NCBI GenBank assembly: GCA_036172245.1
Contig: JAYWIR010000028.1
Span: 868,001-932,000, forward strand
DNA: 64,000 nucleotides
Origin: Raillietiella orientalis
Taxonomy: Eukaryota
Direction: 5' to 3'
Shown: positions 1-64,000 of the stretch, in pieces
Layout of the letters: every line of letters begins with the position of its first letter
How positions within the stretch are numbered: the first letter of the stretch is position 1
Made by a program: the position numbers and the translations under genes
The notes under the pieces: model-generated
Databases searched by the model: none
Told to the model about the DNA's origin: nothing
What the model saw: the letters and a program-made list of their open reading frames with translations, nothing else

Positions 1-2365
1 AGCGAAATTCTGCAACGGGGTAGTGGACCTCGAAACTGGAGAAGACGAACTTTTGTGCGGTTTGTGAAAACTTCTAAGGATAATTTGACAACTCCTCCTA
101 GTTACTTTGGTAGAAGACGCAACCTCTTTCCCACCTTGGACTTTGAGGCAGCAAGGATATGTAGTCATACGCCACCCCTACGGCGTTAATGCTGCTTGTT
201 ACACACAACTGCCCATGGCGGGCATAAGTCGTCCACAGAGTGAACCCCTCTGCCGCATTTTTGGAATGGAGTGAGTAAACGACTGCTTATACCCACAAGT
301 CACGTGTTCTGGTAGGCCCCCTGAATCTATACGATTTGTAAGTCCTGACGAAAGTATGCTATCTACATGGGAGTGCCCTCTAATGCATTTATCCTGCGGA
401 GAGCCAATATGTGGAAGGATTCCATTATTTCCAAATTCTACGATAAAGCACCGTCGCTACCGAAAAAGAATGGGAGTTGGTGCATCGCCTTGGCATGTTT
501 ACGTATATAATGAAGGCAACTTTGTTTGCAGTGGAACGCTCATAGATCTTGACAAAGTCGTGATTTCCAGATCTTGCATCGAACATTCAAGGTGAGCTGC
601 ATCATTTAAGACATAGAGTAAGGAATACTCAGACCACGGGAAATGTTCGTCGAGGCAGGAAAATGGAGAGAAACTTCGCATGCTAATTTTGGAGTCCAAC
701 TATCCGAGGCAGCATTTTTCAGCCCTCAAAAAACGGGAATGGTCATCCTATGGCTGAAGTATCCATTAAATTATACAGAAAGAGTAGCACCAGTATGCTG
801 GAGTGAGACAAAGTTGGTCCATTTTTTCCCTTCCGCTGCTAATCTCTTTCTCTCTCTCTCTCTCTTTTTTTGTAGATATGGTGACCATTCCGATTGCATA
901 ATTGTGGGTATCAATAAAGGAAAAGTGGCTGCCATACCTATGGCAGTGCGGAAATGTGAAAACGAACTATGTGCCACCATGGATACCCGGAATTCCTGTC
1001 CCGTAACTTCATTTTTTCACTTACATTTGTGAACATTTATGAAATCGCTCTAACCATCTCATGTTCTATGTTGACAGACATTGATTCAAGAACCTGATTC
1101 CGAACAGGAGTCAATTCTTGATTCACTTTCGCTCATGATTAAACATTTTAGAGAATCCAGAATATTAATCCCTTTCTGGTCTGCATGCAACGTTCTAAAT
1201 GGAAAGTAGTGGGATTCTCACGTGATCTCGAAACAGCAAACTGCCTTACTACTCTTAAATTCGACAGAGTGCCTAACATAATGGAGGATATCAAAGGTAA
1301 TTCCCAGATGTGATATTACACACTTCATAATGTGATTTTAAAGATACACCCAAGAGGCCTGTCGCAAAGAATTTTTGTAAATTCCAGTGTCCTTTGGGAA
1401 ACTGTTTAGATGAATCTGAGGTTAGTATTTTGTTGGCAGTTGTAGTGCAACATTTTCCCTAGATTTGCAATGGTGTCCAAGACTGCCATGATATGAGTGA
1501 TGAAATGAAATGTGTACTAGGACCACAAGGATGCTTTGGAAATGAAAATTATCCATGCGGTGCGCTTCCATAAACAATCTAATCTGAAAAATAAATGGGT
1601 CTGTAGAATGTGAAGCTGGAGAGATACGTTGCCCACATGGAAAATGTATTGCTCTTGAAGAAGTTTGCAATGGCCGGAGAGACTGTCCAAATGGAGCTGA
1701 TGAAACCCCAGAAATGAACTGCACTTGCCTTCAGTTACTTAAAAGAACAAAGCCACAAGCAGTTTGTAATGGGGTGATTGACTGCCCTTCCAGTACAGAT
1801 GAAGACAGTAATGAATGTGGATGTCACAATGCATTCCGCTGTTATAAGTGAGATTTTTTGCATACGTACTTTGTAATTGAATTTAATTAAAATGCTTTCA
1901 AGAATATTCATAATTCACAACTGTATTTCCCAGGTCAAACGATGGTTCATGCATACACAGAGGAAAAGTATGTGATGGGAAGGCCCACTGTCATAGGGAA
2001 GAAGATGAATTGTTTTGTACAGCTATTGAGCCTTCACCCAACATGAGAGAAAATGTTTTCGGGTAATAGATAAACCACATTTGCACATACATATTCATAT
2101 ATGCACTTACAGAGAGCCACTCACAAAACCTCCGCCAACTTTTGGTTTCCTGCTTTTACGTCGGTATGGAATTTGGTTTACAGCATGTGCAGATGCTTGG
2201 GACAGAATAAGAACCCTGTGGGCATGTGAAGTATTGCAATTGGAATCACCTGAACATGCTCATCATTTTTCCATTGATCCAAAACATGTTGTTATGGATG
2301 GTTCTGTCCATGTATCCTGGTGGGATGGAAAACCATGCAGTCTGGTGTTCATAAGATGTATGTGA
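1..2365 (+). CDS. ndl: Nudel-like modular serine protease, 3' part: LDLa, SRCR-like, degenerate protease domain, 4x LDLa, SRCR-like C-terminus. 5' end lies outside the window.
   Basis: Exons joined in frame by GT-AG introns: <1-59, 102-270, 316-591, 633-812, 876-1002, 1078-1109, 1154-1296, 1344-1420, 1463-1559, 1607-1847, 1934-2062, 2113-2365 (TGA). LDLa motifs: [101 protein letters not shown]. Trypsin-fold motifs: SPWHVYVY...VCSGTLI, PVCW, PFLVC...WKVVGFS. An inactive protease domain followed by four LDLa repeats matches the C-terminal half of Drosophila Nudel. Confidence 0.82.
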
Positions 2366-3269
2366 ACTACAAAGAATCTGTGATATCAACAGTGCATTAA
2401 ATATGTGGTTTTTAAAACCTTTTTAAATTAAGGTATCAAGGAATCATGAATATTTCTTATAAACATGAAACCATGCGCTCAATTCAATAAAGCTCTAATA
2501 CATTAAGCTAAATTCCGTACGGAACTGTATGGGGTGGAACGAAGTAGAATGCTGATCTTAAACATACTACACAGATGTCCCCATGATAATATCGGAAGAT
2601 ACCAACTCCAAAATCTCAATAGACATGAAGCAAATATGCAATCTTCCTTTATAGTCTTAAACAACATAACATGTTTAAACTTCAGCAGGATTTGGAAATT
2701 CTGCTGTGATAACACACAAATCCTACTGCGTAGCTGAGGTTTTCGTTCATAAGGCTAGACTTTAGGGTCAAGGCATAGCTAATAGCCAAAATAAATTCGT
2801 GCTTCCGAAACTTTCAAATCCAATCAATTAAATTTCAATAAGCATTTTAATTGAGCAGGAATTCCATGGTAGCTTCTCGCTAATGCTGCAAGGCTACAGC
2901 AAAAATAGTCATAGTACAGCTCGAATAAAGAAAAAAAAAAAAAATCCAACGGCCATTCAAGGACAAAAAGCTTCCAAATCAAGGTTACACGATGAAAAAA
3001 AGTAAAACAAAAATGAACGCGCTAATGCTTGGAAAAAAACGAATCCATGCAATTTTTCCTGAAAGACATACCTGAATCTGAGATGCTGTGCGCACCCTGG
3101 GCGCTCACCACCTCCCCACGCGTGCGTTCCGTCGGCTCCAGCGTCACCCTGGCAACGTGCGCTGCCAGGATGTGTGACATTTTCCGTGCAATGAACCTAA
3201 TGAATGGGTGTTGACGGAAACGCCATGGTACCGGTTATTCACTCCTTTTGCCGTCATTTATCAACAGAC

Positions 3270-5640
3270 TACATCAGTCTGCATGCATTCCTTATCCTGC
3301 TAGCCATGACAATAGGGATGCACAGGCAGTTCCGTACAAATGATGAAGTGGCAAGGTCCGATCCAAAGCCCCACGTACATTCCTGTAGCCAAGAAGCATT
3401 TCTCTTTAGATGTAACTGATTATTCATCTCCAAGAAACAAATCCTTTAATAAACTGCAAATCAGATGCACCTTTCTCGTCACATGAGACATTAAAACCTG
3501 CCCCAGAATGCTGGAGGATACTTGGATTAATCTTTCTTCGGCTTGGCTGCGGTCCTCTATTTATCAGTACAGTACTATAAAGAATGATTTTGTGATTGTG
3601 AATAACAAGCATCCTCCTACTGGAAGGCTGTCCACTATCTTTGCGATCCTGGATGCATCTGTTTTCTCGAGAAATACTTAAACTTATTGCACTCTGGGAC
3701 CAAACACAATTGAGACTGCCAGACTTTGTGGCACATCACTGTTTGCTGATTTCTGCAAGGAACTGCGTAGGGATTCGTTTTCTCTTCCTACCTAAATGCA
3801 GTTCGGAAATGTAGCTTTTAAACGGATTTATGCTTGTAACCTTGCTTTTGGTTTATTTGCACATTTATTCAAAAGAATGAAGATGCTGAATGAGAAAGTA
3901 GAGTTGCAGAAAGTAGACTGATTTGGGGGGACTCACTGTCTTGTGTTTCTTCAAAGCGATGAGGCTGTCCGGTATGATTTGATCTTCACTGCTTGTTTGT
4001 TTTCCTTTTCGGGTTCAATGATTTCTCCGGTTTCTTTGCTTGTTCCTGTTCTTTTCTATATTTCACTTGATGATCCCATGGGAGCAGCACAAAATGCACT
4101 GAATCTGAGATAGCAGCAGCCCGGCACGAGTGCAGTTCTTACGTGTGGTCACAACGACTTGCGGAAATGTGTTAAAAAGGTATTTCTAAGAATTGGTTTC
4201 AAAAAAAAAAAAAAGGAAAATAATGTCCGAATGTATCTGGTAACGGGTGATGAAAAGCTGCGAGAACAGTTGGGCTCTGTGGATCTGGGATGAAGCTGCG
4301 AATCCAGGTTTTCCTAACTTGAACCCTCTCAAACAAGTAGTCATATGTTTTGGAAAAACCGTTCAGATCATGCAAAATGAAGTTCCCATGAGACTGTTAC
4401 GGAGAGAATTTCAGTTACCGTTATCATCAGCTAAAAAAAGAAAATCGATCAGCTATGATCTATGAAAACATCTCACTGAAATGAAGTGCTTCGCCTGCGT
4501 GGTGTCATTAGTGTATTAACACAAAACGAAACATCAATGACATAACACAAATCTTTAAGGTATGAGGATGTAAAGTTGAATTATTTTCCACAGCGGACTG
4601 CACTTTCATTTCTCATAGGTGAAGTCGGTGGCGGCAGAGCTCCGAATCTATCTCTGGCGCAGCAAAGGAATATTGGTACTTCTGGAACTTTGGGGTGTTT
4701 CGCCCCCAAACCGGTTTTGGGGTATCGCGGTTCCAGAGCGCCCTTTAATCAACTTAAGATTCCCTATGCAAAGCTACTGTTGTGGTCGTATAATAATGGC
4801 TCCAATGTTTCGAAATGCTCGTATTAGCTATTCTTTTTCACCACAAGGAAATAACGAATGCACTGTTTGCTTTCCGCAACTCCTACACATTTCGGTTGGA
4901 TTTGATCCTCTCACATTATCAAGAGTGTGCGTGAATTTCTACAAATTTTCACTTGTAGTGGAAGACACTTATGACAACACTTTATCCGCGTCCAGATAAT
5001 CCCTCGATGCTCTGGTTTGTTTGCTTTCCCGTTTCTTGATAAGCATTATCAAAGAGATTTGTCACCGTGCATAGGTGCTTCTTTTTTTGAACCCAAGCTC
5101 TGGATATCATCCAAAGTATCATTTGACGTTGTCGTCATCGAAGTACATGTTTTTGTACGTAACGGTAACGTCTGGATACCCTGAATGACTGTCGAAAAAA
5201 GAATCGACTGAAATCCCATCATCGAGTTTACACCTCTTGGAACATCAACTAACTGTTGCACCATGACAGAGATAATGATTAACACACACGCACAAAAGAA
5301 ATAGCAATAATTCTGCGAGAACTATCTGTGCTGACAGATCATAGCATGTTCCTTGTATTAACCCCTATGATGTGATGCTGATATGCCAAGTTTCCAAGTG
5401 CAATACCTTTACGAGAACTTTGACTGAATGGTTGGCTTTCTAAGCAGTCGTGTCACCATGCTTCCCCTTGCAAAGAGATCCTTCAAGATCAAGCATGCTT
5501 TGCAGATTTTGCAACTTTCGATTTCCGTTGGCTTTGTCGAATGAAGCAGAGTTTTTAAGTTTCATAATCATTTTGGTTTTCCAGATAACGTGCGAGATGA
5601 CTTGGTCTTTCCGTTTGCATTCTTCCAGAGACCACAATAC
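3270..5640 (-). mobile_element. Highly degenerate Kolobok-like DNA transposon relic (DDE transposase, THAP and P2X7-C/KolX-like fragments)
   Basis: Minus-strand fragments broken by stops and frameshifts: LHLETWHIS (~5377-5403, cf. HxFDVWH), CVNH, HGD, DHN (~4779-4787), RYPK-G (~4710-4728); THAP-like LVPGCC (~4113-4130), FCNSTF and RLK..P; IPIVMASRIRNAC (~3280-3320). Recognised by eye only; termini not found. Confidence 0.45.
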
Positions 5641-6662
5641 CTAAGAGGCAGGGCCTAAAACACATGGGTACAAAAAGACAAAGATATGAAAGCAGCGTCC
5701 AGAAAACCTAAAAACTAGTCGCCGAATAGCATGGTGTAGTGAGTCGAAAAGTCCCTATTCTTGTCCTGTCCCAGAGCTCCCTCCCACCATCAGCATGCGC
5801 AGCTCTTAATCAGATGCCAATTGGCTGTTGCGGTCGCGTCTGATGAGGTTTACTTCGTTTTTCTTTTTTCTTCACTTTAATTCAACGTCAGGGAAGAGTT
5901 AGTTCTGTGTGCCAGCTAGAATGCATCTTGGGCGAGACTCTTCCACATGGTTGCTCTGGCACTGTTTGTTTTCGGTCGTCAGCGTCATGGCGACGATGAC
6001 GAACGACACTCTGATTCCAGTTCCACCATTCGGATTTGCTGCCTGTACTCGCTTGGCTAAAGCTGGAGGAACACCTGCCCCGCGGCATGCTTTGAAGCAG
6101 AGCTTGCATGGCAAAGCCATTCTTTTCAGAAAACAGCCACAAATGTTCAAGTGAAATCCCGGAAGGTCCTGCCGCAACCACCATCGCTTGCTTCTCGGCA
6201 AAAGAACAAGCTATAGCAGAAACCAGAGCAGCGTCTCCCAAGGTGAAAATTGGGAACTGATTCGGCCAAGGTCGAAACCTATAGCTCAGTATTTTCCTTC
6301 GCTTTGTGCATCACGGTTGCAAGAGGAAAGGGCTCTCCGAAACTGAGGCGCAAGATTCTTCTTCTAAATGCAACAACTCTGCCGGTGTGAAGCAGAATTG
6401 AAGCCATCCACCCGAGGTCCGCAAAAGATGCAGCCGGGTAGAACACTAGAGGTACAGATTCAAGGCATGTTCTCGCACGCATCAAAGCAGTTTGGAAGCT
6501 GTGAACCTCCGCAGGAAAGGCAGGTATGGGATGGATGAGAACTGCTGGGAAAGTCGTTACTGTCCACTCTTTGGCTTGGGAGTGGAGTGAGGAAGCCACC
6601 GTGGATCATGCCTAGTCTCGGAAGTTAGGATACTCTTTCCGAGGCCTTTGAAAGGCCTTCCA

Positions 6663-6668
6663 TTTATT
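6663..6668 (-). promoter_or_regulatory. Candidate polyadenylation signal of the NTPDase gene
   Basis: AATAAA on the minus strand about 640 nt downstream of the stop codon at 7310. Confidence 0.35.
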
Positions 6669-6728
6669 CTTTTCGAACTCTTTGAGAAGAATAAATGGGA
6701 GATTTTTCTTTTTATATTTTTCTTCCGT

Positions 6729-6800
6729 AACGGATCCCTAAACCCATGCTCCCCATAAGGAAGCTTTTTCTTATAAGGAGCACGGGTTTAGGGACCCGTT
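6729..6800. repeat. 72-nt imperfect inverted repeat (hairpin)
   Basis: Left arm aacggatccctaaacccatgctccccataaggaa versus reverse complement of right arm aacgggtccctaaacccgtgctccttataagaaa: 29/34 identical, 4-nt loop. Confidence 0.85.
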
Positions 6801-7309
6801 TCGTTTGTCTCTCTGTGCCCTTCTTCTTCGTTCTAATCTTCCGCCCCTTCATTCTCTCGCCGTGAGCTTGTTCCAGGAGGTACTGCTACCCCTTTCTTTA
6901 TGCATCCGCATCCCTCAAGGAACCTCAATCGCGCGCGTACTTTCCGAGGCAAGCTCGCTATTGATGGGCTGCACTTGCGTGGGGATGGGGTGGGGAGGTG
7001 GAAGACTATTTCTTGTCCCTTGAAAGAGGAGGCCACAAAGTCCTCCTCCTTCCCTCCCTGCGTTTCGTTTTGAAAACTCCGAGAGCGGTGTGCGTCTCCA
7101 AGGCAGATGGAAAAGAGACGAGACGACTTAGGGGGGCACGCGACTCTTCTCTTCCAGGCGACACCACAGCGCTCATGGGAGAGGGTCACTTTTATTGGTA
7201 TTGCGGTGGCAGCAGCTCAGTCCTTGAAAGGGATGGGTCTCAGAACTCCTGCCGGGACTCCTTCCGTGTAGTGGTTCGCCAAGTGGCGGCGCGGCGACGG
7301 TAGTACGAG

Positions 7310-10300
7310 CTATTTGGGGACTTTGTTGTTGCCCTCCTTGGACTCCTCGAGGCGGTCGGCGCCGCCAGCGTCCACAGATCCCTTCGTCGAGTCCGGGTTT
7401 GACGGACGCTGCTGCCGCTGCTGTCGCTTGAGGTCCCGTGCGTCCAATTTCGCTTGCCCCTCCGGCGCAGGGACACACCCTCCGTAGGCTGCCTTGGATA
7501 CCGAAGACACAGGATTGGGGATCATAAAAGTCGTCTCCACAGGGATACACGACACAGCGTTGCACTTCTCCTTTTGTTTCTTCTGGCGCTCCCAGATAAT
7601 ATAGGCAATGGAGGCAGCGAAGAACACGAAGAATAGGATGGACAGGGAGATGGCCATCGGGATAGGTATGGGAGGGCTGACTTCGATGCTCTTATTGGCC
7701 AGAGTGTGCATCAAGTAGCCAAGAGACCAGCTGACGTGCATGCCGTTGACCTGGAGAAGGGTTGTGCTTACAATGTCTGTTCGCATTCCCCCTGCTTCTT
7801 TCATTCCCAGCGCTACTAATGACCGCCGCAATATGCAAACCTTGCAGAGGCGCGGCTATGCGAGCGAGAAGGAAAGGAAGGGGAGATGAAGGAAGGAGGA
7901 AAAAGGAGGAGAGGAAAAAGATGACATGCTCAGAGGCGGTCTGCATAAAGAATAGGAAGAGAAGCAGTAAACAAGGAACAAGGGGGACAAAAAGAACTCG
8001 GGCTCTTCGATCACTCGTTCCATCATCCTCCGAGAACACTCACCTCATCAACGAAGTACACTGAGGAATCGCTGACTAGATTGAGGCTACTGTCAAAGAA
8101 GCGCATCATGAACAGGGACTCGAAACACAGGATGAAGAGGATGTCGTCGTCTAGCTTGTCGTGGTACCGGTTGAACAGTTCATCCCAGCTTAAGTGGCAC
8201 ACGTCCTCGATCTCTCCCTGCATGTCCTTCCAGTGCTTATCCACGCTGTACTTGTACATGGCCGCGATGGCGTGGTAAAGGGAGAAGGCCTAAGTTTGGG
8301 AGGAGCAGAGAAGGTTTCACATTTGGTCTTCGGGAGCTGCCTAGTCGGGAAGGAGGGGCGAAGATTGCCCAGCGGCTCTTTTCTTTGACGCCGCAGCCGC
8401 TTTACAAAGAGGATGAAAGAAAGGAAAGGCCGTCCCCACCTATCGCGCATAATGAAGGCGAGAAGAGTTGAAAGGATGCAGGAGATCCCGGCATAGAAGG
8501 CTAGTCAGCAGAAGGCTGCCGACTCCGCTAAAGAATCGCCTCCCTTCCTTTGGATTACTACTCGCTCTTCCCTCCATGCGCTCCTCCTCCCTACATTCGA
8601 GTGTGCTCCCTCTCGTTTCCTAGCAGTCTGATGATCCCTTAACTGCCACCCAGTGACGGAGCTTTTGTGCTTTCGAGCCAACGCGCACGAGGAGGAGGCA
8701 GGTGGATCGGAGTGTGGTGGGCACGCGCACACACGCTCCCAGAAGATCGATAGGAGACTCTGGATGCCAGTGCCAGATAGGGGACTTCGAAGTTGGCCTT
8801 TCTCTACCCCGCAACGGAAGATCGAGCACTTGGTAAAGGGACGTGCTGCTCTTGCGTGTTCAGACGACAAGAAGGGGCAAAGAAGCGTGCACGGCAAGGC
8901 GATGAGGAGAGAGCCTTCTAGAAGTGGGAAACAGCAGCATCGAGTGATTGCGACCTATGAAGGCGGGAATTTTTCCTGCTTCGCCATCTTTCTGCAGCAG
9001 CGACTGGCGGCTTCCTCACACGCATCTCTAGGGTGAGCGATCCTGCTGCAGCAGTCCGCAACTCTGAGAGGGTTCTTCAGCAAGTCACGAAGAGTGAAAG
9101 CAAGTGAATTCCAGGAGTGGAGGCCGGTCTCGAGAGGAGCGTGTATGCTGCGTTGAGGAAGATTCGTCTTCGGAGATGGCGCCCGGCAGTATCGTCGGAC
9201 GTCGCTCCTCTGCGCCAAACCCAGTCGAATCCGCTTTTGCAATAACTTTGCAGTGATCGGTCTTAAGCCCTGTAGGTCAAACGGGACGAAGCGGCTCCTG
9301 CCTCCTTCTCCTCCGCCCACAAAGAAATGGAAAAACTAGAAAGGAGAGGTGTCCAACCAGGGAGCGCAGCAAAGTCTCCCTGAGAAATACCAAGTGGCGG
9401 TCGGAAAGACCAGATGGAAATCTCCCGTAGAGTTTCTTCATTCCGACACACCTCGGGGCAGCTACCCCGCCATCAATATCGGCCGCCTGCCTGCTCGCCG
9501 CTGACTTTCCAGATGCATCCTGCACTCTCTCGTTCTCATGCGTTCCAGATCTCTCAGAACAGCGGAGATCTGGAGACGCGGACCGTGGAGTGCACTAAGC
9601 GCGTCGTTCCTCGACCTGGACCCAGGAACGCCACGAAGAACTGAGGAAAGGAGTTTTTCAGGAGGAAGAGGGCCTTCGGAGGAGATCGAGCGGAAGGAAA
9701 CGCCACTCGTGTACCATGCCCCCAAAATAAATCGGACCAGATAAAAAGGCAATGATCCCGGACCGTTTCAGGAGTTTCAAGGTGGGCAGATGGCTGGCTG
9801 GCTGCTGTTGACGAGGAGCCCCTTCCGCGGTCTCCTCAAGCGGTTCGACACCCACAGCGGCATTCATCACATCGACTTTAGATTTATGAGATTTATGGAG
9901 GCATCGGCAGGCTTTTCGTGCTGCCATCTCTGGAGAGTTCGGCAAAGCGAGTTCTCAGCCAGGCTGCCCTCATCCCTTTCTCCATGCCGCGGAAAGCACA
10001 CGGAGAATCCAGAAAGAAATGAAATCGAAAGAGAATCTGAAAATCGCCTCGAAAGAAATGAGGAGATTTTCGGGTCTTTCTCGATTCCCGTTCGAAAGAA
10101 ATGAGGTTGTTCCCTGCCTCGAGGGATGAGTCCTATGCAAATTGAGCGCCCGAGATGCTACGGTGTGGCGGAACTACAGGGTGAGAGACTTAAAACCGTC
10201 CCCTCGAGCCCCGTTGCGTTTTGCCGTAGAGGCCCCGACTCGAGGAAGTCTCTCAACCTGTATTTTCAGATCTGCCTGGTTGGCCGCCATGTTGCTCGCG

Positions 10301-13300
10301 CGGTTGATGTCATGCCCAGAAGCTGCACTAGTGGCAGGCCAATTTTAAGCCACTCATCCTAAAATTTGCAGGACGATTCGTAACAGCTCGGTCTTTGGGT
10401 TCCGAGTCCTGCCAGGATGGACTCTGCCCCTCCTTCCCCCCGTGGATAGCTCCGAAAAAGCGGAGTTTGGACTTCCGTCCTCGACGCGGCTCTGAAAAAT
10501 ATGTGCGAGGCAAGCGGCAGCGTGCATCTTTCTCTTCCCCTTAAAGAAACGACCATTCCGCCCAGTGGTAAGGAAAGGGATGAGGAGGAAGGCGCACACT
10601 TCACTGGTTGCCCCTCAATGGACGCCTTCTTTTTCTGGGAGCGAAAATGAAAGTCACTCCGGAGGATGACACTTCGAACGTCCGCAGTTGTCTCCGCGTG
10701 CCACGGCTGCTTGCTCCCTGCGGAAGAGGGAGAAGGGAACCGGGCCGGAAGCGACTCGCGAAACACCTCGCCCAGCACTTCCCCCGAAAAGAACCCCCGA
10801 GTCTAGGGGAATCTTTTCGGTCCTCCAGGCTATCGTTCCAGAGACGGCGGCGAATACCTCGGGCGGTTCGTGGAGACCGCACGAGAAAGCGGTGAAGGTG
10901 TGATTGGCGGGGCGCAGTGCTTCCTCTCTCTCGCCGCGCACAAGAGCGACGGAGGCGGCGACCATTCTCCTCTCGCTTGCGTTCCACTGTTCCCGACTCT
11001 CCACAAGATTCCCCGGGGTCTGTGCCATCGGGCCGACGATGCGCGCCATCTTGCAGGCATTGGGTTTACGCCTCCCTTTTGAGCCAGCCGTCCACTTGGC
11101 CTGCCTGCTTGGCGCCCTCTGGTGTCCACGCAGAAGGGGCACGCTCGGAGCACGCCGGGAGATGAACGGGAAGGCGTCGACCATGCCTCGGTTCGACGCA
11201 GATTGCGGAGCAGTATGAGAAGGGCGTTTTTGACCTCAGAAAGCACTCGTGGCGCGCGCGGCTCCCCCTGCGTTCCTCCCCTTCTACCCCCGCTGATCGC
11301 TTTCCCGTGCCTCCAGATTTGAGCGCAAAGCAAGAAAACCTGCAGAGCTTGGATCCGCTTGCATCATCCAACCCTCAGGGCCTCGACCCTGAGGGTTGGA
11401 GAATCTCCCTCCTCTACTTTTCCTCTTGCACTCGAATACCGCACGACAGTCCCCATGCCGACTCCTTCCAAATTCGACATCCGAGGAGGAGGAGGCAGAG
11501 AAGCACAAAGAAATGGGGCGGGTCGCGGGAGGAGCTTCTGGCACCATCTGGGAATAGGACCAGGGGAAGCGCCGCCATTTCAGAAGTCAGCCACACCTAC
11601 CCGAGCTCCGCAGCATTTCTCGGAAGGAGCGGAGGCTTTCCTTCGAAACGGCCTCCAGCCGTACGCGGCGGCTGAGAAGAGTTCCCCCCCCCCCCGCTGG
11701 AGGTGCCATCCCCGATCGGAGACGCTGCCTTTCCTGCTTCCCATAGCGGGGTGACGTCCTCGGCCCCGGGAGAGGGGCGTCAGCGCGACGAGCACTCCAC
11801 GGTCGATCCCGCGCTCCCGCTGAAACGCAACGCAAGATGGTGCTGCAGACATGCAAGCTGCGAATCACGAAAGCGAAAGAGGCTGCTGCTGGTGGTGTAC
11901 CTCTTCGCGTTGGAGTGGCGGGCGTGAGCGAGCGACCCCTTCAATCCTCGACTCGCTATCTCCGTAGACGACGGCACGCGATTCCGCAGCGCGCCGACCC
12001 GAAAAACCGAACTGCGACGGGGACCGTGCGTAACTGCCTCCCGCTGGGAAGAAACGAAGCTTGGGAGAGGGAGTGGAAACAGTGGTTTCGGAGAAGCGCA
12101 AAGGGCAAGCTAAGAGATTCACAAAAGGAGCGAGGGCATGGTCTAAAACCCAAAAGGAATGCGGCCCAACATCAAAGAGGACTCGGCCGTGATCGAGGGA
12201 CTGCAGCATATGCTGAATTCTGGACTCCCAATAAAGTAACGCCTGAGGAGGAAGCGCGGGCAGATCGATGCACCAGCGCTGCAGCGCCTCTGGCGGGAAG
12301 TGGAAATCGAGGCGGGAAAAATGCGGAGGGCTATCGAGAGCGCCAAGCAGGGCAAGGGCAAGGTTGCCATTTCGGAAATGCAAATCTTCCGGGGACTCGG
12401 CTGACCTGGAGGAAAAAAAGGTGGGATTTCGTGGATTTCAGATGCGGACCAGAAAGCACCGGCCGTGCGTGAGACGCTCCCGTGGAAAGCACGAGAATTC
12501 GCAGGAGGAAAACGCTAAAGAACGAGCAACTCCTTAGGAACACCAAAAGGACGCGAAATGAAAACCCAGCAGCTGCGAAACACTTCTTAATCCTTGATGT
12601 CAGGTCCTCGTCGTGATGCTCTTTCGTCCGCTTTCTGAGCTCCAGGGACGACTTCGGGAAAGGACTTTCAATTATTCTGTTGCGTGAAGCCTTGAAGCAA
12701 ACCGGCGAGGCTTCACTCCTCTTCCCTCCAAAGTAAAGAATGAATAGAATAAAAATAAAAATGCATGCATCATATGTAATCGACTCTCGACTGGACCCCA
12801 AATGGTCGCCGATCTTTGCACTGATCTCGAACGTACTTGATCCCGCTACGAGTCACAATGGTAACGGAACGGACTGCATTTCGTCAGACGATGGCTGACA
12901 TCACCGACTTAACCCTTTCATTAAGAGGTTACCGGATGCAGATAAGCGTTCGTATTTGCAATGGTTTCGTAAATAGCTGGTCAACAAAAGGTCGAGATTA
13001 CAGAAAAACATCAGCACCGAACACTAGCTATCTTTCCGTGAGATGACCGACGTACAAGTAGCCCGCCGGCACGTCACGAGTCGCAGCTCCATTGCTCTGC
13101 CCCTCATTTTACTAATTTCACTGTCTTCGATCGTGCCAGCTAAGCTGACATCTCGTTCCATGTGCACTGCACGTCCGCGTGTACTTACACGAGACGTCCC
13201 GGCACGCATCTGCAAGTCAGACAGGAGATGCGGAGATGCTGGCAACAAGAGCACGCGAAGAGCTTGCAATGGAGAGGGCTTCTTTCTTACCGGAGGGCAG

Positions 13301-16300
13301 AGGGCGCTTTCCGTCGACCCGCCGGTAGAGGAGCTCTCGTCAGCTTCCCTCAGCGGAGGTGTCCTCAGGACGAAAGCTCACCCGGAACCACCTACACCCC
13401 TTTGCTGTCAGAAGCCCGGATCCCAAGCGGAGTTTGGAACATGACGAGCGGTAGTCAGTGGATTGCGGGATGCGGGAGCATTTCGAGGAAGACGGGGCGG
13501 GAGGTCCGCGGCCAACACCGTCCGTTGCGCGAAGTTGTTCTCGCGTAAGGAGGGCCACGTCGGCCTCGACGCCTTCCCCGACAGAACTCAACAGCTCCCC
13601 TCGATTGCTGCCGTACGCAGGAGCGGTCGCAGACAACGCACTCCATGATCCTTCCCGTGCTGCAGACTCCCCAAAGCCCTCGATGCTTCCTGGCGCATCA
13701 GTGGGACGAAACTTTGAAAAAGCGCCACCGCCAAACATCCTTCTGGAAGTTTTTCGAGATGCGCGCAAATTTTTCTTTCCTTTTTTTTTTTTTTTTTTCC
13801 CTTCTCGGGAAGGCCGACCACAGGAAGATCGGGGATCCTAAGATACCCTAAGATAGCCTTCCCCCCATGATTCGAACAAGTTGAAAGAAGGTAAGCTTGG
13901 AAGGACAGAGACGACGACTGTCACTGTTGCCGACTTTCAAGATGCAAGTCGGGGAGGCACACATCCACGAAAAGACCGAAGCCGGAAGAAAAAAAGAAAA
14001 AGGGAGGGGGGAAGAGTGCGCAACGGTAGGTTTTTTGGATTGCACATTTGCGCAATCCAAAAACCCTAGGTTGCATGTGTTTCTGGGAGAAAAGCCACGA
14101 GAAACTCAATCCTTTCTTCCAGTTCCTGGAAGCGATCGATTTCCCGGAACCCTTCTCTCTCTGCTCGCCTGAAGAGGGAGAGCTCTTCCCAATCGGCCTG
14201 GCATTCCGCGAAACGATCGCTCCCAAGGCCACTCGTTAATTGATTCCAAGATTACGCCTTACTGATCTGAAGACTTCGCCGATTTCGAAACATTCTGCAA
14301 AAAATTGGGAGCGAAAGTGCACAAAAAAAAAAAAAAAAAAGCGAGCGCACAAACAAATAGCAGATCGATAAGGAAGTAATCAACGAAAGAACATGTACTT
14401 GTGGATACGTAGGAAAACGGCCACGGAAGCTACAACTCTGCGCGGAAGTTTTTTCTGCCAACTCTTAGGACGGTTTCTCTGGCATCAGCACTCGAGGGGA
14501 AGATTTCGATCCGAAGAAGAGCGTTACTCATTCCGTGCCCTCCCCCCTCCCTCCCTCCCCCCCCCCCCCCTTACTGCTCTTTCCTCGACCCCTTTTTCAG
14601 TTGGAAACGCGAGCTGGATGAGGGAAGAGAGGGAGCAACAACAGAGGCTACAACGACCAAAAAGTACTCACGTAAAAATGCTTGGACTGGACGTTGAGGG
14701 AGGCGGGGCATTTTTCCAAGACGAAATCACGTTGGCACGCGTCGGGATCCAAGAGAAGCTGCAGCTGCTTCTCGCAATTTTCCTTGTTCCACGCGCCACG
14801 GATAGATATCGGTTCGTCCTAGGCCATGCTGTAGGGAGATCATCTTTGCGTTTGATAGTTTGCTACCTTCTTGCTCACGAGCCTCTCCCTGTCCGCAACG
14901 AATTGCTTTCGAAACGTGCACGGGCCGAGGAACAGTTCCTCTATCGTTTTATTCATGACCGTCACGGGAGGAGCACAGGGGTCGTCGATCCGCTGGAAGC
15001 CCGTGCTCAAGGGATCCTGAAACAACAACAGGCTTGCTTAAAACATGGATGGCATGAATTCGCCTCCCAGCAGCTCGTTCTCGAATCGTAGAGCGCTATC
15101 TTCAAAGAACAAAGGACAGCAATCTGCTCCTCACGTGACCACGTACCAGTCGGAGTCTACGCGGTGCTCTTGCCGTTGTGGTAGCAAGGGTTATCAAGAA
15201 GAGGCGGAGGTGGAGGAGGGAACGATGATGTTTCGAGCCATTTCTCTCAAGCTCCAATCGATGAAGGGGTCAGGAAAACTAGGTCACCAATCAATCAGGA
15301 GGCGGATATAAGTACTCAACAAAGAGTGATAAGGGCGAAGAGCACTTTGGAGGTTTCGCATCAACAACGTTCGGTACACACGGCGCGTACGTATATGGAC
15401 GTATGCGCACGCGACATCGATGATGGTTGAAAGGCTCCAGCAGGGATTAGGTTCTGGCCAAAGTCTGTGCGCTTTCTTTGTGTCACAACCGAGACTGAAA
15501 GACGCCGTAGTGGGCTGTTTTTCACCCTCGTTCCGGAAAGGTCGCGCCTCTACGGCATTCGGTCCCGCCACTCGGCAAGAAGAAGAAAAGCTCAGGTTAG
15601 TTCTTTTCTCCTGCTGCCGGAGATGCAATGCTTTCCTTTTTCCTTCCTTTTTTTTTTCGAAACGAATGGCAAATCGAACCGACGCTTGAAGCATCTCCAA
15701 ACCTCTCCTCACAGAGATCTCCCTCTCACCTGTATCATCCAGGAAAGATGGCGCAGATAAAGCTGGTCGATTCCCAAGCACAAAAAGGAAAAGGCGTCGA
15801 TTTTCCTTTCGTGTCCGAGAACGATGAACAGGGAAGCGTTGATGCTCCTGTTGGAAGCTGCAACAGCCACGGAAGACGAGTCTCCTCCCCAGTCCAACAT
15901 AGCCACCGTCTCGCGATTAGGCTAAAATAAAGAAGAAGAAAAAAAAAGGCCAAACAAGGGAACAAGGCGACAGGAACTCCCTCCCTGAGTTTCCTCTTCC
16001 CCTCCCCCCCCCTCAAGCCGGCATCTGATGGAAACAATAATTACGGGATAAGTCTATTGAGCAACGCGGCGCAAGAAGTTACAAGGTACAACAAGGTAAC
16101 GAAACAATGTGGAGAGTGTACGGTTTCGTGTCTCATGAATCGGTCAATCGGAAGAGGGGGTAACGACTCAACAGCCGAGGCTGAGAGAGACAAGATCGAT
16201 GGAGCAAAAAGATCCTAAAAAAAGGATGCTAAAGCCAATCTCTCAGAAACCGGCTAACCTCTTCAGAGGTCAGATCGATGTCTCAATGCACTCCTCCCTG

Positions 16301-19300
16301 CGTCACCTTGCCTCACTCGGTGGACCTAAAGCAGAGGAGACTGTCGAAAAGGTACAGGGACATTTTTTTTTTTTTTTTTTTCATCTCCTGACTTAATGCT
16401 GCTGCGCACCCTTTTCTTTGCGCGAGGTGACATCCAGTAAACACCGGTAAGCAAAATTACCGAGCCGGAATTTCTCCAATCGCTGCTCGCACGTGATGCA
16501 TGCAGTTATGCAGCATCCAAACGTGAGTTTCCAAGCACGTACGCCAGGGAGCAAGAGCATTCTTGTTTTATCACCTGGCACGAGTTTTCTTGATGGGAGA
16601 CCACGACCACTGCGGAATGTTAAACGAACGGAAGAATGAAGGACACGAGAAACGCGATGGCAGAAGAGCGGTTTCCGGGAGACCTGCTATGGCTGGAAAG
16701 TCTGTTCTGACAAGAAGCTCGCCCGGGAGCAAATGGATTTACCTTGAACAGGGTTTTGAGCATGTAGTTTCCAGCGACCCAGCCGAACATGGCCTCCTCG
16801 ACTCCAGTCAGCACCTTAAAATAGCTGCTTTTGAAAAGAAACCCGGAAGAGCTGAACGCAGAAATCAAACTTTGGACCGTTTCGTTCAAGAGAGTCTCAT
16901 TCGTCAGTCTAGAAAGACAAGAGAGGGAGTAAACCAGGGGTTGCTGAAGCACCGAAGGGAGAGCAAAAAAAAAACAAAATAAGAAACAAAAGTCCACATG
17001 CCTCAGCAATTCGAAGCCTGCACTTCCTCCTGCCAAAATGGGAGTCTTCGCAGCATCCAACTTGATGTGCTTCCTCGCACCCTCGAGGCACTTGCTGATC
17101 AGATCCTGTATCTTTTTTGAATTTTTCGTATGAGACAGGACGCTGCCACCTGCAACGCAAACATTCGTCTCACACTTGTGAAGGATTCTGAAGAACATCC
17201 GCTGGGCGAGAACGTGGCCGTCAAGCGTTTGGCCAGAAAAAAGTCATGTGTTCGCCCCAGAAATCACGCTAATGTTGATTAAACATTTATTAAACGAGCA
17301 GTCATCGCTCCGATGGGAGTGACATTTCGTTCCAGGGAAGGCGGGCGTTATGGAATAAGCATACATACGAGGACGACGGGACAGCCCTGGTGACGGGTGG
17401 GTGGGCTTTCGTTTCACCCTCGAGTACCGAGATTCGGATCAGCAGGAGAAGGGCAATGCAGGAAGCGGCGGACGGATTCAGGCGGCGCAAAACCCAGCGC
17501 GCCAGATTTCGAAACGACAACAGTTATTCGAATCCAGCACGGAACCCGCTATCGGGCCGTTTGTGGTCCACAACCCTCTCTGGAACCAAGGCAGACTTAG
17601 GCGCTGCAATGAGCGATGATTCGCGGTTAAGAAGATGCGGCAAAGATGCCCAGGCAAAGCATAGGATCAGACCACAGGATCAGAATTCCACGGTTCCAGT
17701 CTCAACAACCGTATGCTTCCACGAGGTGAGGAAGAGAGTCTTAAGGTAAAGGAAAAAGGCACGAGCGGTGGAGCAAGCTGTAAGGGGTTTGTGCTGCTTC
17801 ATGAAGCTTCAATTGAACACTGTGGTGATGTCGAGATCAAGTAAAAGATCACTGAGGCGACGAGATGGTTCACCAGCATATCGTGGTTGGCACAATAGCT
17901 GTTTCTACGGATTATGAAGAAGGGACATTATTCCTATTAAAAGGCTCTAATAAGGACACTTTGTTGGATAGAAATTATTATTAAATTCCTTTTCTGTGAA
18001 TAGCTAGTTTTTCGCACATAAAACTAGAGGAATTCGTTTTTCGCCAGTAGAAGAGGAAAAAACACACACACACACACACAATCAGCAGCTCCACAAAATT
18101 TTGGAATACAACTTTTGCCTGCTTTAGTGCTCGATAAAGGAGGGGAGGGGGGGATGGCAGGATGTAACCTCAGGATTCCATGCTTTTGAGTGCCCTCGAC
18201 TTGAGACAAGAATGACAAGGGCTAAGAACGTCGATTTTGCAAACTGAAGGGTTTATTGGTAGGGAACAGATCTTTCTCGAGAGACCCAAGTTTCCAGAGC
18301 CAAATGCATGAGGAGCAAACATTGAGTTTTGCATACCTTTGCAATTAAGAGTGTGGACTTCGGTCATTTCCTCCGTCGCGTTGGGTGCAACCTGGGGCCA
18401 TTTAAACAGAGTCATCTGCGTGTGGTAGGATCCCAGGTCGAAGACGATAGCGTACTGGAAAACAGATGCTGCGGTCAAATCCCGCATTCAAAAAGCGCAG
18501 GTTCCAAGCACATAGCAGACGGCGCCGAGCGACCAGGGACAGCCGATGAACAGATTCTACAATACGAAAAGCCCCTGCCAAACTGCAGGTTGAGGATGGT
18601 GTGCACGATTTGCTTTATCCCAGTGAAAATTTTCAGAAAGCTACTGAAAAACATGAGGGGAAAGGGAGAAAATTCCTTGCGGAAGCACACCGTACGCAGT
18701 GGACTAAGAGGAAAACAGTTTATGTCTTCCTTTTTCCAGTAGGAAAAATTGGCGACAAGTGGGGACATCTTGACTCTAGAAGGAACTGCCCGGATCCTCA
18801 GTCTTTAAGCTGCCGCTACTCTGATAAAACGCAAGCGCTCTTTCTCTGGTGGGGGCGGTAATTCACACCACCTGACTCGATCGTTGCGTTGGCAGCCTGC
18901 AAAGATCGAAAGGGTGAGGGATGAGCATGCCTGAACTTTCGTTCTTTTCCTTTGGCAGCTCGCCGCTAAAGGCGTCGGCTGAGGTTGGAAACCTCTTCCA
19001 AGCATGCTGTGTGTCTTCCGGGCACGGAAAAAGAATTGCCCAATCGCTCCCTCATCCACTAGACGCAAACTGGTCCAGCAGATCGCATGCCTCGGATGCG
19101 GGTCGCAATTTCTCCGGAGGCAAGACGAACGCACGCAAATGCGGAAGTCTGCCCCGGCTAGATCCAGTGCCTGCCTTTTTCCAGAACCAACGTGGTCCAC
19201 TGGTGAGGTGGCTCCTAGTCCTCGCGCGTCCACAGGCCAGGACAAAATGTCTGGCGAGCGATACAGAAGGTTTGTGGGTTGTCATAACGGGAATTGAATT

Positions 19301-20081
19301 CATCTCTTTCCCATCAAAAAAAAAAAAAGCTGCTGTCCGCCTTCCCGATACAAGAAATGAAGAGGAATAAAAAAAAAAAAAAAAATGCATCGCATGGAAC
19401 TGTTCGGTTTCTGCTTGCATTCCTTCTTGATCTGTAGGCACATGGACGAAAGCAAGACCATGTGAAGTGCCGAAGACGATAAATCCCCATGGTCACCGTT
19501 TTCACCGCGACAAGCCGACGCGTGCGTTATCCGCCAATTAACCATCAAGTCATTAAATCCATAAAAGCAAGAGATAGTTCCATTCGAATCTTCTCCGGAA
19601 AAAAAAAAAGGCGTCAGCTAATTGGCTGGAGGAATTATCTCGCGACTTCGGAGAACTGGAATAAGTATTCTCTGTGTGAGGGGGAGCTTGAGGACGCTAG
19701 CGACGATCCAAGGCACGCCCGGCGCCACCGCTGTCCTCCCGCACCTCCGATCCGACCATCTGCCACCTTCGACTCTTGGTCTCCTTGGTGGTGCTGTCCG
19801 CGCCAATTGGAAACGCGCGGCGGAGCCGGTAGAGAAAGGAGGGGCTAAACGCACTGGGAGGCAAGCGATGAGACAGAATGCCTGCCATCCCACAAAGCGT
19901 GCATCCTGTCACCACCACCACCACCACCACCACCACTCACCCCCAATTGCCTTCTACATACCTCCGAATCGCAGCTGACAGTGAAAAAATAGATGAGGAG
20001 GACTCCCACGCAACCGAAGAATCCGATCGTGGCCGACATGATGGCGAACAACACGGGGGAATCCTCCCTGGGTTTCGCCAT
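7310..20081 (-). CDS. GDA1/CD39 family ecto-nucleoside triphosphate diphosphohydrolase (NTPDase/apyrase)-like protein, 575 aa, N- and C-terminal TM helices
   Basis: Exons in transcript order: 20081-19962, 18454-18337, 17149-17002, 16908-16743, 15921-15730, 15016-14867, 14818-14672, 8289-8044, 7750-7310; total 1728 nt with all phases compatible. Motifs: N-terminal TM (LFAIMSATIGFFGCVGVLLIYFF), ACR1 YAIVFDLGSYHT, ACR2 GGSAGFELL, ACR3 LTGVEEAMFGWVAGNY, ACR4 DWGGDS, SFLCLG, FYAFS, LCF, ACR5 SWSLG, C-terminal TM (ISLSILFFVFFAASIAYII). Confidence 0.9.
19910..19936. repeat. (CAC)n microsatellite in NTPDase intron 1
   Basis: About 9 tandem CAC units. Confidence 0.9.
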
Positions 20082-22302
20082 GGCTCTCAGTGCTCCTGAA
20101 CCCGGAAAGAGAAAGAACAAAAAAGAGGAAAATCAACACTGTCGCCGCTGGTCCGCGAAAGGGCGACGGGACGATGACGGCATCGAACCGGCGGAACTCG
20201 CCTGGAGAAAACCTGCCAGGAGAGCTTCTCCAGAACGTTAACCTGAGGGCGAGATTCCGACCAATGGGAAAGAATTCTTGACCTTGAAGTGTTGCAAGTT
20301 CATTGACTCGTCCAGCTCTGAGATCGGGAATACAAGAGCTGAACGAGCAGTACGGGAGAGCTTTCCCCTTACGAGCGATTGGTTGGCGAAGAAACGCGAG
20401 CCAACGCGCACGCGACGATAGCGCGTTTCATCCCCCTCCGCATGCCTGGCATCTATCCTGTGCTGCCTCTGGCACGTTGGAACCACCGAACAAACGGGCA
20501 GATAGCCGGCAAAGGGGGAGAAGGGGCACAACAACCGGAAAGAAGGAACCGCGGCGCGCCTCGCGGTCGTCCTCGCCCTCCGCAACCCCCTATGTTGTCC
20601 CTTGGGAAGGGTGGGATGAGTACGTGAGGTGGCTCATCGCACTTGCACTTTGACCTTAGCCAAAGGACCGAGAAGCAATTGCACGAACTGCAGGAGGGAG
20701 AGAGGGACAAGAGAAAGCTCTCTTGATAGCGTACCGGATCGCGTACCGGTTGGCGGTGCAGCTTCCCGGTGCTGGACCGCGGCGGAGCGAAGGCCATGTG
20801 TGCCAGCGTCGCTGACAGCGACTTATTAAGAAGAAAAATGATCGCCTTACTAGCGTCTCCTGTGATGAACTGTTCGGGCTCCCGCTTGGACCTCTCGCCT
20901 CAGCTTCACTATACCTGCCTTCCACAGGTACACGGTTCCTCTGCCAGCCGGCGATCTCTCCCTCTGGCGATCGGGAATTCGCAGGATCTTTCCTCCGCGA
21001 GGCCGACAAGCATGATTAATTAGACACCAGAGTCATCTGTTTCTGATGTAACGCTTTCATCAGTTGATATAAGCCAATCACGCATAAGTCATCAACTCGA
21101 TCCACGAGATCTATAGCATCCGAGATAAAGAATCCAGTTTCCCTCTCCCCCCCCACCTCTTTTTGAGCTTCCTTGTCGAGAGCATGGGCTCAGATAAGAA
21201 TGCCTGACGACCAACTCGTGAACGCAGTTCATTCAGACATCGCACCATTCGGCACCGATTTCGAAATCTGAGATGGTGACGCACAGTACCTTCTTCCTGA
21301 CATCAATACCTTGGGTTTTGTGTGATATTATTTCGGGAAACTTTACTTCGTTGCGAAAGAAGCGAGCAGAGGAAAAGCAACAGCAACGCAGAAAACGAAA
21401 CTTCCTCCAGGAAATTCCTTTGCTCGCATCATGAAACGCAGTCTTGACTTTCTTCCGAGAGCACCTTCTTTGTGTGTCGACCATTGCATTCTGGTGACCA
21501 GACAGGTTTGTCTTTTCAAGAGTTTTTTGAATGACGATCTCGAAGGCTGACTTTTTTTTTTTTTTTTTTCTTCCTCCATCCAAGAGAGAGATGCTGCTGC
21601 TGCACTACATCAAAGAGGAGGTGCAAGTAACAAATAGTAACGCAGCAGTGTGACAAAGCAGTCCGAAACGGTAAATAACTCCAGGAGGAGATACTAAATC
21701 TTTTTATTAGCACAGCTGGTCTGTGTGTTTATCGGTGAGATCCTTGGCAGTAGGAAAATTCGTACTCTTTCTGCGCAGCTCGTTAGTGGATGCACACACA
21801 ATTCGTGTTACCAAAGCGCGAGCATGGCCGCGGTCGCATGCCGTGGTCTTGGCGTGGCGCACGCTGTTGTGTTCTCTGCCATACAACGGTGGTGTTGGGA
21901 CGTGGCGGCAGAAGCGATTTAGGGCAATGCTCCGGACGGTCCCAGCAGCCACCGTTGCTGATGAGAGTTTCATTGGTTATCCAAGCCAAGCAATTGAAAG
22001 AACAGGAGCGCGAAAACAACCAACACATCCGCATCGCACGTGAAAAATCACATGAGAGCATTCAAAGCGGAAAAAGAAATCGACGGAGGATGGAGGTTCA
22101 CCAAGGATTTTTATGCATCCGCAGTTTCTTCATTTTATTTCATTTTTTTGTCTCGAGAAATCGGCGTTCCGAATTGCATATCCAGAAATAGCAATCATTT
22201 TTTTAGATAAGAAATAGTCTCAGTGTAATTATCCATAGAAATGGCTATCAGCTTATTCTTAACTGAATTCCATGAGGATAATTATTGAAATTCCGACATA
22301 CA

Positions 22303-22334
<32 letters not shown>

Positions 22335-23627
22335 GCTACAGAAACATGTAATGGAATTAGCGGGACTCATCGAACTATTCTTTGCTGGCACGGAGGTTCT
22401 ATTTTAGAGTGGATGTAAGTGTGTGGAAAACACATCTATCCAGCATTAGACGTCAAAACGGAAAATCGCTGCGAGCACCATCCCTTCGATAGCCACCTGA
22501 GATCGTTGCACCGCCCTCCGCCAGCGTGCTGGAAGCTGTGGATTTCGTCTCGTGGTGCGCGAGTTGGCGCTACTGAGATGGATGGTTGGAGGATGGCAAA
22601 CATATTGTGGGGACTTCCGCTTCGTTAGCTCGGGGACCGCACTAGCTCCATCCTGGGTACGAATCAACCAAGTTTCTACTACGACCTCCTGATCCATAGA
22701 AACTTTAGCCAGACGATGCTTCCATTCCATTCTGGAAGTTTCTTTCTCATCTCCTTTTTCTTTTTACGATAATGAATAATTAGCGCATCATCGTCAACTA
22801 TAAAAACGATGACTTTTTTTCTCAATAATTTCGACAAATCTTACAGGAAAAAAAAAAAGGGTGGTAACGACTAGGTTAATTAGAAGAGCTAGATCTTTCA
22901 TTTGCTAACACAGGTAAACTTTCTGCCTTGCTAGAAGGCACGCATGGCATTTCCCGGCTACGTGGGGGACATCCCTTGAACCTTATTGTTCCAAAAATGT
23001 TCCAAGATCGTTGCTCTGATATGTATCCATCATCCACCTTAACTTCATCATCACCAGCGTTTCTCTTAGTAAGGATTTTCCGTTTTCTGCCATTTGGGAC
23101 AGAAGGTTTCGCTTCGATGGAAAAATGGGAACTGCCCTTTGGGATCCGGCGGTCACTCCGGTCCGAATTCGCAAACGAATCGCAAAGAGTCCCTAAAGTC
23201 GTAGTTCTTGCACAAATACGCTACGGTTAGCACGTTCCACTCCTCTAACTTCTCTCTCTTTGTTCTTCTCATGTTGTAAGAAAGCACGTAGAGATAAGTG
23301 GAGTTCCCATCCTAGGATAGAAAAGGGGGAGGGATTCGAAACGGTCTAGCCGTTCAGCAGGGGTTGCTGCAAACTGGGGTGGAACATATATCAGCCTGAA
23401 TTCGGAAATGCGAGTCCCCTCCAGCCCGGAGAGGAATACATACATCCTGCGGAATGGACATTCACGTGTCTTCAAACTGAAGCGGCAGGAAAATGCGGAT
23501 TTCGATATTCACGTGCAAATTTTTTTTTTTTTTTTTTCCCCCCCTCCCTCTCTCCTTTACAGATTGGACGTCTGCCACGGGAAAGAGTAGACGAGAGAAA
23601 GTCTCCTTCCTTAGCGAAGAGCCTATG

Positions 23628-23629
<2 letters not shown>

Positions 23630-23658
<29 letters not shown>
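23630..23658. repeat. (TA)n microsatellite
   Basis: About 14 tandem TA units. Confidence 0.95.
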
Positions 23659-23660
<2 letters not shown>

Positions 23661-26600
23661 CAAGAACAAATCTGCAGGTTTTTAGAGTGGGAATCGAATT
23701 CGTTCGAAATGTACCCTGGTTTTGATGGTGATGCTGAACTTTTTCCTCTAACGTTATGGTTCAGTCAAATGCAGTGAATCAAGAGTTTGAAAGTTCAGCC
23801 TGACGGTTCCAAGGTCAATAGTACGAAACGCATGCCACAGTTGTACGCTCTTGAAAACTCCTCAAAGAAATGGAGAAGGTCACAACCGATTTTGCAGCAC
23901 CCATCGTCAGGACACGAAGAGCTGCAAATAATTGCATAAAATCATATGCTTATTGATAAGAATGCAGCAGAAAACCTCCGGAGGTTCGCTGCGTTGCCGA
24001 TTTGTTTTCTTTTACGCCAGCACGAGTGGTGAATTTGCTAAAGGATCGGATTGGTTCCGTCGGCGTCGCCGCAGGACATGAAATCAGCTGTTCCAGAGGC
24101 GATCCAGACAGGTCTGGATCGGTGTGTCGAAATCAGCTGCGCCTGCAATTTGCAAACACCGCGTTCGTGTGTGTGTGTGTGCGTGTGTGTGTGTTTTGCG
24201 TGAAAAAAAAAAAAAACAGACCCCACGTACCGATATGGAGAGGCCAAAGCTAAGCAGAGACGATCTGTCTGCGTCACTGACTTCCAGTCTTTTAAAACCC
24301 TAAGCACGCCGCTGCACTTTTTGAAACTGCCACGGCTGCTTTATGCGAAATCGTATAGGCATTGAGCTTCGCTTACCGATGCCAAGGAGCACCCAGCCAG
24401 GGGTCCTCCCGTACTCGTTACAGTCTATCGTACGACAGGTCCCCCTCCCTTCCGATAGTCGGATGGGGGGGGGGGGGGCAAAAATATTCGTTTCGCACTA
24501 AAACACACGCGCGCGCACTTTTCAAACGCAAACTCCTTTTTGCAAACTCCTTCAATCAAAACGAAAGAGCTTCACTGTGAATAGCAACCTCGGGGGAATT
24601 CAACAAATTTTTTTTTTTTTTTTTTCTTTCCCACCCCCCCCCCCTTTCGACCTTCATTAGTACATTCACACGTACACACTACGTACTCCCAGACATGCTC
24701 TAAATGAACTCAGAAATCACTCGAATCACCATGCCAGTGTAGGTTGCCGTCTGCTACTTGGGAATGGGTTCTCGAATCACATTTTCAAAGTCACTCGTTT
24801 TCTTCCACTAATACATTCCGCAAAGGGGAACTGCGCAGTGTGATTGCAATGTAACCTGCACATGTTTACTCGGGAATATTTAATGTAAACACGGAGGAGG
24901 AGTTTCCACGCACGTGGCGGTGGAAAAAGTAGCCGTTTCCACCGTGGGACGCGTTCTTTGCAAGCGACCGGCGGCTCTGCCTTGGGAGGTGCAAAGACTG
25001 CCGCGCGAATTCGCCGGCATTCCCTCCCAAAATGTCTTTCCCACGTTACGACGGGGAGGTGCAGCGGAAGGGAGAAACTTACTCTTCGGCCGGGTGCTTC
25101 CGGGACGCCAATAACCAAAAGCTTCATTTTAAGGACAGTTTCAAAGAGCGCGGCGACGTGCTTGGGATGCTCCTTGCAGATCCGACGCCGACCCCGCCGG
25201 GAGGAACCTACGAACAGGGAACCCCTTCATACCACTGCCACCTCCAGACAGGACAAGTCCCACGTCAAAATTGCACGTGGACGTTTCAAACAAATCAACA
25301 AGGCATACGGACTTTCTTGCACCTACGGTTTCCTTTTTCTTTTCTTCTTCTTTTCGTTCTGAGAAACCAGTGTTCCGAACTGAATTTCCGGGGATCCCAA
25401 TCAGCTTTGGAATCAGAGATGGCTTTAGAAAAATCATCCATAGGGATGCCGAACTCCGCAAGGATTAGCATGCATCATTCTCTTATCCAAGGCAAGGCTT
25501 AGTTACGTCACAAAACTTACTTACGTCACTTTTCCACAGGAGTTCAATCGGAACACGAATTCAGCTGCCGCCACCCTGCCCCCCCCCCCCCAAATCTACG
25601 CCGCCGATTGACCTTCGATGGCACTTTTGACCACGGAGCGAGGGTTAATCGTGACGTGATTCGAGTTCCCAGTTGTCTTCGACGGTCTGAATTCACTTGC
25701 ATTCCATCTTCTTTTTTTTTTTTTTTTTCCCATCAAACCGCCCGAAACAGGAATTTTCTTTTTCTTCGGGGAAAGCTTCCGGGCGCTCAGGAAAGCTCCG
25801 CTTTCTCGATTCCTCCAGCAGCACAGAGTGCTCCTGAAAAGTTGGGCGCTTGGAGGCGTCGCGACTTCCTTGGGTTGACCCGTGAACCCAAGGAATGCGT
25901 GCTCTTCGGAGTTTGCCGTTCGTCGGGTCTTCGGAGCGGCCTCCAAGGAACCACAAGCATCTCCAGTGACGTGCACTTTCCCAGCTGAGGATGGCGTCCC
26001 GGCAAGCTGGAGGGGAAGAGGGGGAGGACGGAGGCGCCGACTTGCAGCCATTCCGGACAGGCTGTTGGGTCGCACGCGGAAAGCTTTCCCCGAGGCGGTG
26101 ACCACCGTTCTAACGTGAATTTCTGTACCAAGTACTAGCAAGTCACCTGAAACCAAGAGGAACAAAAAAGTACATGTAAGGCACCAAAAAAAATAATTCA
26201 CCGAGAGAAACGAGGAATTATCATGCAGATGGTTATGATTGGTTATGATGCAGCAAAAAACAATGTATTATCCAACAAGACCGTTTATCGATCTCTCTTT
26301 TTTTTTTTTTTTTTCGAAAAGAAAAAAAAAAACACCAAAACACTTCGATTTTTCCCAAGATGTAAGATAACGAAAGCAACATCGACACATTTGAAAATAA
26401 AAAAAAGCAAAAAACTGCCGCTGGCGTGAAGATACTCATACAATGCATAAAGAACAAAGAAATAAATACGAAGGCGTTCAAATCGAAACAAACCTCGAAA
26501 ATTAACGCAGACACTTGGTATGAATAGCACAGTGATGAAAGATAAGGTACAATGCAAAATAAGGCTTAGAAAACGTTACAACATAAGCATGGCATGGGGA

Positions 26601-28815
26601 TGCAAAACCTTCACCACAATCGAAAACTACGTGATCCAAAGAAGATGGCAAATAAAACGCACTCAACAGCGGTACAAAAATTAGATTTGGACTTGGATCT
26701 GGAAATGATTTTAGACATTCATTGGATAACTTCTAAATGTCAGAGACACCATTTACCTAGGTAGATGATACCTAAACAATCCTTTCATTTAGGGTACAAA
26801 CATAATGTGCCTCTACCGCAAAAGTATCCTTACGTAGTGCCAACTTCTGCAATCACACTTTTCGAAAAAAATCTCAAATCATGTTCCCTTCTCACCAACA
26901 CAAATTACAGGAAAACCAGAAAACTCAGGGATACCTTTTACTTTGTCCAGAAAAAATGAATGTAATGTATTACTTGAGTGGAAACTTTTTCTCTTTAAAA
27001 GTTCATTCTCATTCAATCACCCAATAGCTAACAGAAATTAACCAGCTATTCGTATTTGATCTTTTCGAAAAGCTCGGGCAGAGTTCAGATGTGAACCTGA
27101 TGTTTTACACAGAAAATGGTACTGACCGGCAATGCATTAAGATCATTTTCCCGACATTGTTCTGTTCTTTTGATCTTTCCACCGAGCTTACATTTGAGAG
27201 TTTTACAATCATTGAGAATGTATAATCAAAGCTGCTTTACTATGTTAGACTAGATGCCAGAAAAATACCTTCGTAAACTAGATATGTTCCTTGGATCAAT
27301 TGAGCTTGGAAAGTATGGATTTAGTGAGCTCAATTTCAGTAACAAACCTCACGTGCTGATCTTAAAGTATGATGAATACTCGGAACAAATATTCAAAACC
27401 ACTAATGCAAATGAAAAATGGGAAATTCTGCGCGTACAGGTTGCAAATTTAATATTTGAATGTGAAAATCAATGTTTGAGGTAGCTTGCAAAATCTATAC
27501 GTGCATGCAGAATTTGCATGTTCACATATTACATATATGTAAGTAAAGAAAAATGTGCCTTTCATAGGCATACAAACGCTGAACTTTTGCTTGTATGAGA
27601 TCACGAAATGTTTTGCAAAGCTCACATTTTGCAATGTGAGGAGAATAAAGGAGACAAAAACTCTTTGAAAGTTCAGTCTCACCGATCCTCATCCGCTTTC
27701 CGAAACACCATCAGCATCTGAGCATCAAGTTTGTTTTGGAGAAATCTGTAACAGGTTGAAGTTTCGAAAGCTAAAAAAAAAATGCCATCGTTTTTGAAAC
27801 TTCTTCAGCCATCGATCAATCCGACTAAAGATTCTGAGGACACGCAATGATTCGTATCAACCAAAGCACGTAATGCTGATTTCTTTGTCTTCAGTATTCC
27901 GTTCATGTCTTACAAACCACCAGTCATATCATTAAAGTTTGAAATTTCTCCTTTTTCATGTGTTTTTTTATCCCAAGAATTAATTGCAGCTACATTCACG
28001 ATTCCTTCAATAGAACAGGCTTGTTATGCTTCTGTTCCTTTTTTTTTTTTTTTTTTCAAACCTTGCAATGTTACAACCCTCAAATAACAATCATTCGATT
28101 GTATTTTGCATCCAACTGAACTAATAAACAAGGATTTTTGTTTCCAATTTACGTTTTGGTTGTGTTTGCTGCGGTTTGATTTCCTCCATTTCAAAATAGC
28201 ACCGATGTGCTTACTGGTTTTAATTGTCGCATGTAAAAGTACATAAAAACCTAATTATCCTCTTAATGAAAATGTTCAAACAAGAAATATAAGTTATTCA
28301 ATTTTCAAAGCCAGTTTAAGCACCTAGCATTAAAATAATAATCATAGCATTTCAGGAGAAACTAAAATGTACATGCTGTAATTTACAAATACCATAAATT
28401 TATGGATTTTGCAACTTACAATCAGTAAGTTTGCAGAGCATGATTGAATTAATGCATGATGGGTACTCTTTTATTCACATTAATAGAACATTCCGATTGT
28501 GCTTGATAATCCAATCACCAAATAGAATCCTCCAAGAAGTAGGCCAGGATGAGTACTTTGATCTGGAACATGGAAATCTAGTCTAGTGCATTATGGCTTA
28601 AAAAAAATAAAATTGTGCAATCAAGCAGATTACATTGGATACAAATTGCGTCACACAAAAAACTATTTTGCTGAGCTTTTTTAATTTTACATTATTTCGA
28701 CACTGCTCAGAAGGCTGAAACTGGTAGTATTTCTTTAACAATCCCAATTGAAAGCAACATGTATAAGAATTGCAGTAATTATACTTACTGAAAACAATAT
28801 GTATATATACATACA

Positions 28816-28821
28816 TTTATT
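28816..28821 (-). promoter_or_regulatory. Candidate polyadenylation signal of Prp19
   Basis: AATAAA on the minus strand about 285 nt after the TGA at 29104. Confidence 0.4.
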
Positions 28822-29103
28822 TACAACATGTATAAATATATAGAGATGAGAATTGTTAGCAAACTGAATTTAGTTGAAAATGGACGTCAGCATTCCAGAA
28901 AACACGAACTGGCACTGAACAAACAAAATGCTTTTAGCTTAACTGCCTTTTAGAATTCGGAAAATTATGTAAGAAAGAATTCAATAAAAACACGATTCGT
29001 ATAAACCATTTTTGCAATGCACATAAAAATCTATTTTCCAAAATTTATGTAATTTTGGCATTTTTCCAAGTTAAGTTTAAATGATCTAGGTTTTAACTGC
29101 TTT

Positions 29104-32100
29104 TCATGGTCCATACAACTTAAGTGTGCGATCCATGCTGGTGGACAAGATAAACTGTGCATTCAAACCAAAACGCACACCAGTAGCCATGGCTGTGTGA
29201 TCATTAAAAACTTTCAACTCTTGCCATTGCTTGCACAAGTAAATTCTGTGAAGAGATTAAAGTACTTTTAATTCATATTCATCCCAACTTACCTAATATC
29301 TGTGCCAGCAACAGCCAGATATGTGCCACTTTGATCAAAACAAAGATCCCTGATTTCATAACCTTCATCTAACTGAAGTGTTCTGAAATTTTTCAGTTTC
29401 CGTAAATCCCATAATTTAACACATGCATCATCAGCTGCAGTAGCTAAGTAATATCCATTCTCAGAGAATGCTAACGCAGTCACTTGTCCTACATGACCAG
29501 GAAAATTAGCTACATTTGTCCTTTCCTTGAGATCCCAAATTTTGATAAGAGCATCTGAAGTGCCTGTTCCAAAAATAAGTCCATCTGGATGAAACTGCGC
29601 TGAAGTCAGCTCAGCACCACTGGCAGCATCTGATACTTTGGTCAACACATGACCTGTGCGAATGTCTGAAAAAGCCCAGTGTTCATCTGTTGAGGCAGAT
29701 AGCAGATAGTCTCCAGTAGCATGAAGTGACAGCCCTGTGATGGGACCATCATGTGCCCTAATCAACTGTAAAGTTTGAGATGAGGCTACATTCCAAACAC
29801 GTATGGTAGCATCTGGTGATGCTGTAATCACTGTGTCTTCTGTTGGATGATAAGCCACCTTTGTGACCTTTTTGGTATGGCCCTTAAGGACAGCCACTAC
29901 TTGTTCTGTGTCCTTGTTGAATACAGTGGCATTTTTATCGTTTCCACCAGTCAATACACGTCGGCAATCAGATGCGCAAATGTCCAAGGCTAAAATACCA
30001 GGGATACTGGCACTGTGCAGACCTGGATGAGAAGCTAATGTGTGATAAGATCGAAGCATATCAACAGTTGCCAAATCTTCTGGTACTGTCTTGCCACGCT
30101 TCTTTCTTTCCTGGGTAAGCACAGTAGCCTTTTCTTGAAGCTTCTCGATAACTTCCTTTGTAATGCCCGCTTCTTCCATTGGCTGTTGAGCCACACCAAC
30201 TGCTTCCAATCCAACTTGGGGTTGCATCAATTGTCCAGCAGCTGCAATGCCAGCCTGTGGTTTAAGAGTGGCTAAAGCTTCACGTGCAGCTGTGAGCTCC
30301 TTTGACAACCTGGCTATGACCCTGCATGCTGCATCATGCTGATATAGAGCATGGCTAAACAAATGAAGATGAAATACGATATGAAATAGGAGATCAATTC
30401 ACCTTAGCTCTTGACGAGCTGTTTGCAATTGTTGACGTAGAGCAAAGCTATGCAGCATAACTGCATCCCATTCATCTTGCAACAACTTCAAAATGGCAGG
30501 AATACTAGTTGCAGAAGGAGGTTTTGGTTTCACAATAGGAGCAGCTAGATCAAATGAAATAGCAATATAGCAATATCAGTGATCACTTTACTTTTGACTT
30601 CAATAAGCAAATCATTGGTGAGCTCCTTGCCACTGATGGGATCCACACCATTCTCGTTTAAATACTTTTCTATGAGACGGCGCTCAAAAATACAACCAGA
30701 TGAAGGTGAAATCACAGGTTGCTCAGGTACTTCATTACTCACTGAAAGCAAAATACTTAATACCTTTAATCCAATTAATCCGATTCTTGTTTTATGAAAC
30801 AATCTTTTTTAGAAACATTCAAAAAATTATTCATGGGAAATATGTGTCGGTCCAATTTTGGCAAAATCAAAGACTATGCATCACCAAGATACAAAAGTGG
30901 CAAATTAAGTATCAAAGAAATCTAGTCACATGAATTCATCATTTTACTTATTATATGTATACTTATATGAGAACCCTCCATATAGAGAATCTAAGATTAA
31001 CTGCACTCAGTCAAAGAATGGTTGAGCACAAGAATCACTGAAAGAAATACTATTAAAAGAATACACACATAGCTAAGACAGCACTTTTAGTTTTGTTTTA
31101 TTCCAACAACTTCAGTTATTTAGATAGTTTTAAAATCCAAATTTTGTAAAATTTGAGGAAATTGAATTTCAACAAAGAAAAAAAATAAATGCAAACAATC
31201 ACATCAAAACTATGATGATACTCTGCAGGTGAAATCACAATTATTTTACTTTCATTTAATAATGCCAAATATAGAATGATTCAAACCTACTGTATACCAA
31301 TTACAATGATTAGGTACAGACTGATTTAATACCATAACTGCTGCCCTTGTAGGATGCAAACGAACCTTAAACTAAAAAAACGTTTTGCGTAACCTACTTG
31401 TATTTTCATGCACTCATTGCACATTACAGATCATTTATATGATCACAATGACCATTAGAAATGAAACTGTGCCAAAATAACCCAGACCAAACACACAGAA
31501 TGTATGATACCAGAGAATTCTTTGAGTTATACTTAAAAGATATCCATGTGGGTTCATCACTAAGAATTCCAATTAAACACTGCTCTTTACGTTCACGTTT
31601 CAAGCTGACTGCTCTATATGCCAACTGTGGTCTACTTTCAAAATGTGAAGATAAAACCATGTGCTTTACTGCTGCCTGCTTTACATTTATGGTAATTTCA
31701 TAGCAAAGAATTTGAAATGCTATACATTTGTGAAGTTCATACCTGAGAATATTTTCAGAACTTTAGATGATACTCTTAATTACTGAATTTCAGAGAAAAT
31801 AAATAACAAAAATGAATAACAAACCACACTTTCTTTAACATATCTGATTTCAACCAATTATCAAAATGCAAAACCAAATCAATTCATGTGAACATCAATA
31901 TTCAATAGTCTTCAATGCTGAAATTTAAAATCAATACAAACACTTTCGGTGAGTGACATTTTAATACAGTCCTACACTTAGTAAAACTGATTACATATGT
32001 AGGAATGCATCAAAATATAACCTCTACATTTGTCAATTTGGCAGGAGTGACAATATCTTTTGACTTCCTTACTAACTGATCATCTATCTTACTTAGACAA

Positions 32101-32933
32101 CTTCAATGATAAATATGAAAATCAAAAATATCATGTCAATGCTGATCACATATTGATGTTTGCATCACAACTTTCTTACTTCTAGCCAAAGAAACAAGAA
32201 TTTCAGACCTGAATCTGCTAGTTTATGTACCAGTCGTTGATCATCGGGGTACTACTCGCTGCTCAATTTATGTTTGGTTTTTTTCAACTTGTTTTGGAAA
32301 TTAAACAAACATACTCAAGGCTACTTTTCATATGACATCCTTCAGATATTTTGCTTAAATTCATTGCTCTCTTATAGAAATTAAAACAAAAACACTGGAA
32401 AAGTTCTATGACGCATTTTTATGGAATTTATAGTGAAAGGTTCTTCGACCTTAACAACGTAGAAGTAATATTTTGTCAAAATGAACCATAATATTAAGAA
32501 ACTGAAGCAGAAATAATACACTGCATTACTATCACCTCAAATGGTCAAGTTTAAACCGAATAATTCCATTATTCTAAGAAAACCAATAAACCTTTTGGAT
32601 TTATAGCCCATTTTTCAAAATTCAATCATTATTATTGGCCTCATTTACTAATATATTTTTTAAGCACTATTTCAAGGTTCCTCTTTTTCTGTTAATAGCA
32701 CTACTTAGCATGCAATACATAAAATATACTAAAACAATCAACTTGCTGAGGCTATGTCAGTAAGAACTGCAACACATGCACACATTATGCAAAGACCCAG
32801 TAATGATTAACCTGAAGAAATTTACGAAATTTCCACACATTTATATTGAAATGAGGCTAATTGACTCTTAATTGGAAATTACGTATTTGATAAAAGCAAA
32901 AAGCTGATACTTACATGCACATATCAACGCCAT
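29104..32933 (-). CDS. Prp19: Pre-mRNA-processing factor 19 (U-box, coiled coil, WD40), 504 aa
   Basis: Exons 32933-32915 (MALICA), 30741-30592, 30544-30403, 30354-29293, 29245-29104; total 1515 nt. U-box [27 protein letters not shown]; coiled coil [53 protein letters not shown] repeats ([32 protein letters not shown]); ends [11 protein letters not shown]. Confidence 0.98.
31498..31649 (-). ncRNA. Candidate box H/ACA sno/scaRNA A in Prp19 intron 1
   Basis: 5' hairpin (lower stem ttcacattt/aaacgtgaa, upper stem agttggc/gtcagct); H box AGAGCA at 31586-31581, about 16 nt from the upper stem; 3' hairpin (tgat...atca closing, cttttaag/ctcaaag apex); ACA at 31503-31501 followed by 3 nt. About 152 nt, same strand as the host gene. 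Confidence 0.55.
31995..32138 (-). ncRNA. Candidate box H/ACA sno/scaRNA B in Prp19 intron 1
   Basis: 3' hairpin aggaa-gtcaaaagatat...atattttgat-gca-ttcct followed directly by ACA+3 (32000-31998); H-box-like AGATGA at 32085-32080; weaker 5' hairpin (gaca/tgtc, tgata/tatca). Confidence 0.4.
32287..32433 (-). ncRNA. Candidate box H/ACA sno/scaRNA C in Prp19 intron 1
   Basis: 5' hairpin with upper stem ataaaaatgc/gtgtttttgt ending 15 nt before H box AGAGCA (32370-32365); 3' hairpin aagcaaaatatctgaagg/ccttgagtatgtttgttt; ACA at 32292-32290. About 147 nt. Confidence 0.5.
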
Positions 32934-34569
32934 TAATGTCAGGGTAATAGGCAACTTGAAACCGAATTCCGAGCACACATCTAAACGGCAAAGATTCCGC
33001 GTTCACAAAGGTACCACGTTTATTTTTAAAGAACATTAAAAGCTTATATACCTACTAATATGAGTGAATACCTTAAGTTGGTGTTAGTTCTTCGTGGAAG
33101 AAATGAAACATATAGTGTTTCTATATTCTCTGGAAAAACTAAATATGACTTAAAACAAAATGAGAAATCACATTAGTAATTTTGTAATGTCCTTAATTTA
33201 CGCACAAAAGTATATTCTTAATTTATAAAACTTCTCAATTTGATTATTGTATTACATTACTGCATTGTGATCACAATGAAATTGTTATTATATTTAAATG
33301 CAGTTATTTCACACAAATAGATTCATTGATCGTATTAAAAGAGCATATTATCATAATAAGAATAATAGAGAACTACCTTTGATGTCACGATATGCCTTCT
33401 ATCTAGATGATTCCAAACAAAAAGGAGACATTATCTCACATAAAAGCAAAGAAGCATGGAGAGAAAAGTCAAATTAAATTGAACTGAGTAAATGAGCAAT
33501 GTTAGTATTTTCGTTTTTGAAAAACTGTAGTTGAATATGGTTCTACAGAGTACTGTTAGTCATAAAAATAAAATTAATTGTACCATTTTATCATTCCCTG
33601 TTTATCATACGAAATATTTTGAAAAATAAATGCAAAATATAAGGAATAATTGTTTTCAGGTAGAATTAAAGGTGATTTTATGAGGAAACTCCAAGACATC
33701 GCTTCTGTATTGTCTCCCCTAATGGGGAATCATCACTTTTTAATTTCATTGTATCACCAGTTGATCAACGTGAATAAAGTAGACAGTAACACTTTGCAGA
33801 AATCAGGAGGCTTCTGTTATCATTTTTATGAAGAAATATCTGTTAAAATCTTATCTGTTCAAAAGTCTGTATCCTACTCCTTCAGACTATTGATTCAGAT
33901 CTATTTTAATGTCATTAGTCTATGAGTTACCTATTATTCGAAGGGAATATATGCAAAGATCATGTTTCAGCGGGAATTAACAACAAGCATTGTGATCAGC
34001 TAAAGTAAACAAATGTGCTTTACAGAGATATGTACTAGGGATGCCAACTAAGTGTAGCTCAGGACCCATGGATTCATGATGCTGTATTTTTCATGAGTTT
34101 GCTCTCAGAAATTACTGAGTTGTCATCTATTAGATTTACGGATACTGCAACGACTGGTATATGGAAAGCAATGAGAAAAACGTGAGAGGGAATATTGAAT
34201 AACTGATTGTTCTTTCGAAGCTTCAATTACTCTTTAGTAGATTCAAAAAGTTTGCAGTTAACAATTGGAAATTATATTAGATTACTTGCAATGCTTTCTT
34301 TGAGCTCATTTTATTGCATTTATACATTTCATATTGATCCGTATAGTTTATATAAAGCGTAATACTTCGGTGAGGCATGGCTTAATTGTTTCTCAAGTTC
34401 TGAAATGTACTCTTCAGTAATCATTGTGCTACTGATTGTTTATTTGCGTCTACATTAAGGTGCACAAAGTTCGTGCCCAATATGAAATTCTTTACATGAT
34501 AAACCTACATCTAAATGAATCTTAATGCACTTTGTTTTTATCTATTCTTCATATGTTTGCTTCCTTTCT

Positions 34570-35700
34570 CATCTTCCATAAATATATGAATAATCGACTC
34601 TAGTTGCCACAAATTCTCTAAGGTATGTTCTTTCAATCATCCCATCCTGCCGTTGTTTCCTCCCATCTCCTTGCAATCTCCTCTGTTTTTGCTCCATCCT
34701 GCTACCTCCCGGAATCGAGTTTTCGTTCTGTATTCTTCGAAGAGTCCGTATTGCATTGTAATTCTGGAGAAATCCATACTTCACGCTCTGTGTACTTGAT
34801 GTCCTCCTTGTTCCAAATCCATGAACCATTCTCTTTTTTCTTCCCTAGTGTTCAGAGGCATTCTTCACTGTGGAATGAACGAAATAATAGATAGAATTCA
34901 ATTTTGATATTGAAAAATAATTGCTCATGTAGGTGTAGCAAGCGTATAACCTGTGTTAGTACAACACATATGCTCGTCAGTATGTAGATCTGCCTACTTC
35001 TGCTGTTCCAAGTTTTGAAGGTCTTTTAGTTGATTCATCCTTGGAGATTTGCTTGGAAAGTTCACTCTGTGAGTATAACTGGGTTTCTTGCAATTGTCGC
35101 TTTCCCTACTCATTCTCAGTCAATTGTGCCATTCTTACATGAGCATAGGAAAATAATTCCCATTCCTCTTACCTCTCTGGTTTCCCGGAGTATCTAAACA
35201 GAAGTTTAAAGTTGGTCTTCTCAAAAAGGTGATGTGTATCCGTTGAGCAACAAATATCATATCTGAATACAATTGTAAGAAAATCACTGGGGAGCTGGAC
35301 ACCTTCTCCGGGATGGGGTCATTTCCAGTATCAGCATCGCTCAGTATTGAGTAGGTCTTATTTTAGCTTATTTTGGAGGAGCTGCATTTGGAGCTATGCA
35401 TCCACGATGTCGTTAGGGTTCTGTTCCTATTTTTGCTTCCTGCTTGGCGCTACTTTCTCAAAGGACTTGCAGCTCTTATAGAAGATTTAGGCGCCTATTT
35501 GGCATCCACAAATTCTTTCGTATAAATTTCTGCGATAGGTTGGATGAGAGGTTACAAGTTGCAACAGTGTTTTCGGAGAATCCAGCATCTGAAGGTTGAC
35601 TCTTCCCAGAAGCAGCTGATCTCCGAATTCCACTTTTGACATAAGATAATGTCATATTTCTTCAGCACCTGGGTGCCTCAACTGTCGTCCAGAATGCATT
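34570..35700 (-). mobile_element. Possible decayed non-LTR retrotransposon reverse-transcriptase fragment
   Basis: Broken minus-strand fragments in RT order: GFS (cf. GFR), KSFEK (cf. KAFD), SSPVIFLQLYSD (cf. LSPxLFxIYxxD). Many stops; weak match. Confidence 0.3.
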
Positions 35701-38700
35701 CGCTTTCTAATCTTCAAAGCACTATTTTGAATCTTGGCTTTTCTCCCTTCCTTTTCCCGATTGATGGTCTGCTCATTATTTTGAATTGTTTCTTCAGGGG
35801 TTTGTAATACAGTACGATTCAACGAATAAGATTGCTGGCTACTTGCTGGCTCATGTTTGTAGCCAGCTGAGTGGAATAAAAGCTATCGAGCCAGCAAAGC
35901 AACTCGTCAAAGACAGTTTGCTGCTTGCACTCAAATATCCGCTAATGGCGTGGGTGAGGATGCCTCTACAAAGTCCCTGCTAACTGCAAGAGGTGTCTGT
36001 TCTCTTTTCCTTCAAAAACCGAGGCACCGATGTAATACAACCAAATCTCATCACTTCAATGCAAAAATACCCAGGTTTCAGATTTCTTGGTGGAGGCTAA
36101 CGAAGACAGCATGAAACAACTTGAAGTGCTACTACCATCCACCCTTAGGGTCTTTTTCTGTCGTAAACATCTTGAGTGCTTTGAGGTTGCAGAGAAGAAA
36201 ATTCGCGGAAGACCTTGGAAGACAGATGTCCCCAAGGTGGGGAGGTGGAGAGTGATTCTCTAACATCAAGTTTGTTCCACGCACCGCATTGGTTACTCTT
36301 TGTGGAGCTCGAAAAGTGGCTGTGAATTAAGCGATTCCAAAGAGTGCTTCCACTCCAGCAGGAACCATATCATTCTTTGGTCATGGTTGCTTGATGTGTA
36401 AATGTGTCGAAGAGGAAACGAGATGGGAGATGGATGCAGATGGGGAACTCGCATGCATGCATGCATGCATGTGCATACTCGTGTACGGGCAGAATTCGAT
36501 ATGACCTTGACGTTTCCATGGGAGCAGAGGAAGAAGAAGAAGAGAAAAGGTTGCTGGAAGTGATAAGGGTGAGTATTTTTTTCTCTAGCTGTGGTGTTGA
36601 ATGATCTGAGTTTGAAATGGCAGTTGATGACAAACTTCCTTAGATGTGATGAAGCAAACCAAAGTTTCTCTTAGTACATGAAATTTCAAGCGCGACTTTT
36701 CAGCACTTTGAGTGTTTGGGAGGGGAGGGGGAGCCGATGTTTCTTCCGGCAGACAAAGAAGTTCTAAAAAGTGAACTATTAATGTCGAAGAGTAAATAAA
36801 ATGAACGCAAACGAAGAAAACAAAGAGTTAAGTTAATCGAGTGGACGTATGTGTGATGAGGTCATGTCATGTTTACCAACACTGCCGAAATGACTTGCCA
36901 AATTCCTCTTGCTCGAACATGTACGTCCAAAAGAACTCTTTTCATCACTCTGGTTTTAACCAGCAGCGCTGAAAAAGAGAAAATACATATAAAAAGAGCA
37001 TATCTACGTGGAAGTTGAAGGAGCCAATCTAAAAACACAAACATGAGATTTGCGACCCTTTTTATGGTTGGGCACCCTGAGCGACAGTGCCTTGAGCTCA
37101 ACGAAAATGCAACTGCTTCCACGTCGCAGTGAAAAAGCGTTTTTGATCTCACGGAGAAAAACATCCTTTCCGGTGGGTTTCTAACCCCAGTGCACAAATC
37201 ACGAGCAAGGGCACCTACATGAGGCGTCATTGGTGGTGACAATCTGCATGAAAAACTGGCTTGAAATGTATGTCCCAGGGAAGCATTTTGGATATTAAAT
37301 GTGTCTGTTCTTGTCATCAGAGCACTGGCATCTCCCACTAACATGTACTCCTTGCACAAGCATTAGCCCGGACGACATCAGCCTCTCCGTTCGCATATCC
37401 TGAATACATTTTTTATTTCTGAACGACATGAAAATCCCGATCGGTGCGCTGCTCTTCTTTCAGAGGTTATTTGCAAACTGTGTTTCCATAGAAATTGCCT
37501 CGCCAACACGCTACTAAATGCCACCGTTCCAAAGCAACAGGAAAAAGTTTCGCCTTTCTGTCCGAGTTGTCCTTTTGTCCAATGCAAACCAAAGATTCCT
37601 GGTTTGAGATGTGATGCAAGGAAAGAAGATTCAAAACCAGATTTTTTAATCGAAGGTCGAATTCCTAAAGATGTACATGGAATGGAAAGGACACCTTCCT
37701 GGAAGTAGAAAGCCATTTCTGACACTTATAGTGAAAGGCCCGACTTCATCATCGCATAACGCTGACTGCTAGGAAATCACAGGCAGTAGCCGCTCTTGCA
37801 AGTATTACTCAAGGAAATAAAGATGTTTTTTGTAAGCTCATGCATGAGGGTCGATTAGGCAATGAGCATGCATCCCTATGATATGCATAGAATTAAGCTT
37901 TCCAAAGAGTACGTAAGAATAGTGGGTCAAGAATTTCTCGGACTTTGTCTCGGTCTGTCATTCATGTTTGTAGCCAACAGTCAGATCGAGCAAGAGTTTT
38001 AGAAAGGGGATTCGATTAGAGTGAGCCATAGTAAATCTCTGGGAGATTTTTCTGCACGACGGTTTTCTTACACACTGCAGCCTCAACTCGGGAATCTTCC
38101 GCCCGAAAAAAAGCGTTCCAGGGACACTGAACTTTTCGTATTCCCTGAACTCGTCCCACGGGATGCTTTTTCCTTTGTGGAAAGGAAAATGAAGCTGAAA
38201 ATTAAGGGGCACTCCCGTAATCCATAGAAGATGTGAATCCGATCAGGAAACAGGAACCCAATTGAGGTGTGCGCTCTATTCTTTGAAACGGGAGCCAAAC
38301 ACATACACGAACCTTCTAACATTCCTTCTTGTCTCAGCACCAAGAACGAGAAGCATGATTTCAAGTCAGGCAACACACAGAAGAGACCTGTAAAGAGACC
38401 TTTCCAGAAACTGACGCACCATATGAAGCCACGAAAAATGTATTTATGCTGTAAAGAGTTGCTTTCACACAATTACAACCATGCATTCATTGCTAAGTCC
38501 TAGATGGAGTCTTCGAATCCCATGGTGAAAACCAACATTCTCATTCTTTTTTTTTTTTCCAAAAAAAAGGCCAGTAGCGACCCCACGAGGAGATCGTTAC
38601 TATTTGTCTAGGGATGATGGAAATCCTTTTGGGTTCTTCTCTGTCTTCGCTGTTTTATTTCCTTCCAGCTTTTTTTTTTTTTTTCGGATTTTCTTTTTTT

Positions 38701-41032
38701 TTTGGTTCGCTAAGTGCCTCAAGAGCCGGTCGCGTGCCTCGCGGCGCACGTGGCTCTTTAACACCATTCCACTCGCGGAGGGTGTGTTCTTCTTCAGATT
38801 AGGGAGCACTCCGGAAGGGGGGGTCCTCCCTTTGAATCCATGAAGGCTCTCCTCTCACGCTTGGGGAGGGATCTCCCCGCATCGCAACTCCCACCCTGGT
38901 TGTCACCGAAGAGGAACCTCAAAGGGAATCTCCTTCCTCATTCTCTCCGGAGGGTCCCCCGGGAGGGGATGGTCCTCTCCATTCCATCTTCTCCGGAAGG
39001 AACCCGCGAGGGAACCGCTCCTGTTCACTCCTCTGAAGAGAACCCCGAAGGGACGCTTCCGAAACTCAGAAGGGGCGCTGCAGCTTCCCGCAGGGGAATC
39101 GCTCTCGCTTGCTTCCTTGTGCGCTCTATGAAGAGGCGAGACTCGGAGGGTCCCCCCAGAAACAGGGGGGTCCTGTTCTTTAAGCAACTGGAGAGGTGCC
39201 CGTGAGGGCTTCTGCTCCATCTTGAAACCGAAGGGGTCTCCCCCGGTGTGGAGGGTCCGCTCTCCGTTGTACGACAGGAGGGGGAACTCCCCACTCCTTG
39301 AATCCTGGGAGGACCAGAAGGTCGACTCCCATTGTTCCGGACTTCATCGGGGGCCTCCGGCTTAAACGACCCCCGGTGCCACTCCCGAATGTCTCGGCCA
39401 CCAGCACCATTGCAGGAGAAACTCGTAATCCAACGACGCAGTGGCGTCAGTTTCTGCCGCAGTATTCGATCCCGCAACGCGTGGTGCCACACGCGGAAGC
39501 CTCAACCACAAAGCCTCCGACACGGGCATCCTCATTCTTTAGTGATCTGTTTGGGTCAATCACACCATCAATCCACCACGCTCAGAAGTTTTTCCAGTTA
39601 CTCGTTCCGAATATCGCGGTATCCAGATGCGATAGACCCCAATGCTAGGTTTGGAACAGATGCCTCTTGAGACACGAACGACATTCCAAGCAATGAGACC
39701 GCGACCAACTGTCAATGTTTGCAATTCGTGATTAGAACCCTGATCCCTGGAATAGGAAAAGCAAAGGTTGGTAAGGTGTTGTCAAGCATTGTAGCAAGTG
39801 AGGGCCCAGTGAACAGGTGCAAAGTGCAGGAGTGTGTGATAGTTCCCGAGGGTCACACGGACAATGGGTGATTCTGGACAGCACTCAAGGACACGAGGCG
39901 TGCAGTCGTCACTGCGAGCTAACCACAACCTGAAAAAAAAAAGGTGCCATAATTACCGACGTTTGCAGCTGCTGATCATTGGAAAGCACACCGACAGAGC
40001 TCACAAAGGTGTATGGAAGGTTTCACTCGCTCCTACCTTTAACAAACGATGTGCCGGGAGGCTCAAACGATGATTAGGGAATTCTCCGCCGCCTTCCCTG
40101 TCTGGTCGTTCTCACCATTTCATCCTCCGCTCGGGGCTGTGCAGGCTCACGAGGGTCTCTTCACCTGGACCGGTGGTATAACCTGTGCTTCCACTACATA
40201 CACGCTGGACCAGAGCATGGTGATGTGCATCTTTCCTCCCTCACGAGCCTCGCTTAGCGGTGTGAGGCCTCTCCTCTTGGCACGGGGTCGTTTGCCGGAC
40301 CCCACGGCACTCGCTCCGACAGGCGCTGCCCGCTGCCGCTGCCGGCGGCAGCCTGCAGGGCCGACCCCCTTCTGCGCTCGCTCTCCTCCCTTCCTCGCGT
40401 CTCCTCTGGTGCTTTGGCAGAATTTTCGCACGACGTCCACTGCCGTGGCGTTCGGCGCCGCCTGCCAGAGGCGGACAGTATCCCGTCCCAGTTGGGACGT
40501 ACGTTCCGGGAATGCGTTGATCGGCTCCCACCTTTTTCCTGCGTAGTCCCTGCGTCTCGGGGCTCTGCCTACCTCCGTGCCTCTCTCGGTGGCCGCGTCT
40601 TCGCTCCCGACGCAGTGGTGGGGAACGTGGTTGAGGAACGAACTCCTCGCGCACCTGATGCACTCGCAAGGTCGGTGCCGCCCTCCTTGGCGTTGGTGGG
40701 CGTTGCCCGTGCCCGTGGTGAATCGGGCCGCGCCGCCCGAACAACTCCGCAATCTCAAAGTCTTGAATCTTCACCGCTGAGCGGAGCGCGCGTCGACGCA
40801 CCGTCCCGTCTCGCGCAGGGCATGGCCTTCCTTCTTCCCCTCTTTTCGACGAGGGAAGGGCCGTGATTCCTTGCGTTGCGTTTCGCGCGCGCTCTGGACG
40901 TGATTCCCTCCCCCGCGTGCCTGTTGACGTTCCTGGTCGTAGCTTCGGCTTGCTCCTTCCTCGGGGGTGCATCCCTCTTCCCTCACTCGGGCAGGCGCTG
41001 GTCTTCGAAAGGCTCCTGGATTCCCGGAAGAT

Positions 41033-41110
41033 ACGTTATAGATTATTAATTATTCATTACTAATCTAAACAGTTGGAATATTGTATAATTTTGAGCATAT
41101 TCTTCTAAAA
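41033..41110. repeat. Dispersed 78-bp AT-rich direct repeat, copy 1
   Basis: acgttatagattattaattatt...catattcttctaaaa; 72/78 identical to 41584-41661. Confidence 0.95.
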
Positions 41111-41583
41111 GCTTTCAAAATGGCCATTGCATTCAGTATCAGGTGTCAAGTAAAAATGTTTCATGAACTGATAATTAGTCAGCAAAGAATTGATATTACA
41201 GAATAAGATTTAATAATCACTTTTAATGGACTTAAGATGATTTTTATATAAGCAAAATTGTAAAAATTAATGCCATAGAACTTTCGAAAGTTTATACCAA
41301 CAACAGCCCTTCCGAGGTGGATCCATCTTGTAGGAGGATAAATAAACGAAGCAACAGGATAGGGATGCGTGGAGTTGAAGATAGGAGAAAGCATCCTGAA
41401 TTTCGCATTCTCTTGGAATCCGACAGCGGCAGAATTTTTCTTACATTTTTTTTTGGAACTGCAACCTGCGATCTCTTTTTTCTTCTTCCTTTCCTTCTTG
41501 CCCAAGTGAAGCGTTTTCGAAAGAGAAGCTCTGGTGAACTCATGACGTTCGAATGGAGCCGTCTGAAGACAGTCTTCACAAGC

Positions 41584-41661
41584 ACGTTATAGATTATTAA
41601 TTATTTATTACTAATCTAAACATTTAGAATATTATGTAATTTTAAGCATATTCTTCTAAAA
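41584..41661. repeat. Dispersed 78-bp AT-rich direct repeat, copy 2
   Basis: Same orientation as 41033-41110, 6 substitutions. Confidence 0.95.
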
Positions 41662-42577
41662 CCACGCTGCTCACTCATCTTGCTCGTTTGGAGGCGGGGA
41701 TCAGGGAACGTTTTCTTCCTCGTTGTGCTGGAAAGCGAAGCGAAAATTCCGTTGCTTCATCTGAAAGCGTTCTGAGGGATTTCTTTCATCGCTCACAGCT
41801 TCCATCTTCCATGAGCCTGCTCTCATGTGATTATATGGCTCCGTGTGCTCACCGGGGATGTTGAGGATCATCAGGCGCGTCAGCAAAGGAGGCAGGGAAA
41901 GCAGCCACGTGTCCTTACCTACTGGGGTTGAACCACAATCAGAAGAAAGTAGGATGTTTCCACCACTTCACGAGGTGTCTTCCAGCTTTTGGTTTTCCAC
42001 TGTTGCTGTTTCAGTCCTGTTAAAGGATTTTGCTGCAGGCGATTCGTTGGGTTCCCACCATTTTCCTTGTCTGATGAGCCCAGTTCCCGTGAACAAACTG
42101 TGATTATTACATAAGTCAAGGCGGGGACTTTTGCTGTTCACCCCTTCCTCGATTTTCCTGATAACCCTGCTGCTCTGTGCTGCATAAGCGTCTTGCTCGT
42201 GTGGTTCTTTTCCTTGGTATGACTTTCTGGAAGCTCAGCATTCTTGGGTGAAAGCGCTTGGGTGCCTCACATTTTGAAAGCCGAGTCTCCTGGAGACGGA
42301 AATTTCCTCTTGCCAGCTCAGAACGTCTTTGGCTTCGGGAGGGCTAGAGAGTGAGATCGAGCATCCTGATGCTTCCTCTCGTGCACCTCGTTGCAATGGG
42401 ACGAACTGTGTCTGCTGGCAATCGTTCGGGATGCTGGCTCGCTAGATCACCAGCTGTTGTTCGATCGGAGTCTCTACTGCTGCGCCAAGCTTAGAGCTCA
42501 GAGTTGTGCAGCAAAATCACGCAGCCTGCACATTGCATTGCGGAAAAAAAAATCAGAGTCATTATTCGAAAAAATCA

Positions 42578-42583
42578 TTTATT
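42578..42583 (-). promoter_or_regulatory. Candidate polyadenylation signal of Spaetzle-like gene A
   Basis: AATAAA on the minus strand about 180 nt after the stop at 42762. Confidence 0.45.
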
Positions 42584-42761
42584 AATAGTTGGAAAATAAA
42601 AAAACACACACACACGAAAAAAAGGTGGTCGAAAGATGAGAAATTGGAAAGCTGCACGGATTAGGGCAAGGTGATGAAGGACTTCTTTATCCTTCCAGTG
42701 CCGTAGGGAACTTCAACGTTTTGCTGAGATCATCGTCCATAGCACACACTCTTCTTGGGCT

Positions 42762-44395
42762 TCAGTGTTTGTCGGAGAACGCATCGACTTGGCAAGAGCA
42801 TGATGAGGGTAACCGAAAGCTTTCTATCGAGAAGGGAAAGTACTGATTGTAAGGATCGAAAACGAGGAGCTTATGGTAGACGTTTTTCTGAACGGATTCA
42901 GACCCATAGCAATCCGGAATCAACGGGCAAGGTTTTCCGGGCTCGTTGCAAATTTCGATACGAACACTTTGAGTGAACTCATCGTAGTCGACCTTCACGT
43001 GGTTGACGATGAACCGCCAGCTTCCTTGCACATTCAGTGCCCTCACGGGCTGGATGTAATCAACGACCGAAGGGGACAAAGAAATTTCCTCTGACAGGTG
43101 GTGGAGCTCATCGACTGACGCTTGAGTGTCGAGTCCAGCTATGTCTGCATAAAATTCCAGGAACCGCTGCTGATACTCTTTGATGGCGTACTTCAGTTCG
43201 GATCTGAGTGCGCGCATAAAAACAAGCTCCTTGGGAATGCAACACTTACAGAGGATACTGATCATCTTCGGTACACCACGTAGTGTTGGTTAATCGAGCG
43301 CAAGCAGGGATTTCTTCTTTATGTGATGGCTTGTACTGTCTCCCATACTCGGCATAGGATGGCCTGGGACGATGCTTCGCATGAGCGGGATGCTCGTAGC
43401 CAGGACGCGAAGGATGAAGCCGTGTAGCTATGGCGACGTTTAATACTGCGGTGGCACTCTGGAAATCATTCGCAAATGCATTAAGGTCGAAGGATAGCTA
43501 GAGATCTGGAATCTTAGCTAATCTGGAAAGTCACTCCGTTTCAGCTAGACAGAAATCGTTTCGTGCAATGCTGCGGCCAAGCCGAAAAAGAGATTCAAAG
43601 AAAGAAAGAAATTTTCCCTAAATTCTATATTTGCCCGTATCCCATCCGTATGCCTTTTTTTTTTTTTTTTAGATTCCAGCTCTTTTTTCCGATGCAGAAA
43701 TTCTGTATCGCCGTGCCTTCCGCAACGTAAAGAAAAGCAAAGAATCCGACCTCATGCATGCCGCTCATTGCCATCTTGAACTCTGCAGCCCCACTTTTCG
43801 ACTCAGCCAATCAGAACTTTCATTTGAAACACCAGACAGATTCGACATTACAGATTTACTGTTCGTTTCCTCTCCAGGAAGTACTCACAAATCTTCCTCA
43901 CTGATTCCCCAGTGAGTTCTCAGTCAAAACTGCGGAATTGAACGGCAAACATCGTTTCAATGAAAAACGGGGGTGGGGGTGGGTGGGAGGAAACTTCACC
44001 TTCCACTCACGCACTTTGCATGCTTCAGCCGAATTCACCAAAGAATCAGCATTTCAGATACGTTTCCTTTTAACCAACGCTAGAAGGAGATCATTGCTCA
44101 CAAAGTTGCAGATTCCGACCGAGTCAGAGATCAGCAGGAACCCCCTGCACTCTTCCTAATCAATTTTTTTCTCCCCTCAGATCGCTTTCCATTAGGATTC
44201 AAATAGGATGGTACTCGCATAAATGGGAATTTCCGCTTAGACACTATCGGAATTTTCTAAAATGCAGATGGGCTTCAGTTGAACCCCTCAGTTTCCGGCA
44301 CACGGTGTGGCAAAAAATGCTCTGTACCGCACAACATTTCACTATCTGGCGCTGTAACAACGCAATGAAACACTTACCAATATGTACAAAATCAT
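42762..44395 (-). CDS. Spaetzle/neurotrophin-like secreted cystine-knot protein A, 222 aa
   Basis: Exons 44395-44378 (MILYIL), 43458-43250, 43203-42762; total 669 nt. Signal peptide MILYILSATAVLNVAIA; pro-domain motif PAC...TWCTEDDQYP; knot domain with PVRALNVQGSWRFIVN, TQSVRIEIC, PC, VQK...HKLLVFDP, FRLPSSCSC. Confidence 0.92.
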
Positions 44396-44454
44396 GGTGG
44401 TTCTACTGAGGTGCAACTAAAGAATTCAAGAGGAAAGAGCGAAGAAGCGAAACA

Positions 44455-44491
44455 GAATACCGAGGACGACGGTGCAGAAATCCTTTATATA
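44455..44491 (-). promoter_or_regulatory. TATA box and Inr-like core promoter of Spaetzle-like gene A
   Basis: TATATAAA on the minus strand at 44491-44484; TCGGT (cf. arthropod Inr TCAGT) at about 44463-44459; ATG about 65 nt further on. Confidence 0.55.
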
Positions 44492-45509
44492 TTTATCAAA
44501 AACTTCCTTTCTCTTTCTCCATAAAGTGATCTCAGAAAGTGATGCCTTCGAGGCGATTGGATTACGCATGCCGCCTAGGGAGGATCAGCATCCTGAGACT
44601 GTGTCTTTCGCGAGAAAAAAAAGAAAAAAAACATAATAACAACAAAGTTTTGTCATCCTTCGATTACAAGTTTATGAAAATGCAGATATGGACCCGCTGG
44701 GAATGTTTAGAACTCGGCCCGTCATCTGCTGGAGTATGGAGCAGAGAGCCGTTTTGCAAAGGAGTCTTAGCAGACGAGAAGTCTTCTGCAATGAGGATGA
44801 AGTCTGGGTGCACACTCGATGAGAAAACACCGAACCACGGTGTCCCTTTCATGCATTCGAGCAAATCCCAAAATGCAGCTAAAATAATTACCGTCTCCCT
44901 TCCGTGTCGTTCCTGTTCTATAATAGAGAGCATCGCACTTTGAGTGCAGAAAATTCCTAATAAAAAATAACCGTTTATTGAGTGTTTTTCCAAAAGCGCA
45001 AATTCACGATTGCTCTTTTTTTTCTTTTCTTCTCCTTCTCCCCCCCATGCAATGGATACAAATGATCATATTGCTCCTCTTTTTTTTTTTCCTTTCCAGC
45101 TGGTGATACATTCAGTATGAGTAACAGAGATTAGCATACTCGGCAAGGAAACCGCAGTTGATTTCATCCAGCTTCCATTCGAACGGCTTCTAAGTGCATG
45201 AGCACTTTTTTGCCACTTCGAATAGGGATATGAGCAGGCTAAAACGGGGAATCAAAACGATTTTCCCGGGTCGGAGCTTGGATACATTTTGTCCAAGATG
45301 CCGAGGCGCTGGAATCTGGGCTGGACCAAACGCTCGGCTGCTGGATGCGATCGCAAGCAGTTTGATTTGATGCCAGAGGATCGTTAGCCTGCAACTTGAT
45401 GGAGCCGTTGTCCAAGTGCTCGACACGCAGAGACACCCCAGCGAGACTGACGTTCGGAGTCTGCAGCCTCAAAGATCACGTTTTCTTTTCCCCTTCCTGG
45501 TAAAAAAAA

Positions 45510-45550
45510 AAAGAAAGAAAGAAAGAAGGAAGGAAGGAAGGAAGGAAGGA
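45510..45550. repeat. (GAAA)n/(GAAG)n microsatellite after a poly-A run
   Basis: Tandem tetranucleotide units visible in the sequence. Confidence 0.85.
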
Positions 45551-48500
45551 TAATCTTCAAATGAACGTTGCACTCAGATTAACAAGTGAAGATTCCACTC
45601 CAAAAGCAAATAGATTGTGCTGTGTGCGGCTCTGTGACGTGACTTTTCAGACTCGCGTGAGTGCTGTATAGCTCTCCCTCTGTCTTTTTTCCAGCGTGGT
45701 TTCCAATCATTTCAGGCTGTTGAAATCTTCGATCTTTCTTGTCTCATTCTTTGACCATCGGCACCCTATCAGAAAAGCACTTGCCCGTCACGGCTGACCG
45801 TCTGACGGCTGACTGACAAAATCTGGGTAGAATCTTGTGCAAGGATGTCTGTGGATTCGCCGTATCTTCTTTTGGATACGCCAACACCTGAATTTCAAGA
45901 TCAGCTGCAGGTCGCGGTACATGGAAACTGTGGGCGTGTTTATGCTCTTTATTCGATTCTGTCAGTCAGGCGATGTTGATTTAAGTTTTGTGGGAGTCTG
46001 CTCCGTGTGTGAACTCCTACTTCTCTGGCGTTTCTGCCTTTCCACGAAGCGGAACCAAGTGGATCCCAAGAAGCCATCAGCTCCTCCACGTGCTTACGTG
46101 AATGGTCATTCTAATTCCCATTCCTCGTCGTAACTTTGGCAAGGGAGGTAGAGTGCCGCCTCTGACCACTTCCTTGCAAGTAGAATGCATGTCTTCTCCT
46201 CCTTCCACGAAACTCATCTTATCGCCCTGCAAAATTTCAGAAAATTACATGCCTGCATGTGCAGAGAGACATCCCACTAAGCGCATATGCGCGCACACGT
46301 GTGTACGTGCACGTCCGGATACGTACTCATGTGTGAAGATGTATAGAAATGTATTTATTTATACATGTGTACTATCTAGCTGTTTTTTTCCCTCTTAGGA
46401 ACTCACACTGATTATAACGCACATGCATAATATATTTCCATTAGGCTATCGTGCAACGCGGCAGATAAGTTTGCGTTATACGAGCCCTATGGGTAGGCCC
46501 TACATGGATCATGTAGTAGTATTTATAAAAGATATACAACGTATCTTAAGCGTTATAACCGTACAATGCTCATACCACTTAGAAGCAAAAAGAAAAAAAA
46601 ACAGAGTGTTTATTTGTTATTTAACTTTAAGTTTTGGAGTTTCGTCTCTACTCAAAGAGTTGTGTAGTTTCAGCTTTAAATAGTAATATCTTCTTGCGCT
46701 ACTTCTCTCACGAAGATATGAATAACCCAGGACTCGGCCTACTCAAATCGTGTGTTCGTATCAGTGTGGAAAACAGCTGAACTGACGCTTTTTTCACAAA
46801 ATTATCATCAACCGCTGATTGACCGCGTTATACGAGGGCTGTCGCCACTTTGTCGTCGCATTTTGCGAATCCCGTCATACGGGGGTCCACACTGTACAGC
46901 AACTTCAGTACCTGCCTTGTACATCCTTTCACACACACACACATCCTCCCACGAAGCTAATATCACGTGAGGTGCAGAACATTTTCCTTAAGGGAAAGTT
47001 ACGATGAATTTTTCGAATGTTTACTTTTCAATGTGTGAAGTCCAAGATGTACATAAGCAAGCTCATAGCAAAGGAATGTGAATCCATTACATTAAGGAAA
47101 ACCTCATTGGACTTCAGTGTAGAGGAAGAGACGGGTTCCATCCAGACGACCAGAACACCGCTGTTGAAAGTACACAGAAAGCAATTAAGCAATATCAGCA
47201 GAATGATGAGTGACACTTCCGGTCGCATCCAGAGCAAAGTACCACAAAAGGAAAGGTACGCAAGATGACATGTAAAGCACAATTGGGATTTCGCTTTAGG
47301 TCGCGTGCTCGCTGTTCTTACAAACCCACTTTCACAGCAAGGAGGGAGCATCCTTAGGAGTGAGCAAGCGGTCTGAATGTACCTGGATGCTGATCATTGC
47401 TTTTCTTTCTGTGGCATCAATCATTTGACAACGCTTAGGTCTTTAAATGTGTTGAAAATGATAACGGCGATGATAATGGATGGATGGGATGCGTGCAATG
47501 AAAAATACGTACTTTTTTACATCCCGCAGCTTTTTTCAAGCCGCTATCTTTTTCTCGGGTTCCCTAGCTGTCTGGCGAAGAGAATATTACTCGTCCATTT
47601 CTTGCAGGCGAAGCCACCGCCACTTCTCGGTTCGGATTTCTTTCTCGACAGCAAGGTTCGGCCAACTTTCGATTTCATCTCAGTCCGTTTTCGTCGCCAG
47701 CTTCAAACTCCGGAAAGGTCAGTTCCATCTAGTGTCGAAGTTATCCCGAGGCGCCGGCGATTTAGCGGAAATCGAGGGGATCGCTTCTCTCCGCTGCGAA
47801 CAAGACTGAAGATGAGGTCCACGGGAACAACAGATAGGAGTCTGCGCTCTTGGCATACCAAAACAGTATGCTTCTGCTTCTTCTAACAAGTGCTAGAGAG
47901 GATGCAAACGCCAGACGAGTTCCATGCTTATGCAGCACGCAGTAGCAGGGAAGGAAATCTCCCAGAATGTATACTCGTTCTGACAGGTCATTTGCATCCG
48001 CCTCCCAGTTAGAATGATCTATCCCCCCTGGAGGAAGCAACCTGCCCCAGTTCTTTCGTCCTGATAGAAGCATCGAAGGAGCAATTCGGGAATCTCGACT
48101 GCTCTCAAGCTATTAGAAGTTGTTTTTCACTGATTAGCATTCCATTCTATTTCCAGAACTGCACCAGTGTGAGCGGTGGTCTCCAAGGGATGTAAAACCC
48201 TCTTTGGAAGCCAACTTGGAATTCGCTCTCCTTTTGTTCATGCGTGCGAAGCTGGACTCTTTGGCAGTGGCTATTTCCACTAAGTCTGCATTCTTTTGCT
48301 CCACGATATATTGCTCCAGACATTTGCCTTTTCGGGTGCAGAGTCCCATTTGCAACTTGCAGAAGGGCAGATTGAAAACCGTTCGAGGATTACCCCACCA
48401 AAAGGCTGCCGTCAGCCCATCGAACTGGTTGCCCAAACTTGGAAACGTCCTTTGGTGAACCCCGGAAAAAAAAAAAAAAAAAAAAAAAGGAAATGTTTCC

Positions 48501-51500
48501 ATCGACACTTTTGTTATCCATATACTCGTGTGTGCTCCTGTTTTCCTCCTGAAGTGCGATGTTTTGCAACTTGTCTTCTTGTCCTCGTTTTCCGAATACT
48601 CTTTCAACCCACTTTGGAAATGCGTGGCATGTAGGAAACGTTCAGAGCTTGCATCATTGATTGAGTACATTGTCATTAGCCGTGTGTCCAGAGGCAGAAG
48701 GGAGTTTCCTTCATAAATCCTTCCAGAATCGTCTTTTCCTGTGTACAAGGAGAGCATATCAATGAAAGGAAACGCGTCGAATGCTTTGAACCGCATGGGA
48801 TTCTCATGTGCAACTCGCACGAGTGTACACAAACACCCGTGCGATTCCATATGCATAGACAGACGTGTGCATGCGTACATGCAAGTGCACGCCCGTAAAC
48901 GCATGAACGAGCGGGCAGGAACACATCTATCGAGCAAGGCCTGCAAGACAATACACATATGTAAATCCCTACACGCTGTGCGCTCACGGTGACCAGATGT
49001 TTGTGGAAAACATAACGGATATCTGTATGTGAAAGTGCCACATGGAGGTGCATGCGCATTGATAATTTCCAGTGTGTGAATCCGAGAATGTGGACTGCTG
49101 TTTGACAGCAGCTTGGAAGCTCTTTTTCGTCGAACAGAGTTTCACCCTATTCCTGGAACTGCAGAAGTATGAATGAACTGGTCCTCAAGGGATTCGTTGC
49201 CTTCTGTTCAAAGTTGCCTTCAGGTCTGGGAGCATCCTCGGAGTATCCGAGGCTGAGAAGTCTCCAGAGGTGCCTTACGTTAGATTTGTTGGCAGCAATT
49301 GGCCGGTTGGGTGTTGCACTGCCCATTGTGCACACGTCCACCTTCAATATTCAGCTTTATCACAGGGTCACGTGATAGGGAAAGAAGAGAGAGGGAGAGA
49401 GAGGGAGAAAAGGAAAAAAGAAAGAGCAAAGTGATTACAAAATTCGAGATTTCAGTTTGGGAAAATCCAGAACTTTGGAGTGCTCCGACTCGTGTGAGAA
49501 AAAAAGACTGAAACATGAACTCCAAATATCGCGGGTCACTCCCAAGCAAATATCAGTCAGCGATCGGTCAGAAGCTGCACGGAAAACAGGGAATGTTTTT
49601 TTTTTTTTGGACTCGTAGCGAGACAAATTCATGTTTTAAAATAGGAGAGAATCCGACTCTCACGACTCGATTTTGTGGAATTGGAGCATTCGAGCCTCCA
49701 TCCTCCTCCTTTTACTGAAGACGAAAAGGCGTAATTCTGCTAAGCAGATGGATTCGGTAGGGTGGCTCAGACTGCTTCAGCAGAACGGGCGCGGAGGCGA
49801 CCCAGGGAAGAACAGCACAGACCTCAACGTGAGACAAGGAACTCTTGTGGAAACAGGGAATCGCTCTTCGATAGCATCTGCCTCTGGGCTGGGTATCATC
49901 ACTCATGACTGAACAAAGTCGGATGGTTCCTCAGGGTATCGAAAAGACCGAGACGGAAGCCACCGGTGCCAGAACATTGCCATTCGTTGATTATGGGGTA
50001 TTCGATTGGGAAATTGACAGATTCGCTGTTCCCAAATGCGCACGAGAACTCAGCTTCGTTCCTACTTCGAGGTGGACATTTGAAAGGGATGTGAACTTTC
50101 GATGATCACATGCATTCTGGAAACCTTGGTGCTCGGAGAGCATGGAATTACCTCTGCTTTCTTCCTCCTGCCCTTATCCTCAAAAGTGGCAATGAAATCT
50201 AGATAATTTTCCACCACACAAATACCAAATTCCATTCCAATTATCTACTTCATAGCAGAAATTTTTCTTTAGCACCTCATCGCAACTTGGGGAACCCATA
50301 GATGATCTTCTAGTCGTGAACCATTATCTACGATGGAATATCTTCATTTCTCAGTATTTCATTTTTCTCGTGCCCTCTGAATAGAATGAAAATGCTATCA
50401 ATTTCTGGGAAGCCAATCCTTAGATTCTGTGATTCTTCTGGAAGTCAGGAAGAACAGAAGTCAGGGTTTCCAAGATACCAAGAAATATTGTCACAGTGAA
50501 CGTCCTCACAATATCTACGACTTCTGGAAATCAGATGTAGATTGCAGTGTATTTTTTTCCTATCTTCGAGCGAGATCGTGTTTTCAGTCTGAGACATGTT
50601 CTCTTTCTCTCTTTGCTATGCAACGTGGCATTTGACTCCTGATGATTTGGGGTTTCGAGATCAAATCGGATCGGATGGAGCATCTCGGGATTCGAGAAAT
50701 CTCTTGGATGAAGGATTTTCGTTTTCATTTGTCCATGCAAGCGAGCCCCCGTCTCATCAGGCGGACACCGCTGCATGCATCAATCTTCCGTCTCCGAAGG
50801 CAATAGCTGCCGAGACAAACATTAGACATGGCTTTAATAGATAGATTCGGAGATCCTTATTAGAACCTGATTTCCTGGCTGCACACATCACAAGGACTCC
50901 TGACTGTTTTTGCTGATTCCAGCCACGTGATGGACTGCACCAAGGAGGATTCATGTTGATGTTTATCGATGGGAACATTCTGATTGCCGAACTGTCATGC
51001 AGAATCCATTAGTCCACTGATTGGAGAACAGGGAAGAAATACTTTTCCTTTAGTAAAGGAATTTCAGGGATATACGTGAGCTCTAGCAGTGTCGGACTAG
51101 AAAGGAAACGGTTCCCCAAATGCTCAATTATTTTCAATTAGGTATTGCGTGAATGATTTATGATACATAATGAGCATCTGAAAGTATCTCACAATCTTTT
51201 TTTCATGAGCATCCTCTGAAGACAGAGCGTAGGATTCGAACAGAAACACTCGAAAGCGCGATTTCCTGTGTTGTTTTCAAGAGCTTCTGTGAACTCCATT
51301 GGATTTTCCACAGTGACATTTTTGTTTGAATTTCATGCTTGGAAACTCATGAAATTGGAAAGGCCACGGACACGAGAACGGATGAGACGGAATTCGGTGC
51401 TGCAACCTGAGCAAATCATGAAAATGCTGAGCACTACTAAACTTGTGCCAATGGAACTCCCCCCCCCCCCCAAAAAAAAAAAAAAAAAAAGAAAAAAGAA

Positions 51501-51959
51501 AAATAGAAGAATACCTGAACGGGTATACCTCAAAGCTTCGATTCTCATTTTAAGATGTGCCGTTTTGCCTTTAGCTGGGACACATTCTACGAACAGAATC
51601 TTATCACTACGTGGAAACGTGTTTTACTTATATTGCGCCCCAAATCTGTGCTTCACTTCGTGCTGCCGGTCATGACGAATGAGTGAGGTGAAACCGGGCA
51701 ACACTTCTTGGAGTTTCCAAGGTTCCGACTCCACGAGTGAGGTTCCTGGACACCAGACTCAAAGAGGAAACCTCCTGGAAAATAGCAGCCTGAGCGGGAC
51801 AGCAAATGCTTCCTCCATCACGGGGCGGTGGAGTTCTAAAACCCGGAGTCTGCGGCTCAAGCTGGCGACCGGAACCAGAGAAAGATAGGTTAAACCCCAT
51901 AATCAGGGGGTGGAGATCAGGAGGTGAAGAACCAGGGCACTTTGGAAGAGGTTGGCTCT

Positions 51960-52145
51960 CTATCTGGGGAGATGGTGTTCGTTTACGTTTTCGAAAGAAG
52001 AAATCTGACCTAGTTGCTGACAGTACTCGATGCAACCCTTTTCGACGCACTCGAAAGAGTACTCTATGAGCCTGTTGCACCGGAAGCATTTTGTTCGCGT
52101 GCATCCACGTTGGCTTACCTCAGCATCCCGATGTTCGTAGTTCAA
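51960..52145 (-). mobile_element. Possible decayed gag/ORF1 zinc-knuckle relic
   Basis: Two degenerate CCHC-like knuckles, CFRCNRLIEYSFEC and CIEYCQQLGQ, with the His positions lost; no pol sequence recognised nearby. Confidence 0.3.
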
Positions 52146-53198
52146 CTATATCCCACGTCTCCTCGTATATGAGGTCACTGCCAAAAAGGCGGAGGGAGAT
52201 TACGAAAAGACGCTTCATATCGCGAGGTCAAAGTACATCGAAAAATTCTGATCTCGAAGACCTGTCATAGAGAAGTGAAAAGAGGAAATCGATGATGCTC
52301 ATCTGATGACAAAATTTGGCATGCCAAAAAATTGAGAAAAATTTCGGAGCTCTCGTTCCTAATTGAGTTCGAAAAGTGGCATGCAACTTTTTGTATTTTG
52401 TAGACACCTTTGTGAAATCCTCGCTCATTGGGAAATGAAAAAGTGAACTCGAGCTCGGGTCGTTCCCATAGTAACTGTAAGTGGCAAGGAAGGCAGTGGA
52501 AGGAAAGCACGGACCATCCAGAAACGCAACAAAAGTTGGGAATTTCTCGGAGTGATGCACACGATTAAGGGACCACACCTTTTTGATTGAAGTGGATATC
52601 CGGGCAGTTCCTGTGAAAGGGCACTCGGGAAAAAACATGTTCAGTTTCCGAGATTCGCCGTGACTCCATGAGTATTCAGATTCTCATCTTTTTCCACAGG
52701 AGGAAACATCTCTGGAAACTCGGAAGGAAAAGGATGCTTCTCTTTCGTTCATGGAAACTTCGAATGGACCCGGCTTGAAGAGCTCAGGCTGGTCTTAACG
52801 AGCCCAAATCATTGCAGCGAGGATTCAGATTGCATTTCTGCCGGACCTATCGGGCCTATCGGACTACGCCTTTCAGTCAAGTACTCGCTGACACATCACC
52901 CTGCAATGTCCCCTTTTAACCTCTCCAACGAATTGTCGTACGAAGGACGGTTGCAAAGAGCAAATAGAAATACCAAACTGGCCAGCGTACGGAAATTACA
53001 TAAAATTTGGAAACCGTCCCGACAATTTCTTCCTTACTTGCTGGAATTCGTATGAGAGCAGAGAGAAATGAATGCCTATGGTCAGTTAATTGGAAAACGA
53101 GCCGAGTCGGTGCAAGCAGCTGCTGTGCTCAGAGGAGGGAGTGTGTAATGAGGAACGCTTTCCTTTGGCAAACGAAATTCTTCCGCAAAGGACACATT

Positions 53199-53201
<3 letters not shown>

Positions 53202-53254
<53 letters not shown>
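53202..53254. repeat. (AG)n microsatellite
   Basis: About 26 perfect AG units. Confidence 0.97.
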
Positions 53255-53257
<3 letters not shown>

Positions 53258-56200
53258 CATTGCATTGGTGTGTTCCTGATACCTTCGCAGCGTACGTATG
53301 CAAAGAGAAGAGAAGTAATTAATCATGTTTCTTTCTCCTTGTCTTTTGGGTTGTCTTTGAGACGTGAGGGCAAGAGGAATGCACCGAAACGCCACATTGC
53401 TGATTCACACGGATATCTTGCGGTCGAGAACGTTCCCGGTTTGCATCCAGAAAAGATGGAATCGGAAAAACGGCGAAAGCCCACGTCTGTTTCGGAATAA
53501 TCGGGAAACACATAAGGTCTCCAGCCCTGTGAAGAGGTCAGCCCAGAGCACTGGCAGATCTTACATCAGGTGACCACCTTTCCCAAAGCAGGCTTTATTC
53601 GATGGTCTCCTTGGATTCATGGGATGGGTCCTTGCGAGCTGATGAGTTGGGAATCGGAGTACGGAGCAGAGCTCAAACTCTGAGCTGGAAACTCGGCCTG
53701 GCTGCAGAGGCAGTCACCATTACGCTCGTGTTTGGTTTGATTAGTGGATCTGCATGCTGCTACCCATAAATCATATCTCTGGATTTTTCGTTAGGAATTC
53801 ACTTTTGACTTTTACTTTTGTTTCGATGATATGGGCATGGAGAGAAAGGGGAAGAAATTCGGGAATTTTGGATCGATTGCCGAAACGGCTTCGCTTTCTA
53901 ACTAAAAATCCATTCATTTATTTTTCTTTCCTTTTTTGCCTTTCTTATGACAGTTATTGTGCCCTTTCTTATGATGGCATAACTGCCAACTCTTAGCTCT
54001 CGGGAGTAAGCGCTCTGAAAAGTCTTTCAGTTCGCGTGCCACTGATGATGACTTTCGGACAGTGAGCTGCTCGTCTGCCTTACGCATTTTTTCCCTAAAC
54101 TCACACAAATACATGTGGTTTTAAATAGAAAGTGAGCCAAATGAATCACGGAGCAGAAGACACATATGTTTGGTCAGGAGGACCGGCGAACCGATCTTGC
54201 ATCATCCGAGGGCCGAAGAATGGAATTCTCAAAACATCAGTTGCTTCTGACGACTCGCGGTGCAAATTGGTCATTCAGGGAACTGAAAAGATTTTTTTTC
54301 CTCTTTTTCCCGTCCTCAAGATATTGGAACAATACTGACAGAAGAAAGGGAACTCAGCTGACAGGATGCCAATCATTCATGACAACAGCAGACGTTCCAC
54401 AAGAGCTGTCTCTGCGAGCTCAGAATGGATTTCATCACAAGGGGATCACTACTTGGCTAAGGGCTGTTTCTCCCCCCCCCCGCCCCCCATTTCCAAAGGT
54501 CTCGCATGCATTCGTTTCGCGATTTTAGCATCCTTAATTACAGGAGCACATGAAAGCTCAGCGCGGAGGTCTTCCCAAGAGCTTATGAGGGAAAGCAGGA
54601 AACTCTGAGGTGCCTTAAGCAACACGGTCACTTTTTGGAAGCGACTTTCAGCGACTCATTTGATTCGCCTTCTGATCAGACCGGGAATTTTCTTTCTTCT
54701 TCTCTTATAAATTTGAGATTCGTCTGCTGCAGTCCTGTCCTAGCAAATCGGCACACATCACGGAATGTCTCCTCTCCGAGCACCGAACACTTATTTGTTA
54801 TTTCAATCCATTCATGTTTTTAGATGTTGTGGAAGGAGAGGGGGAGAGAGAGACGGAGAAATCCTAGCGGTATCATCAGTCCGTCATTATTTTTTTTTTC
54901 CGTTTTTCCGTTTCCTGCTGATGATTTAGGTTGCCATTCAGGGAACTTGGTCATGGGCGGATGGTGCCACCGTGAGGAGACCCTGGCGTCACTTTCTTCC
55001 CAGGGGATGGCAGTGCTAGTTGAGACTCCGGCAGGCAGACGAGGAAAAAACAGAAAAAACGCCTGGCAACGGAAGTAAATTACTGGTCCAGGAGATGCAT
55101 TATGAACACCCCGATGGGAAAGAGTTTGCACACAGAACGAGACACTCAGAAGAAACGTACGATCGATTGATTTGGCCCTCCTGGCGGCTTTCGTCCTGAG
55201 GAATGGATCTGCGCAGTCTGAGTGACACACGATGGGATACCCGGAGGCTGTCTCACTCTCCGATCCACGGGGCTTTCGCATTTGCGAAGCACTCGCGTGC
55301 GATGATGTCCTTCATGTGTGTCCCTAGTGTTGCAACACGGGACTCACGAGGCATTGGTGACTGCCGGTCACCATCGAGGGAAAAAAGTCACTGATGGATG
55401 AAATCCATGAACATTCCGCCGCGCATTTCCTCGTAGAAGTCCTCGTAGAAGGACGGTGTTTGAAATCTAACCCTTAATCCTTTTTCCCACACAGTAAGCT
55501 GGAGGCTAGGGTGTCAGTGTCGAAAAAGGTCCACGGGGAAATTCCTTGTGTATGTATCGATGTGTGTTGCGCTTTTAGCGAAAGCGCAGTACACATACAC
55601 ACGCAAAGAATCTATTTTGGGGTTTGTGCTCTCTGCATCATGAGGACCGAGTCCAAATGACCAGTGTCTTCACTTTCTCGTTCCGGCGTTCATCGGCTTG
55701 AAAAAGTCTTCGATGCAAAAGCACCGCTTTAGAAGGATGCTGCGTTTTCAGTGGAGGCTGTCCTGACTTCTGCTGCTTTCGAAATCACCAGCAATCACGA
55801 GTGAACACTGTGGTGGCCAAACGGACATTCTGCCAACGGCCAGCTCTTGAAATCTCGATCCATAACGGAATAACACCCTCGAGAAGGCATCATCATCCGT
55901 GTAGAGATGAGAAAATTTCAGAGATCGTTTTTTGTGAAGGCAGAAACTGTGCTTTACCGAGCCCAGACAGGAAGGAATTTAGAGAAAGGCATGTTTTCTG
56001 GTCAGTGTGGATCGTGGCAGAGCTGGATGGCCAGAATAAGTTTAATTCGAAGTAACCTGGAGACGAGCATGCCAAAATCATCCTCACGGGCGCTTTTTTT
56101 TCTTTTTCCTATTCCCAAACGAATTGCATGGCACAAGGGAAAATGCGAACTCTTTCCATCAGCATCCGCCATGGTTTCTCGAAACGGTCCGTTATCTGCA

Positions 56201-59200
56201 CGTGCACACAAAGAGCAGCTTCACTTTGTCCCGATACGGAAGCAAGACGCGAGCGATTCCCTTTCCCGATCCTGCGTGTCGGGTTGTGGGAAGTGGGAAG
56301 AGCGCGGTGAGCGTGTCTGGGAGGATCGGGGATCGCGCTTTGGGAGGAACCGGATTAAGGAAACGGACTGGAATGCACGCGCTCTCCGATTCTGTGAACG
56401 AGATGTTTTAAGGAAGCGCAGTTGAGATGCTCCAGCTGGTGAAAGCAGCGCTTTCATCAGTTGCTTGACCTTTTGCTTTATCACGGGTCTCACGGTGAAG
56501 CAAAAGAAGATGCTTAAATACGTGGGATGAGCCCCTTACGATCTTTCGTTGGTAGCTGCAACCGTTGCCTGGCACTCAAGGCTGAATATTCTTGCTTTAT
56601 TAACATGCAAAGAACTTTTTCCCTTCCATGATGAAAATCTTGGAACGTCATCCTCGACCAAAGGAAATCAACAAAACAGCACTCCCATTCAAATTGTAAA
56701 TTTGATGTGACTTTCTGCTTGCGGAGCTTAACAGTCATGCTGTTCGTCCGCATTAAGCCAAAGACTAATGATGTCATTCTGTCACATTTCCCTCTCAAAA
56801 AGATTTTATTTTGTTTTTCTCCAGTGGGCCTCCGCAATAGCAGAGGAACGGCTCCTAAAAATGCTCAACTCGAAAATCTTTGAAACCGGCTTCGGGCTCA
56901 GTCCTGGAAACACCCCAGCGCCGGCCATCCAGTGCCTCCCCTCGTCTTTGGACTCTTGGAAACGAAAGAAGCAGTTCACTTTAACTGTTGTCCAAACCTG
57001 CGAGTCGGAGTTGCGGTCATCTCGACTAAGCTCTCAGGTGTTCCCTTTTTTTTTGGTTTCTAAAGCTTTTCGTGACGGAATGGTCAAGAGGATGCTTTTC
57101 CCACAAAGTGGTCAGCAGAAGTTGGCAGCGTCTACGAACTCGGGGACAGACACTTCGCTTCTAGTCGAAATGGTCAATTTGTCCGAATCGGATTTCGGCG
57201 ACGAAGATGAAACTGAATGCAAGAGAAGTGAAAAGGTGAGCAGAGGTGAGCGAGAAGAAGAGAAGATGAAATGAAAAGGCAAACCATCCGTTCCATTCAA
57301 GGTTCCGACCCAACTTCTTACTTCAAAACTGCTGCTCTTGAAAACAGAGCGAAGGAGATTGAATTGGATTTTGAATGATGACCATTCTATTTTTCCTTCT
57401 TTAGAACCTTATGTGCAACTTTAGAAGGAAGAACTTTCCCGATGGCCAATAAATCTGCCATTCCTCCGGGCACAGCAGACAGAAACCTCCTTGCTGCGAT
57501 CTCTCAAGTTCCTCAAGAGTATAAAAATGGCCCATAAGAATAAATGGGATGCTCTGCAAGGATTCACAAGTAACTGATAGCGGCCATTCCATTTGTTCCG
57601 TGGTCCATTCTCCAGAAACGACAGCTCGGATGTCTGCGTGGTTTCGTCACATGGTGTGCTGCTGTTGACGCGGAGGATGCGCAGGCAGAGCGACCGGCGC
57701 TGCGCTAGGACTCGGAGGAAGGAGATAATGCGCCGCAGATCAGATCCTCATGAAAGATTTCCACCGGAGCGAATTGGATGTGCTCCTTGTCAGCTCAGGA
57801 TGGGCGCCAGAGCGAAATGCAGTGGAGTTTACGGGGGATAAAAAAAAAAAAAAGGAAAAGAAAAAAGAAACATTGAGAAAGCTTCAAGAAGACAGTGAAA
57901 GAGCGAATAAAGGCCGTCATGTTTCAAACAAGGACCGATGATGATGATGCAAGTCTCCAACACTCGTTCCTTTCCTCCCCACCCTTCCTGTTCTTTCTTT
58001 CTTTTTTCTTTTTTTTTTTGGATTTCCGTTTTTTTTTTTTCCGGTAGAGTTCAGCTTTTTGCCCAAGTTCGCCAGAATGCACCTACTGGTCTTCCCTCCC
58101 CCGACACACCCATCCTGAAAAAACACGAAAGTCTTTTTTTTTTGTTGTTGTCTAGTGCGAACTCATAGACCAGCATCGTCTGGAAACAGCACTCAGAACC
58201 ATGTAAACTGCTCCCATAAACTTGGCCTCTGGCGTCCGACTCTGCAGAGTCCTAGCAAAGACCACGAAACTTCAGAGCCCTTCTGTTTCGTTCCGTTTCA
58301 GATTCTGCTCGACTTTACCTCTTTACCTGCCTAACGCTGTTGCGGAATTTTTTTTCTCCTCCCGCGATCTTTTTGTTTCTGGCAGGATGCTACTTCGGTC
58401 AAGGGCCAAAGAGTGCGGCTCCCGAGGAGCTCTGCCCGAAGCCCGGATTCGCCTACAGAAAAGATGGCTGCCCAGCGAAACTCGTGATGCTCCCGGAGGG
58501 GAACCCACCTTCTTTCCGACGTGGCAGTGGCCTGGCCACCATTTGTGCGTTAAACGGTTAAACCTCCTCACGAACTGAAGAGCAGCGCCTACCGTGAGAC
58601 GGAGGAGGCATTTTCTTTCACGTTTGCCTCTACGCGAGGAGCCGCTCATGGCTCTGGTCACGCAGGTCGGAGGAAGGAGACATTCGGATGGGTGTTCGTC
58701 AAACTCCGTCGAGAACTTCCCATTTCTGGTGCCCCTCATCCGTTAGGCGGGATAGAGGGAGAAGAGGAAGTCGCGGTCAGGCTCCAGAGAAACCCGGAGT
58801 CGAGGGAACAGGACCGAGTGAGCAGCAGCCGCAGCTCCGGGAAACCTTCCCCTCATTTTCAGCTCGTGACGCCTCGTATGATGGGAGCAGCAAGCGAATC
58901 GTGCTCGAAGCACCGTTCCCGGAATCGCTGCGGGTCGATCAGATTTGATGGAGGCTCCTTCACTCGTAGCTTTCTCCTTCCACAATCCTGCGGACAGTCC
59001 CTAATGCTCCTTTAGATTTTCTGGGACTCCGACTGCAGTGCAGGGGCCTCTCCACCACGAGCCAGCAGAAACACGGGATGGAAACGTCGGTATAAGCGAG
59101 GTAGGAAGCAGGAAGATACCTTGTAAAGTAGAGGACTGTTCGCATCGAATCCACGCTGACGCTTTCTTCCCTTGAGGCAAAGTGACCCAAGTGCCACTGA

Positions 59201-62200
59201 TGTTGAAGAATGGTAAAGGAGAGGATGAGAAAATACATCAAACTCTTCCGAAGATGCGTTCGGAGATCATTGAGCGTATAGAAGCACCCAAGAAGCAAAG
59301 GAAGGCCATCAAGAACGAAAGCTTCATCCTGCTTGTGCCTCCCTAGATGGCATCGAAAACAAAGGCCCTCAAGGCTTGTTCACGGATCCAGGAACCTTTC
59401 TGAGAAGATTTCCTAGGGTCCAGTTCCAGGATTTTTTCTTCCTCATTTTGCAATCCCGTCTGCAGTGAGTTTCGGCTACTGAGGTTCCAGATTCCCAGAA
59501 TTTCTCTAGCCTTAGGTAAAACCACGAAATTCCATCAAGATCTTTTTGGATATTGACGGATATTCGCTTCCTCCATTACACAGGCGAGTGGTCCGTTGGG
59601 AGGCTTCGAGTGGGGAAAAGGAGAAGAGTTCATGAGATCCGGGGAACACAGAGACTGATTAATCTTTGCGAGCTCCCCCGCGACCCCGCAGGGACATATA
59701 AGAGTCTCAAAGGACGCAAACGAATCTTTCCGAACTCCGAGACCGGAAACCGTCGAAATGGAAGGGAGAAGGAAGGAGAAAGGCCAGCAGCGGCAGAGAA
59801 ACCTGGATCAAGAAGAGTTAGCAAGGAGATAGGTGGAGTGGCGGCAGCGGTCACCCCTTTATGTGGCAGGGTAGGATGGGATCAGGGGCATGCCCGCAGC
59901 ATCCGTGCTACGAGGGAGGCGATCAGGATGCTTTCTACTCGCTAGGGATCGCTTCGGTTCAGTCTCCAGGTTCGTAGAAATCTCCTTCCCCGTCGTCAAC
60001 GCAGAGCCGCTCATGATCTCGCGACACCGGCAACCACGACGCCACGCAGAGGGTCACAACGAGCCATCGAGCTCCTCTGCCTTTGGACCCTTCGGCAGCG
60101 ATAGGTTGACAGTGAATCTTCGGGAAGCTCTGTGCTGAAACCAGCTGATCTGGTTGTCTCCAGTCCCGGCAGAAGCATGAAAAGAGAAAGAGGCGACGAG
60201 TGCAGTGAAGATGAAGATGGCGAATTAAAAACAGGGATGACAAACGAAAGCTGACCGATGCTTTCGAAATCTTCCTGGGACATGAAGAATGGATCGTTGC
60301 CATGTCCAGGTATAGGTAATGAACGCGGAGAGCGGGACTTGGAGGTCCATCGGGAGGGATGGAGCGATTCCTGATCCGATGTAGTCTCCTAGCAACGACG
60401 AGTCCTTCTTGCTCACTGTCTCGAGTTCCTAAGGGCGACGAGCTGAGGGAGCGAAGATCGCTTCCAAGAGGATTCGCTTTCCATCCTCCTCCGGAATTTT
60501 GGAGGAAGCGCGCGAACGTCGAGCCTTCCTGAATACGGGATGATGGAAAATTGCGGAGCTCGCAGGAGGAACCTCCGAGGACGGGACCGGCGTCCTCGCC
60601 ACCCGCCAAGCATCGGGATGGAGGATAATGAGGATGGAGGCGGCTGCATCAGAAGACTTCGTCGGCAAGAGGGGGGAGCCGACTCTGCGCGCTCTCACGG
60701 CTCCTGCAGTTGCACAGTCAGTGCCCTCCGCGGCTCGCCCTGATGGTTTATGGAGGAACGTTCGCGGTGCGTGGCGGACGGGGCTGCCCTCGCACCCCAC
60801 CTACGTATCCTCGGCTTGTGGCAAGGAAACAACAAATACAGCCCCTCCTGCCCTTCCTGTCCTTCTTCTCCGTTCGCACTTTCCGGCGCGACGGCTCTCG
60901 AGGATGCTGCGCTCCCCTCCATTCTTTGATTACCAGCACCATGGAGTTCTTCTGTGGGACGGAAAGGAGGAGTGGAAGGAGGCTCCAGTGTTGGAGGCGA
61001 GAAGCAATCTGCAGCCTTTTTTCGGTAAACGCACAGGACGGATGGTGCCTGAAGCCAGGGGGTCGGGAAGAGCCAGTGGGCCATACGAGGCTAAGCAAGC
61101 TGATGGTCCAGGGGAGACCTCGTTTCTCATTCCTCTGGCTTCCTGGGAAACGAAAGGAGGAAAGGAACCGTCTGTGGGAGTCTCCCTGGTCTCTGAAGGA
61201 CACGGTTGGGGATGACTTTTCTTGCTCCCGGAAAGGGCGTGCGCCGCGAAGGATCGCTTCCTTATGCGGCGGTTCCGTGAGCTGCAAGGAAGGAGAAGCA
61301 GAGAAGCAGGAGGAATACGAGGCTGCTTCTTTGTCGGAGGAGGAGGAAGAAGCGGTCCTGACTCCCGACGCTCTTCGTTTCCGGCACACTGGGAAACGCG
61401 TGCCCTGTCACCAGGCAACTCGAGATCTGCCTTCGCTTGGAGGTTGCCCCGGAGTTCGCAGATGGCAGAAAAGCCCTTCACCCGACGGCCGGCTTCTACC
61501 CCTACCACAGCCAGGCCGCACTTTCGGAGGCTCGACGGGGACCATGGACGGAGAACGCCCCAGAATCTTCTTAGTGAGGAGAAGAGTGGTTTTCTCCTCA
61601 AAGAAGGCACCCGCAAAACAAGCAGAAGAAGGAGGAGGAGGAGGAGGAAAAGGGAGGGGGCTCCTTGCTTGTGCTCTTTGGACTTTTTTCTTCCGTTTCA
61701 CGCGACCATAGCCAAAGATGCAGAGACGCGTTTTCATCCTTCTCCGAAAAACAGCCTCTGGGGATACTCGGAAGGTGCTTTTCCCTGCAGCAGAAGCCAC
61801 AGTTCCTGTCATCCGGGAAGCGATTCCGGTTTCGATCCTCCTTCCCGTGTCCTTCGGCGGGATTCTCAGGACAGGACGTGGAACCGGAAGAGAAGTCTCG
61901 TCCGAACCTGGGGCTGGAATTCTCGGGACATGGACCGCCTGAGTCTTCGAGACGCGCAGGAAGACTCCCTTTTGCTTGTCATTTTTCATCGCGAAAGGAA
62001 GAGGATGTCTTTCGCCTGAGGGCTGGCAGCTCGTCCGCAGAGCGCCGGAGGGGTGAGGGCGGCTGCGAAGAACATCCGCGGCTCTGCAGGAAAGGGAAAG
62101 GAAGGTGGGAGGAGGTGAGGAAGAGGCGGAGGAGAGTGAGGGAGACGAAGAGCGGACGGAATTCTCCAGGGTGGGTCCGAGAGCCGCCGCGGCCGCCGAT

Positions 62201-62222
62201 TCCGCAACCTTTCGGGTGATGC

Positions 62223-62249
62223 GCGGCGGCGGCGGCGGCGGCGGCGGCG
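62223..62249. repeat. (GGC)n repeat in the GC-rich island upstream of Spaetzle-like gene B
   Basis: About 8-9 tandem GGC units. Confidence 0.9.
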
Positions 62250-62645
62250 TTGCATCATCCCGCGCACGCGCGTGAGCCGCGGCGGCCGCGGCGTCATCTC
62301 CGTCGCTTCGGGTGTGTCCCTCGATCTGGCGCGCCCTATCACGCCCACGGGGAGGTTGCGAAACGGCCAGCTGGACCATCTGGCAGCTCCACTTCGGTAC
62401 GCTTGCCCAAGAGTGAAAGGCGCCGGAGACTCCACTGCCGGTCCCCGAAGGAGGCAGGAAGGGGGAGGGGGAGGGGAGGAGGAGAAAGAGCCTTTCCTCG
62501 CGGCGAGCAGCAGCCAGGATAAAAAGTCTCTGTCCACCTCTCAGCTGCCCAGTGGAGTCGCGAAGTCGGCGCGTGCACGCAGTTTTTCGACGGACCCTTC
62601 TTCCTCTTCCTCCCCGTCCTCCCTCCGGAGCTGCTGACGGGAAAC

Positions 62646-64000
62646 ATGGTCCTCCACGCCTGGGTACGTTGCCACCGATCCTCCTTCGCCTCCCGCGCTC
62701 GCGAAGCTCCGTCGTCTCCCGTTCGCTCCTCCTTCCCCTCCTGGCCTCTGGAACGGGAAGGAGGGGGAGGGGGAAGCAGGAAGACTCGCGCTCCTGGGAG
62801 CGCAGTTTGCCTCGGGCTTCCCACCCAGTGAAAGATGCGGGCGCAAGGAGCAGGATGGGGTGAGACAGAAGAAAGTAGGGTGGAGAAGAGGATGAAACCG
62901 GAAGCGTTCCCTTGAGTTCCTCCAGGGGCACTGGTCCTCGTTCTCCTACCCTCTCGTCTCTGTCCCCCGCCGTTCCATCCCGTCCTCGTCTCCCCGAAGG
63001 GCCTCTCGTCCTGGCGGAAGGAGGTGCAACAGGGAGAAACTGGGGACTCAGGAGGGGGAATGTGTCCGAAGAGAAGGTTCAAGGGTCATCTCCCTCCCTG
63101 CCCCTGTTCCTTCCCGGAATCCCTCGCATCTTTTCTAACGTCCCCTCCCCTCCGTCTTCTTTTAGATCCTGGCTCTGTGCGCCACCATCTTGGACGCGGG
63201 AGCTCCCTACGAGCCTAACAAGAGGCACCCTGGGGGCAAATACGACTACTGCAACCCTCTGAAGCCGCCCCTGTGCGCAGGGAAGCACAACATCAGCTTC
63301 TGCCTCGAGGACCCGGAGTACCCGCTGTACGAAGTGCAGGTGACTGAGCTCCTGGTCTGCGGGGTGGGCGGGGTGGGGCTGGGAGAGGGAGTGCTTCTGT
63401 GCGGTACCCCTTGGAGGCCGTGGGCGGGGAGGGACGAGATGGAAGCTCCTCCACGAGCCCTGGCACCTCTTCCTGCCCTGCGGCGTCAGGCCCTTCCTTC
63501 CGGACCGGCTGCACACCGCCTCTGCTCCTCCGTCCTACCCACACCGAGTTTCACCTACTGCACGGTCCCGCGCCCTCGCTGCCCACGCGCGACCGAGCTA
63601 TTTCCCGAGCTAACAGAGGCCCCTCCTACTTCTCTTCCCGGCACGTGATCCCAGACGGCCATCAAAGAGGACCAGTACCTTGACCAGAAGTATTCAGACA
63701 TCCCTGATCAGTCGGCCAACGACCTAGTGGACGGCATCTCCCAGGCCGCCGAGAGGAACTTCGCCTACGAGTTCTACACGGGCGCGTCCACGGGGCCCTC
63801 GCGCTACGACGAGACCCACTGGATTGGGCCCGAGGGCTACATCTGCCCCAGCGAGGTGACCTACGCGACCCCGCGCCGAGCGAGGAACGCGGCCGGGGAG
63901 TGGAGGGTCATCGTGAACGACGTCGAGTACTACGGGCGGACCTACACGCAGACCGTCCGTATGGAAGCCTGTCTCTTCCCGGGGTCAGCCTGCAGGCTCC
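62646..64000 (+). CDS. Spaetzle/neurotrophin-like secreted cystine-knot protein B (runs off the window end)
   Basis: Exons 62646-62663 (MVLHAW, donor gtacgt; inferred), 63166-63339, 63655->64000. Signal peptide MVLHAWILALCATILDAGA; PPLC...SFCLEDPEYP; DQKYSD...DLVDG; GYICPSEVTYATPRRARNAAGEWRVIVNDV...YTQTVRMEACLFPGSACRL. TATA-like GATAAAAA near 62518. Confidence 0.92.

Follow-up and report, generated by a model that had tools for sequence, protein, structure and literature searches.

Within the window, the whole 64,000-nt stretch of Raillietiella orientalis DNA analysed here, we confirmed a Spaetzle gene (hereafter gene A) that carries serines in place of both cysteines of the threading disulfide, Cys I and Cys IV. 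A knot of six cysteines is regarded as the defining feature of Spaetzle and the neurotrophins, and gene A, judged from its sequence, is by descent a member of the Spaetzle family that fails this structural definition. On sequence and modelling grounds, the interpretation that we consider slightly more probable than its negation is that gene A is a live, fast-evolving Spaetzle keeping only two ring disulfides together with a dimer cysteine. Below we set out the gene model and its neighbourhood, the distribution of the double-serine state among relatives, the balance of constraint and acceleration on the gene A lineage, and the precedents that bear on how a protein of this kind might work.

Gene structure, serine register and genomic neighbourhood

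Gene A is a small three-exon gene on the minus strand, extending from approximately 43774 to 42762 and encoding a Spaetzle-domain protein (Table 1). Its last exon is held in an open frame (42762..43289, minus strand) which reads ...EEISLSPSVVDY...IEICNEPGKPCPLIPDCYGSESVQK...PSSCSCQVDAFSDKH up to the stop codon. Two candidate ends of exon 1 give gene models of 224 or 232 codons, close in length to the nearest homologues (227 and 237 residues), and neither contains an internal stop; the open reading frame described as intact in the initial annotation is thus open across three exons in both models. The same annotation had also described the splice sites as intact, which is true of intron 2, a canonical intron; in intron 1 the acceptor reads TTTCCAG and both candidate donors are weak or non-consensus. 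A run of about 16 T residues (43650-43672 on the plus strand; A on the gene A strand) lies inside the proposed intron 1. Exon 2 encodes the end of a putative signal peptide and part of the pro-region, including two cysteines (PAC...WC) and a DDQYP motif; the pro-region is homologous to that of two ostracod proteins, P0001 and P0002, both of which have counterparts of the PAC..C..D.EYP region. The exon model has a hydrophobic N-terminus as judged by eye, with exon 1 uncertain. A polyadenylation-like signal, also reported previously, does lie past the stop, while the reported TATA box was not confirmed, since the 926 nt preceding the ATG contain a single TATA-like hexamer (TATATA), at a distance of 717 nt.

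Table 1. Features of gene A and of its paralogue in the 64,000-nt window (coordinates are window positions).
Feature	Position	Strand	Details
Candidate exon 1	43751..43774	-	ATG at 43774, 8 codons, donor GAG/GTCGGA
Alternative exon 1 end	43727	-	donor TAC/GTTGCG, 16 codons
Exon 2	43250..43458	-	acceptor TTTCCAG/AGT, donor CT/GTAAGT
Intron 2	43204..43249	-	46 nt, canonical, GTAAGT...CAG
Exon 3	42762..43203	-	remaining pro-region, Spaetzle domain, TGA stop (42764..42762)
Spaetzle domain PF16077	42786..43076	-	ORF residues 72-168, Pfam E 2.5e-23
Ser at Cys I position	43074..43076	-	TCC
Cys II (IEIC)	42948..42950	-	TGC
Cys III (KPC)	42927..42929	-	TGC
Extra loop Cys (PDCY), presumed interchain disulfide	42909..42911	-	TGC; role inferred
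Ser at Cys IV position	42894..42896	-	TCC
Cys V and Cys VI (CSC)	42792..42800	-	TGC TCT TGC
AATAAA polyadenylation-like signal	42578..42583	-	178 nt past gene A stop
Paralogue B, Spaetzle domain	63769..63999	+	GYICPSE; Pfam E 4.4e-11; window end cuts gene

When aligned to the Pfam Spaetzle HMM, gene A scores 82.9 bits against a curated cut-off of 27, which places it in the family, and among Pfam matches with E values up to 1 it matches Spaetzle alone, with no IL-17 profile. The protein reads EEISLSPS and GSESVQK around the two serines, whose assignment to the Cys I and Cys IV positions was proposed initially and is agreed upon by three alignments. First, phmmer comparison with Drosophila Spaetzle C-106 (3e07_A, 4bv4_L; E 3.3e-5 for the single-sequence match to the Drosophila structures) places them opposite the FLC and PIC cysteines. 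Second, a gap-free alignment with P0001 and P0002 places them opposite the cysteines of YICPS and xxCLQK. Third, a profile built from 43 family members leaves the register against Drosophila Spaetzle unchanged (E 1.3e-12). Both codons are TCC as originally described (read at 43076..43074 and 42896..42894), and the other knot cysteines and the PDCY cysteine are likewise intact. All five of these remaining domain cysteines (IEIC, KPC, PDCY, SCSC) use TGC, so that each serine is a single G-to-C step from the gene's own cysteine codon. Knot positions II, III, V and VI are therefore occupied by cysteine and positions I and IV by serine. In growth-factor knots, Cys I-IV forms the penetrating bond and II-V and III-VI form the ring (PMC3328748), in agreement with the threading role that had been assigned to the Cys I-Cys IV pair.

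A second Spaetzle gene, paralogue B, lies approximately 20 kb from gene A on the opposite strand. It belongs to another subfamily, retains Cys I-III, shares about 44% identity with gene A over 80 aligned columns, and by eye appears nearer to P0031 than to the subfamily of gene A. The region from 60000 to 64000 is GC-rich (0.57-0.65) and carries many long overlapping ORFs on both strands with no Pfam match, the longest being 556 aa (61411-63078, minus strand); these may represent a pro-region of paralogue B that is long and of low complexity, or an artefact of base composition. Near the start of the window (275-2063, plus strand), ORF pieces match DUF1986 (275-592, E 1.5e-6) and LDL-receptor class A repeats (1588-1848, E 8.4e-10; 1914-2063, E 4.8e-6), a combination typical of Nudel-type modular serine proteases. 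Such proteases head the dorsoventral cascade whose last step is the cleavage of Spaetzle, and this region looks like the end of a Nudel-type protease gene situated some 40 kb from the Spaetzle genes. Other loci in the window include a large Prp19 exon (29292-30398, minus strand; WD40_Prp19 E 4.4e-103), for which the best database identity is 77%, spread over many arthropod orders, with no close relative among the 120 matches listed; this exon sits within an AT-rich block (26000-34000, GC 0.30-0.37) with flanks of 0.50-0.60. An ORF at 16623-17243 (minus strand) matches GDA1/CD39 nucleoside phosphatases (E 1.3e-6), probably as a single exon of an apyrase-like gene. The window ORFs of 105 aa or more included no recognisable Toll gene.

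Relatives of gene A and rarity of the double-serine state

The closest homologues of gene A were found in ostracods, namely P0001 from Darwinula stevensoni (59% identity) and P0002 from Cyprideis torosa (58%), each of which has seven domain cysteines, with cysteine at the positions where gene A has serine; as to taxonomic affinity, the ostracod origin of these hits gives no more than a hint. A word-indexed search for proteins of near length returned two proteins at E <= 0.001 among five candidates; the search for longer relatives yielded none at E 1e-20 among 114 candidates, and an exhaustive profile search identified 1056 proteins at E <= 0.001. Together with these ostracod proteins, gene A can be placed by shared features in a pancrustacean seven-cysteine subfamily, characterized by the pro-region motifs PAC..C..D.EYP and LYAD, the CPLIPDCY loop, the domain motifs QK..YH, FPF.IESFRLP and C.C, and a domain alignment free of gaps. 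Named members of this subfamily are annotated as uncharacterized, including XP_050691859.1 from the crab Eriocheir sinensis and XP_023329791.1 from the copepod Eurytemora. Contrary to gene A, which has serine at all three positions, these crab, copepod and ostracod proteins all keep Cys I, Cys IV and a tyrosine two residues before Cys I.

To count how often the knot positions vary, we re-aligned the best 150 of the 1056 proteins, together with the query rows, to the domain HMM, which yielded 162 domain hits; all counts that follow refer to this set. The full seven-cysteine pattern (C-C-C-C-C-C-C) occurs in 53 of the 162 hits and the pattern S-C-C-C-S-C-C in one, gene A itself. All six knot columns are covered in 104 hits, of which 101 have six cysteines, and gene A is alone among these complete domains in having lost both Cys I and Cys IV. 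The other two exceptions comprise P0143, an alignment effect in which a cysteine is shifted by one column, and P0146, which has serine in the Cys I column only. When the requirement is relaxed to coverage of Cys I and Cys IV (117 hits), both cysteines are present in 113, and the additional exceptions, P0133 and P0083, are fragments that end early or become garbled. A metagenome scan with gene A recovered one locus, L001, at 29% identity. Neither the protein searches (best 150 of 1056) nor the metagenome scan produced a second Ser/Ser protein or an orthologue in the same state, and a literature search for Spaetzle proteins lacking knot cysteines found none among the papers listed, which is not proof of absence in print.

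We also considered whether the extra loop cysteine (PDCY) substitutes in register for a lost knot cysteine. This candidate was excluded as a replacement for Cys IV: 53 related domains combine the PDCY cysteine with both Cys I and Cys IV, and it is therefore an old feature of the subfamily. Conserved in the subfamily, it brings the cysteine count of the gene A domain to an odd number (5). A comparable extra cysteine is found in Aedes aegypti Spaetzle1C (PDB 7b1c, 7b1b), where Cys-59 of the Cys III-IV loop is engaged in an intermolecular disulfide (PMC9427763). Profile alignment puts the PDCY cysteine in the same loop, though the two do not share an HMMER column and differ in their spacing to Cys IV (x5 in Spz1C versus x4 in gene A). 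Unlike gene A, Spz1C keeps the full knot as well as a central dimer cysteine. Drosophila Spaetzle C-106 (PDB 3e07, 4bv4, 4lxr) offers a second comparison: its domain is homologous and shares the Cys II, III, V and VI framework, but it keeps Cys I and Cys IV, has a dimer cysteine beside Cys V (SCCKC) where gene A has serine, and has serine opposite the PDCY cysteine (phmmer alignment). Given that the subfamily has serine in place of the Drosophila-type dimer cysteine next to Cys V, we infer by analogy that PDCY may provide the interchain dimer bond of the gene A product. A homodimer prediction with two copies of residues 38-146 gave a score of 0.00, which speaks neither for nor against binding.

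Constraint and acceleration on the gene A lineage

Among columns at least 90% conserved, gene A keeps 24 of 29, the five deviations being the tyrosine-to-serine change two residues before Cys I, the two cysteine-to-serine changes, one R>K and one D>N. Measured against the family consensus, gene A differs in 19% of the most conserved columns, in 26% and 58% of the two intermediate classes and in 77% of the most variable columns, a gradient of the same kind as in intact relatives. Where P0001 and P0002 agree, changes specific to gene A fall in 12 of 58 conserved columns (those with a residue common to at least 70% of the family) compared to 27 of 60 variable columns, corresponding to a depletion in conserved columns with an odds ratio of 0.32 (Fisher p 0.006). 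Furthermore, the majority of the 12 conserved-column changes are conservative substitutions (H>Y, L>F, V>I, R>K, F>L, Y>F, D>N).

At the same time the lineage is fast. The end branch of gene A carries 0.9 changes per column, 6-7 times as many as those of P0001 and P0002 (0.12 and 0.14) and compared to a family median of 0.47; the grouping of gene A with these two proteins has an SH-aLRT value of only 82. In Tajima-type comparisons, 21-32 unique changes were counted in gene A versus 6-17 in the ostracod proteins, the difference reaching p<0.005 with 6 of the 8 outgroups in either comparison (P0021 gave p 0.013-0.02 and P0011 was not significant); gene A thus changes at 3-4 times the rate of P0001 and P0002. 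Deviations from the top-conserved columns amount to 6 of 31 in gene A and to 0-3 in most relatives, with similar numbers in P0037 (6 of 34) and P0038 (9 of 37). The initial claim of a live gene rather than decay finds support in the depletion of changes in conserved columns, but has to be set against a markedly accelerated lineage.

This acceleration makes early decay a real rival, as the integrity of the ORF only weakly excludes neutral drift. In substitution-only neutral simulations of the last exon, the frame stayed open in 14% of runs at 22 amino-acid changes and in 7% at 30; with up to 14% of neutral runs remaining open, frame integrity is weak evidence on its own, and the depletion of changes in conserved columns carries more weight. 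Relaxed constraint on a duplicate or orthologue, heading toward a pseudogene with its frame not yet hit, would fit the 3-4-fold excess of lineage-specific changes and the long end branch, the loss of a bond that is otherwise almost invariant among the best 150 of 1056 relatives along with changes in 6 of 31 top-conserved columns, the simulated survival of open frames, the weak donors of intron 1, and the lack of a same-state orthologue in the protein searches (best 150 of 1056) and metagenome scan. Against this, changes avoid conserved columns and are mostly conservative where they do fall at conserved sites, the 224-232 codons are free of stops and frameshifts, and intron 2 has a canonical form. 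The identity of the changed residues also argues against indiscriminate loss: two changes among seven domain cysteines would fall on the Cys I-Cys IV pair in one of 21 ways, and both became serine. Of the 8 non-synonymous changes open to TGC in a single step, 2 give serine. On balance we judge relaxed constraint to be an unlikely explanation, albeit the strongest of the alternatives.

Less probable again, and in our view improbable, is that the unknotted protein has ceased to be an agonist and serves as a Toll-signalling decoy or antagonist, or as a repurposed structural protein. Fast sequence evolution and the predicted unpinning of the N-terminal strand would be in keeping with such a role, as would a linker before the domain that contains no Arg or Lys (SVDE in gene A, SVDR in P0001 and P0002). 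However, linkers without a basic residue are also found in intact relatives, e.g. P0004, P0014 and P0020, and the SVDR-to-SVDE change was for this reason dropped as evidence of a lost activation site. IL-17 is an agonist cytokine, and remains one without the same bond; the replacement of that bond by serines is documented (PMC4517768). Finally, sequencing or assembly errors or a rare allele, with TGC at both sites in the normal gene, are very improbable: although each change involves a single base, two independent G-to-C changes on bonded cysteine codons 180 nt apart would be very unlikely as errors, and adjacent residues differ as well (TYIC to ISLS; TKC/TSC to SES), in keeping with an old change.

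Predicted fold, precedents and implications

With 43 alignment rows for the exon-3 product, AlphaFold2 returned a model with a mean pLDDT of 89 and a pTM of 0.78, the blocks of the domain reaching 89-97. In Foldseek searches of the PDB, this model matched the NGF and NT-3 neurotrophins (E ~1e-6), followed by horseshoe-crab coagulogen (3.6e-4) and Spaetzle 3e07 (9e-4), with a weak match to IL-17A/F (E 0.05-0.14). Since AlphaFold2 is guided by the alignment and does not register the loss of a disulfide, the model shows that the sequence of gene A is compatible with an NGF-like Spaetzle fold and has no bearing on stability without the bond.

A working unknotted protein is made plausible by two precedents. 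The first is IL-17, whose invertebrate members have a third knot disulfide where chordate members carry two serines (PMC4517768). Chordate IL-17 possesses, and gene A is predicted to possess, an NGF-like knot fold in which the four ring cysteines are kept and the third disulfide is represented by two serines; this is a resemblance in pattern rather than common descent, and there is no sequence relationship between them. They differ in extent as well, in that the Ser/Ser state is old and fixed across a clade in chordate IL-17, compared to one gene in one genome here. The second precedent is provided by knot-disulfide mutants of VEGF-A, which keep their structure, the fold being essentially unchanged after the loss of one bond (Muller 2002, as summarised in PMC3328748). 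These mutants are laboratory-made and belong to another knot family, whereas gene A is a natural variant.

Returning to the interpretation of gene A as a live Spaetzle, we propose that it is a pancrustacean seven-cysteine Spaetzle in which Cys I and Cys IV were replaced by serine on its own lineage, each replacement requiring one G-to-C change from TGC to TCC. Loss of one partner would have left the second cysteine free, and as such a liability, which may then have favoured its replacement as well; the change of the conserved tyrosine two residues before Cys I to serine would have accompanied the loss of the knot bond. The product would be secreted as a pro-protein and would retain the NGF/Spaetzle fold in its C-terminal domain, held by the ring disulfides Cys II-V and III-VI and dimerized through the loop cysteine of PDCY, with an N-terminal strand that would lose its covalent anchorage through the ring. 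Its function would most likely still be that of a cytokine-like ligand for a Toll-type receptor, with changes in stability, activation or specificity, and its solution would be the same as that of chordate IL-17. For the more specific proposal, that gene A encodes a working Toll-pathway cytokine which lost the penetrating Cys I-IV bond independently through the double Cys-to-Ser route of chordate IL-17, we consider the case for and against to be evenly poised.

Although the practical value of a single gene in a single genome is modest, the biological interest stems from the near invariance of the knot in the near family (101 of 104 complete domains among the best 150 of 1056 proteins). If live, gene A represents a natural experiment on the purpose of the knot, be it folding, stability, or control of the N-terminal strand, which sits near the pro-domain and the receptor. 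If the proposed history is true, this would be the second independent replacement of a cysteine pair by serines, after IL-17, and would indicate that the knot is dispensable in the Spaetzle family too. Gene A would then constitute a natural Spaetzle variant whose folding, activation or receptor behaviour is altered, and might act as a modulator of Toll signalling.
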